A DNA stretch of 64,000 nt. Origin: a virus. Shown one piece after another: positions 1 through 64,000 of this stretch; the first letter of the stretch is position 1, and every line of letters starts with the position of its first letter. The notes under the pieces were generated by a model. The model saw only the letters and a program-made list of their open reading frames with translations. It was not told where the DNA came from and did not search any database. The position numbers were made by a program, and so were the translations under genes. The stretch lies in the IMG/VR virus record IMGVR_UViG_3300027798_000016, positions 32,001-96,000 of that record, one strand, 5' to 3'.

Positions 1-49
1 TAAAACAACTGAGCCCAGCATCTCTGTAAAATTACTCATGGTTTTTTCC

Positions 50-691
50 TCAGACTTTCTTTAGATTCGTAATGAATCTAGTAACCTCTGACTCGAGGTG
101 TTTTTGTGCGGACCTATCGTAGGTCGCCGCGTAGGCCACATCCATTAGAGCGGCACGTCTACGACTGCCCATTACTCTTTCATAAATTGGTGTTGGATAA
201 GCTTCTGGAGCACTTGGTTGTGCTACAACATCAACAGTGACAATCTCAAATTCAGAAACATTACCAGATTCCTGGACATTTCCTGAGCCTCGACTGCTGA
301 CGCCTAACTTAACACCACTTTCAAGTAATGTTTTGATAATGTTACCCATTGGTGTTGGGATAAGTTTTAATTTACCATAACCATTGGGGCCATCCATCCA
401 CATCTCAGTGACCATATGACTTACTCGGTCAATGTTCACTTGTAGATCGTCTGGATGATCTGCTTCTCCTAGAACGGAGAAACCACTATCTAATCGTTTA
501 CGAATGCTCTCTACAGCATTGGTGATTTCATTTACAGGGTAGATACGCTGATTGTGATTGCGTACTCCACCTTGAATAAAAACACCTTTCATGTAGAGAT
601 CCTTACCGCCACTGGCTGTGTCTTTAGTTTCAAGAACCATTTGTGCTTGATCAAAAGATAAGTTTTCGCGTAGTGGCTGTAGGTTCTGCAT
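50..691 (-). CDS. Prohead core protease (T4 gp21-like)
   Basis: Motifs GVFIQGGVRNHNQRIYP, GEADHP and LGVSSRGSG followed by DVVAQPSAPEAY, typical of the gp21 family; lies downstream of the portal gene. Confidence 0.93.
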   Translation of the reverse strand: MQNLQPLRENLSFDQAQMVLETKDTASGGKDLYMKGVFIQGGVRNHNQRIYPVNEITNAVESIRKRLDSGFSVLGEADHPDDLQVNIDRVSHMVTEMWMDGPNGYGKLKLIPTPMGNIIKTLLESGVKLGVSSRGSGNVQESGNVSEFEIVTVDVVAQPSAPEAYPTPIYERVMGSRRRAALMDVAYAATYDRSAQKHLESEVTRFITNLKKV

Positions 692-694
692 GGT

Positions 695-1492
695 TTAACC
701 CTTAGGTAAGACTGAAGGACTTGAACCAGCTTCGCGTCCAGGAGCGGCACCAGGTTTTGCAACCTTGCTAACTGCTGGGCGAGTTGTTCCGCCTAAATCT
801 TGTGAACTTGGTGCTTTAGCTGGTGATGTACCGCTGGCAACGCCTTCCCCACTTGTGCTTCCGCCAAATGATGTTGATGGACGAGCCATCATTGGATTGC
901 GTTTTGCAACTGGGCTAGTAGTATTAGTAGCACCTGTTACACTATTTGCACCTGAACCTGCGCCTACTGCTTGACCTTCTGAATTGGCATCTAGTTTTAC
1001 TCGTTGTAATTCTAGAGCTTCTTCTAAAGACTCGCCTGTTGGCATTGGCATTTCTTCAGCACCCATTTCTGGACCCATTTCTGAATCCTGGTCACCTTCA
1101 CCGGATACCATCTCTTCAAATTCTGCTTTTAGTTTGGCTAAGGCTGATTCTACATCTAACATTGCGTCAGCAACATCAGCGGCATCAGAACTAACTGGTT
1201 CTGCACCTTCTTCGCCATTGTCCATGCCGGCTTCTAAATCATCAGCTGGTACTTCCAAATCTTGGACACCGGCTTCTTCATCGCCTTCGGCTTCTTGTGT
1301 TAAATCTGCATCAACTTCGTCTACGGAATTGATGGCTTCTTGTTGTTGATCTTCTTGATCATCATCAGTCATAATGTCTTCATAGACCTGACGACCAACG
1401 CTTACATAGTAATCATGTAACAACGCACTAGCTTTATCTTCTTCTTTATTCAAAAGATGATCTAATGCCTGTTCTAGAACTGTTTTACTCAT
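695..1492 (-). CDS. Acidic prohead core/scaffold-type protein
   Basis: Very D/E-rich and low complexity, located between portal and protease. Start moved to the ATG at 1492 (MSKTVL), which has an AAGGAG Shine-Dalgarno. Confidence 0.6.
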   Translation of the reverse strand: MSKTVLEQALDHLLNKEEDKASALLHDYYVSVGRQVYEDIMTDDDQEDQQQEAINSVDEVDADLTQEAEGDEEAGVQDLEVPADDLEAGMDNGEEGAEPVSSDAADVADAMLDVESALAKLKAEFEEMVSGEGDQDSEMGPEMGAEEMPMPTGESLEEALELQRVKLDANSEGQAVGAGSGANSVTGATNTTSPVAKRNPMMARPSTSFGGSTSGEGVASGTSPAKAPSSQDLGGTTRPAVSKVAKPGAAPGREAGSSPSVLPKG

Positions 1493-1581
1493 TATTAGTC
1501 TCCTTGCGCTAAGGGGCACACATAAGAATGTGCTTTACCAATAACTACTTACTATTGGCACATAATAATGAAGTTCATATG

Positions 1582-1605
1582 GTAGAAAAAACGGTGTTTT
1601 TCTAC
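1582..1605. terminator. Inverted repeat, possible terminator or processing hairpin
   Basis: GTAGAAAAA-acggtg-TTTTTCTAC, just after the stop of the 1624-1836 gene. Confidence 0.4.
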
Positions 1606-1623
1606 TGAAAAATTACAATTTTA

Positions 1624-1836
1624 TTACATTGACTGCTCGACAGGGCGAGCATACATTTTTTTGACTAATTGTAATCGTTGTTTGGTTTCGTATTTCCGTA
1701 AATCTCTGATTTTTCTTAAACGATTCACATGTTCAAGCGTCAAACGCTTCCTACGCAAATCGCCAAAGAAAGCAACTTCAGGATCGATTTCTTTGTCGAT
1801 CTCATCTTGGTTGGCCATTAAATCATTGAATCTCAT
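1624..1836 (-). CDS. Small head-module protein, function unknown
   Basis: 70-aa ORF between portal and core genes, preceded by TAAGTA-N5-ATG. Confidence 0.7.
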   Translation of the reverse strand: MRFNDLMANQDEIDKEIDPEVAFFGDLRRKRLTLEHVNRLRKIRDLRKYETKQRLQLVKKMYARPVEQSM

Positions 1837-1860
1837 AAGTGTACTTATCCAAAATGTAAT

Positions 1861-3543
1861 TTAAGTTCCAGGCGGTGCTGGTGGTATTCCTAGGTCTGCG
1901 GCAGGTGCTCCAGCGTCGGCTCCACCTTCTGGACCTTCTGCTGGATTTGCATCAAGTCCACCTGACAGGTCTAAATCACTGTCATTTGGTCCAGATACGC
2001 CGGTTGCACTAAATCCTGCTCCAGCTTCTCCACTCATGTCTACTGCTTCTTCACCTTGATTTTCTTCACGCCACAGCGTTTCGTTTTCTAACAGTTCGTC
2101 ATCATCCAAGCCCAAGTACTTCTTCAGTTTGAATCTATGGCTTAGATATGGAATTTCAGCAAGTTGACTAAACACACCTGCACGAGCTCCATCAATTTCA
2201 ATTTCACGGTAACCACTGAAGTTTTGTGGCTCTAACAAATCAATGTCAAAGTCAGAACTGTCAAGATTTACGCCTCTATTCTTCATAAAAGCCTTGAATT
2301 CGCGGTCGAGATACGGAGCAATTAGCCCCTGTAGCCTACGACAATATCTGTTAAAACGGTACTCTTGAATCATTGCAGTACCCAGTTTTCCATCTGTATA
2401 AACTGCGGCACTATCGTCTGGACCAGTTGGCAAATAGCTACTTGGAATACGCAGGCCACGCAATAACTTGTTGTTAAAGTACTTTAAATCGTCAATTTCA
2501 CCTAGACCGGAACCACCAGGTAATGTTTCAACTTTACTTCCACGACCGTCAGCAGTGGTGGCAAAGAAGAAATCTTCCAGCATGGTCAATGGATTGTAAC
2601 TTGCATCCATTGTTGCTCCGCCACCTGTGCGAGTTGGAATTCTACGCTGGTGAATTTCGTTTTTAACACGCTCAACAAAGGCCATGGCCTGGTGAGCTGG
2701 TAAATTACCTGTGTCAATATAAAATACTCGGCGTTCTGGTGCTCGTTGCACACGATAGATGATGACTGCATCTTCAAGCATTTCTTTTTGCTTGTAGATT
2801 TTAAACACGCTGTCTAATATACTATTGCCAAACGGCCAAGTTCCATCAAGTCCTTCGTTCAGTGTCATGTGAATTATATGTTCACTGTCAATGGCTACTT
2901 CCTCCACTTGCTGTCCTGCTTTTGAATAGTTTACGCCAGTTGCAGGATATGGACCTTGTGGAGTGGCACCCATGGTTGAAAGTGTTTTGACATTGTCAAT
3001 GGGTTTTGTTGCAACCTTTGAAGCAAAGTTTGGATGCACATTGCTAATGACATACTGTTCAACATCTCTGCCTTCTGCTTCATTGATAACTGCTCGTTTG
3101 ACATCTGATGGATTTACCCAGTACAACTCAAATGTTTCTGGATCACGCATGAAGAACTGGTCTCCATACTTGATGGCACTACGGAACATTCTAAAAATAC
3201 GCTGATCCATTTTATTAATTGCACACCACTTCTTCAGTGACTCTTGTACAATCTTGCTTTCGCTGTCAGTTGGATCTTCTTTCCACATGATTCGGAAAGG
3301 TAAATTTGTATCTAGTTCTGCTTGTGTACAGAACTCGGCAATGGTGTCTAATGCGGCATTGACTTCTGAGTCCGCATCCATCAAATCATATTGACCATAA
3401 CGATCAACACGGTTTGGTTGTCCAGTGTATACATCTTGTAGCCAAGATGAGTATTTGGCCGAAGCCGCAGATGATCCACCTCGATTATTTGAAGTAAGTT
3501 CGGTTTCTGGATCCCAGATTTTAAAGTGTTTTCGCCATGACAT
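1861..3543 (-). CDS. Portal vertex protein (T4 gp20-like)
   Basis: Motifs MLEDAVIIYRVQRAPERRVFYIDTGNLP, MLEDFFF...GRGSKVETLPGG and IDDLKYFNNKLLRGLRIPSSYL match gp20. Confidence 0.96.
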   Translation of the reverse strand: MSWRKHFKIWDPETELTSNNRGGSSAASAKYSSWLQDVYTGQPNRVDRYGQYDLMDADSEVNAALDTIAEFCTQAELDTNLPFRIMWKEDPTDSESKIVQESLKKWCAINKMDQRIFRMFRSAIKYGDQFFMRDPETFELYWVNPSDVKRAVINEAEGRDVEQYVISNVHPNFASKVATKPIDNVKTLSTMGATPQGPYPATGVNYSKAGQQVEEVAIDSEHIIHMTLNEGLDGTWPFGNSILDSVFKIYKQKEMLEDAVIIYRVQRAPERRVFYIDTGNLPAHQAMAFVERVKNEIHQRRIPTRTGGGATMDASYNPLTMLEDFFFATTADGRGSKVETLPGGSGLGEIDDLKYFNNKLLRGLRIPSSYLPTGPDDSAAVYTDGKLGTAMIQEYRFNRYCRRLQGLIAPYLDREFKAFMKNRGVNLDSSDFDIDLLEPQNFSGYREIEIDGARAGVFSQLAEIPYLSHRFKLKKYLGLDDDELLENETLWREENQGEEAVDMSGEAGAGFSATGVSGPNDSDLDLSGGLDANPAEGPEGGADAGAPAADLGIPPAPPGT

Positions 3544-3567
3544 AGTTGACTTACTTACCTTATTTTA

Positions 3568-6500
3568 TTAACTCAGTCTAACCGGAGTATTTGCTTCGGA
3601 TCCGCGGGTATTGCCTCGGATGGCATCTAGATCATCAACAATGGACGCCAGGTAACCCAGTGCTTGTGTTAATATTTCCGGAGTCAATGGAGTTGCATTT
3701 AAACGATTGGCCACAATTGACTCTCCTGAACTCAATGACTCTGCTGTTGGTACAGTTCCCGACACTCCGGGTATTGACATGTCACTTGAGCTTGGCAACT
3801 GAATTTGACCAGCATCTTTCATCTGTGTCATTGCTTGACCAATTTGAGTGAGATACTGTGCTGTCAATCTAACTTCATCGCTGGCACCGGCTTTGGCAAA
3901 CTCCAACAATTGGTCTTTGAAATTGCCCAATGCATCTTTATCAAATCCTTTAAGTCCAGCATTGATGTCAATTAGACCTGTACCAAAATTCTTTATGCCG
4001 TTGCCTAACTTTTCAATTTTGTCTGCCATTGGCGCCATTTGCATGATGCGTTCTAGTGGACCTTTAGATCCAACCAGTCCCAACAATCCAGAAACAATTC
4101 CACCACCAGCGGCCACAATGGCCGCGGCAGCAAATGCTGTCATACCCAGTGCAATGGCACCAAGTCCCAGTCCTACCATCATTAAATTACTACCACTTAC
4201 CTCACCAAGCATTTTTAGTGATTCAGCAAAGGGTTTCATTCCAACGCTGGCAATACCAAGTGCTAGGCCCATTCCTGCGGCAGTTACTCCAAGTGCGGCC
4301 AACGCCACTAATCCTGCACCAAACATTAATGCACCCACACCCGACATCATTATTGCGCCCAGTGCAAAAACTGCGGCTCCTAGTATACCCAGTGCAATGG
4401 CCCCTTTTGTCAAACTTGCCCAATCAACTTCATTAAATGTTTGAAAGCCTTTGCCTGCTACCCACATGGCGGCACCCAGTGCGGCAATGGCCAATGCTCC
4501 TATTAGAATATTTGCTGACATACCACCCAGCAACGAAGCCGCTACACCCAGTATACCTATTGCAACAGCACCTTTGACCAAGCTTCCCCAATTTACTTCA
4601 TTAAATGATTTAAATCCTTGACCAGCTACCCACATTGTGGCACCCAGTACACCAATGACCAGAGCACCTTTAAGTATTGAAGCAGAACCTTTGTCTAACA
4701 ATTTGGCCATAACCACTAGACCGCCTATGGCCAGTGTTCCTTTGACCAAACTACCCCAGTTGACTTCATTGAATACTTTGAATCCAATTGCTGACAATGC
4801 CAGCGATGCACCCAAGATTGCAATGACACCTGCACCTTTTAGTATTGAATTGGAACCCTTGTCTAATAATTTTGCAATTCCTATCAGGCCGCCCAAGGCA
4901 ACTGTACCCTTGAGCATGCCTTCCCAAGTGACTTCACCAAAAGTTTTGAATCCGTGTGCGGCCAAGGCCAAGGCGCCACCCAACAATGCCAGTGTGCCTG
5001 CGCCTTTGATGGTTTTGTTGTCTCCCAGCTTGCCAAGAAAGTCTCCAAACGAGCTCATACCACTGCTGGCGGCCCCGCCTAGCTTGCTGAACATTCCGCC
5101 AGCTTTATCGCCAACAGTACTCAATGCTCCGCCAACACCGCTGCCTGCGCCTTTGCTGAACACACCACCAACAATTTTTCCACCAGCACTTGCGGCTCCT
5201 GCACCTTTGCCAAGTGCTCCACCCAGTATGCTTCCAATTTTAGCAAGTCCACCGCTGCCGCCAAATAGTGCCATTCCTATGCCGCCAAACACCAATGGAG
5301 TCAACAAACCAAGTACACCAATCATAGTGGCATTCAACCATTGAACAGCGCCACGCAAACTGTTTAGAGCCATATCCAGTTGATTCATTGTTTTGATATT
5401 GCCAGCTTCAGATGTTGTTCCACCTAAATCCTTTTTGGCCTTCTTTTCAGCTTCTTCATTGGTCGCGGCTTGACCTATTGTGGTGCCAAAATTCAACTGA
5501 CGTTGTTTGGCTTCCATGTATTTTAGGTCACCAACATTATATGAAGATGCGCCGCCAGCGGCTAGTCCAGCGGCTTCTCGTTGCATTTGAGCAGAGTATG
5601 CCCCCGAATCAAATTTGCCATTTCTTCCGCCAGCACCACCTGCATCAGCACCTCGACCAATGGCATTAATGGTATCTGCAAATTCTGGACCCATCTTTTC
5701 AATTGCAAAGGCCATGCCTTTGTCTCGAGTCTGTTGATCTTGCATCAGCAATGCAATCTGATTGGCATCACTGTCGCTCATGCCAGTGCCTTTCATCAAT
5801 GCCATCTTGATATCTTCTGCACCTTCAATACCAAGTGTACTTGCTGTTTGCCCTGCTAGACTTCTTTTAAAATCATTGATACTTTTTAGCACTTCCTCAG
5901 CACTTAATCCAAAAGTATTACTCAATTTTCTTGCACTTTCCGCAGTATCAGCAAATGCTTTGGCTGATGCCTTTACTGCATCGTCACCGCGTTTGCCACT
6001 GAGTGCTGTCTGTTGTGCAATGGATGCCATCAATGTGGCCTGTGCTTCTTGACTCATTCCCAATTCACTTACTGCAACTGATGCTCTATCAACATCTTTA
6101 ACAAAGTCTTTGCCAAGACGATTGTTTAGGGTCCTGGTAAAATTACTGCCGTTACGAAAGCCTCTAGACAAGTCACTTAAATTTTCTATTGCATCTTGAC
6201 TGCCATTGCCAAAAGATTTAAAGCCCTGATTGCTTTCAGCAATAACTTTTATAAAGCTATCTCCAAGTCCACTCATCGTTTTTGCTTGTCTAATTGATCC
6301 TACTTTGAATGCACCTAGGTCAGCAAAGCCGCCAACACCTGCGGCATCTTTGGCAAAGTCACTCATTGCTCCCAGTGCAAAACTTGCGCCAGCCGCAAAG
6401 CCAAACAACATCTTGCCAACAACAGTATTGGCTCCTCTGAATGTCTCTGCTAAGCCGCCTAAGGATTGATGAACTGTACCTGTTCCAGTTAATAATTCTT

Positions 6501-6861
6501 TACCAAATCGCTTGACGCCTGCTTCCTGGCGTTCCATTTCCCATTCTAAATCTCTTGTGGCTTTGGCCAATTCATCTTGTGCGTCTATAGTGTCGTCGAC
6601 GGAATCACGAAGCTTTTCTAATTTTTTTCTTAGCCTTTCTACTTCTTTGCTATTTTCACCGTGCTTTTTTGTTGCGGCGGCCAGTAGTTTTGCATTTGAG
6701 TCAAGAGCCTTGTCTAATGCGGCGCTGCCGGTGTTGGCTTTGCCAGCTTTGCCACCAGTCTGGCCAACAGAACCATCGCCTTTGCCTCGACCCAATTGTG
6801 AGGTCAGGCGATTCATTGCGGATATCAATTCATCTATTTTATGATCAGCTATTTCAGCCAT
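3568..6861 (-). CDS. Tail tape measure protein
   Basis: 1097 aa, Ala/Gly-rich and helical with hydrophobic stretches, periodic Trp/Phe repeats, adjacent to a chaperone-like pair. Confidence 0.8.
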   Translation of the reverse strand: MAEIADHKIDELISAMNRLTSQLGRGKGDGSVGQTGGKAGKANTGSAALDKALDSNAKLLAAATKKHGENSKEVERLRKKLEKLRDSVDDTIDAQDELAKATRDLEWEMERQEAGVKRFGKELLTGTGTVHQSLGGLAETFRGANTVVGKMLFGFAAGASFALGAMSDFAKDAAGVGGFADLGAFKVGSIRQAKTMSGLGDSFIKVIAESNQGFKSFGNGSQDAIENLSDLSRGFRNGSNFTRTLNNRLGKDFVKDVDRASVAVSELGMSQEAQATLMASIAQQTALSGKRGDDAVKASAKAFADTAESARKLSNTFGLSAEEVLKSINDFKRSLAGQTASTLGIEGAEDIKMALMKGTGMSDSDANQIALLMQDQQTRDKGMAFAIEKMGPEFADTINAIGRGADAGGAGGRNGKFDSGAYSAQMQREAAGLAAGGASSYNVGDLKYMEAKQRQLNFGTTIGQAATNEEAEKKAKKDLGGTTSEAGNIKTMNQLDMALNSLRGAVQWLNATMIGVLGLLTPLVFGGIGMALFGGSGGLAKIGSILGGALGKGAGAASAGGKIVGGVFSKGAGSGVGGALSTVGDKAGGMFSKLGGAASSGMSSFGDFLGKLGDNKTIKGAGTLALLGGALALAAHGFKTFGEVTWEGMLKGTVALGGLIGIAKLLDKGSNSILKGAGVIAILGASLALSAIGFKVFNEVNWGSLVKGTLAIGGLVVMAKLLDKGSASILKGALVIGVLGATMWVAGQGFKSFNEVNWGSLVKGAVAIGILGVAASLLGGMSANILIGALAIAALGAAMWVAGKGFQTFNEVDWASLTKGAIALGILGAAVFALGAIMMSGVGALMFGAGLVALAALGVTAAGMGLALGIASVGMKPFAESLKMLGEVSGSNLMMVGLGLGAIALGMTAFAAAAIVAAGGGIVSGLLGLVGSKGPLERIMQMAPMADKIEKLGNGIKNFGTGLIDINAGLKGFDKDALGNFKDQLLEFAKAGASDEVRLTAQYLTQIGQAMTQMKDAGQIQLPSSSDMSIPGVSGTVPTAESLSSGESIVANRLNATPLTPEILTQALGYLASIVDDLDAIRGNTRGSEANTPVRLS
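4380..4953 (-). repeat. Four 168-bp (56-aa) tandem repeats within the tape measure gene
   Basis: GFKTFGEVTW, GFKVFNEVNW, GFKSFNEVNW and GFQTFNEVDW units; their Gly codons sit at 4951, 4783, 4615 and 4447, exactly 168 bp apart. Confidence 0.9.
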
Positions 6862-6904
6862 GTGTTTTTCTTAATCTGGGTCATTAGGACATTAAAGTAC
6901 CACA

Positions 6905-6944
6905 TAAATAGATTATGCATATTATAGGCCTATGAACCTATTTA
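6905..6944. promoter_or_regulatory. Face-to-face late promoter pair (TAAATA on each strand)
   Basis: TAAATA at 6905-6910 (+) and 6939-6944 (-, context CGGTAAATA), resembling the T4 gp55 late promoter TATAAATA. Confidence 0.65.
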
Positions 6945-6962
6945 CCGTTAAGGATTAAGTAC

Positions 6963-7856
6963 ATGGATAAAGAAAACCCACTCAAGAAGCCCGTTTCGCA
7001 GGCTACTGCCAACCCGTTGGCAAATTTTTACCGTAGACCTGGCACCTATGTCAGTTTACCCAGTAAAGGACGATACTACAGATCAGCTATCAAACTGTCT
7101 GACAATGGAGAACTGGCAGTTTATCCAATGACTGCCAAAGATGAACTAGCACTGAAGAACCCGGATGCCTTACTAAACGGCGAAGCACTGAAACAAGTGT
7201 TGGCCAGTGTAGTGCCGGACATCAGCAATGTTAATGAAATTCCAGCACCCGACATTGATATGATTTTGGTTGCCATGCGTATGGCCAGCTATGGCGATGA
7301 CTTGGATCTAAATGTAAATCACAATTGTGCGGCCAGTGAAGGTAAAAGTCAAAGTGTCACAGTTGGGCTAGGATCAATTTTAGGCACAATGAAAGAGATT
7401 CCAGACGGTTCCGGAGAAGTGGTATTGTCAAACGGTGTCAAAGTGCTGTTACGACCTTACTCACTGGAAAATCAAAGCAAGTTGTTGAGAGTACAGTTTA
7501 CAACCATGCGTCAGTTGCAGGCCATGGAAGCCAATGAAAAGAACACCATTGATCAGAAAGCTGATGTGGCCAACAAAGGTTACGACATGTTGACCAATCT
7601 AAGCCAGGAAATTTTAGCAGGCAGTATCATTGCAGTTGTACTGCCAGACGGAACTGAAGTGACCAATTATGGACACATTTATGATTGGGTCAAGAACTTG
7701 GATCGTGCCAGTGCCGATCGTCTAGATCAAGAAATGAAACTGTTTGCAGATTATGGTATTACACGCACATTGGAAATGACTTGCGACTATTGCAAGGAGA
7801 AGTATACCACTGATATGCTGTTTGACCCAACAAGTTTTTTCGGCGCAGGCTCTTGA
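6963..7856 (+). CDS. Baseplate hub assembly / tail chaperone protein (T4 gp26-like)
   Basis: Motifs LPSKGRYY, VYPMTAKDEL and DIDMILVAMRMASYG; C-terminal CxxC followed by FDPTSFF. Confidence 0.75.
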   Translation: MDKENPLKKPVSQATANPLANFYRRPGTYVSLPSKGRYYRSAIKLSDNGELAVYPMTAKDELALKNPDALLNGEALKQVLASVVPDISNVNEIPAPDIDMILVAMRMASYGDDLDLNVNHNCAASEGKSQSVTVGLGSILGTMKEIPDGSGEVVLSNGVKVLLRPYSLENQSKLLRVQFTTMRQLQAMEANEKNTIDQKADVANKGYDMLTNLSQEILAGSIIAVVLPDGTEVTNYGHIYDWVKNLDRASADRLDQEMKLFADYGITRTLEMTCDYCKEKYTTDMLFDPTSFFGAGS

Positions 7857-8077
7857 TGTTAGGAACCAACGGAGCAAAGATTAGACGCTTCGTTGAAGGT
7901 ATCGAATCTGATGCAAGAGCCCTGATCAAGGAAGTTACTACTTTGAGTGTTTGGGCAACCATAGACCCAGAAACCATTTGGAATATGACTCATTTAGAAA
8001 GAGTTGTGCTATCCGAAGCAGTAAAAGAAAGAACAGAAGCAATGTATGGCAAAAAAGGATTTGCTCGCTCAAGGTGA
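7853..8077 (+). CDS. Probable -1 frameshift extension of the upstream chaperone (G/GT-type), or small gp51-like ORF
   Basis: Lies in the -1 frame of the upstream gene, 12 nt after the slippery heptamer T TTT TTC (7835-7841); no clear Shine-Dalgarno; contains W...ETIWNMTHLER. Confidence 0.65.
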   Translation: MMLGTNGAKIRRFVEGIESDARALIKEVTTLSVWATIDPETIWNMTHLERVVLSEAVKERTEAMYGKKGFARSR

Positions 8078-8729
8078 TTCATTTATCATCTTAGTAGAGC
8101 GATTCTATCGCTCTTGAATTTCGCATTGCTTCGCAATCGCTCATTCAGTTTTTATTGTTTAAGGTTTTAACGGTAAAGTATTGTAATGCAAGTGATGAAA
8201 CATTTTGATTACTTGACACTGATGATTCAGTCACACTTAGCCCTGTTAAGGACTAAGAGAAAACTTGACACCGAAGTCCAAGCCACATCCAACTAAAGAA
8301 ACTTGTTAAAGTAAGGGCGGTCACGCTGTACCCTTTTACACTCATCTTATATGACGCTACCGTATTGACCTAGTTGAAATCGTCGATACAGCATGTAGGT
8401 TGTAATAGTTCACCAGAGCCTACTCATTTTAGCTTTCGTATACTAATCCCAGTTCTTTTCAAGCAATTGAACTTCGTCCTGTGAAGGATAGTGGGCGTTA
8501 GTCTCTGCTACTGCACAGAATTTCCTTCCCCAGCGCAACCCTAGTGCCTGGTTTTATGGGTGTCTAAATATATCGGCGACACTGGCCTATCAGTAGTGAT
8601 CTTGTCGTTGTGAGTTTGCTAATTGAATTTGCGAAATCGCTGTGAGTGTCTACATTGCGTAGTAAATTAGCCAGGATGAGTTATTGTACACTTTAATTAT
8701 CAAATGAGCCAGGTGAGTTATAGCCGTTA
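8078..8729. ncRNA. Candidate large structured non-coding element (ncRNA and/or replication origin)
   Basis: Only large ORF-free gap in the window, with many stem-loops, a cUUCGg tetraloop on the minus strand and short direct repeats; family not recognised. Confidence 0.5.
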
Positions 8730-9158
8730 TTACAGCTTGTTTATTATGTGTGAGCCATGTACACGAACACTAATTTGTCCATTGTAATAATCTGTCGATT
8801 CCAATACTTTTCTATCAAATTGTTCTTTGGCCTCTATGTAAGAGCATACAGCCTTTGAATTACAGTAATGTAGAATCTCTCTAATAAAGTTATCTCTACC
8901 AAGAGATTCTACATCTTTGTTCAACTGATCGTTGCTACCGTAGTATTCTTTCCAGTCTGAGTCAATCTTAGAACGAATACGCTTTTTCTTCTTGACTCCA
9001 TTTTTCTGTTTGACCACTTTATAGGTAGTCTTGGAAAACTTTGCTAACTTTTTGCCAACATACATCCGCTGGTCAGTTTTATTTGTTATAAGATAAACAA
9101 AACCAACGCATTCTTCGGGAAGTACATCTACCACAGTACCTTGATACAGCCAAGTCAT
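8730..9158 (-). CDS. Minimal GIY-YIG (Seg-like) endonuclease
   Basis: GFVYLITN...MYVGKK, YYGS, FIREIL...YIEAKEQ and YYNG motifs of the GIY-YIG catalytic module; 142 aa with no appended DNA-binding domain. Confidence 0.8.
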   Translation of the reverse strand: MTWLYQGTVVDVLPEECVGFVYLITNKTDQRMYVGKKLAKFSKTTYKVVKQKNGVKKKKRIRSKIDSDWKEYYGSNDQLNKDVESLGRDNFIREILHYCNSKAVCSYIEAKEQFDRKVLESTDYYNGQISVRVHGSHIINKL

Positions 9159-9346
9159 TACTTGGGAGTTGACAGGGCTTCTTTCTCGGCTGTAATCTCT
9201 TTACGGCGTTCTTTGATTGCTTTGCTCATTTCTTGTAATGCTTTGCGAGCACGAGCGGCCGCGGCTTTGACACCTTTTGCAGTGAACTTTTCGTTTTCGC
9301 TTTTGTAGTTCTCAAACTGCTCTAACAATGTTTCGTGATTTGACAT
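9158..9346 (-). CDS. Small basic protein, histone H1-like Hc1 family
   Basis: EKFTAKGVKAAAARARKALQEMSKAIKERRKEI resembles the Hc1 N-terminal helical motif. Confidence 0.6.
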   Translation of the reverse strand: MSNHETLLEQFENYKSENEKFTAKGVKAAAARARKALQEMSKAIKERRKEITAEKEALSTPK

Positions 9347-9357
9347 TTAATGTCCCC

Positions 9358-11136
9358 TTAGTTAATTTCATTTACCTGTGTGTCAGTATCAAGCATGGTG
9401 AATCCGTTTTCTTTAACAACCATAAGCACATTGTTGACTCGACTGGCCAACTCATCTCTATGTGAAATTAAGAAAATGTTCCGATTCATTTCTCTTCCCA
9501 TGGCTTTTAATACAGCCATCGATGCTTCAATACCAACACTATCCATTCCAGAATCTACCAACTCGTCGATAAACAACAAGTTCATTGGCTCTGTAAAGCT
9601 TTCATACACATCTCTAAAACTCCAGCTTAGTGCTAGAATTAAACGATTGCGTTCTCCCCTACTCAAATTATCAAAATCAAAAGTTTGACCCAATTGACTG
9701 ATATCAACTTCCAAATCGCTTCTAAAAGAAACCTGATGTGGCAATTGTAACTTATCCAAGTAATAACCCAATCTGTGATTCAAATACGCAAGATTCTGTT
9801 CAATAATGCGTTTTCGGACAAATGAGTCTTTGCTTGTAAGTAATTTTAGTAAAAATTCCTGATGCTCTAGAAGCTTACTTACACGGTTAATTTCATCCCA
9901 GCTAACCTCTGCAAGGGCTGTATTTTTAAGAGCACCAATTTGTTCTTGATAAGGATCATGTTCGGCGATCCTGGTTTCCAATTGCTTTTTTGCATTGTCA
10001 AGATTATTTTTATGAGCCATGGCATCTTCAACATTGATATATTTTGTTGAAGGACGATCTGCAAGATTACCAATTTGTTTGACTGTGGCATTGGCCTGAT
10101 CCAATGCTGTTTGTTCTTCGGCCTTTGACTTTTCAATCAGTTCGATGGCATCTTCTGCTTTTGAAATCATCACATCATGTGTTGAATCATGAACCTCTTG
10201 CCCACAGCTGGGACATTGATGATCAACAATGGCTTCTAAATTAGATTGAGCCAAGGTCATGGCATCTGCTAACTTTTTAATGTTGCTCTGATGCATGGCC
10301 AGTTCTTTATTGGCTAACTTTAGGCGACTTTCATTTTCTTTGAATACCACCAACGAGCGATGCGCTTCGAGTTCAGCCTCAATGTCTGTATTTTCTAATT
10401 CCGTGATGGCTGAACCAAAACTGCTGATTTCATCTTCCTTCTTCTTGGTCCAAATACGGCTTCTGCGTTCTAAGTCATCAATGCTGGTTTGTACTCTGAC
10501 ATTACTTTCTTGCAGAGCCTTGATGCGAGCATCTTCATCTCGAATTACTTCTTTGCTAGATTTAATTTGTTCTCTAAGAATTTCAGCCTTCTCACTCAAC
10601 TGTGTGATGCCCAGCAGTTCTTCAATGATATCACGCTGGTCTCCACTCTTGAGACTCAGGAACGGTTGTGTATAAGTGTTCAATGCAACCAAGTGTTTGA
10701 ACATTTCAGCACTCATGCCAACAACTCTATCAATGGCTTCTTGGGTCACTCGGTTTTCGCCCGCACCCTCATCGGTACCTGCTTCACTTACTTCTTGGTC
10801 GTCAACAATGAATCTCAGCAAGTTGGGTTTGCGACCACGCTCAATGGTATACTTGTTGCCGTTTTTCTCAAACTCAACTGTAACAATCATGTTCTTGGCA
10901 TTGGTCTTGTTGATCAAGTTTTCTTTGCGTATGTTTGTGAGTGCAGATCCAAATATGGCATAACTGAGTGCATTGACAATGGTGGTTTTACCCACACCAT
11001 TTCTAGCACCGTCACCGCCCAGGTCTAGATTGTTACCCAGTACCAAGGTCATACCATACTGATCCATACGAAGAGCTTGGGTAACATTACCCACGCTCAT
11101 AAAATTCTTAATGGTTATATTTTTAAACTTGATCAA
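9358..11136 (-). CDS. Recombination endonuclease ATPase subunit (T4 gp46 / SbcC / Rad50-like)
   Basis: Walker A NGVGKTT, coiled coil with CPSCG zinc hook, signature LSRGE, Walker B LFIDELVD, ISH. Confidence 0.95.
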   Translation of the reverse strand: MIKFKNITIKNFMSVGNVTQALRMDQYGMTLVLGNNLDLGGDGARNGVGKTTIVNALSYAIFGSALTNIRKENLINKTNAKNMIVTVEFEKNGNKYTIERGRKPNLLRFIVDDQEVSEAGTDEGAGENRVTQEAIDRVVGMSAEMFKHLVALNTYTQPFLSLKSGDQRDIIEELLGITQLSEKAEILREQIKSSKEVIRDEDARIKALQESNVRVQTSIDDLERRSRIWTKKKEDEISSFGSAITELENTDIEAELEAHRSLVVFKENESRLKLANKELAMHQSNIKKLADAMTLAQSNLEAIVDHQCPSCGQEVHDSTHDVMISKAEDAIELIEKSKAEEQTALDQANATVKQIGNLADRPSTKYINVEDAMAHKNNLDNAKKQLETRIAEHDPYQEQIGALKNTALAEVSWDEINRVSKLLEHQEFLLKLLTSKDSFVRKRIIEQNLAYLNHRLGYYLDKLQLPHQVSFRSDLEVDISQLGQTFDFDNLSRGERNRLILALSWSFRDVYESFTEPMNLLFIDELVDSGMDSVGIEASMAVLKAMGREMNRNIFLISHRDELASRVNNVLMVVKENGFTMLDTDTQVNEIN

Positions 11137-12155
11137 TTGGTAAGTCCCTGATAGATATGTGCCAGTATTTGTTTGTCAATGTGAGCAGAGTCGATGGCCT
11201 GTATTTGATTGAGTACAATTGCATCAACACTTTCAAATTTTATCTCTCCACCAGTCCACTCTGTTGCATGTTCTTCTGTTTTGCCGGGACTCAGACTGAG
11301 TTCTCGCATGTTGTATGCGTCTACCCATTGCTCTTTGATGTAGCTGGCTTCTTCATAACTGATGTCCACATCAATTGTGACTCTGGCAAAGGTTTGATTG
11401 TCAAACAGTTCTGCATGACGGTCAATGGCCTGAGTCAATGTAAGTGTTTTAAACTTGGGTGCTGAAGGCCAGGTTCTAAATTCTGGCTCTCCGCCGTACT
11501 CCAAGAACATACAGCCACGCTCATCATCCCAAGCATCTGCATAGTTGTGTGGAAAGCAATTGCCCATGTACACCACATTGCCTCTGCGCTGTCGTTTATG
11601 GAAGTGTCCTGAGAACACCAGCTCTTGATTGGGAAAGTGTCCTTCGTTTAGTCCACCATGGTCTGGCATTTCTACCATGGCATTCATTTTAAAGTGTGGC
11701 AGTTCAAAGTGTCCAAACACATAGCGACTCTTTAACTTTTTCATGTCCTCCCATTCACTGCCAACCAGCCAAGGAACAATGGTCATGTCACCAATGGTGG
11801 TAATTTCATCTATTAAATTGACATTGCTCAAGTGTTTGGCAAAGGGCAGTGAATTGATCTCTCGCTTCTCTCTGTATGCTAAATCATGATTGCCCATGAT
11901 AACATACACCTGTTCAAAGTTTTCCGACAGATACTTGATATTTGACGTGGTATAGTTAAGAGTACTGACATTGACAGCGGACCTGTTGTTGTGCCAATCG
12001 CCAAGGAAGATGCATGTTTCAGCACCTGCTTGTTTGGCTTCCTGGGTCATCCACTTGATAAAGTTTTCACAATCATCATTATGGGCTCTGCTGTTGTTTC
12101 TTAGGCCAAAATGAATATCTGTAAAGCATACGGCTTTTTTAAAAGGTTGGGTCAT
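11133..12155 (-). CDS. Recombination endonuclease nuclease subunit (T4 gp47 / SbcD / Mre11-like)
   Basis: Phosphoesterase motifs DIHFG, GDWH, GNHD, GHFE and SGHFH; overlaps the gp46-like start. Confidence 0.95.
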   Translation of the reverse strand: MTQPFKKAVCFTDIHFGLRNNSRAHNDDCENFIKWMTQEAKQAGAETCIFLGDWHNNRSAVNVSTLNYTTSNIKYLSENFEQVYVIMGNHDLAYREKREINSLPFAKHLSNVNLIDEITTIGDMTIVPWLVGSEWEDMKKLKSRYVFGHFELPHFKMNAMVEMPDHGGLNEGHFPNQELVFSGHFHKRQRRGNVVYMGNCFPHNYADAWDDERGCMFLEYGGEPEFRTWPSAPKFKTLTLTQAIDRHAELFDNQTFARVTIDVDISYEEASYIKEQWVDAYNMRELSLSPGKTEEHATEWTGGEIKFESVDAIVLNQIQAIDSAHIDKQILAHIYQGLTN

Positions 12156-12158
12156 CAG

Positions 12159-12350
12159 TTAGTGTAACATTTCTGCAAGTTTTTGTCTACATCTTTCTAT
12201 TTCTTCTTTGATGTATAGTTTCTTCTTTTTCATTTCTCGGATCGACAAGTTGTCTTTGTAACTGGCCTCCATGGCATGAATTTTACGATCCATTTCATTG
12301 TGCGAGTTTTCCAAATGACTAATGTGATGTATTAGACTATCAGCATGCAT
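12159..12350 (-). CDS. DUF465/YdcH-like small coiled-coil protein
   Basis: H..MDRKI..ME...I..MKKKKLYIKEEI pattern. Confidence 0.55.
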   Translation of the reverse strand: MHADSLIHHISHLENSHNEMDRKIHAMEASYKDNLSIREMKKKKLYIKEEIERCRQKLAEMLH

Positions 12351-12362
12351 TGTTGACTCTCC

Positions 12363-12731
12363 TTATTGTTTTAAAAATTGAGCCAGTTGTGGTGGCTCCC
12401 ATCCTACAGGTTTTAATACCTTGCCGTCTCTACGCTTACGAACCTTGCCGGTCTCTGAATCAATCTTGGCAAAGTTTGTTTTCATAACTTCTTTCCACGC
12501 ACCTTCTGCATCGGCACCCATGCTGTGTATGGTACCAATGGTGACAACCAATATATCAATCAAGGCATCAAGTGCTTCGACATTGTCATTCATGTCACAT
12601 GCGTGTTTGTATTCTTTATATTCTTCTTCAATCAGTTTTGAGTACAGCACAAACTGAGGTAAGTTGTCCTCACCTACAGTTTGATCGCATGCCCGCATGA
12701 ACTTTTCTTGATCACGAAATGGATTCGTCAT
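12363..12731 (-). CDS. MazG-like NTP pyrophosphohydrolase
   Basis: LIEEEYKE...DALIDILVV, EVMKTNFAK and DGKVLKPVGW; start placed at MTNPF. Confidence 0.8.
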   Translation of the reverse strand: MTNPFRDQEKFMRACDQTVGEDNLPQFVLYSKLIEEEYKEYKHACDMNDNVEALDALIDILVVTIGTIHSMGADAEGAWKEVMKTNFAKIDSETGKVRKRRDGKVLKPVGWEPPQLAQFLKQ

Positions 12732-13668
12732 TTGTTGCTTCCCCTTCATCTACTAGAGTTGCGGCCAATGCTTCTGCATCTTTGAGAGCATTCAGTCGTT
12801 CAACTTCCGCATGGTGATGTTGCGAACTTTCCATCTGACGAGTCCAACTTGGCATTTGTCCTGAGTTCTGTAACATATCATCGCGAATATCACGCTGTCG
12901 TTTTTCTACATTAAGCACACGAGTAAAGCTATTTGTTACTGCGGCAGTGTAATAAGCAAATGGGTTTTGACTTTTGCCTTCATCAAACTGTAGTGCAATT
13001 TGTGTCAGCTGAATCAATGCCTGTCCACGCATTTCATCCACATAGCTGTAGCCTCGCCAGTTACTTCGTAAACTATAACGCTCGCATAGCTTTAAGAACA
13101 TGGCACCTAGTCGATTGGTAATCTGTCCGTGTTCAACAGAAAAATTACCAGTCTTTACATCGCCCTTCCAATGACTACGCAATACTTCTCGCCATGTGCC
13201 ATCTTCGTTGATTACAAAATGTTTGAATGGAGGAAAGTTTACTTTACTACGATGGTCAGCAAGACTTTTAGGATTGTTTTTACGACCTGGTTCCAGTGGA
13301 ATATGTTCAAATGTCATGAGACGAACAACCAAGTCAGCAGTGGGAATCTTCTTGGCTAAAATTTCAAACTCATCTGCCTTTGGCTTGGTACTGGCTTTGC
13401 CGCCTGCGGCTTCCCAATTGGCCAATCCTTGCTTGTGAGCAATTTGGCTCAGCCTGCTGGCTCTGGCTTCTTTGGCCAGATTAATTGCACCTTCGGGACA
13501 AGCTTTTGTTTTTCGGTTATGAAAACTTTTTAAGTCAGCAACGATGTAGTCATACTGTTGAAATTCCAGGGATTCCTTCCAACAGTAACTCATTTTGCTA
13601 CGATGTATTTCTGCAAGAATATCTTTGTTTTTAAGATAAACTGTTTTTGTTTTTTCTTCTTCTATCAC
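12712..13668 (-). CDS. Late transcription sigma factor (T4 gp55-like)
   Basis: YLKNKDILAEI N-terminus, SNWRGYSYVDEM and FDEGKSQNPFAYYT..V.NSF.R.L..EKRQ; adjacent to gp47/gp46 as in T4. Confidence 0.85.
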   Translation of the reverse strand: MIEEEKTKTVYLKNKDILAEIHRSKMSYCWKESLEFQQYDYIVADLKSFHNRKTKACPEGAINLAKEARASRLSQIAHKQGLANWEAAGGKASTKPKADEFEILAKKIPTADLVVRLMTFEHIPLEPGRKNNPKSLADHRSKVNFPPFKHFVINEDGTWREVLRSHWKGDVKTGNFSVEHGQITNRLGAMFLKLCERYSLRSNWRGYSYVDEMRGQALIQLTQIALQFDEGKSQNPFAYYTAAVTNSFTRVLNVEKRQRDIRDDMLQNSGQMPSWTRQMESSQHHHAEVERLNALKDAEALAATLVDEGEATNDESIS

Positions 13669-13687
13669 AATAAGCTCCTTATGAACT

Positions 13688-13716
13688 AGTATAGCAGATT
13701 CATTTTACCTTGTCAA
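13688..13716 (-). promoter_or_regulatory. sigma70-type promoter for the gp55-gp47-gp46 operon
   Basis: TTGACA-N17-TATACT on the minus strand, upstream of AAGGAG and the GTG start. Confidence 0.8.
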
Positions 13717-13744
13717 CGGTAAAGTAGGTACATAATAAGAACGG

Positions 13745-13750
13745 TAAATA
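13745..13750 (+). promoter_or_regulatory. Late promoter of the baseplate operon
   Basis: CGGTAAATA followed by a GGAGA Shine-Dalgarno and the ATG at 13769. Confidence 0.6.
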
Positions 13751-13768
13751 GACATGGAGATACCATCT

Positions 13769-14416
13769 ATGAAGATTACCGATTTACAACCCCGCATCAT
13801 TGCCATTTACGCAGGCCGCTTTCATCCATTTCATCGTGGACATGCTGAAGTGTTTCAAGAGCTGGCCTCCAAGTTTGGCATTAACAATACTTACATAACC
13901 ACCAGCGGGAAGGTAGAGCCGAATAAAAGTCCGTTCACATTTGCAGAAAAATTAATAATGATGCAGGCGGCTGGTGTAACGGCCGATCATGTCACTGAAG
14001 AAACAACTCCGTATGCTCCTCAAAATTTACCGTCTAAGTTAAATTTGAACTCAGACAAAGACATTATGGTGTTTGGCGTTGGACAAAAGGACATGTCCGA
14101 AGATCCAAGATTCACCTTCTCTCCGTTGAAAGACGGATCACCAAGTTACTTTCAGAAGTACACAGGTAAAAACATGATGCCGTTCAGCAACAAGAAAAAT
14201 GATGATGGCACTCGAGCCGGCCACGGATATGTAATACCAGTGTCCGATGTTGAATTCAGCATTGCTGGTAAAAAGATAAACAGCGCCAGCCAAATTAGAG
14301 AGTTGTATCAGAATGCAACCGATGAAGGAAGAACTGTAATCTTGAATGAACTCTATCCAAACGGTGGATCAGCAATCAAAAAAATCAAACGCATCTTTGA
14401 TGCAAAATTAGGTTAA
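13769..14416 (+). CDS. HxGH nucleotidyltransferase (cytidylyltransferase-like)
   Basis: IYAGRFHPFHRGH, SPFTFAEK and INSASQIR. Confidence 0.8.
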   Translation: MKITDLQPRIIAIYAGRFHPFHRGHAEVFQELASKFGINNTYITTSGKVEPNKSPFTFAEKLIMMQAAGVTADHVTEETTPYAPQNLPSKLNLNSDKDIMVFGVGQKDMSEDPRFTFSPLKDGSPSYFQKYTGKNMMPFSNKKNDDGTRAGHGYVIPVSDVEFSIAGKKINSASQIRELYQNATDEGRTVILNELYPNGGSAIKKIKRIFDAKLG

Positions 14417-14417
14417 T

Positions 14418-14975
14418 ATGGCAAAAATAGCAACACCGGTCTCACTTTCATTCAAAGCATTTTCTTCCAACGGAACAGTGGAGTGGCCTGCTACGCCCAA
14501 GATCAATCAAAGCATTGAAGTAAACTACAGCACATGGGAACTTCAGCACACCAACTATCAACCTAGCGCATTTGGCAATCGTGCAACTCCAGTGATCAGC
14601 ATCAGTGGCCCTTGGTTTAGTCGTAGTGCTGAAGAGGCAATTAGAACAATAAATGCCATTCACCTGTTACGAAGTGCCACCAGCATGTACTATGGCCGAG
14701 GTGACCCAAAGAAAGGTACACCTCCTCCCATTGGAAGATTTACAGCACATGGATTCTACAACAATACTCCAGTGGTGGTAAAAAGTTTTAACTATGATTT
14801 CCCCAACGATGTAGATTACATAACTGCTTCAGCATTGGGTGGAACAATGGCAGTACCGGTGTTGTTTGAAATGTCAGTCAGCTTGATTGTTCAAATTAAT
14901 CCGCTGGAAGCTGTCAAAACCTACACACTTGAAAAGTTTCATTCAGGCCAGTTACTTGGAAATGGATACATTTAA
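14418..14975 (+). CDS. Baseplate tail-tube initiator-like protein (gp54/gp48-type)
   Basis: TPKINQS..VNY, GTPPPIGRF and PVVVKSFNYDFPNDVDYI; position in the baseplate operon. Confidence 0.55.
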   Translation: MAKIATPVSLSFKAFSSNGTVEWPATPKINQSIEVNYSTWELQHTNYQPSAFGNRATPVISISGPWFSRSAEEAIRTINAIHLLRSATSMYYGRGDPKKGTPPPIGRFTAHGFYNNTPVVVKSFNYDFPNDVDYITASALGGTMAVPVLFEMSVSLIVQINPLEAVKTYTLEKFHSGQLLGNGYI

Positions 14976-15275
14976 ATGGAAACTGTTGGAATTAATCAGT
15001 ACGCAAATACACCAGTAAACGATTTTTATTTAGATCGCGCTGTATTGCCTGCCGCAGAAGACATGCTCAGAAATAAAACGCCTGAGCTGTTGGTAGTGGC
15101 TCCCAAGTATCAGTACCGCATGGATTTATTAAGTTATGATCTATACGGCACCAGTGAGTACTGGTGGGTGATTGCGCTACTCAACAGAGATCAGATCAAA
15201 GATCCTATCAGAGATTTAAAAATTGGAATGACATTGATAGTATTGTCTAAAAAAGATATTGCTGGAGTAACATAA
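14976..15275 (+). CDS. Baseplate wedge protein (gp53/LysM-like)
   Basis: YRMDLLSYDLYGTSEYWWVIALLN motif. Confidence 0.8.
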   Translation: METVGINQYANTPVNDFYLDRAVLPAAEDMLRNKTPELLVVAPKYQYRMDLLSYDLYGTSEYWWVIALLNRDQIKDPIRDLKIGMTLIVLSKKDIAGVT

Positions 15276-17533
15276 TGGCAACCCGCCCAGGATTCGTTTC
15301 AAATGCCGGTGGCGCCGCATTCGGCAACCCAAACATCACAGCACAAGGACAGCGAGCAGGAGCCACACAGGCAATTCCTGCGCCAAGTGGTGCTGGTGCT
15401 GGCAGAGGAGGCCAAGGTGGCCCAACAGCCGCGCAGTTGGCATCAGTTGGCAACTCGACTCCACCATCTACTCCTTCCACAGGACCAAACACAAAGCCAA
15501 CTTATAATGATGACATAGGATTACCTGACACACATTATAATCCTTTGCAGAATTATAGGAATATGACCTATAACACTAGATTGACAATGATGCCACTGGC
15601 AGAGACCACACTGACTAGACTAGAACGATCGTATGACTATAAAAATGGCATTGTAATGTGGGAAACAGGTGGTGCCGGATCTGTATTCCTAGAAGAACTA
15701 CAAATAGCAGTAGCAGGAACAAAAAATGCCACGGGCAATTACTACACACAACAGCCAACCAGCATCTCTGGTAAAATAGTAGAACCAGTGGGTGGTAGAC
15801 TAATTGAGTCTCTTAGCCTATCTGCAATGAATTTAGGATATTCCACCAATGGTATAGCAATATATTTGCTTGAAGTATGGTTTACAGGATACAATACTGA
15901 TTCAGACATGCCAGAAGTTTGTAAAGGCTGGGAAGGCGAAGAACTAATTTTTCGTTGGTACATTCGCCTGGATGAGTTACATATGAAACTGGACTATAAA
16001 GGTGCAACATATGATTTCAAAGCTGTGCCAAATGATGGCGCCGCAGTTTTGAATGATCACTATACATTAGAAGACGGTTTCAGAATGACTGACGGCCCCA
16101 ATACAATTACACAATTTTGTACATTTCTTGCAAAGGCGCTGAACGACAGAGAAGCAGAAAAAGTAAAAAGCGGACTTCGTTGTATTCCACACAAGTATGT
16201 GATCTCTGCACACAAAGACATTACAAACTTAACATTTTCTTATAGTCTATGGCAGAACGTCACTTCTCTTTGGGGTATGATACCCGGAGAAATACAAGGT
16301 ACACCAGGACAAACAATACAGCAATTCATTACCAATTCAATGCCAAACAGTCCTAACTTATTAAAGTTTCTACATCGTGTTACTGATGGAAAGAAAGAGT
16401 ACAATGCAACTGACACCAATCCAGCTTCAATTCATTTGCCAATGAAGACCCTGGCAATTATTCCAGGATGTAAAGACATTGCGTATGACGAAAAGCTAGG
16501 GCATAGTGCCAAAGAGGTGCATTACTTTTTAACAACTAGAGAAGATGCAACCGCAGTGGTCAGTCCACAGGAATACAAGGATTCTGAAGATCCTAAGAAC
16601 AGGGACAAACGAGTTGACAACTGGATTAAAAAAGGTCTGCTGAGAAAAGTTTATAAGTGGATTTATACAGGTGAAAACATTGAAGTTATCAATACTGAAA
16701 TTAAAATTGACAACATGTGGAGAAGTGTTCGTCCATTATGGATTGACAAAGATGGAAAACCAATTCAAGGTACTGCCGCAACTTCAATACCAGGCAAGCA
16801 GTCAGCTGGTAAAAGCAGTTCAAAGACTGTAACCTGCGCCGCGGCACAAACAGTACAAAAGCCACCGGCAACAAAGGCAACAAGTTACATGGAAGATCTG
16901 CTCTATCGACCAACTGCACCACGAGAAGGTTGGCACCCAACGCAAGCACAGTGGTATCATATGAATACCACAGTACAACAAGGTTCTAACCAAGGTGCGT
17001 TATCTGTGGAAAATGCACAGGAGTACAGTATCTACCGGCAAGTGGCCAATGGCATGAGCGGTGGCGGCGAATTAGTTAAATTAGACCTAGAGGTAGTTGG
17101 AGATCCTTATTGGTTGATGCAAATACCCGGAACGCCAGGTAAGCCGCAACCATGGGAAGATGATGTTTGGGAATACGAAAAGGAACAATTGACAGAAGAG
17201 AAGATGGCTGAAAAGCGTAAATCTGCAAGTACACATACATGGCTAGGAGCATTTTACTTTGAGGCACAAGTGCCCAGTGCAGACAATGGCCCCGATGACA
17301 CAATGGCCTTGCGTAAGAGTGATGCCATAACTGGAATATATTGGCCCTATACAATTGTAAATAGATTTCAGAAGGGAAAGTTTACAACAAAATTGACAGC
17401 AAATAGAGATGTATTGGCAAATCCATGGAAAAAAGATGTTGCCACAAGTAAACCCAATGATACCAAAACCGGTAAAGGTTCTGCCACCAGTGCCGGACCA
17501 ACAACCGCTGCCACGCCAGGCGGCAGACCATGA
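15275..17533 (+). CDS. Baseplate hub protein (gp27-like position)
   Basis: Lies between gp53-like and gp5-like genes; C-terminal LEVVGDPYWL and GIY....VNRFQKGKFTTKL as in hub proteins. Confidence 0.55.
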   Translation: MATRPGFVSNAGGAAFGNPNITAQGQRAGATQAIPAPSGAGAGRGGQGGPTAAQLASVGNSTPPSTPSTGPNTKPTYNDDIGLPDTHYNPLQNYRNMTYNTRLTMMPLAETTLTRLERSYDYKNGIVMWETGGAGSVFLEELQIAVAGTKNATGNYYTQQPTSISGKIVEPVGGRLIESLSLSAMNLGYSTNGIAIYLLEVWFTGYNTDSDMPEVCKGWEGEELIFRWYIRLDELHMKLDYKGATYDFKAVPNDGAAVLNDHYTLEDGFRMTDGPNTITQFCTFLAKALNDREAEKVKSGLRCIPHKYVISAHKDITNLTFSYSLWQNVTSLWGMIPGEIQGTPGQTIQQFITNSMPNSPNLLKFLHRVTDGKKEYNATDTNPASIHLPMKTLAIIPGCKDIAYDEKLGHSAKEVHYFLTTREDATAVVSPQEYKDSEDPKNRDKRVDNWIKKGLLRKVYKWIYTGENIEVINTEIKIDNMWRSVRPLWIDKDGKPIQGTAATSIPGKQSAGKSSSKTVTCAAAQTVQKPPATKATSYMEDLLYRPTAPREGWHPTQAQWYHMNTTVQQGSNQGALSVENAQEYSIYRQVANGMSGGGELVKLDLEVVGDPYWLMQIPGTPGKPQPWEDDVWEYEKEQLTEEKMAEKRKSASTHTWLGAFYFEAQVPSADNGPDDTMALRKSDAITGIYWPYTIVNRFQKGKFTTKLTANRDVLANPWKKDVATSKPNDTKTGKGSATSAGPTTAATPGGRP

Positions 17534-17545
17534 TAAAGACAAAAC

Positions 17546-19690
17546 ATGAAAGCAACTAACCAAGGAGGCCAAGCACAACATCATTCAGCAGGTGGTGGTG
17601 GTGGCGCAAAAAACTTTGGCATCTACATCGGCAAGGTAAAAGATGCATCAGACAAAGAAGGCCTAGGAAGATTGCGTGTATGGATTTCTCAACTGAGCAG
17701 TACCGCAGAAAGCAATGAAAAAGGTTGGTTCACAGTAAGATATTGTCCTCCATTTGCCGGCGGCAGTAATACTCCAACAGAATCAAAATCAACCAGCGCA
17801 ACAGAATTTGCTCAGACCAGTCAGAGCTATGGAATGTGGATGGTACCACCGCATCCAGATGTACAAGTAATTTGCGGATTTATCAACGGAGAGTTGCATC
17901 AAGGCATATGGTGGGCTTGCTTGCCATTTGATTCACATACTCATGCATTGCCTGGCATTGCATCTGGCCTAACACATAAAAATGAAATCAAACCCCTGGC
18001 TGAGAGAAACAGATATAACAAAGCTGATCCAAACGAAGAACGACGACCCAAGCATCCAAAGTCTGCACAAATTAATGTGCAAGGACTGGGCAACGATCTA
18101 AGAAGAGGCCACAACAATGCAAGTCCTTTTAGAGCCAAGGGCAAACATCCAGGATATGCCTACGGCTTTTTAACGCCTGGACAAAATAATCTATTGTTGG
18201 ACGATGGTGCAGATGGCAACGGTGGCAAGATACAATTTAGAACCCGCAAAGGAAATCAAATTCTATTGGATGCTGAAGAAGGATTTATTTACTTCAGTAA
18301 TGCGTCAGGAACTGCCTGGGTAGAAATCGAAGACACTGGCAATATTGACATGTACTGTTCTAAAAATTTCAGTGTTCACGCAGGAGAAAATATTAATTTT
18401 CATGCCAACCTGGACATCAACATCAATGCCGGCGCAGGGCTAAACCTAAGCGCCACCAAAAATGCAGTGGTAGAAGCATGTGAAGAATTTAACATAACTG
18501 GAACCACCAATGTAAAAATTACATCAGCGGCCAATGTGCATATACTTGCTGACAGTCAAATGAGATTGAGTGCAAACCGCATTGACTTGAATGGACCTGT
18601 TGCAGACAGAGCAACATTGCCAAGTCAGAACAGTTTAATTACCAACAGTGAAGTTGGTAAAAGCGTTTCTGTTCGAGTACCTGAAGCAGAACCATATGGC
18701 GGCCATTCACACAAGGGTGGCGAACAACCAACTGCTGGAGATGTGCCGTCACCAGCAATTGTTCCAACACCAGAAAGTTATAAAGATATTCCACCAGCTA
18801 CAAAATCAGATGCCATTGATTGTGTGCCAGACATAACAGAATATAGAATCAGCGAAGAAGCATTTAATGCAAATCTTTCCAGAGAAGCCTATAGAGGCAT
18901 GCAATACTCAGACTATCTTGGTTATAGTGTTGGCTACGGAACACGAGTAGACATTTGGGGTCCAGGAAATCCTGCCAGCAAATTAGATCCAAACATCAAG
19001 CAAGCTCTTAAAGATGGCCCAAGCGAAGCAGAAGCCAGAACAGCGGCACGGCAGATCATGGACAGACACATTAGTCCACCATTGGGAGCTCGACTTAAAA
19101 AAGCCATCGCTGGCGCCGGCAAACCAGTGTGTGTCACACAATCACAAGTGGATGCACTACATATGGCGGCATTTGGAAATCCATCAGCGGCATACGAAAT
19201 GGCAGACCAACTGGTTGCATCAGGAGCGGCAGCTTCAGATGGCAAGCCAACCAGAGAAGATATTGCTAAAATTTGGGCCAATGGTAAATTTAGCAATTCT
19301 GCTGAAGTCAAAAGCAAAGAAGCACAATTTGCAATGACTGGCGAGATAGAAGTAAAGAAAACTCAGCAAGATTTACTAAGCGAGGGTGTGAAATCAGACG
19401 AAGCCGCTGTAAGAAATAACAAAGCCAGAAACCCAGACGGAAAATGGGACAGTGAAGATGGTGGTGGACCAGCAGGCGGCAAACGACTGCAACCAGATTT
19501 AACAAAGCCAACTGCCCAACAACAAGCTCAATATGAAAGAAGCAACTATCTCAACACTGGAAATGTACCTCCGGGCAGTAGATTAACCAAAGAACAACTG
19601 CAAGACAAGTACGGATCTCCACACACTGGCGGCAATGCTGTGGCAGGAACGCCAACACAACCAGAAGCTAAAAAAACAGCCACCGGTTGA
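17546..19690 (+). CDS. Baseplate spike (gp5/VgrG-like) with C-terminal lysozyme-like domain
   Basis: N-terminal OB-fold (GKVKD..D.EGLGRLRVWI, SYGMWMVPP), beta-helix repeats ending ANRIDLNG, then REAYRGMQYSDYLGYSVGYG and TQSQVDAL resembling GH24 lysozymes. Confidence 0.8.
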   Translation: MKATNQGGQAQHHSAGGGGGAKNFGIYIGKVKDASDKEGLGRLRVWISQLSSTAESNEKGWFTVRYCPPFAGGSNTPTESKSTSATEFAQTSQSYGMWMVPPHPDVQVICGFINGELHQGIWWACLPFDSHTHALPGIASGLTHKNEIKPLAERNRYNKADPNEERRPKHPKSAQINVQGLGNDLRRGHNNASPFRAKGKHPGYAYGFLTPGQNNLLLDDGADGNGGKIQFRTRKGNQILLDAEEGFIYFSNASGTAWVEIEDTGNIDMYCSKNFSVHAGENINFHANLDININAGAGLNLSATKNAVVEACEEFNITGTTNVKITSAANVHILADSQMRLSANRIDLNGPVADRATLPSQNSLITNSEVGKSVSVRVPEAEPYGGHSHKGGEQPTAGDVPSPAIVPTPESYKDIPPATKSDAIDCVPDITEYRISEEAFNANLSREAYRGMQYSDYLGYSVGYGTRVDIWGPGNPASKLDPNIKQALKDGPSEAEARTAARQIMDRHISPPLGARLKKAIAGAGKPVCVTQSQVDALHMAAFGNPSAAYEMADQLVASGAAASDGKPTREDIAKIWANGKFSNSAEVKSKEAQFAMTGEIEVKKTQQDLLSEGVKSDEAAVRNNKARNPDGKWDSEDGGGPAGGKRLQPDLTKPTAQQQAQYERSNYLNTGNVPPGSRLTKEQLQDKYGSPHTGGNAVAGTPTQPEAKKTATG

Positions 19691-19726
19691 TAAAACCCAG
19701 TATAATACATATTGGTAAATAGGCTT

Positions 19727-20107
19727 ATGCCAACATTTACATCAAGATTTCGCGGGTACAGCACAGTAGGAACTACTTTTTTAAAGCCAGTTCGTTACGA
19801 CATGGACTTGGCCAAACAAGACTTATTAAACCATTTTAACACCCGCAAAGGCGAGCGTGTTATGATGCCAACCTTTGGAAGTATTGTATGGGAAATGTTG
19901 TTTGAGCCCTTGGATGATGCAACAATTGCTCTCATCGAGGCTGATGTCAGATCTATTATTAGCAATGACCCTCGTTGGGCGTTGGAGAGCGTGACAGTCA
20001 GTGATGGACCAAATGCTTTAACCTTAGAGGTTATAGTAACCTATCGTCCGTCTGATGAAACAGTTACATTGCCCTTAACATACGATAAAGGAACGGAAAC
20101 AAAATGA
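19727..20107 (+). CDS. Baseplate wedge protein (T4 gp25-like)
   Basis: DLLNHFNTRKGERVMMPTFGS..WEMLFEP and DPR; start set to the ATG 5 nt after TAAATA. Confidence 0.92.
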   Translation: MPTFTSRFRGYSTVGTTFLKPVRYDMDLAKQDLLNHFNTRKGERVMMPTFGSIVWEMLFEPLDDATIALIEADVRSIISNDPRWALESVTVSDGPNALTLEVIVTYRPSDETVTLPLTYDKGTETK

Positions 20108-23100
20108 GCCAGACTCGACGCCTTGGACAACTAAATGCCGCAGAGAGTTGGCTGAACAACTATAGGTATTTGGTCAATGCAGATTTTAAAGCCTACGACT
20201 TTGAAAGTCTTCGCGCCGCATTGTTAAATCACATACAAACAAACTACCCAGAAGACTTCACTGACTTTATTAACTCCAGCGAGTATGTTGCACTGATTGA
20301 CTTGATGTCATATATTGGACAAAATTTAGCTTTCAGAAGTGATTTAAATTTAAGAGAAACTTTTTTAGAGACTGCTGAAAATCGCGGCAATATTTTAAGC
20401 ATTGCCAGACAGTTGGGATACAAGCCGTTTCGTAATTTTAACGCCGGCGGCTTTCTTCGCATCTCTGCAATAAAAACAAGTCAAGATTTATATGACAGCA
20501 AAGGTGCAAACCTTGCAAATACAACTGTGGTGTGGGCTGATCCGTTGAATCCTGACTTTAACGAACAGACCAGTATCATCCTCAATGAGGCATTTAATAA
20601 AGCTACTCCAATTGGTCGTCCAGTTAGTTCGGCAATTACCAATGGCATTTCTAGAGAGCTGTATCAAATTTCACAATCGCAAAATAGAACAATGGTAGAG
20701 GCATTCAATCTCAACGGTCGCAATAGTACAAATTACAACTGCGAAATTGTACCAATGGTCATTGATGCAACCACACAGTTGGCCCTAGAATCGACTCCTA
20801 ATCCTTATGGTTACATGACAATGTTGTTTAACAATGACGGAACTGGTTATGCAAATTCAACCAATGGTTGGTTCCTGTTATTCAAACAAGGCACACTCTC
20901 ATATGAAGATCATGTATTAGAAACCAGTATTCAAAACCGCGTGATTGATGTTGACGCCACCGGCATCAATGAAAGCGATGTATGGGTACAAAGTGTTGAC
21001 GGCTCTGGTCGAATCATTGACAGCTGGACTAAAGTTCCAAGTACCGTTGGTAAAAATATTGCATTCAATGCAATCAATAAAGACACTAGAAAGATCTACG
21101 AAGTAATCACAAAAGAAAACGACACAATCAGTATCAAATTTGGTGATGGCACATTTGCAGATATTCCCACAGGAAATATTAGAATTTGGTATAGGCAAAG
21201 TGCAATGGAACAAATTTCGTTTGTGCCATCTGATGTACTTGGCATGCAAGCCGCGCTGAGATATGTTGACAGTGAAGGAAAAGAACAAGACTTAGTTTGC
21301 ACATTGCAATTGTCAGAACCAATAAACAATTCACTGAGCGAAACAATAACACAGATTAAAAATCGTGCGGCCAGAACAGCGGCCAGTCAAGATCGCATGA
21401 TCACAGCCAGCGACTACAACATATATCCAGAAGGCCAGATTGGCGGTGTCGACAAGATCTTGTCAATCAGCAGAACCTTTGCTGGTCAAAGCATTTATGC
21501 TGACACACAAGATCCAACAGCAACTTATCGTCCAGTGATCACATTGGCCAGCGACGGTTTCATTTACTCATCTGAAAATACAGTTGAAACAACATTACAA
21601 GATAGTTCCACAACCGATGAAGTTTTAAGTTGGGTACAAGAATCATTGTTGAGCCGAAGCACACATCAGTTATACTATAAAAAGTATCTGTATGATGATG
21701 CCAGTGGTCTTTTACGAATTGGCAGCGACTCTTCATTGGTCTGGCACAAAGTTGACTATGCCAATGGAATAACACACGGATACTTTTATGATGTGGCAGA
21801 CGCAGATAAGAAACCAGTGCGAGTAGGAAAAGGAACTGCAATACTAGAGAATCGAACACTAAAGAAAAATTCTCTAATCAAATTCTCATCTGACAAATGG
21901 GCAAAAATATTAGACATCTACAGAGAAGGTTTTGGGGTAGGTGACAATGACGGAAACAATACAGGACTCCGTGCCAATGGGCAAGGCGCTGTATTTGTCA
22001 ATGGCACCATAGCCGACGGACAGTTGTTTGGATGGATTCCAAGCATGCGAACATTGTTTAACATCAACGAACTGTCTGAAATAGAAGAAAAAATCAAGGC
22101 CAAACAAAACTTTGGTTTGTATTACGATAACATTAAAGATCGATGGTTTGTTGTGTCAGCTGACTTGATCAATGATATCACAGGGCAAGGTCTTGATCTA
22201 ACAACAGCAGGCACAGCAACCTTCAGAGGCAACAGTAGCTGGATGATTCGATTGGTACATAATCCTCTGACAAAAGTTTGGGCCAGTGTATTAAGAAGAG
22301 ATCAAACAGCGTTTGGCAGTGACAGTGAATTGTCCTTTCATAATCAACGGTTTGGCAGTGCATTAGATCAAACAACTCGTCGTGTTATTAAAGATTCTGT
22401 TAAGTTTTTAAATGTCAATGTTGGTTTAATCAATGAGCTAGAATTAGATGTGGTTGACTACTTTAGACTAGATGATGGTCGTTACGATCCAAAAAGAGTG
22501 CAGGTATTGTTGCCAGGACTACTAGATACATTGGTTCCAGATGATCCAACAATCATTGATTCAATTATCAACACAGGTACAAACAACACCAGTGATCACA
22601 TTGTGAATTTAGTAAAACAAGAATTTACTGATGCCAGAGGACAGTACACACTGAAACCAACAGCTTCTGTCACAGTACCAGGCGACCTAAATGGAGTCAG
22701 TGGTAGACAAGATTTAAAAGTTCAGTACAATCATGTTCCTCTAAGAGACAACAGAGTTGATCCAACAACTACCAACATCATTGATATGTTTGTGTTGACA
22801 ACTGATTTTAATCAAGCATTTAGATTTTGGGTAAACAACGGAGCCGCATCAGGTCTTCGTCCAATGCCATTGTCCAGCTACAGCTTGGAACAATTGATGC
22901 AACCTATTATTCCTTACAAAAGCATCAGCGACAGCATTGTTTTCCATCCAGTTGACTACAAAGTAATTTTTGGAGTTGGATCTGATGCTCGATATCAAGT
23001 GACAATTCGTGTCACCAAGAGTGACGGCACAAAAGTCAGCGATGCTGAAATTAGGAGTAGAGTCGTTGCAAGTGTCAATGCCTACTTTAACTTTAGTAAT

Positions 23101-23325
23101 TGGGATTTTGGCGAAACTTTTTATTTTACTGACATGGCTTCGTGGGTACACAAGCAGTTGGGCGGCGTAATCAGCAGTATTGTTCTAGTGCCGTTGCAAA
23201 GTAATCTAACACCAAATGATCTATTTCAAATTAAATGTGAGCAGAATGAAATTTTCATTAGTAGCGCAACTGTGAACAATGTAGAAATTATTTCTAGTCA
23301 AGTTTCACCAACCGGAATCATGTAA
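20104..23325 (+). CDS. Baseplate wedge protein (T4 gp6-like)
   Basis: DFESLR, FTDF..SS, LETA, IARQLGYKP, IKFGDGTFADIP and QDRMITASDY. Confidence 0.88.
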   Translation: MSQTRRLGQLNAAESWLNNYRYLVNADFKAYDFESLRAALLNHIQTNYPEDFTDFINSSEYVALIDLMSYIGQNLAFRSDLNLRETFLETAENRGNILSIARQLGYKPFRNFNAGGFLRISAIKTSQDLYDSKGANLANTTVVWADPLNPDFNEQTSIILNEAFNKATPIGRPVSSAITNGISRELYQISQSQNRTMVEAFNLNGRNSTNYNCEIVPMVIDATTQLALESTPNPYGYMTMLFNNDGTGYANSTNGWFLLFKQGTLSYEDHVLETSIQNRVIDVDATGINESDVWVQSVDGSGRIIDSWTKVPSTVGKNIAFNAINKDTRKIYEVITKENDTISIKFGDGTFADIPTGNIRIWYRQSAMEQISFVPSDVLGMQAALRYVDSEGKEQDLVCTLQLSEPINNSLSETITQIKNRAARTAASQDRMITASDYNIYPEGQIGGVDKILSISRTFAGQSIYADTQDPTATYRPVITLASDGFIYSSENTVETTLQDSSTTDEVLSWVQESLLSRSTHQLYYKKYLYDDASGLLRIGSDSSLVWHKVDYANGITHGYFYDVADADKKPVRVGKGTAILENRTLKKNSLIKFSSDKWAKILDIYREGFGVGDNDGNNTGLRANGQGAVFVNGTIADGQLFGWIPSMRTLFNINELSEIEEKIKAKQNFGLYYDNIKDRWFVVSADLINDITGQGLDLTTAGTATFRGNSSWMIRLVHNPLTKVWASVLRRDQTAFGSDSELSFHNQRFGSALDQTTRRVIKDSVKFLNVNVGLINELELDVVDYFRLDDGRYDPKRVQVLLPGLLDTLVPDDPTIIDSIINTGTNNTSDHIVNLVKQEFTDARGQYTLKPTASVTVPGDLNGVSGRQDLKVQYNHVPLRDNRVDPTTTNIIDMFVLTTDFNQAFRFWVNNGAASGLRPMPLSSYSLEQLMQPIIPYKSISDSIVFHPVDYKVIFGVGSDARYQVTIRVTKSDGTKVSDAEIRSRVVASVNAYFNFSNWDFGETFYFTDMASWVHKQLGGVISSIVLVPLQSNLTPNDLFQIKCEQNEIFISSATVNNVEIISSQVSPTGIM

Positions 23326-23327
23326 AA

Positions 23328-26300
23328 ATGGCGCAAGACCCAACAAAAATTAATCCAGTTAGCACATCTGTTAAAACCTATCCAGGCGAACGCTTGGATG
23401 AGTTGGCATTGCCAACGGTACCAGAATTACTTCCAAGTATATTCAGGACAGATACCAATAAAAAATTAATTGCGGCAGTAATGGAAGACATGTTCCAGCC
23501 GCATGCCATGGAAGATTTGAATTACTCCGTTGGCAGGCGCACAACAAAGTCGTTGGTCAATGACTACTTGCCGCATCCAACAGCAAAAAGACAACTGGAG
23601 CCAGGACTTTTAGTTTACCGTGCGGATAACTCTCCAGCAACATTGAGCGCAGATGAAGTGGCGCATGGCTGGGGATTAAACGACAGGACCAAAGAAACAA
23701 CAGTTCCAGTTAGTATCTTAGATTTACCAATTGATCCGGACAAATTTATCAATTGGCCAGACTATTATTGGATACAGGAAGGAATGCCTGTGATCTTCAT
23801 CACTGGAACCGAAACAGAAACTTTTGACATTCAAAATGACATTCTAGGAAAGCCAGCGTACACCACAGTTTTACAACGAAGCGGCAAACGCCTTGAACTG
23901 AAAAATGGAATGCGGGTTGTATTCAACAATGTTCCGTCAGCCGAAGCTACCTTTAATAAACCAGCAAGAATTGGTACTGTACCAATACTATCTAATTTTG
24001 TAATCGACACAGTAACAAATGGAAAATCAAGTCTTGACATAGAATGTGACTTTGTTGCCTATGACCGAAGTAAAATTATTGTCACAGTTGATGGCATTGT
24101 AAAAACTTTTAAAGTTGATTATGATGTAATTGCAAATACCATACATTGGAATGGAACTGTTCCAAGCGTAGACTTACCAGTGAATTTAAACTGCGTTGAG
24201 TATTTTTTAACAACTGATGAAGATTCAAACAAGGCCAGTCGACGATGGCAAATTGCCGGAGTAGGAACAGCCGGCGGCATTCGCTTGTTGTCTAGAACAC
24301 ACCAATACACCAACACAAGGTACAGTAAGGCAATTCAAACTCTATGGGATAAAACAGCAGTACCATGGGATAGTGTTGAGTGGGACGGCGCAATCAAAGG
24401 TATCAATGAAAAACATTATATCTTAGAAAAAGTTGGAGCACGAACTCGAAATACAAATAGCAGGGTTAATGTATGGTATCATAAAGACACCATACAAACT
24501 ACTGCTGACTATCTCAACATCAATTTCAATGATATTGTTACATCTTCTGGCTCAAACACAAATGCATTACCAGCACAAGCATTAAGACCCATTGTTGAAT
24601 TTGATGACACATTGGAATTGTTCAACCATGGAATCTTTTTTAGAGCATGGCCAAATTTAGTCACATCAATAGATGGTGTTGCTGTATCCGATTTCATCAA
24701 TTTGCCAATTGTAGATCTAGATTTAGAAATTCTAAATTCAAAATACATAAGCACAACTCGAAAGTTACAAATAGAACCCGATATAATTGTTCGGGCACTG
24801 TCACAGGGCAATAACATACAAACTGCTCTCAACCGGTCTAGTTTTACAATACAAGAGTTTGATGAATTATTAAACACAGTGAGTCAGAAAATTCTTTATG
24901 AAGTTGCCAATGGAAAAATTATTTGGTTGAAGAACCAACCAGAACATTGGAGCATTACATACCGCATCTCCGGAGTACCAGTTGATAAATTAAGAATTTT
25001 ATGGTTAGTCAACGACATCTATAAAAACAAAATTATAAATGTTTTATCAAACGAAACTGTTACAAATGGATTCGTGCCTGAAACAGCCAGGAATAGAGAT
25101 GCAGTATTAATTGATACTCCTTACAGCACAGACGCAAATTACCTGTTGGAGTATCATTGGGTCAACGGTCAAGCAATTCTGGCACAAACCAGACTTTCTC
25201 GTACACAGCAACCATTGTTTGAATTGTATGATTCAACAAATGTCAAACTGAGTAACAATCCAAATAATCCAGATATTAAAAGTTCTGCAATTATTGAAAT
25301 TGTCAATGGTGACAAATACGATGCAGAATCTGGATATAACTTAAAATTTTTACCTTCACAATTCAGTGAGTTGACAGCTGACAATACTGCATCAGATGCA
25401 ATGTATGATATCGTATATAATCATACATTACAAAATTTTGCATACTACAATCAAGGCACTGCCTCTAAAACAGTCAGCGGTCCATATCAATTCAGACGGG
25501 TGACTGATAACACTCCGTTGATCAATCAACTCAGCATTGGTTACAGCAGAGCATGGTTCCGTTTAAAGAGTTGGGCAATTAGAACAGTTGCCGACTTTGA
25601 TAATTCAACAGTTGAATTGGACGCCACAATGTGGCCCAAGTATGACTGGGGCATTAAAGTAATAAACAATACTTTACGAGCAGTTTACCTAGACAACTTT
25701 AGTATTGTTGCCAAAAACTTGCCAAGGATTGCCGCTGGTGAATCTGCCAACTTTACAGTTTTCGTAGATGGTAATCCAAGCGTGGCAACAATCAGCGGCG
25801 TTGATATGACCAGCTTTGATGTTGATATTGTTAATAATTATTTTACATTTGTAGTTCCAGCTGATGCACCATCAAAGTTAACCATCACCATTGACGGAAA
25901 ATCAATACAAGCAAAAGTCATTGATGTAAAACAAGATCCAAGAAATGTAAAAGTAAAATTAAACGGCTTGCCTGTAGACTACAGCTTCACAGTGGTACGA
26001 GATTCATCATGGGCCATTACATCGGTGCAACTACAGGCCGACGGCCAAGGCACCCTTGAAATTCAACATCAAGGCGACCATGCTGACAATGACCATATCA
26101 CTGCAATTCCAGGGCTGGTATTCAATCCTGAACAAAACATCAACTTAGGAGAATTTACTCCAAGTCGTTTGGTGCATAATATGACATCAAGCATTAATGC
26201 CAACAAACGATCAGACAGTCAAAGTTGGAATTCAGTAGACTATGTGTTTGACGCTGATGGTGCAATAATGGCAGATAACAGTAGCATGCGAAGTGCATGG

Positions 26301-29300
26301 ACCAGCTTCCGTCTGTCGCCTACAATACAAGACAGCGTGATTGCAAGATCACTCAGTGGCTGGCGCTGGTGGAGGAAATTTATTTCCAAATTGGAATCTA
26401 ATTTTAATTTGTTAGACTTTAATTTAAGCACTCCACGAGAAAATCTTGACCGCATCTTAGAAGAATCATTGCTGGGACTTACCTACAGTTCCCCAGATGC
26501 AATTTCTGGCATGGCTGTTTCAACCAATGGTATGAATAAAGCCAGCTATGTTGTTAATAATGGCACATTGACATTTAATGTCAACACTGGTGGCAACGGA
26601 GTCGTATACTTGGACTTTTTTGGTCCGGATATTGTGTATGTTTACGCCAACGGCGAACTGGTATCCAAGAATGATTATGCAGTAGATGCCTACGCCGCTT
26701 TGGTCACATTTAAAACTGCACCAGCAGATGGAACTCAAATTGAAATTTATCATTCAAGTCAGTCTGGTGTATACAGTGGAATTCCAGCCAGTCCAGCCAA
26801 GCTTGGGCTAAGTGGAGTATACCAGCCTGGATTTGTCACAGAAACATGGGGTCAAAATACACGCAAGTATATTCAGCGACATGACGGCAGTAGAATTGCC
26901 ATGTACGGCACAGATGAAGATGACCTTCGTAATTTAGTAATCTTAGAGTTAGAAACTAGAACATACAACAACTGCATCCATTTGGTGGGCGCAGTAAATC
27001 AACAGCGACAATACAGGGCGTATCGTAGCTTGCCAATATTAGAAGCACAGGCCAAAGCACAAATTGAATGGTACACCACAAACAACATTGACTATCAGGA
27101 GCGATCAGATTTTGATGCAGAAGATGCATGGACATGGAACTACAATGGTCTAAGCTGGAGAGCAATCTATATAAATGCATTTGACACTTATCAATTGGAT
27201 ACGGCTCCGTGGGAATCACTGGGTTACGATTCTGCGCCCACTTGGTGGAACAATTACTACTCTTGGACAGATGCAACAAAACGAAGTGCATTGGAAAATG
27301 CCCTAAGATTTGGCATTGTGACCGAGCCAGGAAAGCCAGTGACTGTGGCCGTCAGCTATCGTAGAAATTTTGACACATTTCCTGTGGATCAAGCTGGCAA
27401 TCTAATAGATCCAGTGGCGTGGAATACACCTGCACCCAGCTCTGATGTTGCCCAGCAACCGTGGGAGATTGGATCATGGTCACCTGTAGAAGTGGCCTGG
27501 CGTCGAAGCATTGCTGGCGCATGGGACAATGTTTTACATGCCATAGAAGATTATGACATTGTTCATAACTTCATGGATGAAGCAATCAATCCTTTTGTCA
27601 ATGACACAGATACCAATAGTCCAAAACAAAAAGGAACCAATACATTGCCACCAGGACAGTTCTTTCAAGATCGTCCAACAATTGGTATGGGTTCAGTGTT
27701 ATTTGAAGCTTATAGAGAATTTAATTTAACTGGGCAAGCACCGTTAAACGAACTAATGTCATTGGACAGTCGATTACAATTTGGAGTTGGTGGCTTTAGT
27801 GATGGCGTAATCACACTGAAAATGTATTACGCAAAATTTAAAAATGGATTCTACATTCCTGCCGAAGACTTCTTAATGACGTTGAGCCCCGGAGTCAGCA
27901 CTTCTAAATTAAGATATAGTGCAGTACGAGTTGAAAAAGATGGTGACGGATTTAGAGTGTATGGTTTTGATCCTGGTCACAAATATTTTACAATTTTCAA
28001 ACCATCTGCTCAAAGTTTAACAGAAAGCTATCCAACATCTCGTAGCCAGATAGTGACTCCAAACGGAACTTTTGTCAGCTACTCTGATTGGGATAATATC
28101 TCACATGAGTTGCAGTATGGATCTTATATCAATGATAAACAGGCTCTGTTTACTTTCTTTGAAGGCCTACAAAAATATCAAGAGTCACAGGGACTGATCT
28201 TAGATCAAGTCAACAGTCGTGGCACTATAACAAATTGGCAACAAGCTGGACTTGATGCACTGACATGGATCGCAGAAAACTGGGGAACTGATCACTTTTG
28301 TTTGGTTGGCGTAGCAACAGAAGACGGATTAAAATTTAGTCATGCTCGAGGAACCTTGGACAGGTTAGATGCAGACTTGGGTCGAACTGGTAAGGTATTG
28401 TTTTCAACTGGGCGTTCTGCGCTATCAAATGAATTACAAATCACAAGAGAGTATGAAAAGAATGTAGATAAGATTGTACCAACTGCTGGTCAACAAATTG
28501 TATTTGTCAACTTTTCCACTAGAGATTATGATCATGTTGTGTACATTAATCGTAAAACCAAGTTTGGAGATTTGGTAATTGATCTGCAGACTGGAAATAG
28601 AATTGATGTGCTTGGGTTATCGGCTCGCCGAACAAATGGTTGGACTGGTCGTCCAACTGCTCGCGGTGTTACACTTACACCAGCAGGCCTAATTCCTGGC
28701 TTTGATGCGTTGGTCAGTGATATCGTAGACAGCCACAAGCCAGAGCAAAATGCATTTGACTCAATCAAAACTGACATTGCAAAGTCGGATGTTGTTCCTG
28801 CTAAATCAACAATCATTGATCAGTTGATACAAGATAAAAGCACTCAGCATTTTTACAAGCAAGGCCTACAAACTGCCATGGGTACAAACCTGGCTGTGGA
28901 TGCACTACTAAGAAATTCCAAGATTGATATTCCAGGCAGACAACAAGATATTGAATTGAATGAACAGTGGTTGATTACCACTGGCAACTTTGGCAATTTA
29001 GAAAGCGAAAATATTTGGGAAGTTGAATTAAGACGACAAGATTTTACTGCAAGCAAGCAAGTGGTGCGTTTCCAACCACGCGGCTACGGTGGAATTATCA
29101 GCACAAATAATGGATCTCGCCCCACATACCTATACGACAGTTTAAGTGATAACATCATTGATATCTGGGAGAAGGACAAGCGTTGGGTAACCAAACCACT
29201 TCGTCCATATGAATTTGCCACCATTGATCGCAGTACTCAAACTGGACTGGACGACACTAAGAATTGGTTACCAAATGCTGGTAATCCACAATTGTTCAAT

Positions 29301-32300
29301 ACTGACATTGAAATGCGTGAGTTGGGCAATTTAACACTGGCCAGTTTTATCAATGTTGATCAGACTGATAACTCAATCTTGGCCAATGTCACAGTTGATC
29401 CAGCAAATTTATTAACCACATCAGATATTTTTTCAACCAACGGATTTAGCATCTACAACAATTATCAACCCAGCGACCTATGCTGGCAGGAAGGCAACTT
29501 GTACAGAGCCAAGGCCAAGATAACCGGCTCATCAACCAGTGTATTTGATTCTACTCAGTGGAACTTACAACCAATTGATGGCAGACTATTGCCAAATGTT
29601 TGGGTCAGCGACTATGGCTTTAACATTAATACCAAATACAAAGGCAGTTGGACGGCATCAACATTGTACAATGTTGGCGACATCATTGATATAAATGGGT
29701 TTTACAATGTTTGTATCAAGCCGCACACCAGTGGCAGTACATTTGTTAACAATAGCATTGCTGAATTAAAAATTACACAAAAAGGTTTAAATTATCAAGT
29801 TGGTGACCTAATCAAATCTGGATCAACCATTGTTGGAAATGTCAGCGCAGTTGTCAATGGCACAATTAAAACTGTCAATGTGGTAGATACGGTAGGTGGG
29901 TACAATCCAGAAACCACAGTGATTGCAGTGGCAGGTGGCAGTGGAACAGCACTATTAAGTGCAACATATAAGAATGATACAATTCAACAAACCATCACTG
30001 GTAGAATTGGAACAGCTAATATGCCAACTGGTATCATTGGATTTGGCAATAACTACACCTTAGATAATACCATTGTAACAGTGAATGGCACTGGCACTGG
30101 TGCACAGATAGTTCCAATCATTGAAGATAACATTTCCAGCGGTACATTTACAAGATACAATGTAATCAAGACCTTTGGTTATTTGAATGCTGGAACAGGT
30201 TATGCGGTAGGAGATTTATTAGTTGCACAAAAAGATACAACCTCACAGTCTGCAACGGACGCAGTATTCAGAGTCTCTGAAATTAATGCGTTGACGTCAA
30301 CACCGTTTGCTGTAAATTATACATCAGGCAATATTGGCCTATTTTCGCAGTCAACTCCACCATTGGTTGCTTGGGTCAGCGGAATTGACCAGGATAATTT
30401 TAAAATTTCAACTGTTGAAAAGGCTAGCATTTTATCTGGTGCCGCTTCATTCTATACAACACTGAAACAGATAGTGCCAACTTTAACAAACGCAGATATA
30501 CAATCATTTTTATCTGACATAATTGACAGCGCCAATAGTGAAATAATTTCATACATTGGAAATAACAATGTGTATCTTGCAGGGCCTGATTTTGGTGTTG
30601 AGGGCGAATTAAAAAATGTCACAAGTAGCTCATTTGACATTGGTACCAATCGATATACTCGAGGCACACTGGCCAATGCAAATGTAAAAGTTACTGCCAG
30701 GGTAGTTCCTGATCTAATAAGTCAAACAGACTTAGACAAGGAAATTGACAATCTTGTTACATTAATAACCAGTAATGCGGCCTTTGCTGGATCAGTAACT
30801 ACCGCACAAAAAGCACAATTAAAAACAGAACTAGTGTCAATTTTTGATTTAATAATTGCAGTATTTGAAAATATTGAAGACAATGTCGACTTGTACAATT
30901 ACAGCAAATCGCCAATAAGCAGTTTAGCAAATGCAAACAGTATTAAAAAATTAGTAATAATTCCAAACGATGCCACTTTGGCCTTGGGCGGCCAATCATA
31001 TGCAACCAGAAGTTATAACCTTGTTAATAAAACAGGAACTGGTGTTGGCGGCTCAATAACTGTTACGGCAGTACAAGATGTAACACTTCCATCGCTTGCA
31101 CGATCACAAAATGGTGTAATCACCGGCTTTACAGTTACAACACCGGGCCAAGGATACACACAAGGTACAACAATATCTGTGACAAGACGAAACCCATCCA
31201 GGGCAACAGCGGTAATTACCAATGGCGTCATAACAGCAATTAATGTACTTCCAAGTGGTCAAGGTAGCAACATTTTAGTGGCTGCTGATATTAAAGTTGT
31301 TATTAATAGTGGTTCTGGTGCTGGTTTTACATACACTCCAAATATTGTAAATGGAAAGTTGACCAGCGTAACAGTGATCACAGGTGGTAGTTCTTATAGT
31401 GCTAACTCAACAGTGACAATTGTTGATCCGTATTGGACTGATGCAGATTCATCAGATGTAACTGTTGGCTTTTTGGCACCAGTTACTTTAACTGTAAACC
31501 GAATTGGAGTCATTGATAAAATCAATGTCTTAGATGGCGGAAGTGGCTATACTACAAGTTCAATCATTACAATCACCGATTCAACTAGATCCACTGCATT
31601 GTTGCCTGCAGTCGCAACAGTCACTGCCACAGCTGGTGGTGCAATCAACAGCGTTGTAATTACAAACTCAAGTGCTGTATTTGATCAGATACCAACGCTG
31701 ACAGTCACAAGCCAAGCAGGCTCTGGTGCTGAGATTACTGCATCAGTTACATCATATTGGAAATTAAAAACAACTGGTTATGGATGGAACATTCTACAAA
31801 CATTCAGTCCAATGTATGTTGAAGAAACTTGTCCAAATGCATTAGACACCTCTGCAAATGAAAGCAAGGTTACTTTTGCTGATCCGCATGGATTACGAGC
31901 ACAAGACTATATTGTAATGGTTGGAAACAATGACGGAAACTATGACAAAGTTCATAAGGTATTAAAAGTTGTTGACGATTACAACATCTTAATTCCAGCA
32001 AGAAGTAGCTCAGACCAAATTGTTTATAATACTGTTGCATTCAAACTGGCTCCGGTTAAATTTGAGACCATTGCTGAATACAATCAAAGTAAAACGACTC
32101 AAGCATGGCTAAAGGGCATGAGAGCATACATTGACAATACTGGTCAAGGATCTGTGCCATACAACAACAAGTTCACAGTAATTGTGTATGGCGCAACAGC
32201 AAACGATGACTTGGTGATTGAAAGTGAAGCTCGTATGACTGATCCATATGCTATACATAAGGTACAGATACTCGACGAAAAAACTGAAAATATACTTGGT

Positions 32301-34418
32301 ACATTAGAAGTGTACGATCCGTTTAAAGGTGCCAGCATCAATGAGATGGCACAATATATTAACCACCGCCAACCAGTTGATCCAGCATCATATAATGTTG
32401 ATGAACTTGGGGTGTTGAATAAATTTATTACCATGTCATGGGGTAAACAAGACATTGGAAAAACTTGGTGGGATACCAGCAGAGTTCGATACATTGAATA
32501 TGAACAAGGCTCATTGAGTTATCGTGCAACCAATTGGGGCAAGCAGTTTGCCGACAGTGAAGTCGTAATTTACGAATGGGTTAGTTCAGTGGAAGAACCA
32601 ACAATAGATACTCCTGGCCTACGACTAGATGACAGCAGTGGCATAGAACAATTACGATATTCAATCATTGAAGAGCCACAACCAAACGGTGGCAAAATTG
32701 CAACATATTACTACTGGCAACGAGGCGTAGCCAAACTGCCAACAAACATGGATCGACCATACACCTCTGCATCAATTGAATTTGTTTTAAATGATCCAGA
32801 TGCCAATGGCATTGCATGGATGAGTCCAATACAAGTAACATATGATGCAACTGGTGCAACATCGGCCAGTATCATGATTGCAAACATCAGTAAATTCTTT
32901 AGCGGTCGAGACAAAGTAATTCTAAGAATTGAACAGAATAAGAAACCAGAACAAAAACACAATACTGGTATACTGTTAACAGAAGGAATGGCAGGCAGTG
33001 TGATTCCAGATTATCCAGTGACCAGATTGCGTGACAGTTTGGTTGGATATGACAATTACAGAATGTTGCATGATGTAAGACAATTTGTTGTTGGACAAAG
33101 CTATGCGCCTGGCGAACTAATCACAACAATAGATCCTACCAGCATAGATTTTACATACACTAATGCATACGGTGGACTTGATATTCCAGTGCTACCAACA
33201 ATCAATGCCAACAGAGAAGAAGTTCAATTTGTCTGGCAGGATGATGGATCTGCATCGTTTGGAGTATTCCGAGTGACTCGAGGCTTCAGCAATGCAACAT
33301 CATTTGATAGTATTGTTAATAACCTTGCAAGATTTCAAACAGCATTGGTAAAAAATGTGCTGGAAGAAAACAAATACTATGCAGTTATTGTCAAGTCTAG
33401 ACAAGTTCCGGATATCAATTTACATCCGTTGAGAAGATACGGCAATGAATATAGTCCGTTGCCACAAAGCTGGTATAAGAATTTGCAAGATGCCCGTAGA
33501 ACTTTTGTTGATGTTGTCAATGATAAATTGGCACAAGTGAATGCTGTTGATAAATTTGAATGGGACAAATATCTAAGAATTTGGCAACCATTGCTTGGAT
33601 CAAAAGCACTGGATGTAACTCAATACTGGTACTATGTAGATTACAAAGTAGATGATTATTCTCCGGGCAACGAAGAAATTAGAATTCGTTCGTTTACAGA
33701 ATTGCTAAACTATGTGAATCCAACAAAGTTTGCCTTGGTTGACAGCGATAACAATATTCAATCTGTTTATAGAGTTGACAATTTAGATACCAATCAGTTT
33801 ACTCTATTGTACAAGAAGAATGGTACTATACAATTCTATCCAATTTGGCGTACCAGCGGATGGGATGTCAAAGAGTGGGATGGTTATCCATGGGACGAAG
33901 GATTCACTGATATTTTTGCAATAATACTAAAAGCTCTCAGAGAAAATATCTTTGTTGGCGATGCTGTTGGTTATTTCAATCTGGTGTTCTTTGCAACGGT
34001 CAAAGAAGCATTGGTACAAGATCCATTGGCAGATTGGATATTTAAAACTACCTATCTGACCTTTGACTCAACCAGCAACAATGACCTGGCACAAGTACCA
34101 ATTTACTATGACAAGAAAGATACGCTGATTAAAAAATACATCACTGAAGTTAAACCTTTCCACAGTGAAATGTTAGATCGCGGCACAGTCAATAAGTCAT
34201 TGCAACAAGTGGCAGTTACTTTAGATGAAAACCTAGAGTTAACAATAGTAGAAAAGAACATCATTGGTGTTGAGCCTGGCTATATTCGACAGATTGATCG
34301 TAGACGAAATGGTACTCCGGAGCCAGTCATCACATACGATAAACTATCAACCGAGGATCTCCGTCCATTATTGATAAACATTACAACGATTACACAAGTA
34401 TTAGTTGATGAAGATTAA
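23328..34418 (+). CDS. Giant (3696-aa) baseplate wedge/receptor-binding structural protein (gp7-like position)
   Basis: Follows gp6; DKFINWPDYYW near the N-terminus, YITEVKPFH near the C-terminus, internal GxGY beta repeats and CBM-like motifs. Confidence 0.7.
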   Translation: MAQDPTKINPVSTSVKTYPGERLDELALPTVPELLPSIFRTDTNKKLIAAVMEDMFQPHAMEDLNYSVGRRTTKSLVNDYLPHPTAKRQLEPGLLVYRADNSPATLSADEVAHGWGLNDRTKETTVPVSILDLPIDPDKFINWPDYYWIQEGMPVIFITGTETETFDIQNDILGKPAYTTVLQRSGKRLELKNGMRVVFNNVPSAEATFNKPARIGTVPILSNFVIDTVTNGKSSLDIECDFVAYDRSKIIVTVDGIVKTFKVDYDVIANTIHWNGTVPSVDLPVNLNCVEYFLTTDEDSNKASRRWQIAGVGTAGGIRLLSRTHQYTNTRYSKAIQTLWDKTAVPWDSVEWDGAIKGINEKHYILEKVGARTRNTNSRVNVWYHKDTIQTTADYLNINFNDIVTSSGSNTNALPAQALRPIVEFDDTLELFNHGIFFRAWPNLVTSIDGVAVSDFINLPIVDLDLEILNSKYISTTRKLQIEPDIIVRALSQGNNIQTALNRSSFTIQEFDELLNTVSQKILYEVANGKIIWLKNQPEHWSITYRISGVPVDKLRILWLVNDIYKNKIINVLSNETVTNGFVPETARNRDAVLIDTPYSTDANYLLEYHWVNGQAILAQTRLSRTQQPLFELYDSTNVKLSNNPNNPDIKSSAIIEIVNGDKYDAESGYNLKFLPSQFSELTADNTASDAMYDIVYNHTLQNFAYYNQGTASKTVSGPYQFRRVTDNTPLINQLSIGYSRAWFRLKSWAIRTVADFDNSTVELDATMWPKYDWGIKVINNTLRAVYLDNFSIVAKNLPRIAAGESANFTVFVDGNPSVATISGVDMTSFDVDIVNNYFTFVVPADAPSKLTITIDGKSIQAKVIDVKQDPRNVKVKLNGLPVDYSFTVVRDSSWAITSVQLQADGQGTLEIQHQGDHADNDHITAIPGLVFNPEQNINLGEFTPSRLVHNMTSSINANKRSDSQSWNSVDYVFDADGAIMADNSSMRSAWTSFRLSPTIQDSVIARSLSGWRWWRKFISKLESNFNLLDFNLSTPRENLDRILEESLLGLTYSSPDAISGMAVSTNGMNKASYVVNNGTLTFNVNTGGNGVVYLDFFGPDIVYVYANGELVSKNDYAVDAYAALVTFKTAPADGTQIEIYHSSQSGVYSGIPASPAKLGLSGVYQPGFVTETWGQNTRKYIQRHDGSRIAMYGTDEDDLRNLVILELETRTYNNCIHLVGAVNQQRQYRAYRSLPILEAQAKAQIEWYTTNNIDYQERSDFDAEDAWTWNYNGLSWRAIYINAFDTYQLDTAPWESLGYDSAPTWWNNYYSWTDATKRSALENALRFGIVTEPGKPVTVAVSYRRNFDTFPVDQAGNLIDPVAWNTPAPSSDVAQQPWEIGSWSPVEVAWRRSIAGAWDNVLHAIEDYDIVHNFMDEAINPFVNDTDTNSPKQKGTNTLPPGQFFQDRPTIGMGSVLFEAYREFNLTGQAPLNELMSLDSRLQFGVGGFSDGVITLKMYYAKFKNGFYIPAEDFLMTLSPGVSTSKLRYSAVRVEKDGDGFRVYGFDPGHKYFTIFKPSAQSLTESYPTSRSQIVTPNGTFVSYSDWDNISHELQYGSYINDKQALFTFFEGLQKYQESQGLILDQVNSRGTITNWQQAGLDALTWIAENWGTDHFCLVGVATEDGLKFSHARGTLDRLDADLGRTGKVLFSTGRSALSNELQITREYEKNVDKIVPTAGQQIVFVNFSTRDYDHVVYINRKTKFGDLVIDLQTGNRIDVLGLSARRTNGWTGRPTARGVTLTPAGLIPGFDALVSDIVDSHKPEQNAFDSIKTDIAKSDVVPAKSTIIDQLIQDKSTQHFYKQGLQTAMGTNLAVDALLRNSKIDIPGRQQDIELNEQWLITTGNFGNLESENIWEVELRRQDFTASKQVVRFQPRGYGGIISTNNGSRPTYLYDSLSDNIIDIWEKDKRWVTKPLRPYEFATIDRSTQTGLDDTKNWLPNAGNPQLFNTDIEMRELGNLTLASFINVDQTDNSILANVTVDPANLLTTSDIFSTNGFSIYNNYQPSDLCWQEGNLYRAKAKITGSSTSVFDSTQWNLQPIDGRLLPNVWVSDYGFNINTKYKGSWTASTLYNVGDIIDINGFYNVCIKPHTSGSTFVNNSIAELKITQKGLNYQVGDLIKSGSTIVGNVSAVVNGTIKTVNVVDTVGGYNPETTVIAVAGGSGTALLSATYKNDTIQQTITGRIGTANMPTGIIGFGNNYTLDNTIVTVNGTGTGAQIVPIIEDNISSGTFTRYNVIKTFGYLNAGTGYAVGDLLVAQKDTTSQSATDAVFRVSEINALTSTPFAVNYTSGNIGLFSQSTPPLVAWVSGIDQDNFKISTVEKASILSGAASFYTTLKQIVPTLTNADIQSFLSDIIDSANSEIISYIGNNNVYLAGPDFGVEGELKNVTSSSFDIGTNRYTRGTLANANVKVTARVVPDLISQTDLDKEIDNLVTLITSNAAFAGSVTTAQKAQLKTELVSIFDLIIAVFENIEDNVDLYNYSKSPISSLANANSIKKLVIIPNDATLALGGQSYATRSYNLVNKTGTGVGGSITVTAVQDVTLPSLARSQNGVITGFTVTTPGQGYTQGTTISVTRRNPSRATAVITNGVITAINVLPSGQGSNILVAADIKVVINSGSGAGFTYTPNIVNGKLTSVTVITGGSSYSANSTVTIVDPYWTDADSSDVTVGFLAPVTLTVNRIGVIDKINVLDGGSGYTTSSIITITDSTRSTALLPAVATVTATAGGAINSVVITNSSAVFDQIPTLTVTSQAGSGAEITASVTSYWKLKTTGYGWNILQTFSPMYVEETCPNALDTSANESKVTFADPHGLRAQDYIVMVGNNDGNYDKVHKVLKVVDDYNILIPARSSSDQIVYNTVAFKLAPVKFETIAEYNQSKTTQAWLKGMRAYIDNTGQGSVPYNNKFTVIVYGATANDDLVIESEARMTDPYAIHKVQILDEKTENILGTLEVYDPFKGASINEMAQYINHRQPVDPASYNVDELGVLNKFITMSWGKQDIGKTWWDTSRVRYIEYEQGSLSYRATNWGKQFADSEVVIYEWVSSVEEPTIDTPGLRLDDSSGIEQLRYSIIEEPQPNGGKIATYYYWQRGVAKLPTNMDRPYTSASIEFVLNDPDANGIAWMSPIQVTYDATGATSASIMIANISKFFSGRDKVILRIEQNKKPEQKHNTGILLTEGMAGSVIPDYPVTRLRDSLVGYDNYRMLHDVRQFVVGQSYAPGELITTIDPTSIDFTYTNAYGGLDIPVLPTINANREEVQFVWQDDGSASFGVFRVTRGFSNATSFDSIVNNLARFQTALVKNVLEENKYYAVIVKSRQVPDINLHPLRRYGNEYSPLPQSWYKNLQDARRTFVDVVNDKLAQVNAVDKFEWDKYLRIWQPLLGSKALDVTQYWYYVDYKVDDYSPGNEEIRIRSFTELLNYVNPTKFALVDSDNNIQSVYRVDNLDTNQFTLLYKKNGTIQFYPIWRTSGWDVKEWDGYPWDEGFTDIFAIILKALRENIFVGDAVGYFNLVFFATVKEALVQDPLADWIFKTTYLTFDSTSNNDLAQVPIYYDKKDTLIKKYITEVKPFHSEMLDRGTVNKSLQQVAVTLDENLELTIVEKNIIGVEPGYIRQIDRRRNGTPEPVITYDKLSTEDLRPLLINITTITQVLVDED

Positions 34419-34450
34419 AGCGGGTTATAAAAAAATAACTAAATATTGAT

Positions 34451-35077
34451 ATGAATATACAAGAGTTACCAATCAGCATAGAAACTTTTATTACGATAAA
34501 AGACTTAAACACCGGTAAGATTCTGGTAGAAGGCTCAAATGCTATCCACCAGGAAAATATGAGTGTGGCGCTGTCGCTTGCATTGGCAAGAAGTGCCGGA
34601 TCATTTATCAGTGAAATGCACTTTGGTTGTGGAGCCGCCATCATTGCAACAGATGGCACAGTAACTTATAGAAAACCAAATATTGTTGGTATAGGTGCAG
34701 ATTTGTACACTCCAACTTATTTCAGGGTAGTTGACGACAGTGATATCAATAGAATGGAAGAATCATCTGATGGTGTAGTTATTCAGCACAATGTTGGATC
34801 AAATTATTCTGATACAATTGTAACTGCTACGCTTGCAAATGATGAACCATTGGCAGTAGATAGCACATATAACACATTTGATTCAACAAGTTCAAGCTTG
34901 GATGCAACCACAATATACGATGGCGAATTTGAGTTCAATGAAATAGGTTTAAAGACCAAAGGGGACACTGGATTAAATTCAGGTACCTTGCTTTCGCATT
35001 TTATCTTTCACCCGGTGCAAAAAAATGCAGACCAAACAATTCAAATTGTTTACACCCTCAGAGTCAGGGCTGGTTAA
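34451..35077 (+). CDS. Baseplate/tail-fibre attachment structural protein
   Basis: FEFNEIGL...LSHFIFHPVQKN...IQIVYTLRV; TAAATA-N5-ATG start. Confidence 0.55.
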   Translation: MNIQELPISIETFITIKDLNTGKILVEGSNAIHQENMSVALSLALARSAGSFISEMHFGCGAAIIATDGTVTYRKPNIVGIGADLYTPTYFRVVDDSDINRMEESSDGVVIQHNVGSNYSDTIVTATLANDEPLAVDSTYNTFDSTSSSLDATTIYDGEFEFNEIGLKTKGDTGLNSGTLLSHFIFHPVQKNADQTIQIVYTLRVRAG

Positions 35078-35127
35078 TGGATAAAACTAAATAGCATAAT
35101 GGCAAATTAGCCAAAAGGATAAAAGAA

Positions 35128-36141
35128 ATGGCATACAATGTAACTAAAAGTGACGAAATGACACCACTGGTAACGCTACTAGACGGTGAAATTGACACTA
35201 CATCAACTGACCTAGTATTACTTGGTAAAAACTACCTGGGATACGGTGAAATTATTGCTGAAAACTTTGCCCGCCATATTGAAAACTTTGCAGGTAAAGC
35301 AAGAGGCGAGTTAAATTCGCTCAACGGTCAACTATACTTCAACAGGGACCCTGCAATGACACTGGCAGTTCCAATGTTGACAGGAACTCTTCCACCAACA
35401 TTACAATTGCATGTTGGTCCAGACTATCGCAACCGTCCAGAAGATTGGATGAACATCACAGCATTTAGCGATGGCAACGGAATTTTTGAAGTAGATATTA
35501 AAGATGCAATTCCAAATACACCGCCCCACAAGTGTATAAAGATTATGGTTAAGAATGTGTTAGTTGCAATTTTAAGTGTAGATGCAGATTTTGTTCCAGC
35601 CAGCACTGAAGGACTAGCTGTATTTTGCGGCGGAACTGTTGGCTCTCCCAATGTAGACGACGGTGACTACAACGATGCAGGAACAATTGGTCGCGGATTG
35701 AACTTGAATTCAAGTCAGGACTTTAAAATTCGCGGCGTTGCAGTTGAAGCTGAGTTTGCTGACGTTGCAGAAATTTATGTTGGCGATGCAACTTATGAAG
35801 CTGGTACTTTAGTAAGCCTAGGTGGCGAAGCAGAAGTTACACAAACCACCAGCATTGCTGATACCAATGTGTTTGGTATTGTTTCATCGCGTCCTGCTTA
35901 CTTGATGAATACTAGAAAGAAGAATGCTAAAAATGCATTGGCCATTGCTGTGGCTGGTCGTATTCCAGTAAAAGTCAAAGGCAAAGTAAATCGCGGCGAC
36001 AGATTGACTGCTAGTGATGTTCCGGGTGTTGCACAAGCGGCATCAGTTGACTCTCCAGCATGGAGCATAGTTGGTCGCAGTTTGGCTAATTTTGATGGCG
36101 CAGGAATTGGTAAAGTTGAAGCAACAGTTGGAGTAAGATAA
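35128..36141 (+). CDS. Tail fibre-type protein with C-terminal Peptidase_G2-like intramolecular chaperone
   Basis: N-terminal LLGKNYLGYGEIIAENF...ENFA; C-terminal ADVAEIY...GTLVSLGG...FGIVS..PAYLMN...AVAGRIPVKV..GDRL. Confidence 0.6.
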   Translation: MAYNVTKSDEMTPLVTLLDGEIDTTSTDLVLLGKNYLGYGEIIAENFARHIENFAGKARGELNSLNGQLYFNRDPAMTLAVPMLTGTLPPTLQLHVGPDYRNRPEDWMNITAFSDGNGIFEVDIKDAIPNTPPHKCIKIMVKNVLVAILSVDADFVPASTEGLAVFCGGTVGSPNVDDGDYNDAGTIGRGLNLNSSQDFKIRGVAVEAEFADVAEIYVGDATYEAGTLVSLGGEAEVTQTTSIADTNVFGIVSSRPAYLMNTRKKNAKNALAIAVAGRIPVKVKGKVNRGDRLTASDVPGVAQAASVDSPAWSIVGRSLANFDGAGIGKVEATVGVR

Positions 36142-37265
36142 TGTCAGTCAGCCGCAAAGATAAAATCACAGCGGATTACATTAACTCACTTACAGAATCT
36201 GTAAACGAGTTATTTGGTGATACGCATGATAATCAAGGTCCAAGCAATGACGCATCGGTACAAGATGCAATCCGTTGGGGCTGGGGCGGCCAAAATGTTG
36301 ACAATGTACAACGCGGTGAAAAAATTACCGCAGATAAGACAAATGAAATTGTTGATCGCATCAACATCAGCACCTTAAGAACAAACAGCAGTGACATTGA
36401 ATTAGTGGTTGTTGCTCGTGGAGAGAAAGTCACAGCTGACTTTTTTAATTCAGCCGAGTCATTATTAAATGGTGCCCGCAACTTGCGTAATGCAGTTGAT
36501 CCAGCATATACTACCATCAGTTCATTGGGAACATATTCAAAAGATATCAATTGGTCCAACCAGTTAGACAGCATCGTTGAGTTAGATTTTAGCGGTTATG
36601 AAAGTGCTCGGCACTTTTTTAATGCCGGCGGCGATATCCGTGTAGCATACAGTATTACAGGTGGATATGGTTGTGGTTACCATACATGGAGAACCATATT
36701 CATTGATATGGGCACTATTAAAATTAATGTTGAAGATACTGCAAGTTTGAATAATCGAGGAATTAGCCAGACTCTGGGCTTTAGTGAATTAACATCTAAT
36801 GAAAAATTACTCTACACTAGCCCTGCCGGCGGTGGCGGCGGAGGTTATGGTGGTTATGGTGGTTATGGTGGTTATGGAGGCTATGGCGGATATGGCGGAT
36901 ATGGCGGATATGGAGGATATGGAGGCTATGGAGAGGACTGTAACGGTGGCGGCGGCGGATACGGAGGCTATGGCGGATACGGAGGCTATGGCGGTTATGG
37001 TGGGTATGGCGGATACGGAGGTTATGGCGGTTATGGTGGGTATGGCGGCTATGCTTCGAGCCGTTTGAAACTGTTTGGTACCATCAACGGGCAAAACTTA
37101 GAAATTAGGTCGTTGTTAGATAATGCCGGACTTGGCATTATGGTTAGAGGTTCAGTTGCAATGACTGTTACTATGACACATCCAAGTACTATTAGCGAAC
37201 GCTCAGTAACTTTGGAATTACCAACGCCTGTAAGTCAGTTGACTCAAGACTGGCAAGAACTTTAA
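36141..37265 (+). CDS. Virion structural protein with (GGY)n insert
   Basis: Repeated KITAD motifs and ARHFFNAGGDIR; stop/start overlap with the fibre gene. Confidence 0.65.
   Translation: MSVSRKDKITADYINSLTESVNELFGDTHDNQGPSNDASVQDAIRWGWGGQNVDNVQRGEKITADKTNEIVDRINISTLRTNSSDIELVVVARGEKVTADFFNSAESLLNGARNLRNAVDPAYTTISSLGTYSKDINWSNQLDSIVELDFSGYESARHFFNAGGDIRVAYSITGGYGCGYHTWRTIFIDMGTIKINVEDTASLNNRGISQTLGFSELTSNEKLLYTSPAGGGGGGYGGYGGYGGYGGYGGYGGYGGYGGYGGYGEDCNGGGGGYGGYGGYGGYGGYGGYGGYGGYGGYGGYGGYASSRLKLFGTINGQNLEIRSLLDNAGLGIMVRGSVAMTVTMTHPSTISERSVTLELPTPVSQLTQDWQEL
36828..37052 (+). repeat. 9-bp coding tandem repeat encoding G4(GGY)10-GEDCN-G3(GGY)11
   Basis: GGN GGN TAY units counted directly; third codon positions vary. 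Confidence 0.97.
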
Positions 37266-37290
37266 ACGGTTAATCGGTCGCAAACGCATC

Positions 37291-37298
37291 TATAAATA
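37291..37298 (+). promoter_or_regulatory. Late promoter, exact T4 consensus TATAAATA
   Basis: Lies upstream of the lipoprotein gene that begins the glycosyltransferase operon. Confidence 0.7.
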
Positions 37299-37343
37299 GT
37301 ATTGCGTTTGCTAACCAATGGCAACAATTCAAAGGTTAAAAAT

Positions 37344-37748
37344 ATGAAAAAAATAATAGTTTCGCTTTTAGCTTTGAGTATGCTAAGTGGTTGTGCTCTA
37401 ATTGATGCATACTTAATGACCAAGTTTGACTCTGCCGAATATGGTTTAATTACTACAATTCGGTCCGAAGCACAACAATTCAAATCACAATGTGACAATG
37501 CACAGGTTAGCAAGGATAACGCAGTTAAGTTGTCAAACAATACTAGAACTTTTGAGTTATACAGCGAAAACATTCCCCGCAATGAAAATAGCTATAAGGC
37601 ATCAAAATCATTGAATGAAATTGCACAAGGATTAACAGTTCGATATCAAACTGGTCCAGTGAGTGTGGCATTTTGCAAGATCAAGTTTGAAAGTATTGAA
37701 AACAGCGCAACAGTTATTCAACATACACTAGGAAATAGACCAAGATGA
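37344..37748 (+). CDS. Lipoprotein of unknown function
   Basis: MKKIIVSLLALSMLSG-C signal peptide II with lipobox. Confidence 0.75.
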   Translation: MKKIIVSLLALSMLSGCALIDAYLMTKFDSAEYGLITTIRSEAQQFKSQCDNAQVSKDNAVKLSNNTRTFELYSENIPRNENSYKASKSLNEIAQGLTVRYQTGPVSVAFCKIKFESIENSATVIQHTLGNRPR

Positions 37749-38002
37749 ACTTAGATGAAATCAGTCAAGCATTGGCAGAACTTGCCAATTGCGGAGACCC
37801 AGTATTTGCCAAAGCGGCAGAGCAAGTCAAGCAACAAACTCAGCAGACACTTATGGGACAACTGAGCAAAGAAGAATTGTGTGAAATACTAAGCGACATG
37901 CAAAGACAGTTGGATATTATCCAAGAGATGAATCAACTGGCTTTTAAAGAAAAGCTCAATGCTGTTATCACTGGAATAATTGCAATTGCCAGTGCAGTCT
38001 AA
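37745..38002 (+). CDS. Hypothetical helical protein with hydrophobic C-terminus
   Basis: ATGA overlap with the lipoprotein gene. Confidence 0.6.
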   Translation: MNLDEISQALAELANCGDPVFAKAAEQVKQQTQQTLMGQLSKEELCEILSDMQRQLDIIQEMNQLAFKEKLNAVITGIIAIASAV

Positions 38003-38009
38003 GAAGTGA

Positions 38010-38357
38010 TTGATGGATAAAAAATTAGAAGATGCATTGGCTTTTGCCAATTATCGATTAACTTTACAGGTTCAACGGCAAAACATCAATGCCCAAATTG
38101 AAGCGGCACTTTTGGTGTCACATCAAAGTGCGATCTTTAAATCTACGCAAGAGCTAATAGCGTTTGTTGGTATCAAGACAATCCGCAATGAGAAAGTTTT
38201 TGTTGAAGACCACAGTGGCAACGTCATAACAATTGATGATGCCAACGAATTTCTAAATGTTCTGATTCAGGCTTATGATTCAGCCATGGAAACAAAACAA
38301 ATTGAACAGAAAAAGCTGAAGTCAGCAAGGTCTACTGCAAAAATTGTAGGACTATAA
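38010..38357 (+). CDS. Hypothetical protein
   Basis: 115-aa ORF tightly packed in the operon. Confidence 0.65.
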   Translation: MMDKKLEDALAFANYRLTLQVQRQNINAQIEAALLVSHQSAIFKSTQELIAFVGIKTIRNEKVFVEDHSGNVITIDDANEFLNVLIQAYDSAMETKQIEQKKLKSARSTAKIVGL

Positions 38358-38359
38358 TC

Positions 38360-39238
38360 ATGAGCACCAAGGGATTCATGATGTTTGCTTACAACAATGA
38401 GCAGTTGGATTATACGCAGTTAGCAATTGTTGCCGCGTATGCTGTTAAAAAATTCATGCCAGAGTATCCAGTGGTACTGGTTACCAATCAGCAAAGCATG
38501 GAGCATTGTAAACAAACACATGGCATTGATATTATGAACGCCGCGTTTGACGACATTATATTAACCAATCCTGAATACGAAAGAAACATGCGTTTGCACC
38601 ATGACGGTGCTTACCACAGCTTCAACGCACAATTTACCAACACCAACAAGCACGACATTTATAATCTAAGTCCATTTGATGAAACTATTTTAATTGACAC
38701 AGATTATATATGTGGCAACAATAATTTGGCCAAGCTGTTTGGTGGTCAGAATGATGTGGCCATGTACAGAGATGCTAGAAATTTAAGAATGGAAGAACCA
38801 TACACCACAGAACGCTGGTTGCACTATGCTGGTATTCGTATGTGGTGGTCAACTGTGGTATACTGGCGCAAGAGTGAAGAAGCAGAACATTTTTTTAGTG
38901 TTTGGTCAGCAGTAAAACAAAATTGGGAATACTATCGCTTCTTATACAAGTTCCCAGGCACATTGTATCGCACAGATTATTCAGCCAGCATTGCGGCTCA
39001 CATGTGTGATGGTTGGTCAGATGGCGGCTTCATTGGACAAATTCCATATTATCTTAGATACCAAGACCAGCGAGATGACATTGTTGAAGTAGTTGATTCA
39101 AACCGCTGGATCATGTTAAGCAATCTACCAGAAGAGTGGAAAAATATGGTGGTTGAAGTGGTTGGCGAAGATCTGCATTTAATGAACAAGAAAAGCATCA
39201 TCCGCAACTACGATAGAATCATGGAAGTGTTGGCATGA
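38360..39238 (+). CDS. GT-A fold glycosyltransferase
   Basis: GFMMFAYN, K..IYNLSPFDETILIDTDY (DxD motif), HLMNK; AGGA Shine-Dalgarno. Confidence 0.7.
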   Translation: MSTKGFMMFAYNNEQLDYTQLAIVAAYAVKKFMPEYPVVLVTNQQSMEHCKQTHGIDIMNAAFDDIILTNPEYERNMRLHHDGAYHSFNAQFTNTNKHDIYNLSPFDETILIDTDYICGNNNLAKLFGGQNDVAMYRDARNLRMEEPYTTERWLHYAGIRMWWSTVVYWRKSEEAEHFFSVWSAVKQNWEYYRFLYKFPGTLYRTDYSASIAAHMCDGWSDGGFIGQIPYYLRYQDQRDDIVEVVDSNRWIMLSNLPEEWKNMVVEVVGEDLHLMNKKSIIRNYDRIMEVLA

Positions 39239-39936
39239 CTGTACATATACTAACACTTCCGGGACGAACAAATCATGCAGACATCACCAAGATAGACACA
39301 AAGTTTGTTGATGCAATGATGCCAATTAACATTGTAGACTTGCCAGATGATGCCTGGGAACAATTAAAAATATTGTCAACTTTAAAATTAGAATCTGGCG
39401 ATATTATTTGTAGGGCTGGATTGTGTCCACGTCAAACCACTTTTGAAATTGCTAAAATTGCCGCAGCCAAGAAGTTAAATTTTATGCCGGGCACAGGCAT
39501 GGATCATCGAGGACAGCCAATACCCCCTGGAAAGATACTGGAAAGGTTGCCCTTAGAAAAAAACGGCAATAACATTTGGACCTACCTATTGATTGTTGGA
39601 GATCCAGAATCTGCTCAATTGAGTTTTGAACTGGCATTACATCTTGACAAGAATGTGTATTGGAGAAATTACGAGCCAGAAGTTCCAACACTTGAACACA
39701 TATTGGGTGTGGTATTTTCAACAGGCTATTGGCAAGCACCAGACTGGTTTAAAATAGTTGACATGAGTGTTAGAAATTTAGAGCTAGCACCAATCATGTA
39801 TGCACATCATATGTGGCATGACTGGATTGCATTTTATCCAGCCAATGGAAATTTTAAACTGGAAAATCACAGTCAAATTTATCCAGTGTGGCTAGCAGAA
39901 AGTGAAAAGCCATTGGAGTACTGGCGCCGTGGATGA
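39235..39936 (+). CDS. Hypothetical protein, possibly a degenerate paralog of the upstream glycosyltransferase
   Basis: Coupled to the GT gene, with similar W/Y-rich C-terminal spacing but no DxD. Confidence 0.4.
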   Translation: MTVHILTLPGRTNHADITKIDTKFVDAMMPINIVDLPDDAWEQLKILSTLKLESGDIICRAGLCPRQTTFEIAKIAAAKKLNFMPGTGMDHRGQPIPPGKILERLPLEKNGNNIWTYLLIVGDPESAQLSFELALHLDKNVYWRNYEPEVPTLEHILGVVFSTGYWQAPDWFKIVDMSVRNLELAPIMYAHHMWHDWIAFYPANGNFKLENHSQIYPVWLAESEKPLEYWRRG

Positions 39937-40903
39937 AATTCAATTTGAACTTCGTCCTAGAAAACGAAAAAGAGAAGAGTTTTGGTCAGTAGAATACGAT
40001 CCTAGTTCTGGACTTATCAATTCTATCAAGCCTGGACAATCAACGGATCCGTCACACATCACCCTATCGTATGCAAGAGTAAAAGATCTATTGTCTGGTT
40101 CTGCAAACCAAAATGATTATAAGATTGCATTCAATGAAACACTTGGAACATTGGACCTAGTAGACATTAAAAAACCCAGCAAGTTTAAAAAGAAACAGAC
40201 TCGACCAGGCTGGCTCAGCACTGGCGAAAATCAATACGATCCTCGAACTCCTTTGCGTGTGTTATTGTTCAATGAAAATGGAATGATCAGAGTAGAAGCC
40301 AGCCGCAGATGGTCCACTGAAGTCAAAGAACGCCTTGACAAAGATACTGCATCCGAACAGATACCCATGTTTCTAACCGACGAAGAAGATCCTCATCAAC
40401 TATTTGGAAAAATTGATATATCTGTTGGAGAAATTGTAGAACGCGGATACTGGGAACAGCGTCTTTGGAGCTTCATGAGTCATGACACAGTGGTCAAGAT
40501 ATTGTATCAAGAACAGCGTATTAGAATTAACATTCCACCAGTTGCAGAAGATCTATCCTTTAATAGAGTGCAAAATTATCATTTGTTTTCTGGCGTCAGC
40601 GATGAACAAACAGTTATCAGTCATATGGGTCGTGGCAAACACATTTCTCTCTTTAAGAAGGGCAATAGCATATGGGCACAAAGTCACTATGAGAAGGGAT
40701 CCAGTATAGATTCCGTGTTTGGAAATTTAAAAGTGGCAATATTAAATAATGATGATCCAGAAAATTTCCATTCTTGGTCAGAACTTCCGGCACTGATGCT
40801 AAGACAGCATCATCCTTTTGAAATTGTTGCAGATTGGCCTTACCAGACCTTGCCGCAAGTGTTATATAAAGCAAGCAATATAGATATCGGAGTACTAAAT
40901 TGA
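39902..40903 (+). CDS. Hypothetical protein
   Basis: 333-aa ORF in the operon; exact start uncertain. Confidence 0.6.
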   Translation: MKSHWSTGAVDEIQFELRPRKRKREEFWSVEYDPSSGLINSIKPGQSTDPSHITLSYARVKDLLSGSANQNDYKIAFNETLGTLDLVDIKKPSKFKKKQTRPGWLSTGENQYDPRTPLRVLLFNENGMIRVEASRRWSTEVKERLDKDTASEQIPMFLTDEEDPHQLFGKIDISVGEIVERGYWEQRLWSFMSHDTVVKILYQEQRIRINIPPVAEDLSFNRVQNYHLFSGVSDEQTVISHMGRGKHISLFKKGNSIWAQSHYEKGSSIDSVFGNLKVAILNNDDPENFHSWSELPALMLRQHHPFEIVADWPYQTLPQVLYKASNIDIGVLN

Positions 40904-41871
40904 AAACCCCTATTAGCGAATTTGATGTAGTGTTCATCAGCTACGATGAACCAAATGCAGATGCAAACTATGCAGACTTATTGGAAAAATGCCCCTGGGC
41001 CAAACGCAGTCACGGCGTGTACGGCAGCGATGCTTGCCACAAGGCAGCGGCCAAGCTGGCAGAAACAGAACGCTTCATTACAATTGATGCTGATAATAAA
41101 GTTCGACCAGATTTCTTTGAACTTGAACTAGATTTAGAAAAATTTGATCGCAGTGATGTGTTATCATGGTCCGGCAAGAACATTGTCAATGGATTGGTAT
41201 ACGGCAATGGCGGCGTAAAACTTTGGCCAGTCAAAGTGGTTGAGCAAATGCGTACACATGAAGCAGTTGATAGTGGCGCAGGTGCTGTGGACTTTTGCTG
41301 GGACATTCACTATCATCAATTAAACAACATCTATTCGGATGTGTTTAACAATGCAACTCCATATCAGGCATATCGTGCTGGATTTAGGGAAGGCGTCAAA
41401 CTGGCATTACACAATGGAAAGCCAATGGACTGGCGCCAAATTGCAGACAAGAACCATTTTAAGAATCATCGCAGGCTACTGGTTTGGATGAGTGTTGGCA
41501 TGGATGTGCAGAATGGATTATGGGCCATGTATGGTGCTCGCCTGGGTTGTTATCTAACTAACTTGCGTAAAGACTGGGACTACAAATTGGTTGCTGACTT
41601 TGAATGGCACAATCAATACTGGGCCGAAGATATTATGCCACAGTTTGTTGGTGACGAAGAAACTTGTCCCAACAGCAAATACTCTTGGAGTCGAACAAAG
41701 CTGTTGGCTGAGACTCGTAAAATTGGTCGTATACTACAACAAGATTTAAGACTTGAAATTGCAGACTTAGATGAAGCAGGCAGTAAGTTTTTTAAAGCCA
41801 GTTATTTCAATCCACATCGACTTGGTCCAACAGTGAAGGAAAGTGATGTTGAACAATTTATTGCGGAGTAA
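40900..41871 (+). CDS. GT-A fold glycosyltransferase-like protein, paralog 1
   Basis: DVVFISYDEPNA, FITIDADN, NGLVYGNGGVKLW and AYRAGFREGVKL. Confidence 0.7.
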   Translation: MKTPISEFDVVFISYDEPNADANYADLLEKCPWAKRSHGVYGSDACHKAAAKLAETERFITIDADNKVRPDFFELELDLEKFDRSDVLSWSGKNIVNGLVYGNGGVKLWPVKVVEQMRTHEAVDSGAGAVDFCWDIHYHQLNNIYSDVFNNATPYQAYRAGFREGVKLALHNGKPMDWRQIADKNHFKNHRRLLVWMSVGMDVQNGLWAMYGARLGCYLTNLRKDWDYKLVADFEWHNQYWAEDIMPQFVGDEETCPNSKYSWSRTKLLAETRKIGRILQQDLRLEIADLDEAGSKFFKASYFNPHRLGPTVKESDVEQFIAE

Positions 41872-41874
41872 GCA

Positions 41875-42747
41875 TTGTTAGATGTTTTCTTTATCTCAAT
41901 GGGCGAACAAGGCAGTGAAGCCAACTGGACACGCCTGTTAGAATTTGCGCCCACAGCAAAGCATATTAGCAATGTCAAGGGCATCTATCAGGTACACGAA
42001 ACATGTGCAAAACAAAGCACCACAGAAAACTTCTGGGTAGTTGATGCAGATGCATGGATTGTAGATGGATTTGATTTTAATTTTATTCCCAGCGCAGACA
42101 CAATGCACTGGGGTATTCCAGAGAACGAATGCGTATTGGTATGGAATTCAAAAAATATAGCAAATGAACTAGAGTATGGCTACGGCGGAGTTAAGTTATT
42201 TCCACGCCAGCCATTCCTAGAAAGCCGTCCCTGGGAACTGGATCTATCAACCACAATTGGTCGTGCAAGTGTCAACATGTCCAGCATCAGTTGCGAAACT
42301 AGATTTAATGTCACGCCAGAATCTGCATGGATAGGTGCCTTTCGGGAATGTGCAAAGCTGTCATCGTTGTCAATGATTAAGAGCAGAGTCAACTCTGCAA
42401 AAAGAAAAGAGCGCAACGAGCTGGAACAGCTATCCATTTATATCACAACTCAAGACTGGCCGGATGAGAAAAAGGCAAACTATCGAAAAGCTCAAGGCAT
42501 GCTGATTAAAGAAAAATATCTTAAAGAAACAGATATTTTTACATACTGGGAAGCAATTGAAAAGTGCAGTGAACGAAGGTTCATATGGTGTACGCATGGT
42601 TGGTTCTCAGAGAACGGAAAGTACATAATTGATGGGGCCAGGAACGGATCCAAATACGGCATGCGTAACAGCGATGACATTGAAAAACTAAATTTAATCA
42701 ATGATTGGTCGTGGCTAAAAAAGGAATTTAAAAATGTCAATGTTTAA
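41875..42747 (+). CDS. GT-A fold glycosyltransferase-like protein, paralog 2
   Basis: DVFFIS, FWVVDADA, LEYGYGGVKLF and AWIGAFRECAKL. Confidence 0.7.
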   Translation: MLDVFFISMGEQGSEANWTRLLEFAPTAKHISNVKGIYQVHETCAKQSTTENFWVVDADAWIVDGFDFNFIPSADTMHWGIPENECVLVWNSKNIANELEYGYGGVKLFPRQPFLESRPWELDLSTTIGRASVNMSSISCETRFNVTPESAWIGAFRECAKLSSLSMIKSRVNSAKRKERNELEQLSIYITTQDWPDEKKANYRKAQGMLIKEKYLKETDIFTYWEAIEKCSERRFIWCTHGWFSENGKYIIDGARNGSKYGMRNSDDIEKLNLINDWSWLKKEFKNVNV

Positions 42748-43702
42748 AGCAGTTAAGAATCCAATTATCTATAAAAAGATGTCAGATGTTCCAATAGTAT
42801 TTTTAAGCTTTGACGAACCCAATGCAGATAAAAATTGGGAACTGCTGAAGTCAATTACTCCACATAAACGAATTGCCAGAGTACATGGTGTGGTTGGATT
42901 TGATGCGGCACACAAGGCCGCTGCCACTGAATTTGCCAGCAGTGAATATATCATCACAGTAGATGCAGATAACGAAGTTGATCCAGCTTTCTTCAATAAA
43001 CAGTTGCCCGAGGGCATGGATGGAAAAGTCAGCTTTACCTGGGGCGGCAGACAATACACGAATGGATTGATGTACGGCAACGGTGGCCTCAAAATGTGGA
43101 GCACAGAACATCTTGCTAACATGAAAAGTCATGAGCTGGCCACTGAAGATCGAGACGCAATAGATTTTTGTTGGGACTTCAATAGATACAAAGAGCTACC
43201 AGGTTGTTATTCTAATGTATACACAAATGCCAGCCCTTATCAAGCATTTCGTGTGGGATTTAGAGAAGGTGTCAAACTCTCTATGGAACAAGGGCAAGTG
43301 CTTGCATTTGAGGCCTGGCCAGAAATGATGCATGCCGCAAACTATCAAAGGCTATTGACATGGATGACATTGGGTGCTGATGTAGAGAATGGTATGTGGA
43401 GTGTGTATGGTGCAAGACTTGCTGTAAAAATGTTACAATACGACAACTTTGATTGTGTCAACATCAGAGACTATGCTTGGTTCAAAGACTTTTTTGCCTT
43501 GCATGCAAATGCAGATCCAATCAAGGCAAGCAAAAGTTTAGGCAAGAATATAAGTGAAGGATTGGATTTTATATTGCCGGACTTTGACGCCGAGCAAAGC
43601 TATTTCCTAAAGATGTTACAGCTACACCCTGCCAAGTCACTGACATATGATGATGTTAAATGGCGAACCAACTTGAATTTGTATGGATGGTTCAATGGAT
43701 AA
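42734..43702 (+). CDS. GT-A fold glycosyltransferase-like protein, paralog 3
   Basis: IVFLSFDEPNA, IITVDADN, NGLMYGNGGLKMW and AFRVGFREGVKL. Confidence 0.7.
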   Translation: MSMFKAVKNPIIYKKMSDVPIVFLSFDEPNADKNWELLKSITPHKRIARVHGVVGFDAAHKAAATEFASSEYIITVDADNEVDPAFFNKQLPEGMDGKVSFTWGGRQYTNGLMYGNGGLKMWSTEHLANMKSHELATEDRDAIDFCWDFNRYKELPGCYSNVYTNASPYQAFRVGFREGVKLSMEQGQVLAFEAWPEMMHAANYQRLLTWMTLGADVENGMWSVYGARLAVKMLQYDNFDCVNIRDYAWFKDFFALHANADPIKASKSLGKNISEGLDFILPDFDAEQSYFLKMLQLHPAKSLTYDDVKWRTNLNLYGWFNG

Positions 43703-44873
43703 GAACACAGAGCTAAGATCTGCATTGCTTTATTTTGTTGATGAAGCAATTGGATTTCGCAAAAGCATACACCATTTTCATCGTTGGCTTGAAACTGAAG
43801 ACGAATACGAGCTTACACAGTTGATTGTTGAAGTTGGAAGAGAGTATGCATTTGATTTATGGCCTTTGTTGAATGCAGTAAGAGAAGGCGATGACCAGCA
43901 AGGATTAATTGCGCTACAAGTGGCAATAGAAACCGGACTGTATGTTCCAACTGATTGGACCGACGATAAGATCATCAAGTTAACACCTTTAAAGGTCAAT
44001 CTAATAGAAACAGACTTGACTGGCATGGCCAATAAATTATGGACACTCAATGAGTGGAACAACTTAAACATTGAAGCATTTGAAACACCTGCCTTGCCTG
44101 TGCTGGCCCTGGCGCATCAATTGATAATTGATGCAAGAGAAGACTTTGACAAATTTTTTCAATTGGTTGAGATGATAATTGGTAAGGATTCACTGCTTTC
44201 CTGTGTAGTAGATACAGATATAAAAAAATTAGGCGTTTGCATTGGAAACGAATACTATTACAATCAACGAGATCATATCAAAAGATTGGCTGTTGCAATT
44301 AACAATGATAGAGAATTGAACTGGAAAGATGCACTGAGTCGAAACCAAGTTAAAAGTAAAATTTGGCTGGTTGAAAAGCTAATAGAAAGAAATCTAATTC
44401 CAAAGAAACGCAAGATGGGCGATGTTGAAACTTCAACATTGGTTGTTGGTGGATGGGTTGGATTGTTACCATTTTTATCTAACATGCTGGGACAAAACTT
44501 AGATTCAGTTATTAACATTGATATTGATACTTCAGTTCATTCAGCCGCACTAGAGTTAAATTCTGGATTTCACAATAATTTTAAAAATTCTGGAACAGAT
44601 GTAAGAGAAGTACAGCTTTCAAAGTACAAAAAGCTGTTGCTAATTGACACCATTGTAGAGCATTTTGAGGATCATGGCGATTGGGTAAAGTCCTTGCCTG
44701 CAGGAACCACTGTGGTGCTACAGGGCAATGACATGTTTGACGTGCCCGATCATGTCAACTGTCACAACAGTTTAGAAGAGTTTGTTGCATCCTCTGGCTT
44801 AAATACTATTCTATGGGCAGGAGAATTAAACCTGTACATGTGCAATAGATATATGGCCATTGGAAAACTATAA
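43683..44873 (+). CDS. Protein with C-terminal class I SAM-dependent methyltransferase domain
   Basis: Q..SKIWL, LVVGGWVG (motif I), NIDID (motif II) and IDTIVEH; true start may be the ATG at 43695. Confidence 0.6.
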   Translation: MDGSMDKNTELRSALLYFVDEAIGFRKSIHHFHRWLETEDEYELTQLIVEVGREYAFDLWPLLNAVREGDDQQGLIALQVAIETGLYVPTDWTDDKIIKLTPLKVNLIETDLTGMANKLWTLNEWNNLNIEAFETPALPVLALAHQLIIDAREDFDKFFQLVEMIIGKDSLLSCVVDTDIKKLGVCIGNEYYYNQRDHIKRLAVAINNDRELNWKDALSRNQVKSKIWLVEKLIERNLIPKKRKMGDVETSTLVVGGWVGLLPFLSNMLGQNLDSVINIDIDTSVHSAALELNSGFHNNFKNSGTDVREVQLSKYKKLLLIDTIVEHFEDHGDWVKSLPAGTTVVLQGNDMFDVPDHVNCHNSLEEFVASSGLNTILWAGELNLYMCNRYMAIGKL

Positions 44874-45373
44874 TGCAACGGATCAGTAAAATACCTGGCG
44901 TAATTGACTTTGAAAGACTAAAAGCAGAAACACAACTGCTGATGTCAGCACATCCAAATGAAAGACAGCTGTCATTGCAAACAAATGGTTCAGCTGATTG
45001 GAATGCTAGCACCGGCTCAAGACCAGGAGAAGGTGAAGGGCAATGGAATTCAATACACCCAGAACTTGCAGGCACTTGGTGGCAGGACTTTTTTAGTTCA
45101 CTTCCAATTCCTGTTTTTAGATCCAGGATTATGATTATGTCACCCAGGGTGTGTTACAGTATACACACTGACGATAATCCTAGATTACACATTGCTGTCA
45201 AAACACATAATCAAGCCAAATTTATTTTTACAAAGCCGCCTGAAATTTTACATATTCCAGCCGACGGCCGCATATATTGGGTCAATACAAAAGAAGAACA
45301 TACTGCAATCAACGGAAGCTTGGAAGATAGGGTGCATATTGTCATGTGCTTGGTAAACAATGATGTAGATTAA
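44873..45373 (+). CDS. Asp/Asn beta-hydroxylase-like Fe(II)/2OG cupin oxygenase
   Basis: YSIHTD (HxD), RLHI and HTAINGS..RVHIV. Confidence 0.75.
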   Translation: MQRISKIPGVIDFERLKAETQLLMSAHPNERQLSLQTNGSADWNASTGSRPGEGEGQWNSIHPELAGTWWQDFFSSLPIPVFRSRIMIMSPRVCYSIHTDDNPRLHIAVKTHNQAKFIFTKPPEILHIPADGRIYWVNTKEEHTAINGSLEDRVHIVMCLVNNDVD

Positions 45374-45388
45374 CGGCTACATATAGAT

Positions 45389-46027
45389 ATGAATCTATCT
45401 ATTTTCCATACCAATGCCAGCGAGTTTGACCAATACGAATCTCTGTACAACGGATTCCTTTCAACCATTGCAGACACTGAATCACCTGCCCTACAAAACA
45501 TGGGCGAGGCCACATCAAGTGGATTTCTATTCTTGGTCAAACACAAAAAAAGATGGACCAAAGACAATGGACAAATTACATTTTTATACGACAAAGATGT
45601 AGAAAGTATTGTTGGTGTAAGCGCAGTCGAAGACTGTCCACTGCATGATCAATTGGGATCTGGTGGCAATCGCTGTTGGGTACTGCCACCATATAGGACT
45701 GATAATTCTGTTTCTAAATACTTGTTGTCTAGTAATTTAGAATGGTGTAAGTCCAGAGGCAAGCTTGGAATGTTACTAACATTCAATGATTACAACAAGT
45801 CAATCTATGATATCATTGTACGATTTTCCCAAGGCAAAGGATCTGCTCTGGGCACAATCTGGAGCGATTGGTGGAGCGATTGCATTCCGCTAGACACCAA
45901 ACTTAGATTGCATAACACACCGCAGTGGGCTGTGATAAAGCCAATGGTTGCTTATGACCAACTTGAACCAATTGCTAACGATCTAATAGATAAGTTTGGC
46001 GTGAGAACTGAACCATTTAATGCATAA
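45389..46027 (+). CDS. GNAT-like acyltransferase-fold protein
   Basis: IVGVSAV...RCWVLPPYRT resembles GNAT motif A; start is TACATA-N5-ATG. Confidence 0.45.
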   Translation: MNLSIFHTNASEFDQYESLYNGFLSTIADTESPALQNMGEATSSGFLFLVKHKKRWTKDNGQITFLYDKDVESIVGVSAVEDCPLHDQLGSGGNRCWVLPPYRTDNSVSKYLLSSNLEWCKSRGKLGMLLTFNDYNKSIYDIIVRFSQGKGSALGTIWSDWWSDCIPLDTKLRLHNTPQWAVIKPMVAYDQLEPIANDLIDKFGVRTEPFNA

Positions 46028-46980
46028 TGAATTCTATTAGAAACACTGAAAATTATCATTTAAGGTATTGGTATAACGACGACCAGTCTAGCAAATGGCG
46101 CACAACTGACCTAGATTCAACTGCAATGAGTGTGGGCGGCTGTACCCGTACTCCAATGGCATTGCGAGCAGAGTTAATTAGAAACGCAAGATGCTTGTAT
46201 AGAGATTTTCCAGACTTGACAATTTTCATGAGTGGTGGCCTAGACAGTGAGATAGCACTTCGCAGTTTTTTAGCCGCTGGTATTCAACCAAAATTGGTAA
46301 CAGTTAAATTTGTTGATGATAACAACAACTATGACATTGGTCCCATGCTTACAATGGTTGAGAGAATGGGACTGACGTGCAACATAATTAATTTTGATCC
46401 TCAAGCATTTTTTGACAGTGGCGAATGTTATGACATTGCCAATCGTTATCAAAGTTACAGTTTCTATCAACAAATTTTATTGAAAGTAGCTGAACAATTT
46501 GCCGCACCAATGATAACCATTGACGAAGTAGAATTAGAAAAAATGCCTCAGATTAATTGGGAAACAGGCGAACATAAATTTGAATGGTGCTTCTTAAAGA
46601 AAGAAGATCAAGACGGCGTGTGGCGCAGATTTGTTGACAAAACTGGAATACCGGCATTGAATAATTTTTATACTTATAGCCCAGAATCCATGTTGGCATT
46701 TTTGCAAGAAGAAACAGTTGCAAAGTTAATCAGAGACCAAATTCCAGGCAAGCTTGGCTGGACATCTAGCAAGATGAAAATTTATTCTAGCCTTGGCTAT
46801 CAATTTAGACCAAGACCAAAATGGCACGGTATGGAAAACTATTACCATTTGTGGGATGCTGTACTTTATAATATATCTTATAATGGACCACCATACGAAC
46901 CTAGACATTATAAAGTTCCTGCTCTTGAGCTAGAACAAAATTTAATAAACGGAATACAAACAATATGTCAAGTCGCCTAG
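46027..46980 (+). CDS. Asparagine-synthetase-like PP-loop ATP pyrophosphatase
   Basis: TIFMSGGLDSE PP-loop; C-terminal K..IY..LG...RPKWHGME. Confidence 0.65.
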   Translation: MNSIRNTENYHLRYWYNDDQSSKWRTTDLDSTAMSVGGCTRTPMALRAELIRNARCLYRDFPDLTIFMSGGLDSEIALRSFLAAGIQPKLVTVKFVDDNNNYDIGPMLTMVERMGLTCNIINFDPQAFFDSGECYDIANRYQSYSFYQQILLKVAEQFAAPMITIDEVELEKMPQINWETGEHKFEWCFLKKEDQDGVWRRFVDKTGIPALNNFYTYSPESMLAFLQEETVAKLIRDQIPGKLGWTSSKMKIYSSLGYQFRPRPKWHGMENYYHLWDAVLYNISYNGPPYEPRHYKVPALELEQNLINGIQTICQVA

Positions 46981-47603
46981 TACCATTGACCTCAGAGCAT
47001 CTAGAGCAATTGGTAACATTTGCCCTAGACATCTACGAAAATACAGATCCGGACAAGTATCCGGACTTTAAAATTTCAAATGACATAAATGACGAAATCA
47101 AGTTTCGTAAATTCTTTATGACATTTTTACGCCCCAGTAGTTTTGTGAATTCTAATATACGACAAGTATATGCGCTAGAGGATGAAAACGGACAGTGGAT
47201 TGCCGCTATTGGTGTGAAGCGCCATAATGTAATGCCAAGCTGGTCTGTGAGTTGGCTACTAAGTCCACGGGTTGGAGTAAGGTTTATTCCAACATTTAGA
47301 GAAATTATGGATCAGCTCTGCACCATACATGAAAATGCTGGCCAAAATGAATTTTTTGTTACATATCCAGCAAGTCGTTGCGAAGCTTATAGTAAGATCA
47401 TGCTTCCTTTTAGAGAACGATACTATACATTTGTAGAATGTATGGTTCCTGCTAAATCAAGAAGTCAATATGCATTCATACACGAACTAATGGGCAGTAC
47501 AGTACATCCGCACGACATGCACTTGAGAAGATATATACTTCGTAGACCAAATACCGAAGCACCGAGCGAAGGCGGTAAAGCAATTAGAAGAGAAAAAGCA
47601 TAA
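46965..47603 (+). CDS. GNAT-like hypothetical protein
   Basis: RLVPLTSEHLEQL N-terminus and VYALEDENGQWIAAIG beta-hairpin typical of GNAT folds; weak match. Confidence 0.4.
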   Translation: MSSRLVPLTSEHLEQLVTFALDIYENTDPDKYPDFKISNDINDEIKFRKFFMTFLRPSSFVNSNIRQVYALEDENGQWIAAIGVKRHNVMPSWSVSWLLSPRVGVRFIPTFREIMDQLCTIHENAGQNEFFVTYPASRCEAYSKIMLPFRERYYTFVECMVPAKSRSQYAFIHELMGSTVHPHDMHLRRYILRRPNTEAPSEGGKAIRREKA

Positions 47604-48497
47604 ATGAGAAGAGTATTAAATTGGGTTGATAACCAGGCCTCTTTATATAACAAGACCGGCCAAATTCCTTATATTATAGCAATATGGCTTCCTTACCATC
47701 TTGCGGCAATCATTGCAATCATATATGCTGTAACAACCGCATGGTCGTGGTGGTTGCCTGTCACAGCCATTTGCGGCTGGATACTGCTAGATGGCGTCGG
47801 CAACAACCTAACCTTGCATCGTTTTTTAAGCCATAAAAGTTGGACACCATACAAGTGGGCTGAACCATTTTTATTATGGGCCGCCACCATGGTAGGCGAA
47901 GGCAGTCCGCTATGGTGGGCCGCACTACATCGCGGACATCATCATCGTGTTAGTGATCAACCAGGTAAAGACATTCATACTCCAGTGGAAAACGGATGGT
48001 GGCACAGTTATATGGGCTGGCAATTTGGCATTACACAAAATAGTGTCAGCTTTAGACATGCAGTTGATTTGCTCAGAGATAAACGAATTACATTCATTCA
48101 TGAAAATTATAACAAAATTATCTATATCACACTATTGTTAAGTTGGTTGTTGTTTGGACTTACTTTTACCGTTTGGTTTTTTGTAATAGGTAGCTTGATG
48201 AGTTTGCATGCCGACGGCATGGTCAACACATTTGGCCATGTGCCTGCCGCAGGCTATCAGAATTTCAGTAATAAAGATGCCAGTACCAATGTATGGTGGA
48301 TTGGCTACTTTCATTGGGGAAGCGGTTGGCACAACAACCATCACAAGAAAGCAAGTAGTTTTGATTTTGGTACCAGTGTCAGCGGACGCCGGCACGAGTT
48401 TGATCCTTGCATGTTATTAGTATTGCCGTTTGCTCCACCAAGTGAAGTAAAAAGATTGTGGTCTATTAGAAAAGATGCTATAATTAATAAACCATAA
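47604..48497 (+). CDS. Membrane fatty acid (delta-9 acyl-CoA type) desaturase
   Basis: His boxes HRFLSH, HRGHHH, NTFGH and GWHNNHH; DIHTP; transmembrane segments. Confidence 0.92.
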   Translation: MRRVLNWVDNQASLYNKTGQIPYIIAIWLPYHLAAIIAIIYAVTTAWSWWLPVTAICGWILLDGVGNNLTLHRFLSHKSWTPYKWAEPFLLWAATMVGEGSPLWWAALHRGHHHRVSDQPGKDIHTPVENGWWHSYMGWQFGITQNSVSFRHAVDLLRDKRITFIHENYNKIIYITLLLSWLLFGLTFTVWFFVIGSLMSLHADGMVNTFGHVPAAGYQNFSNKDASTNVWWIGYFHWGSGWHNNHHKKASSFDFGTSVSGRRHEFDPCMLLVLPFAPPSEVKRLWSIRKDAIINKP

Positions 48498-48511
48498 TTA
48501 AAGGAATTACA

Positions 48512-49177
48512 ATGGATGTACGATTACTCAGCTACTCAAATCCAACTAAAGAATTTGCAGATCTTGGCATCACGGATGCACAGGAACTCATTGCGTATTG
48601 CGCCCGTGTGTCCAATCCTGCCAATCAGCTTAACACTGAGACATCAGAAAAGCTTATCAGATACCTTATCAAACACAGCCACTGGAGCCCACTTGAAATG
48701 GTCAGTGCCTGCATTGAAATTACCACAACCCGAGACATTGCAAGACAAATCTTGCGACACAGAAGTTTCTCATTCCAAGAGTTTAGTCAGCGATATGCTG
48801 ACCCTACTAAAGACCTGTCGTTTGTTACAAGAGAAGCTAGACTGCAAGACCCCAAGAACAGACAGAACAGCGTCGAAGTTGATGATACATTGTTACAAAA
48901 TGAATGGTATAGAGCTCAACAACGAGTTATTTACGCCGCCAAGCGAGAATACGAATGGGCCATTGCCAATGGCATTGCCAAAGAACAAGCCCGAGCAGTT
49001 TTACCTGAGGGCTTGACTGTTAGTCGTTTGTATATGAACGGAACATTGCGTTCATGGATTCACTTTATTGAACTGCGCTCTGCAAATGGCACACAGAAGG
49101 AGCATCAGGAAGTGGCACGGGCCTGTGCTGAAGTAATTGCTAAAATCTTCCCAATGGCCTCCGACTTAGTCGTCTAA
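48512..49177 (+). CDS. thyX: Flavin-dependent thymidylate synthase
   Basis: HWSPLE, RQILRHRSFSFQEFSQRY and AKEQARAVLP; AAGGA Shine-Dalgarno. Confidence 0.96.
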   Translation: MDVRLLSYSNPTKEFADLGITDAQELIAYCARVSNPANQLNTETSEKLIRYLIKHSHWSPLEMVSACIEITTTRDIARQILRHRSFSFQEFSQRYADPTKDLSFVTREARLQDPKNRQNSVEVDDTLLQNEWYRAQQRVIYAAKREYEWAIANGIAKEQARAVLPEGLTVSRLYMNGTLRSWIHFIELRSANGTQKEHQEVARACAEVIAKIFPMASDLVV

Positions 49178-50242
49178 TTCCTTTGTGGCAGTGAATGAAC
49201 CATCTTCATTCTGCCACAAAAATCCCCAAGCATTGTTATAACGAGTGATACTTGGCAAGCTTGGCCACTTGGTTTTGTATGTTTGATATTCAGCATTAGC
49301 CCAGATATCATTGATCAAAGCCTTGGCCGGAAGCTTATAAGAATTCCACTTGCCACCCACCTTCTGTTCACTTGTGTATAGTGCCCATTGCTGATAAGAT
49401 TGACTGTCAAAAAAGTTAATGATATTGCCAGCAATATATTCTGCATCGCTTGCAGTTGGTGCATGCATTGCCATGCGATACTTGACAGCTTGCCACTTCA
49501 TTGTATAGTTTAACCACCACAGAAAATCATGGTTACTACGAATATCAGTTGGTGAAGCATTGACCAAGTCATATAGCATTTGTTCTCGTTGATCTCTGTA
49601 TAGATTAACTTTATTCAGCAACCAATTTAAACTGCCCTTTTCACCATCCCATGGTTCGTGGATTGCATTGTAGTTTAATGTGTTATCCATGTAACTTTTT
49701 AGTGCCAGACTACCAAACAAGTTATCGGCACATTCACCGGTGATGCAAACATTTGTTGGATTGGTGATAATTCCATAGTAATTGTTACTGGGCAGTAGCT
49801 TTGTACCAAATTTTGGCAATATAATCTCATCAAAGAATTTTGGATTTTCAAGTTGGCTATCTTCATTGATTGCTAACCAAACTTTCTCCTTAAGAGAATT
49901 CCAGTCTGGATGACTGATCAACAAAGATACAATTAATGTAGAGTCAATGCCACCAGAGTAAAAAACAACAATCTTCTCTGCATTACGCTCATTTGCAATT
50001 GCAATACATTCGTCAATTCTGCTGTAGCTGGCAGATGAGAACGATGGAACTACTGATGGTAAACTTGGAATAGGACTATTGTTAAAAATTTCTACGCCGG
50101 GGATTTGAATAGTATTTGTTCTGTCGCTCAGACTAATCCAAGGGTTGAACATTTTAATAAATTCTTTTGTAACTGGGTTTACATCGTGCATTGAATTGGC
50201 ACGATAAATTCTGTGTGGAATATAGTATAGTAATTTTTTCAT
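49166..50242 (-). CDS. Asparagine-synthetase-like PP-loop ATP pyrophosphatase
   Basis: VFYSGGIDST and ITGECADNLFG (Asn synthetase SGEGADELFG-like); no glutaminase domain. Confidence 0.75.
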   Translation of the reverse strand: MKKLLYYIPHRIYRANSMHDVNPVTKEFIKMFNPWISLSDRTNTIQIPGVEIFNNSPIPSLPSVVPSFSSASYSRIDECIAIANERNAEKIVVFYSGGIDSTLIVSLLISHPDWNSLKEKVWLAINEDSQLENPKFFDEIILPKFGTKLLPSNNYYGIITNPTNVCITGECADNLFGSLALKSYMDNTLNYNAIHEPWDGEKGSLNWLLNKVNLYRDQREQMLYDLVNASPTDIRSNHDFLWWLNYTMKWQAVKYRMAMHAPTASDAEYIAGNIINFFDSQSYQQWALYTSEQKVGGKWNSYKLPAKALINDIWANAEYQTYKTKWPSLPSITRYNNAWGFLWQNEDGSFTATKELDD

Positions 50243-50243
50243 G

Positions 50244-50864
50244 TTACATCATCATTGATAAAAAGGAATCTTCTTCCATATTGGCTCTAACTCGTGCTAG
50301 ATCAAATTTAGTTGAGGCCTGACGTATTGAAATTTGATGTCGCATGCGTAGCCGCTCAAGTTTCCGTATTAGAAATTTTCTGTTCTGATACTTGTTCACA
50401 ACCAAGCCAGCGACAACAGTTGTAGCAAGACCAGATTCTTCGGCGTAGTCTTCTATCATGCCAATGTTTTCAGTTTTACCATTGACAACTTCTACAGCTT
50501 GTCGATACTTTTCTTCGTATGCATCTTGTTGCCATTCAACCACAGGGCTAAACCTTTTAAACCCATGTGCCAATCTTTGATAAAGTTCAGCAGTTAATCC
50601 TACCCTGGCTTGCAGTACAGCACTCAATGCTATCACTTCATTGTCTCTATTAAATGATTCACAGGTGGTGTTTCTAGGACCATCAAATTTTAATTTGAAA
50701 TTTAAATTGCCATTGGCAAACTGATTAACAAACTGATCATCAACTCCGTAGATTCTGCAAATTGCTCGGAATTCTCCCGAGCATCCACTTTCTAAAATTG
50801 ATAAGTCATTGGACCAAGCAAGAATGTCATTCTCGGCGGTACATGCAAGTGCAACCCAACGCAT
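50244..50864 (-). CDS. Hypothetical protein with tail-fibre-assembly-like helical C-terminus
   Basis: Q.DAYEEKYRQA...YAEESGL...VAGLVVNK pattern; AGGAG Shine-Dalgarno. Confidence 0.45.
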   Translation of the reverse strand: MRWVALACTAENDILAWSNDLSILESGCSGEFRAICRIYGVDDQFVNQFANGNLNFKLKFDGPRNTTCESFNRDNEVIALSAVLQARVGLTAELYQRLAHGFKRFSPVVEWQQDAYEEKYRQAVEVVNGKTENIGMIEDYAEESGLATTVVAGLVVNKYQNRKFLIRKLERLRMRHQISIRQASTKFDLARVRANMEEDSFLSMMM

Positions 50865-50910
50865 AGCTATCTCCTAATATAATTTATGTATGCCAATAAT
50901 CCGCTGTGGA

Positions 50911-51441
50911 TTACCCAATGAGGATGTCTTCAGTAAAGCGAACGCTCAACATCAATCTTGGTAGGTCACATTGATTTTCAATGTGGTGTGGAATGTTTAT
51001 TTTAACAATGGACGGCCGACTGATAATTTTTTCAACTGCAACCTTAGGTTCAGTGGTCCAGTTAATTTTTAGATACTTGATAGAGTTATGTGGGCTTTCG
51101 GTGAGATAAAACTCTCCACTGTACCATTTCATTAGCCCAGTTTCACAATTTAGTATTGGCAAGTTAAGTGCGGTATTGCTGGCATTTGCACGATCAATTT
51201 GAAATCCGTCAATGTGCATATCTTGTACAAATCTAGGCTCATTGATAAACATGATTGCTGTTTTAACTTTGACATCAATGCCCAATACTTCCTTGATATC
51301 TTTCTTCAACAGCAATCCAATGTACAGCAATTGCTCGCCTTGAAAAGTTTGACTTAGCGTGAATTTACCGGTCCACCGTTCCAGGCAAAATTTCTGAATT
51401 TTCTCCCAACTTGGAAGATTGATCTCTTTATAATATTCCAT
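50911..51441 (-). CDS. Cupin/Fe(II) oxygenase-like protein
   Basis: MHIDG (HxD), ALNLPI and IPHHIEN...RLMLSVRF; TAAGTA-N5-ATG start. Confidence 0.6.
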   Translation of the reverse strand: MEYYKEINLPSWEKIQKFCLERWTGKFTLSQTFQGEQLLYIGLLLKKDIKEVLGIDVKVKTAIMFINEPRFVQDMHIDGFQIDRANASNTALNLPILNCETGLMKWYSGEFYLTESPHNSIKYLKINWTTEPKVAVEKIISRPSIVKINIPHHIENQCDLPRLMLSVRFTEDILIG

Positions 51442-51491
51442 TAGAGTACTTATTGGCGCATGGCCATATCAGTTTTTCTAATAAGTAAAGT

Positions 51492-51944
51492 ATGGAATAC
51501 ATTTTTTCTTTCTTGGCTTGGACCCTATACCTGTATGTAATACATCGTACTATACATTCAATAGGATTGAAATTTGCACCACTTGCATTTACAGCACATG
51601 CAGATCACCATCGTTACATCAATACAAACAAACAAACAACATGGCATTGGAACAATTTATTCTTGTTCAATGATACATGGATGAGCACACTGGATTTGTG
51701 GATAACTGAGGTAATACCAACCTTGATCTTTTCTTGGGTAACTGGTTACTGGTGGCTAAGTGTGTTTTATTACTTGTGGGCCGCGCTGATACAAGAAGTC
51801 ATTGAGCACAATAAAGATTTTGATTGGCACCCATTTTTAACCAGTGGAAAATGGCATCTGATTCATCATCGAGATACCAGTTCCAACTACGGATTGTTTT
51901 TACCAATTTGGGACTTGCTGTTCAAGTCGCATAAACAAGTTTAA
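51492..51944 (+). CDS. Fatty acid hydroxylase / sterol desaturase family protein
   Basis: His boxes HRTIH, HADHH, EH and HLIHH followed by NYG...WDLLF. Confidence 0.85.
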   Translation: MEYIFSFLAWTLYLYVIHRTIHSIGLKFAPLAFTAHADHHRYINTNKQTTWHWNNLFLFNDTWMSTLDLWITEVIPTLIFSWVTGYWWLSVFYYLWAALIQEVIEHNKDFDWHPFLTSGKWHLIHHRDTSSNYGLFLPIWDLLFKSHKQV

Positions 51945-52645
51945 TTGGCAATATTTAAACTGTATTGCTTTGCATTGCCGTGCTTCTCAACCCAATCGTA
52001 GAATTTAAAGTGCGCTTTCTTTGGATTTTCTTTTTCTAATTTTATCACATCTGGCCAAATATCAAGGAATCGTTTGGCAACTTTTATTTCTAAAAATGCA
52101 CGGTCTGGCAATGATGGCTTTAGTGTAACTAGGTCATTGGTTATAAAAACTCTACTTGGTCCGTTGATAATACCAGCGTCGTCTACGGTTTGAAAGGCTG
52201 TTTCAACATTATTTTTAAACTCCGCAGAGTCTTGATCTTCTTGAAATCTAAAAATCTGTTCTCTTTTAATCATAACACTACAAAGTACATGACGACCTTT
52301 GTATGATAACAGATCAAGCATGTATGTACCAACTTGAATTTTTGGATCTACATGCAGACGCTGTCGATTGAGCAGTAGTTCTTTTGAATTGGACAATGTA
52401 ACTTGGCCAGCAATTGAATCTAGAAAATCCTGTCCAGGTCGATTCCACGAAATAGCAGATGTAATTTGTAAAGTCTTATCCCATACAGATGTTTCTAAGT
52501 CAATGACTTTAATTAAATTACGATCTAACATTTCAGCATTAAAGCGATCATGTGTGACTACTACTACCAAATCAACATCTTTCTCTAAGAGAGCAAAAAT
52601 GTAATTCATTGCGGTATCAGGAGGGTTTACTAAAAGTAGATCCAT
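51941..52645 (-). CDS. Divergent ATP-grasp-like protein
   Basis: GTYMLDLLSYKGRH and DDAGIINGPSRV resemble ATP-grasp C-terminal motifs, but the catalytic ExNxR is not evident. Confidence 0.35.
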   Translation of the reverse strand: MDLLLVNPPDTAMNYIFALLEKDVDLVVVVTHDRFNAEMLDRNLIKVIDLETSVWDKTLQITSAISWNRPGQDFLDSIAGQVTLSNSKELLLNRQRLHVDPKIQVGTYMLDLLSYKGRHVLCSVMIKREQIFRFQEDQDSAEFKNNVETAFQTVDDAGIINGPSRVFITNDLVTLKPSLPDRAFLEIKVAKRFLDIWPDVIKLEKENPKKAHFKFYDWVEKHGNAKQYSLNIAN

Positions 52646-52647
52646 AA

Positions 52648-52947
52648 TTATCTCTCAAAATGTGTTGCTAGCAATGCACCAACAAAACGAGTTACCCTAG
52701 ATTTGATTAACTCACTGTTCATCATCACTTCAAAATCAACAATACGATCTAGGTACTGTTCAAGTTGTTTTATTGCTAAAACTTCTTTGCTGGTTTTGAT
52801 ATCGGTTAAATCTTCTTTCTTAAAAACAATTTCTGTACCATCATTGAGATAAACTTTAATCCAATCTATGTATTCAACAGGAACTTCTTCAACGCGAATA
52901 TCTTTAAGCATGTTCTCAAAACTTCTGTCCTTCTTTCGAATACTCAT
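52648..52947 (-). CDS. Hypothetical protein
   Basis: GGAG Shine-Dalgarno, 99 aa. Confidence 0.7.
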   Translation of the reverse strand: MSIRKKDRSFENMLKDIRVEEVPVEYIDWIKVYLNDGTEIVFKKEDLTDIKTSKEVLAIKQLEQYLDRIVDFEVMMNSELIKSRVTRFVGALLATHFER

Positions 52948-52990
52948 TATCTACTCCAAAAAGATTTAATACGATCAATCATTCGTGTAT

Positions 52991-53584
52991 TTAAACCACT
53001 TGTACTTTTGCTGGCCGCCCTCGGCTTCGCTTTACCTCTTCTACGGCCACTTGTCCTTTTGGGTCAAGTTTCTCTGCCTCCTCTAAGAGCTTGCGAGCTT
53101 CAGCTTGGAATGTCATAGCTTGCGAACGAAACTTTGATGCAAGTGCCGCATCGTCGAGCACACCGGGTGGTGATGCAGTTGATGTGTTGGCAATGTCTGA
53201 TGATCTGGTGCCTGCCGCGGCGCTATTGTTTGCAATGCCCTTTAGTTGTTTGTTTAATTCAACCAAGTTAATTTCAACGCCAGGTGAAGGAATCATCAAA
53301 ATACTTTTTGTAGGAACTTTGATCATCCAGCCTTTTTGATGTACGGTATTCAACATGTTAGTACCATCATGAAATGATTGTCGAAACAAAAATTCACTTG
53401 GGTCCATTGAACTTTGGCAAGGATTACTTTCAATTGCTTTTATTAAATCATCATGATGATTTGTTGGCAATGATTCTGTTAGGATTACCAATGCCGACTC
53501 AGGCTCGCCTGGTACCTCTCTAAAAACAACAACTACTTTTTTGCCGTTAATGTTAACACCGACGTGTTTGATAAATTGTGCCAT
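52991..53584 (-). CDS. Hypothetical protein with C-terminal AT-hook-like KRSRGRPAK
   Basis: AAGGA Shine-Dalgarno; RGRP motif. Confidence 0.7.
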   Translation of the reverse strand: MAQFIKHVGVNINGKKVVVVFREVPGEPESALVILTESLPTNHHDDLIKAIESNPCQSSMDPSEFLFRQSFHDGTNMLNTVHQKGWMIKVPTKSILMIPSPGVEINLVELNKQLKGIANNSAAAGTRSSDIANTSTASPPGVLDDAALASKFRSQAMTFQAEARKLLEEAEKLDPKGQVAVEEVKRSRGRPAKVQVV

Positions 53585-53599
53585 TGGTAATGTCCTTAA

Positions 53600-53893
53600 T
53601 TATTCAGCTGAAGTAGCAGTTTCGGTAACTTCTACGCCAGTGGGTGCGCCTTCGGTTGAAGCTGGTGCTTCTTCTTTTGGTGCATTGGCTTCTAAAAACT
53701 TGGCCAATTTATTATAGGTTGCACCAATGACTTCCATCTCTGGTGCGCGATATGCTCCACGCTGTGCGCCTAGTTCAATTGAACCAGCAAGCACTCTTAA
53801 ATCTTGTAATGTTAACCCTACCACTGCGGCTGGTGCCTCAGTTGCCGGTGCTTCAGTTACTGGCGCTTCATTTACTACTGTATCTTGTTCCAT
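53600..53893 (-). CDS. Hypothetical protein
   Basis: AGGAG Shine-Dalgarno; late-type TATAAGTA upstream at 53932-53939. Confidence 0.75.
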   Translation of the reverse strand: MEQDTVVNEAPVTEAPATEAPAAVVGLTLQDLRVLAGSIELGAQRGAYRAPEMEVIGATYNKLAKFLEANAPKEEAPASTEGAPTGVEVTETATSAE

Positions 53894-53964
53894 TTAAAAT
53901 CTCCTAGGTTAGAACGGAATTTGTCCTTAGATACTTATAGCATTAAAGAACCGGATGTTAGACC

Positions 53965-53991
53965 AAAAAAAAACGCACCGTAGTGCGTTTT
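53965..53991 (-). terminator. Rho-independent terminator after the VWA gene
   Basis: AAAACGCAC-cgta-GTGCGTTTT stem; the A9 run gives a U-tail on the minus strand. Confidence 0.8.
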
Positions 53992-54006
53992 AAGAAGTGT
54001 GTAAAA

Positions 54007-55227
54007 TTAATTCCGTTTTCTTGATGGTGGAACATAGTTGGCAGTAATGCCAAACGGTGCAGTTATTTCATTGCTTCCGTGTACCACAAACAGCGTGTCG
54101 CAGTAGTCTGGATCGCCCCAAGTACCAAACGGATAGCCGTCTGTAAAGAATACCAACTGGTGCGGCAGAACTTCGTTGTCTTTCATCCATTGCCATACAC
54201 AAGCAAAGTCTGTACCGCCACCACCGGCAACTTGATACTCGCCCATGTTTCGGCCATCGTCACCGGTAAATGTATCTTCGTTATAGACGTCAGTGTCAAA
54301 TGTAATGACACGAACTTTATACGAAGTAAACTGATCCAACGAGCCCTGTACCATACCTAGAAAGTCCATCAACATACCTTCATCAATGGAACCGGATGCA
54401 TCTAATGCCACTACAATGTCAAGCTCTTCACCAGGCAATTGTCCAGGAAGTACTGCACCAGTATGCCAGCCCTTGCGGTTTGGACGCATCCATGTGTAAT
54501 CGCTTTTTACTGATCCACTGAATTGAATACGCAACAGATCTTTAAGATCCATCACAGGAGCAGTGACATCTCTAACCAAACGCTGTATTGCGGCAGGAGT
54601 ATTGCCTGCGCCAGCCTGCTTGGCGGCCTGTATTACAGCCTCACGCCACTCATCTCGCAAGGCTTTCTTCTCTTCTTCTGACAGCTTCTTGAACTTGGGC
54701 TTGCCTTTGCCATCTTTGTTGCCGGACTTGCCTTCGCCGTCGCCATCTTCTCCGTCTTCGCCGTCACCTTCCATGTCCAGGTGATCATCCAAGGTAACTT
54801 GAATTTTCACTGCATTTTCAAACAAGTCGTCATAGACTTCGTCAGCAGTCTTGCCTTCATACTTGCGGTCTGCCAAGATTGGTACTGTGGTAATTGGAGT
54901 GCCAACACTTTCGCGGATTAACATGTTGTTGATAACATAGTCACCTGCCATGTTCCAAATTTGTGGCTGACGATCTCCACGGCGTGTCATGTGCTCAAAT
55001 ATAATGTGTCCAAGTTCATGACCAAAGCCAAAAATCATTTCACCATCACTGAGCTTGTCAACGAATGCTTTATTGTAGTAAAATTTACGACCATCTGTCG
55101 CAATGGTATTGCACCATTCAACTTCTTCAAGTTTAAGGCGTGCCGCAAGTGGACCCCAGAAGGGATACTTTAACAGCATAGCAACACGGCTTTTAATTAG
55201 TTTGTCTCTGGCAATCATCTTTGACAT
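54007..55227 (-). CDS. DUF2201-type metallopeptidase + VWA domain protein
   Basis: TIATDG, HELGH (HExxH), MIDAS DASGS, GGGTDF and FTDGY. Confidence 0.9.
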   Translation of the reverse strand: MSKMIARDKLIKSRVAMLLKYPFWGPLAARLKLEEVEWCNTIATDGRKFYYNKAFVDKLSDGEMIFGFGHELGHIIFEHMTRRGDRQPQIWNMAGDYVINNMLIRESVGTPITTVPILADRKYEGKTADEVYDDLFENAVKIQVTLDDHLDMEGDGEDGEDGDGEGKSGNKDGKGKPKFKKLSEEEKKALRDEWREAVIQAAKQAGAGNTPAAIQRLVRDVTAPVMDLKDLLRIQFSGSVKSDYTWMRPNRKGWHTGAVLPGQLPGEELDIVVALDASGSIDEGMLMDFLGMVQGSLDQFTSYKVRVITFDTDVYNEDTFTGDDGRNMGEYQVAGGGGTDFACVWQWMKDNEVLPHQLVFFTDGYPFGTWGDPDYCDTLFVVHGSNEITAPFGITANYVPPSRKRN

Positions 55228-55260
55228 TTTGGTGGCTCCAACTTGTTTGTATATGTATGT

Positions 55261-55289
55261 ATTATACTATGTATCTCAATCGCGGTCAA
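55261..55289 (-). promoter_or_regulatory. sigma70-type promoter
   Basis: TTGACC-N17-TATAAT with an upstream A-tract. Confidence 0.85.
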
Positions 55290-55560
55290 CCGTTTTTTCT
55301 ACTTTATTTTGTGGTCCTGACAAGTCCCAAATCATTGCTATTTGTGGATCTCTAAACCAGACATTTTGTTTGGGAATAAAGTCCCAATCCAACCGCTTTA
55401 ATCCTTGTTCTCTGGCCCATCTGGTAACTTCATTAATTGTGGCATTGGTTGGGTAAGATCGGACGGACCAGCTCTTCCTTTGTTCGCGGAGCCACTCGCT
55501 AACATCAGATGGGGTAGGGGGCTGGTCCATCCAAACTTGTTGGGCTTCTGAGCCGTACAT
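55276..55560 (-). CDS. Hypothetical Trp-rich protein
   Basis: ORF between the ATPase and VWA genes; start placed at MYGSE. Confidence 0.55.
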   Translation of the reverse strand: MYGSEAQQVWMDQPPTPSDVSEWLREQRKSWSVRSYPTNATINEVTRWAREQGLKRLDWDFIPKQNVWFRDPQIAMIWDLSGPQNKVEKTVDRD

Positions 55561-55591
55561 TATTTCAAGTACGGCCCAGTTCCTTTGTCTC

Positions 55592-56689
55592 TTACTCGTC
55601 GGTGAGTAAGTTGGCATAGCGTGTGAAGAACTGAGGAAAGTTCGTCATCTTTTTACGATCGAACACCACCTTGTAAGACTTCAATACAGTATGAGCACCC
55701 ATGATAACCATCTCAGGTTCAAAGTTCGCCATCATAAAACCCAGCCAGTTGTCTGCACTCTTGTTGAACTCGTCCAACTTGCCGGCTCGCTTGCCAGATT
55801 CATATCTGGTACGAAGTTCATAGCTCAAGCTGGTGACCATTGCATAAGCGGCACTTACTTCTTTGCTCTTAAAAGTGGTAACTTTACCTGACAGCACATC
55901 TTCTGGCGCAGGCAAGTCTGCGGCATGTTTACGATGGCTCATAAACTTAATTGCCATACCCTCACCAACCAAGCCTGACACCATGTCTGTGTTGGCGCTG
56001 TCTGGCATGTCGTCATCAATCATGTCGCTTACAAAACTCCATGTACGAGGAGTAGCAAAGGCACGGTCGTGTTGTGTAGGATCAAAGTTGTACAGGTCGC
56101 CTTTGAACTGCTTCAAGAAGCCAACCACATGCGGATGGACTTGGTGCATGATGGCCCATTGTTCCCAGTCTTCAAAGTCCACACGGATTTCCAAGTGCAT
56201 GAAGCGGTTGGCCAGTGGGCTAGGCATACGATAGGTAACACCCTTATCGCCCATACGGTTGCCCGCGGCAATCAGTACAACATTGTCTGGTAATTTGTAT
56301 TGTCCAACCTTGCGGTTAAGGATAAGCTGGTAGGCCGCGGCCTGTACAGCAGGAGGAGCAGAGTTAAGCTCGTCTAAGAACAAGAATACAATGTCGTATT
56401 CTTTTGCAAATTCCTCGGTAGGCAATTCTGAAGGGGTAGCCCACTTCATAGTATTGTCACCTGCACTATAATAAGGGACACCCTTAATATCTGTAGGATC
56501 CATCAGAGCCATACGCAAGTCCACGACTGCGGAGTTGGGCCATTCTGCGGCAACTTGGTTGACCATGTCGCTTTTGCCGACTCCGGGAGGACCCCAGACA
56601 AAGACTGGGCGACGCTTTTGTACTGCTCGGCGCAGGATAGGTTTGCACTCGCTAATCTTAACGGTGCGGGTTTCTACTTGATTTCCCAT
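55592..56689 (-). CDS. MoxR-like AAA+ ATPase
   Basis: Walker A GPPGVGKS, Walker B LFLDELN, AAGN, LANRF and TPRTW. Confidence 0.92.
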   Translation of the reverse strand: MGNQVETRTVKISECKPILRRAVQKRRPVFVWGPPGVGKSDMVNQVAAEWPNSAVVDLRMALMDPTDIKGVPYYSAGDNTMKWATPSELPTEEFAKEYDIVFLFLDELNSAPPAVQAAAYQLILNRKVGQYKLPDNVVLIAAGNRMGDKGVTYRMPSPLANRFMHLEIRVDFEDWEQWAIMHQVHPHVVGFLKQFKGDLYNFDPTQHDRAFATPRTWSFVSDMIDDDMPDSANTDMVSGLVGEGMAIKFMSHRKHAADLPAPEDVLSGKVTTFKSKEVSAAYAMVTSLSYELRTRYESGKRAGKLDEFNKSADNWLGFMMANFEPEMVIMGAHTVLKSYKVVFDRKKMTNFPQFFTRYANLLTDE

Positions 56690-56725
56690 TTGGTGGCTCC
56701 TACTAGGGTTGTTTATGATACATGT

Positions 56726-56754
56726 AGTATAACAAAACTAGAGATTGTTGTCAA
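56726..56754 (-). promoter_or_regulatory. sigma70-type promoter
   Basis: TTGACA-N17-TATACT. Confidence 0.85.
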
Positions 56755-56771
56755 CCCCTAGTTTGCTATAA

Positions 56772-57128
56772 TTAGGCACTTGCCACAGATTCTGTAGCAG
56801 GGGCAACTTGTGCAACAAACTCAGAAGCATCAATAGCTTCTTTTGTCATTGCAAAGGGCAACTCGACAAACTTGACATCTGTGCAACCTGCACGGACCAG
56901 GGTACGAGTACGGCGCTTGTCGTTGGTGTAACGAACTGCACCTTTACCATTTTTGCTGACAGCATACCCAACATGGGTAAAAGTCTCGCCATTGGTAACT
57001 GCTTCAATTGCGGCAGTGACAACAGCAGGCGCAACTGGTGCAACAACAGCAGATGCCATAACTTTGGCACGGGCACGAGCTTCACGCTTGCGGATTGCAG
57101 TAGGGGTCTGCGAAAGAACTTTAGACAT
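56772..57128 (-). CDS. Hypothetical early protein with basic N-terminus
   Basis: AGGAG Shine-Dalgarno before MSKVL; has its own promoter. Confidence 0.75.
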   Translation of the reverse strand: MSKVLSQTPTAIRKREARARAKVMASAVVAPVAPAVVTAAIEAVTNGETFTHVGYAVSKNGKGAVRYTNDKRRTRTLVRAGCTDVKFVELPFAMTKEAIDASEFVAQVAPATESVASA

Positions 57129-57183
57129 AAAAATACTCCTGTGTGTGTTTAAAAACATTGCAGAACCGTTCCGCAATATGTAT

Positions 57184-57212
57184 ACTATACTACAGACCCA
57201 GATCCTTGTCAA
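57184..57212 (-). promoter_or_regulatory. sigma70-type promoter
   Basis: AAAAACAGG-TTGACA-N17-TATAGT. Confidence 0.8.
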
Positions 57213-57354
57213 CCTGTTTTTGGTTCTTAGCGGTTCTTTTGTAGACTTTTTTGCTGTCCACAACTTTGGCCCTAAAAGGACTGTCAGCATGGTACAGCTC
57301 AATAGCTCTACGCTTTGGCGCTTTAAACTTTAAAGTAAGGATCGTCCGTTTCAT
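57190..57354 (-). CDS. Small basic protein, weak ArfA-like motif
   Basis: SPFRAKVVDSKKVYKRTAKN; directly after a sigma70-type promoter. Confidence 0.5.
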   Translation of the reverse strand: MKRTILTLKFKAPKRRAIELYHADSPFRAKVVDSKKVYKRTAKNQKQVDKDLGL

Positions 57355-57363
57355 AGTGTTACT

Positions 57364-57392
57364 ATTATATGGCAACTAGAGCCAAGAGTCAA
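57364..57392 (-). promoter_or_regulatory. sigma70-type promoter
   Basis: AAAAACAGG-TTGACT-N17-TATAAT. Confidence 0.85.
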
Positions 57393-57437
57393 CCTGTTTT
57401 TTAACTATTTTTGTTGTATTTTTACAACATCTATTGC

Positions 57438-57872
57438 TTAATTTTTAAGCAGAAATAGCGTTTTTGCTTGCTTTAGTATGGAACTCATACGCACAAAGTT
57501 AGTGCTCACTAACTCTAACAGCTCGTCAGCTGGATTAGATGATGTACTGGCCATGCCAAATGCAATTTCTCCCATGTCAGCAAAGTATTTTGGATTTGGC
57601 CATCTTGGTTGCTTGATGCCCCATCCATCAATGAACAAGCATTCTTCTCCAATCTCTCGCATTATTGGTTTTCGCTTGATGCCTGGCAAGGCCTGTGCGC
57701 TTAGAATTTTAATGGCAATTGGTTCGTTCCAAATATCAGTGCGTTCCATTGTGCGAGCAATGGTGTGAACTAAAAATGCCTCTATATCAGGCTCTAAAAA
57801 AGTCTGACTAGCACCCTGGGCTTCTACAACAATTTCCCACCCGGCTCTAACATATGGTTGCCAATTTTGCAT
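57438..57872 (-). CDS. Hypothetical protein
   Basis: Start MQNWQ lies 5 nt after TAAATA. Confidence 0.7.
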   Translation of the reverse strand: MQNWQPYVRAGWEIVVEAQGASQTFLEPDIEAFLVHTIARTMERTDIWNEPIAIKILSAQALPGIKRKPIMREIGEECLFIDGWGIKQPRWPNPKYFADMGEIAFGMASTSSNPADELLELVSTNFVRMSSILKQAKTLFLLKN

Positions 57873-57907
57873 GTTGATATTTATTGGATGCAGAGAAGTT
57901 ACCGGCA

Positions 57908-58291
57908 CTAACCTTTGCCTTGTGCTTTTCGACTCAGCCCATCTAACCATAATATGATATCTTCATTGACCAATCGAATTTCCATTGCGTCTTGTTCTCC
58001 AAAGATGCGAAAGTAGCCGGCACCATGATAGTATGGCCAATCGAGATGTCGCTCTAGACCTATTAGGTGACCAGGCTTGGGACTCCAACCAACAGGACAT
58101 TGATAAGACCAATACCTAAAATGAGGCCGCATCAGTTCCCAACCGAAACTGGTTAACCGAAGTCCTTTTTGACGGCCTGGTTGATAATTTTTAAACACCG
58201 TGTAAGGCGTTATCTTAGTGCTTGCCCAAATGTGCGGAACAGGGTACTGAGCCAGGTACTCAGTGATCTTTAAAGGAATTTCCTTGCTCAT
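57908..58291 (-). CDS. Hypothetical protein
   Basis: 127-aa ORF overlapping the upstream gene end. Confidence 0.65.
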   Translation of the reverse strand: MSKEIPLKITEYLAQYPVPHIWASTKITPYTVFKNYQPGRQKGLRLTSFGWELMRPHFRYWSYQCPVGWSPKPGHLIGLERHLDWPYYHGAGYFRIFGEQDAMEIRLVNEDIILWLDGLSRKAQGKG

Positions 58292-58571
58292 TGATACGGC
58301 GCCCTTGTTTTAATTCAACAACTGAAAAATCTTCAACTTTGAACATTTTATTCAAACGATCGGCAAGGTTAAAAGCATGACCTGGATTAGAGAAGCTGAC
58401 TTTTTTGTATTTAGGCCCTGGATAACTTACCAGGCTATTTAGAGTGCGAAGATTGATGGGCTTATCTTTGTAGAATACAGCATAGATAGCATCAGCCGCA
58501 AGCACTTCCTCACTCTTGTATGTGCGAGGGTTTGTATTGGTTAGGAGGATGGTTGGCTTGGGTCTGGACAT
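58260..58571 (-). CDS. Hypothetical protein
   Basis: Start MSRPK lies 5 nt after TAAATA; contains YPGPKYKKVSFSNPGHA. Confidence 0.75.
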   Translation of the reverse strand: MSRPKPTILLTNTNPRTYKSEEVLAADAIYAVFYKDKPINLRTLNSLVSYPGPKYKKVSFSNPGHAFNLADRLNKMFKVEDFSVVELKQGRRINEQGNSFKDH

Positions 58572-58619
58572 GCAGTTATTTATCAAAACAGCATATTTAA
58601 TGACTGGATAAACTACCGC

Positions 58620-58985
58620 TTAAATGAATTCTTTGGCTCTGAAAGATTTTAGATTTTTACCAGTTAATACCATACAACTTATACTGGTTTTACTTGCATC
58701 TGCTGTCATTCCAGATGCAACTATAGTCCAATTGCCTGTAGACTTACTGGCCCATATGGTCATTAATAAATTTAGTGTGTCAACTTCACCGGTAACAATG
58801 AGCTCTTCGCCAACACTGGCCAATGCACCTATGACTTCTTCGCTGGTAGAACAAGTCCATGGAACATTGGTTTGAAAGGCTGCGGCCAACACTGGCAAGC
58901 ACTTTAATGCTAGGTATAGTACCAGTGCAATTACTGCAAACTTAGTTATAACTGGCCGCCAGCCAGTCTGTGTGTTGTTGAGCAT
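58620..58985 (-). CDS. Putative exported/membrane-anchored protein
   Basis: Hydrophobic N-terminal segment and Cys residues; start uncertain. Confidence 0.5.
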   Translation of the reverse strand: MLNNTQTGWRPVITKFAVIALVLYLALKCLPVLAAAFQTNVPWTCSTSEEVIGALASVGEELIVTGEVDTLNLLMTIWASKSTGNWTIVASGMTADASKTSISCMVLTGKNLKSFRAKEFI

Positions 58986-59925
58986 TATCCGAAGCCTTCT
59001 GTAAACCATATTTACCACAGAACTTCATAAAATGCGGCCCTACACTGGGATACTTTTCTTTTTGCACAGCTTCGGCAATACCTTGATCCAGTACAGCCTT
59101 GATGTTATCAGGTTGTGCTGTTAGGTCAATGATGGCTCGGTTTCGTTCGTAATCATCTCTAACCAAGTGTTCGACTTCTTCATGGTCGGTCCAACGCTGA
59201 AGCATGAGATTGTTCCACATGAAGCCTTTGTTATGACGATCTGCAAAAGCTTCTATTAGACCAACTTTATTCTTTGAACCTTTTGTACGCACTCCAGGAA
59301 ACGCTGAGAAGATGTTGTCACTGGTATCACCACGCATGCACTTTTCAAACAGCAACCATTCTGGATCAGGAGCAGGCTTTACTTCTTTGGTCTTTTTATC
59401 AACAATGGTCTTGCCCTTGTCATCAAAGTAACCTTCGTGCGTGGTCAGCACTCCGGCAATGCCATTATATAACTGAACATTGGGAGCCACCAACTGTTCA
59501 AAGTCGCCATCACTTGAAACAATAATATGGTTGTCACTGGGATGCAGTTGTATCCAACGGGCAATAAAATCATCAGCTTCGCATACAGGATTACGCAATA
59601 CTGTCACATTGGTGCGAGTACTGATGTATTCGTAAAACTTATCAAAGCTTTCCCAGAAGAGTTTTTCTTCTTCGGCTTCCTTGACTGTGTGCTTGGCTCG
59701 GGCATCAGACCGTTGTGCCTTGTAAGGTTTATAAACATCCTTACGCCAGCTTCTTCCTTCGAAGCAGAACACCACATGCTGTCCCTTGCGCTCTCGCCAC
59801 TGTTTAAGCACAGCGGCCAGAATAATATGATAACTCATGGCAACTCGTTCTTCAGGATCACCAGAACGGATCACATGACGGGCACGGAAGAAGAGATTAG
59901 CGGCATCAACAATTAAATAGCTCAT
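58942..59925 (-). CDS. rnh: T4 RNase H-like 5'-3' exonuclease/flap endonuclease
   Basis: LIVDAANLFFR, SWRKDVYKPYKAQR, EADDFIA, SSDGDFEQL and GDTSDNI. Confidence 0.92.
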   Translation of the reverse strand: MSYLIVDAANLFFRARHVIRSGDPEERVAMSYHIILAAVLKQWRERKGQHVVFCFEGRSWRKDVYKPYKAQRSDARAKHTVKEAEEEKLFWESFDKFYEYISTRTNVTVLRNPVCEADDFIARWIQLHPSDNHIIVSSDGDFEQLVAPNVQLYNGIAGVLTTHEGYFDDKGKTIVDKKTKEVKPAPDPEWLLFEKCMRGDTSDNIFSAFPGVRTKGSKNKVGLIEAFADRHNKGFMWNNLMLQRWTDHEEVEHLVRDDYERNRAIIDLTAQPDNIKAVLDQGIAEAVQKEKYPSVGPHFMKFCGKYGLQKASDNAQQHTDWLAASYN

Positions 59926-59931
59926 GTAGTT

Positions 59932-59960
59932 ATTGTAGCAGATGCTACCCTCAAAGTCAA
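59932..59960 (-). promoter_or_regulatory. sigma70-type promoter giving a probably leaderless rnh mRNA
   Basis: TTGACT-N17-TACAAT, with the ATG 6 nt downstream and no Shine-Dalgarno. Confidence 0.75.
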
Positions 59961-60280
59961 GATTGATTTTTTGTTTTTTCGTTTGTGGCAACACGGCCAC
60001 CGTCTGCTATAAAATCAGTAGTGGCTTGTCCGTCTTGACCCACATTACGACATAGGTCCGTGAACCATGCATCTACAATTTCTTCGGGAGCCATACCAGT
60101 ATACCCACTTTTTCTAAGGAATATAACAAAGGCAGGATTCCATTCCAATTCAAAGTAACCTGATTTTGGATTATTTGGATCCACATGTGCTTTGATAACA
60201 TTCACCCACGGCTCGGTACTATCACGCATTGACTTTGCTGTGTCTTTACTTTTAAATTTACTTTTTAACCAGTTAAACAT
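59957..60280 (-). CDS. Hypothetical protein
   Basis: 107-aa ORF; contains EPWVNV...GYFELEWN. Confidence 0.7.
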   Translation of the reverse strand: MFNWLKSKFKSKDTAKSMRDSTEPWVNVIKAHVDPNNPKSGYFELEWNPAFVIFLRKSGYTGMAPEEIVDAWFTDLCRNVGQDGQATTDFIADGGRVATNEKTKNQS

Positions 60281-60470
60281 ATTTTTCTTCTCGTTCTTTT
60301 AATTTAATCAAAACTTGTTCTCTCCATTCAACTGTTTCGCTATACCAACTAATTCGTTCTTCGTCGGTTCTAAAACAGCCAATGCACATTCCTTCACCAT
60401 CTGTTGCACAAATGCCTACGCATGGGTTGGTGTTGTTTGCATGCTCATCCGGCCCTGTCGAGGTAGTCAT
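60273..60470 (-). CDS. DUF1289-family Cys-rich putative Fe-S protein
   Basis: NPCVGIC...MCIGCFRTDEERISW. Confidence 0.75.
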   Translation of the reverse strand: MTTSTGPDEHANNTNPCVGICATDGEGMCIGCFRTDEERISWYSETVEWREQVLIKLKEREEKYV

Positions 60471-60732
60471 GTTGGTGCTCATCAATTGAAATCTTCTTCT
60501 TTGGTTTAAATAATGCGGCTAACTGGTGCAACTTAGAATCAACATTCTTAGGCTGAATCAAGGACCTTGGAGCATAACCGGCGTATCTAACACTTTGTAA
60601 AGCATTAGATACACCACAGAGTTTACACACATCTTCCAATTGGAGGGTGCTAATAACATTGTTAGAAAAACAAAGATGTTTCCAAGTTGCCATAATGTTA
60701 TATATCCTTAAAATGTCAATTAAATTACTCAT
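60445..60732 (-). CDS. Hypothetical protein
   Basis: ORF in the operon; an alternative start at 60693 follows TATATA-N5. Confidence 0.45.
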   Translation of the reverse strand: MSNLIDILRIYNIMATWKHLCFSNNVISTLQLEDVCKLCGVSNALQSVRYAGYAPRSLIQPKNVDSKLHQLAALFKPKKKISIDEHQHDYLDRAG

Positions 60733-61076
60733 TTACTATTCTTAAAATTCTTTACATCTTTGATTGCAATCTTCAAAGTCTCTGCATAATTAAGAGCCTG
60801 TTGTTCTCGCATGATAATACTGGCTTCATATTCAATGTATCCTCGAGTCAGTAAAGTCCATATCTTTTGCCAACGATTCAATGCCCACCACTTGCTTTTT
60901 TGTTGTGTGTATGTTGTTACAGTAACGCCGGTATCATCAGCTTCAATCCACACATTATGATCGTGATTATCATCTCCACATTCACATACCACTTGATAGG
61001 TCATGGCGTCGCCCCAATCGCTTCTCTTCAATATACCTTCTGCTGGTATTTGCGCTTTTAATGTGTTAGTAGCCAT
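60729..61076 (-). CDS. Hypothetical protein with CxC-x5-H motif
   Basis: VVCECGDDNHDH; AAGGA upstream. Confidence 0.65.
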   Translation of the reverse strand: MATNTLKAQIPAEGILKRSDWGDAMTYQVVCECGDDNHDHNVWIEADDTGVTVTTYTQQKSKWWALNRWQKIWTLLTRGYIEYEASIIMREQQALNYAETLKIAIKDVKNFKNSK

Positions 61077-61282
61077 ATCAAATGTTCCTTTTTGTCATGA
61101 TAACGAAATTCAACAACTGCTTCTTTTGTGCCAGCCCATATAACTACACCTTCCACTGCATATCTCAACCACAGCAACTTTCCTGTTAGTTCACATCTGC
61201 GTGGCTTCCAAAGAAATCTTGATTTCCAAAATGCTTTATCGTGAAAGGAAGACATCTGCGTACGACTGTAATAAAACGGCAA
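61058..61282 (-). CDS. Hypothetical protein
   Basis: 74-aa W-rich ORF directly after queE. Confidence 0.5.
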   Translation of the reverse strand: MPFYYSRTQMSSFHDKAFWKSRFLWKPRRCELTGKLLWLRYAVEGVVIWAGTKEAVVEFRYHDKKEHLIWLLTH

Positions 61283-62152
61283 TCACTTGCCCCAACCATT
61301 GGACCAAATGTCAACATGCAACCTGGGACTGTAACGATAGCCTCTGGCCAGTGCTTCATCAGCAATGTGTCTTGTGTTAGAAAAGTATGCTTTGTCTGTG
61401 CCGCCTACCGGCATCACATAAACTTGTCCACCAAAGCCTGCCGCACGGTATTCACTAACAGCTTGATCAACCTCATCAAAGTCTTTGATGTTTTCAATTA
61501 CAAATTTTAAATAAGTGTAGCCAAGTGTTTGATATTCAACAACTACATCAGGTTTAATTGCATCCGCCCACTGCTCACCACTGGAAGTCAGCTTGGGGCT
61601 AACACTAAATGTAAGGTAGTCTCGGTCTCGGCCAAACCTTGTCCATTCTTCAAACAGATAGGTATGGAAATCATCATGTAACTTTTGAGTACCATTTGTT
61701 TCAAATGTCAAATTGGCCAGATCACTCATACGACTATTGCCTAACAATGCAGGATACAATTGTTGCCAACCCAGCAATGGCTCACCACCAGTAATGACCA
61801 AATGTACATCATTGCCATTGTTTTGTTCCCAGTGATTGTTGGGTGTCAAGTCTAACATGGCATCAATTGCCTGCTCAACACTATAGTTAGGACTTAGATG
61901 TTTGAATGCAGGATGCCAACTGGCGTAACTGTCACAACCGGTATTGGCCAGTGGCAAGTCATTGAAGGTTGGATACAGGTGTACCACCTTGCCAATGTCA
62001 TCTGGCTCTGTGGTCTTTTCACCTGTGGGCAGACCAAAGCCTGCACACTTAAAGTTACAACCAAATGTTCTAAAGAACACACTGGGTACGCCAACAAAGC
62101 GACCTTCGCCTTGTGCGCTGTAAAATATTTCGCTTACTTTAAATTCATTCAT
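61283..62152 (-). CDS. queE: 7-carboxy-7-deazaguanine synthase (radical SAM)
   Basis: EIFYSAQGEG...G.PSVFFRTFGCNFKC...CDS, VITGGEPLL, ETNGT, SVSPKL and RLHVDIW. Confidence 0.88.
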   Translation of the reverse strand: MNEFKVSEIFYSAQGEGRFVGVPSVFFRTFGCNFKCAGFGLPTGEKTTEPDDIGKVVHLYPTFNDLPLANTGCDSYASWHPAFKHLSPNYSVEQAIDAMLDLTPNNHWEQNNGNDVHLVITGGEPLLGWQQLYPALLGNSRMSDLANLTFETNGTQKLHDDFHTYLFEEWTRFGRDRDYLTFSVSPKLTSSGEQWADAIKPDVVVEYQTLGYTYLKFVIENIKDFDEVDQAVSEYRAAGFGGQVYVMPVGGTDKAYFSNTRHIADEALARGYRYSPRLHVDIWSNGWGK

Positions 62153-62417
62153 ATATACTAGACCATTTCTTTAGTTTCTCAAACTTGGCTTGCTTTGCGG
62201 CTTCCATGCCTTCAACTGTCACTACACCTAACGATTGTAACAGGTCTACCATGGCAAGTAAATCACCAATTTCACCTTCTAAGTGCTGTGCATTAGTTAG
62301 CGGCTTGCCCGGCTTCATATTGTCCAAGCCAAAACGATTGCATTTGCTAACGGCCTGAATCACCTCAGCACATTCTTCACTTAGAATGTTCATTACTTCG
62401 TATAGTTTATTGTCCAT
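62145..62417 (-). CDS. MazG-like pyrophosphatase
   Basis: LSEECAEVIQAVSK...LEGEIGDLL; start placed at MDNKL. Confidence 0.7.
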   Translation of the reverse strand: MDNKLYEVMNILSEECAEVIQAVSKCNRFGLDNMKPGKPLTNAQHLEGEIGDLLAMVDLLQSLGVVTVEGMEAAKQAKFEKLKKWSSIYE

Positions 62418-62610
62418 TTTTAAAATCCATGTGTGGTGCAATATCATTGTCAAAAATTTGGGCCATCTGATTCCACAGAGACTTGGCTTCTTCATCAGTG
62501 ATGCCAGCTTCAAACATTCCACCATGAGGTTCAGATCCTCCTTTGCGAAGTCCGTAATCATGCCTAAATGTATAGCACATGCCGGTTATAATCTGTAATC
62601 TATTTTTCAT
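62407..62610 (-). CDS. Hypothetical protein
   Basis: GGAGG Shine-Dalgarno and TAATG coupling to the upstream gene. Confidence 0.65.
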   Translation of the reverse strand: MKNRLQIITGMCYTFRHDYGLRKGGSEPHGGMFEAGITDEEAKSLWNQMAQIFDNDIAPHMDFKNGQ

Positions 62611-63470
62611 TATACCTCCAATACAATGTTAGGATTCCAACCTGTGCGTTCGCTGTAACCATCGTTTTCATACCCACGAGGGTTACATACAATACGAGTA
62701 TCACCAATCATGTAATCAAACGGATGATGGGTGTGACCATGTGTCCACAACGCAATCTGCGGATGATCCAGAATGAACTCACTCAACTCACTGTGGTAGC
62801 CACCGTTCATTGCACGATCGTTCGCATACAGTTGATGACAGCTTTGAAAGCTTGGGCTATGATGACCAACTACCACAACCTTTTTGTCCTTGTGTTCTTG
62901 CACAATATGCTTGATATAGCCCAGCGTCTTATCGTGACGAATAGCAACATCCAACGCACTCATGGTGGCATAGTTTCGTCGATCATTCCGAATGATACGG
63001 AAGTCGTTCATCATACCTTCAATGGCATGCATGGTCAGCGGATCACGCCGGTTCATATCAGTCCACAAGGTACCACCAACAAACACAACATCATTGATGA
63101 TCTTCATGTCTTGTTCCAACATGTAAATGTTAGGGTACCGGGCCAGTTCCTCACGCATGTAGTCAATGCCCGCAAAGAACTTACCGTTGTAAAATTCGTG
63201 ATTGCCCATAATGTAAATCACATGTGGGAACTGAAAACTACAACGCTTAAAAAAATCTCTAAAACGCTGTGCGGCCTGCTGTCTGCGACCCAGTCCAGTG
63301 CCATTGGCAATGGCCGCTTGCTCGCTGGTATTGCTGGGTTCGGGGTGGTCGTGCAGATCCTGGGCAATACAAATATCACCGCCCAAAATTAAAACATCAC
63401 AGTTGTCATTGTTGTTAATATGAACATCTGAAAATTCTAAGTGTAAATCACTAACCAGCTTTATCTTCAT
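62610..63470 (-). CDS. Calcineurin-like metallophosphoesterase
   Basis: SDLHLE, GGDI, GNHE, GHHSP, HGHTH and NPRGY. Confidence 0.92.
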   Translation of the reverse strand: MKIKLVSDLHLEFSDVHINNNDNCDVLILGGDICIAQDLHDHPEPSNTSEQAAIANGTGLGRRQQAAQRFRDFFKRCSFQFPHVIYIMGNHEFYNGKFFAGIDYMREELARYPNIYMLEQDMKIINDVVFVGGTLWTDMNRRDPLTMHAIEGMMNDFRIIRNDRRNYATMSALDVAIRHDKTLGYIKHIVQEHKDKKVVVVGHHSPSFQSCHQLYANDRAMNGGYHSELSEFILDHPQIALWTHGHTHHPFDYMIGDTRIVCNPRGYENDGYSERTGWNPNIVLEV

Positions 63471-63744
63471 TGTCGTCCTCAAGCTTTGCAATAGAGTTTA
63501 ATCCGTTAATTGGAATACCATCTTCGTCCACAATAGCAAAACCATCAAAGATAAATCCAGCACCTTTACAGAAATCCGAAAATGCTTGTAAAATTTCTTC
63601 TAAGTTGTCGTGATTGTGATCTAATACAAGTTTCCTAATACCATCATTGTAGCATATTAACCATTGCGTGTCAAGCGAATGTTTTTCAATATCGGCCATG
63701 GACCGCAATGCTTTTTTAATTGATTCCCAGTCCTTATGTGCCAT
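63451..63744 (-). CDS. Hypothetical protein
   Basis: ORF between the dehydrogenase and phosphoesterase genes; start uncertain. Confidence 0.5.
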   Translation of the reverse strand: MAHKDWESIKKALRSMADIEKHSLDTQWLICYNDGIRKLVLDHNHDNLEEILQAFSDFCKGAGFIFDGFAIVDEDGIPINGLNSIAKLEDDNEDKAG

Positions 63745-64000
63745 TGGGTCGCATTTCTCTATTGATATCACTAATGGCACGGATCAAGTCAATATGGATT
63801 CCAGACTTGACCAAGGCCGCTTCAAAGGTCCTGACATCTTTGGGGAAGCATTTGCCGCCATATCCGGCTTGTCCATCAGGACCAGGACTTTGCCAATGAC
63901 TTGATCCTAGTCGACCCTCTGATTGCAGTAACCGTTGCACTATCTCATATGAAGCCGCATTTTTCTCGCACAGTTGTCTTACTTGATTGGCAAAGATCAC
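63734..64000 (-). CDS. UDP-glucose/GDP-mannose dehydrogenase family, 3' end (runs off the window)
   Basis: PGPDGQAGYGGKCFPKD, containing the catalytic Cys motif. Confidence 0.85.
   Translation of the reverse strand: MIFANQVRQLCEKNAASYEIVQRLLQSEGRLGSSHWQSPGPDGQAGYGGKCFPKDVRTFEAALVKSGIHIDLIRAISDINREMRPNGT

What the first reader, a model, noticed from the sequence alone, without database searches (positions are those of the whole stretch)
8078..9158. Minimal GIY-YIG nuclease followed by a ~650-nt structured non-coding element: candidate nuclease + RNA system
Seen: this is the only large ORF-free gap in a tightly packed genome, and it begins at the stop codon of a 142-aa GIY-YIG protein with no appended DNA-binding domain. 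Stems include 8236-8257 (CTTAGTCCT-taac-AGGGCTAAG on the minus strand, where a plus-strand C.A mismatch becomes G.U) and 8264-8282 (closed by a cUUCGg tetraloop on the minus strand). Further stems lie at 8313-8335, 8362-8389, 8395-8423, 8451-8473, 8476-8489 and 8560-8582. Strand evidence is mixed, because 8362-8389 and 8476-8489 pair better on the plus strand. The minus strand also carries GCAGAGACUAA (8498-8508), similar to the group I intron J6/7-P7 'R' element. Known: GIY-YIG homing endonucleases normally get specificity from appended domains, and other compact nucleases (IscB with omega/HEARO RNA) use an adjacent RNA. Inference: the gap encodes a large RNA co-transcribed with the nuclease, acting as guide, scaffold or ribozyme-like partner. 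I do not recognise the family.
Basis: partly seen in the sequence, partly recalled or inferred. Interest (0 to 1): 0.85.

Follow-up and report, generated by a model that had tools for sequence, protein, structure and literature searches.

The report
Jumbo-phage RNA, likely replication primer
Behind an ordinary small phage DNA-cutting enzyme lies a real, intricately folded RNA gene that is not tied to that enzyme; its anatomy suggests that it grips its own DNA to start copying of these giant virus genomes, which can be tested in cultured relatives.

Summary
The gap holds a real RNA of about 390 nt on the minus strand (8205-8595). Its 5' third is the orphan Rfam motif Polynucleobacter-1; the rest is uncatalogued, with covarying helices, pseudoknots and a kissing loop. 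The 'group I R element' is a hairpin arm.

The RNA is not the nuclease's guide. It also follows an unrelated PD-(D/E)xK nuclease, and 72%-identical GIY-YIGs occur without it. GIY-YIG, PD-(D/E)xK and endonuclease VII replace one another in this slot behind gp47/gp46, so the protein is probably a Holliday-junction resolvase.

The RNA ends in two 7-nt direct repeats that change together by identity, with no partner strand in the RNA. AT-rich DNA and DNA-type mini-hairpins follow. Cultured Rak2-like phages keep a probable homologue in this slot plus 3-4 further co-oriented, widely spaced copies, most with their own promoter, and repeats match within each copy but differ between copies of one genome.

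Best reading (about 50%, inferred): a ColE1-RNA-II-like primer/R-loop RNA marking replication origins. Earlier scan notes on other DNA already reported the uncoupled nuclease and the hairpins; none of those shown to me made the repeat or multi-copy link.

The parts
8730..9158 (-). 142-aa single-domain GIY-YIG nuclease (PF19835 SegE_GIY-YIG; PHROG 447, labelled 'NAD synthetase'); probable Holliday-junction resolvase stand-in; neighbour rather than partner of the RNA
   Evidence: slot exchange with PDDEXK_15 and endonuclease VII
8205..8595 (-). Structured non-coding RNA of about 390 nt ('type I' body), multi-helix with pseudoknots; ends approximate
   Evidence: family HMM aligns at window 8592-8209; mutual information on 152 sequences; pair counts; CM hit 8206-8365, 74 bits, window in the training set
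8442..8587 (-). 5' third of the RNA = Rfam RF01718 Polynucleobacter-1
   Evidence: 90.8 bits, gathering score 37
8370..8378 (-). Hairpin loop that kisses 8288-8296 (7 bp in the window)
   Evidence: covarying columns 208-213 with 285-290; RNAalifold columns 275-280 with 365-370
8313..8335 (-). Invariant core hairpin (GGUAC...ACCGCC) whose loop forms a pseudoknot with the strand just upstream
   Evidence: helix 39-42/56-59 100% paired; pseudoknot 13-19/49-53 93% paired
8288..8296 (-). Kissing partner of the 8370-8378 loop
8263..8271 (-). Direct repeat, copy 1 (GUGUCAAGU)
   Evidence: identity covariation with copy 2
8236..8257 (-). 3' hairpin between the two repeats
   Evidence: 88% of cells paired
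8211..8219 (-). Direct repeat, copy 2 (GUGUCAAGU), at the end of the conserved region
8143..8205 (.). AT-rich spacer between the RNA end and the hairpin cluster
   Evidence: sequence; homologues
8097..8142 (-). Cluster of DNA-type hairpins (C-GAA-G triloop hairpin flanked by GA/GAA, then a second hairpin); probable single-strand DNA signal
8600..8729 (-). Lineage-specific spacer; in most homologues the RNA begins within a few tens of bases of the stop codon
9158..13668 (-). Upstream gene run: late sigma factor, MazG-like protein, gp47, gp46, Hc1-like DNA-binding protein
6963..8077 (+). Convergent baseplate-hub gene and a 74-aa ORF closing the slot

Best explanation
Two neighbouring but separate things. 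(1) The GIY-YIG is the last enzyme of a recombination gene run (late sigma, gp47, gp46, Hc1) and most likely serves as the phage's branched-DNA/Holliday-junction resolvase. Shown: the slot exchange. Inferred: the activity. (2) The RNA is a cis-acting primer-precursor/R-loop RNA that works like ColE1 RNA II. It folds as it is transcribed; the 3' hairpin brings repeat 1 of the RNA next to the polymerase as it copies repeat 2; repeat 1 pairs with the template DNA strand there (hence identity, not complementarity, between the repeats) and nucleates a persistent RNA-DNA hybrid. The displaced non-template strand exposes the AT-rich tract and DNA-type hairpins for helicase/primase loading, and the processed RNA 3' end primes leading-strand synthesis in the direction of most genes. 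Shown: RNA structure, identity covariation, per-copy matching within genomes, downstream hairpins, promoter motifs and spacing of copies in cultured relatives. Inferred: hybrid formation, priming and origin function.
For: Identity covariation: repeat columns 307/358, 308/359 and 311/362 agree in 110 of 110 major-type sequences, 313/364 in 109 of 110. A locus's own two units share 7 nt or more in 133 of 152 cases versus 15% of 3018 cross-locus pairs. No complement at a fixed place in the RNA or within 2.5 kb. No nuclease column predicts repeat position 1 (best 0.25 of 0.99 bits, 76 pairs). Spacing 47-65 nt is continuous, against a helically phased protein site. In cultured Rak2-like phages the repeats match within a copy but differ between copies of one genome (BF: TCGTCAG in 4 copies, CCGTCAG in 1; Munch and Hallingskeid three variants each; 27 of 28 parsed copies clear, 30 examined), which points to matching in cis. 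Seven such genomes hold 4-5 co-oriented copies 52-141 kb apart, more evenly than random in each (P 0.0001-0.08, genomes related); 25 of 28 copies have TGnTATAAT just upstream. C-GN(N)A-G mini-hairpins lie 50-100 nt past the RNA on the non-template strand at 1.09 and 1.47 per 50 nt versus 0.06 and 0.05 background; the GA-hairpin-GAA motif is in 72 of 121 and 85 of 103 loci. RNase HI genes flank the slot RNA in one PDDEXK lineage and in phage Phosso. A paralogue of the PA5oct slot element lies inside ncRNA004, a discrete low-abundance transcript (0.02-0.08% of phage reads; PMC7318152 Table 1). ColE1 precedent: a roughly 550-nt RNA whose rG stretch pairs with a dC stretch of the template (PMC4412123, PMC5043065). 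Resolvase reading: PF19835 present and PF24608 and PF02945 absent in 4 of 4 large records (3 complete); PF19835 absent from 4 cultured relatives that carry an annotated resolvase or its homologue.
Against: No direct evidence of priming, R-loops or origin firing. Fourfold-site GC skew shows no switch at the locus in two complete genomes. In the window's own freshwater clade only one copy per genome was found, and a promoter motif was found upstream in at most 3 of 120 loci. Homology between the window's RNA and the Rak2-like element is only moderately supported: same slot, similar core and 3' module by eye, CM hits at the right places in 2 of 12 Rak-type loci (E 0.023, 0.32), but no nhmmer cross-hit; the PA5oct element was not hit by the type I models. 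RNase H (PF00075) is absent from the 4 large freshwater records (a host enzyme could serve). The elaborate 5' pseudoknots are not explained by priming alone. Repeat switches on the nuclease tree (at least 16, 11 and 8) rest on a poorly resolved tree with only 4 independent supported pairs (p 0.125). RuvC, RusA and Hjc families were not searched, and one distant PF19835 carrier (S-SRM01) also has EndoVII-family matches over the cut-off.
Confidence: 0.5

Rival explanations
1. A trans-acting structural or catalytic RNA (scaffold, ribozyme or protein sponge). The repeats are two equivalent processing or binding sites kept identical by some copying process; the extra copies raise dosage.
For: Highly ornate fold with invariant unpaired nucleotides and several pseudoknots. 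Own late promoter (TATAAATA) in the RNase H lineage. At least four body types share only the 3' module.
Against: Repeat sequence differs between copies in one genome yet matches inside each copy. The only measured paralogue is of low abundance. Even, co-oriented spacing and strand-specific DNA-type hairpins are not needed by a trans RNA. No splice joint in 4 metatranscriptome assemblies (weak, contigs only).
Confidence: 0.22
2. A cis-acting R-loop RNA, but for recombination, packaging or concatemer processing rather than origin priming: the open structure is the entry site for gp46/47 and for whichever resolvase fills the slot.
For: The founding copy stays beside gp47/gp46 and a nuclease throughout the clade and in cultured relatives. 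Nuclease and RNA are adjacent in 107 of 112 type I loci although insertions are common on either side.
Against: The dispersed copies in Rak2-like genomes lie 50 kb or more from the slot's resolvase gene (their own neighbours were not read). Their promoter motif is host sigma-70-like, which suits early events. Adjacency can come from shared transcription.
Confidence: 0.13
3. One reading: the minimal GIY-YIG binds the RNA as guide or scaffold (an IscB/omega-like ribonucleoprotein).
For: Tight adjacency and shared strand. The protein has a long Lys-rich beta-hairpin and no recognition domain.
Against: Same RNA behind an unrelated fold; nuclease without RNA; inverted RNA in L091; RNA type switches at least 14 times on the nuclease tree (shuffled labels 43 or more); no guide or target found; small stand-alone GIY-YIGs are known (T4 EndoII chain of 134 residues).
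Confidence: 0.07
4. A selfish or retro-type element: the repeats allow template jumping by a reverse transcriptase, or are a target-site duplication.
For: Identical short repeats around a variable template-like segment are what template jumping would need (recalled analogy to telomerase and DRT RNAs). Several copies per genome.
Against: No RVT_1 match in 3 complete and 3 partial clade records. Both repeats lie at the 3' end and flank only about 50 nt. The interval has no codon periodicity. Fixed slot and orthologous copy positions across related genomes.
Confidence: 0.08

Closest known systems
Rfam RF01718 Polynucleobacter-1 RNA (Weinberg et al. 2010, PMC2864571)
   Same: Window 8442-8587 is a full-length member (90.8 bits); 19 of 20 homologous loci too.
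   Different: The model covers only the 5' 141 nt of an RNA of about 390 nt. The paper's table lists it as a likely cis-regulatory RNA of 16 sequences from Burkholderiales and fresh water, with no function. Pseudoknots, repeats, phage slot and other body types are outside the model.
ColE1 RNA II primer precursor (PMC5043065, PMC4412123)
   Same: Long non-coding transcript whose fold is required; an RNA segment pairs with the template strand to seed a persistent hybrid; the displaced strand loads helicase; RNase H is involved.
   Different: No sequence relationship was tested or seen; no RNA I-like antisense regulator known; mixed-sequence 7-nt repeats instead of a G/C tract; phage, several copies in some genomes; function here is inferred only.
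T4 R-loop origins oriF/oriG (PMC4412123)
   Same: Promoter plus downstream unwinding element; several origins per genome; T4-like replication genes.
   Different: As described in that passage, T4 origins need a promoter and an unwinding element, not an ornate conserved RNA; here structure, repeats and hairpins are under strong selection.
Phage Holliday-junction resolvases (T4 endonuclease VII; D14/RusA-like PDDEXK_15; the GIY-YIG resolvase SLX1, role recalled)
   Same: Occupy the same slot behind gp46 in BF, GAP32, 121Q, PA5oct and Phosso by their record annotations; mutually exclusive with PF19835 in the records tested.
   Different: The window protein is a GIY-YIG nearer in fold to I-TevI (Z 8.1) than to SLX1 or HIGLE (Z 3.0-3.9); activity untested.
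OMEGA systems (IscB/TnpB with omega or HEARO RNA); group I introns
   Same: Compact nuclease gene beside a large structured RNA.
   Different: No Rfam match, no guide or target, fixed slot, nuclease exchangeable, no interrupted gene.

Membership tests
Rfam RF01718 Polynucleobacter-1 | Score above gathering threshold over the whole model | tested here: met
   90.8 bits versus 37, model 1-141
GIY-YIG superfamily (PF19835) | Profile match, GIY/YIG strands, conserved Tyr/Glu/Asn, GIY-YIG fold | tested here: met
   PF19835 109 bits; invariant Y22, Y33, G35, E109, N126 in 47 sequences; fold Z 8.1 to I-TevI
GIY-YIG homing endonuclease | Appended DNA-recognition domains and sporadic, mobile distribution | tested here: not met
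   142 aa, no second domain; single copy at a fixed slot, 49-82% identity across the aligned clade members
Holliday-junction resolvase | Replaces known resolvases genomically | tested here: met
   same slot, mutual exclusion with PF24608 and PF02945; RuvC, RusA and Hjc not searched
Holliday-junction resolvase | Symmetric cleavage of four-way junctions | not testable with these tools
   needs biochemistry
RNA-guided nuclease (OMEGA-like) | Obligate linkage of nuclease and RNA | tested here: not met
RNA-guided nuclease (OMEGA-like) | Variable guide with a matching target | tested here: not met
   no third copy or complement of the variable repeat at a fixed place within 2.5 kb; outside the locus the 8-mer occurs 3 times in the 125-kb own record, as chance would give
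Group I intron | P3-P7 core (R/S pairing) and an interrupted host gene | tested here: not met
   no CM match at E <= 10; the 'R' motif is a covarying hairpin arm; flanking genes are convergent
ColE1-type primer RNA / R-loop origin | Long structured non-coding transcript | tested here: inconclusive
   structure met; transcription reported only for a PA5oct paralogue of uncertain homology; window RNA region present in metatranscriptome contigs without strand
ColE1-type primer RNA / R-loop origin | Upstream RNA segment identical to a downstream sense-strand segment and matched in cis | tested here: met
ColE1-type primer RNA / R-loop origin | Unwinding element and single-strand signal downstream on the displaced strand | tested here: met
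   AT-rich tract and strand-biased DNA-type hairpins; their DNA-specific stability is recalled, not tested
ColE1-type primer RNA / R-loop origin | Persistent hybrid, RNase H processing and priming of DNA synthesis | not testable with these tools
   skew test uninformative
Retron / DRT / DGR template RNA | Cognate reverse transcriptase | tested here: not met
   PF00078 in 0 of 6 clade records, 3 of them complete; controls rang

The most novel reading that the evidence does not exclude
A family of ornate, pseudoknotted primer RNAs defines the replication origins of Rak2-like and related T4-like jumbo phages: each RNA uses a self-matched 7-nt repeat to invade its own template strand, and 350-kb genomes are copied from up to five evenly spaced, co-oriented RNA-defined origins. 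This would give the orphan Polynucleobacter-1 motif a function and make the GIY-YIG family labelled 'NAD synthetase' a new phage resolvase.
Probability: 0.4. Interest if true: 0.9.

Novelty: new variant of a known kind. Interest (0 to 1): 0.75.

Why it matters
My searches found nothing on where Rak2-like jumbo phages start replication, and Polynucleobacter-1 appears in one paper without a function. If the reading holds, it adds a case of structured-RNA-directed origin firing beside ColE1, with a programmable-looking 7-nt self-recognition step and multi-origin spacing in a virus. It can be tested at once in cultured coliphages whose coordinates are given here. Even if the origin idea fails, a multi-pseudoknot RNA family of about 390 nt with repeats that covary by identity in cis is an unusual object. 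It also suggests a job for a nuclease family present in 420 GenBank phage records, many under the label 'NAD synthetase'.

Tried and rejected
Group I intron: no CM hit, the R-like motif is a hairpin arm. Group II intron, RNase P and tmRNA likenesses noticed by eye (recalled): no Rfam or ARAGORN match. Third copy or complement of the repeat within 2.5 kb or in the RNA: none at a fixed place. Protein code for the repeat: none. Reverse transcriptase: none. Skew switch at the locus: none in G004 and G005; the window's own skew follows gene strand. Extra copies in the freshwater clade: none above noise by nhmmer or CM in G000, G004, G005. Expression: 6 RNA runs hold the stretch; of 4 laid, contigs cover the RNA fully in 1, partly in 2 and barely in 1, with no joint and no strand or level information, and DNA carry-over is possible; not used as support. 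Single-strand folding not significant. Foldseek against PDB gave nothing at E <= 0.001. blastn of the window RNA against GenBank phages: no match. The RNA pattern in prokaryotic genomes gave 11 hits: 7 MAG contigs, 5 of which show the nuclease gene upstream, and 4 actinobacterial hits taken as chance (3 of these checked by HMM, no hit). Sigma-70 scan of the window gap: 1 site versus 3.6 expected. No complex prediction was run. Supplements of PMC7318152 were not read and may give transcript data for the PA5oct slot; for PMC2864571 three supplement look-ups showed the table row and the start of the alignment but no prose on this motif.

Full report
1. Observation. The window is part of a 125-kb record (38% complete) of a T4-like jumbo phage held by freshwater runs. 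On the minus strand run a late sigma factor, gp47, gp46, an Hc1-like protein and the 142-aa ORF at 8730-9158; baseplate-hub genes converge from the other side. The ORF is a single-domain GIY-YIG (PF19835, E 1.7e-31; PHROG 447). Its model (pLDDT 88) is nearest the I-TevI catalytic domain (Z 8.1), then UvrC and T4 EndoII. The 653-nt gap is the largest in the window. Rfam places RF01718 Polynucleobacter-1 at 8442-8587 minus. One paper in the library names this motif; I saw its table row and the start of its alignment, which give no function (PMC2864571: passages and three supplement look-ups).

2. The RNA. Eighty protein-first loci and 119 RNA-pattern loci show conservation running about 250 nt past the Rfam model. 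Mutual information on 152 distinct sequences (about 120 effective) gives nested helices, a kissing-loop pair, a pseudoknot into the invariant GGUAC...ACCGCC hairpin and a pairing of the 5' leader with a hairpin loop. On 49 sequences chosen from 86 non-redundant ones, the core and 3' structure is 91% paired with 133 double changes, above all 500 shuffles and all slid registers (relatedness inflates the shuffle control, and the structure was derived from this family). Variant pairs are G-U on the minus strand. Single-sequence folding is not significant. Only about 8205-8595 is conserved.

3. Is it the nuclease's partner? Adjacency is strong: 19 of 20 protein-first loci, 73 of 74 evaluable RNA-first loci (6 of 80 too short upstream; 39 more had no flank), and 107 of 112 directly adjacent. 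It is not obligate. L037, L038 and L051 carry 72%-identical nucleases with the next ORF overlapping the stop and no RNA (context read for L037 and L051). Five cultured carriers that I read, of 420 records, leave 0-148 bp after the gene. L091 has the RNA inverted. L107 has the RNA behind a PDDEXK_15 nuclease, and a scan with that protein found the type I RNA behind it in 15 of 28 loci (8 full length, several redundant); most of the others have further body types, some after an inserted RNase HI gene. A second body type with the same 3' module (120 hits) has GIY-YIG upstream in 62, PDDEXK in 2 and neither in 3 of 67 evaluable loci. RNA type changes at least 14 times on the nuclease tree. In cultured relatives the slot between gp46 and the baseplate hub holds genes annotated as RusA-like resolvase (PA5oct), Holliday junction resolvase (Phosso) or endonuclease VII (BF, GAP32, 121Q), each beside a large gap. 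Four large records with PF19835 lack PF24608 and PF02945, and four cultured relatives lack PF19835. The simplest reading is non-orthologous replacement of a resolvase; other resolvase families were not searched.

4. The repeats. The 3' module is repeat, hairpin, UGAC-like box, repeat. The two 7-nt copies change together by identity (110 of 110 at three columns, 109 of 110 at a fourth). Own pairs share 7 nt or more in 133 of 152 loci against 15% for mixed pairs. There is no complementary strand in the RNA or nearby, no predictive nuclease residue, no reverse transcriptase, and the spacing is continuous from 47 to 65 nt. Position 1 switches at least 16 times on a weak tree, with only 4 supported independent pairs. 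Identity without a partner is what pairing of the RNA with the template strand of its own locus would produce (inference).

5. Downstream. Hairpins with C-GNA-G or C-GNNA-G loops peak 50-100 nt past the RNA on the sense strand at 17 and 29 times background; a GA-hairpin-GAA motif is in 72 of 121 type I and 85 of 103 type II loci. Such loops are unusually stable in DNA (recalled). The window's copy is at 8097-8142.

6. Cultured relatives. The BF gap has matches in 62 GenBank records of Rak2-like phages, 275 places in all. BF has five co-oriented copies at 30, 93, 174, 259 and 335 kb; six further genomes have 4-5, more evenly spaced than random (P 0.0001-0.08, not independent, copies may be missed). 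Of 30 copies examined 28 parsed; 25 have TGnTATAAT upstream; 27 show a clear 6-8-nt repeat matched within the copy, with different variants inside one genome in BF, XbC2, Munch, Hallingskeid, 121Q and A4 (orthologous copies are not independent events, and GAP32's four parsed copies are alike). Homology to the window's RNA rests on synteny, a similar core and 3' module by eye and weak CM hits at the expected places (BF 30 kb E 0.023, BF 93 kb E 0.32, type II L046 E 0.008; no other hit in 94 kb); nhmmer found no cross-hit. The PA5oct slot element has paralogues, one inside ncRNA004, reported from RNA-seq at 0.02-0.08% of phage reads (PMC7318152, passages and Table 1); its link to the family is an HMM hit of E 0.004 to the Rak2-like 3' module.

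7. Mechanism. ColE1 RNA II is a roughly 550-nt transcript that forms a persistent hybrid, depends on an rG stretch pairing with a dC stretch of the template, is cut by RNase H and exposes the other strand for helicase; T4 oriF and oriG use a promoter and an unwinding element (PMC5043065 and PMC4412123, passages). The element here has each anatomical counterpart, so I put a primer/R-loop origin at about 0.5. Against it: no direct test, no skew switch, one copy and almost no promoter motifs in the window's own clade, no RNase H in the four freshwater records, and an unexplained ornate 5' fold. Rivals: trans-acting RNA 0.22, R-loop for recombination or packaging 0.13, retro-type element 0.08, nuclease-guide complex 0.07.

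8. Novelty. The 5' third is catalogued; the full RNA, its other body types, the cis-matched repeats and the multi-copy arrangement were not found in ten literature searches (listings and abstract starts only, except the papers named). Passages of PMC5259590 on phage CBB mention only terminal repeats; passages of 10.64898/2026.03.30.715471 added nothing. Most subscription journals are outside the library. Earlier scan notes on other DNA had called nuclease and RNA neighbours and had noted the DNA-type hairpins and a multi-copy module in related phages; I tested the first two points here. Verdict: real RNA, partnership not supported, candidate primer RNA family; interest 0.75.

Noticed in passing
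window 8670-8725 (minus): Two near-identical 20-nt direct repeats in the non-conserved spacer behind the nuclease stop codon; shared only with the closest relatives L001-L004.
   Followed up: no
L342, L343, L347, L349, L351 (behind the PDDEXK gene): RNase HI gene inserted between nuclease and RNA; the RNA there has a fourth body type, a late-promoter-like TATAAATA in some, and less perfect repeats.
   Followed up: partly
L364, L366: Third RNA body type with GGCAAUGU or GGCAAAU repeats; no Rfam or HMM hit.
   Followed up: partly
L236, L269, L273: Type II RNA with no gp46, nuclease or baseplate gene within 2.5 kb and neither nuclease family over the cut-off in their 32-47-kb contigs; possibly dispersed extra copies as in Rak2-like phages.
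   Followed up: partly
L091: RNA inverted relative to the nuclease and gp46, with a TATAAGTA late-promoter-like motif ahead of it.
   Followed up: partly
L037, L038, L051: 72%-identical nuclease behind nrdA/nrdB in a different gene context (read for L037 and L051), suggesting transfer of the nuclease without the RNA.
   Followed up: partly
L200, L201, L203, L205-L208: Short or phage-like contigs with the RNA are binned into MAGs labelled Polynucleobacter, Bacteroidetes, Flavobacteriales and Bifidobacterium; these labels should not be read as hosts.
   Followed up: no
G004 and G005 (L373-L408): In G004 fourfold-site GC skew differs between majority-strand and most minority-strand genes (about -0.38 versus -0.04 to -0.21) without a switch, which would fit one-way replication; G005 is less clear. 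The RNA lies on the majority strand in both.
   Followed up: partly
L401 7230-7397 + and L379 13510-13630 -: Weak covariance-model hits (E 0.05, 0.15) on the opposite strand overlapping the RNA 3' end; probably caused by the palindromic hairpin.
   Followed up: no
slot between gp46 and the baseplate hub: Insertion hot spot: variable genes (some look like radical-SAM proteins by eye) enter before the nuclease and after the RNA far more often than between them.
   Followed up: partly
window 9158-9346: Phage-encoded Hc1 (histone H1-like) protein, PF07432 E 4e-14, often in one or two copies between gp46 and the nuclease.
   Followed up: no
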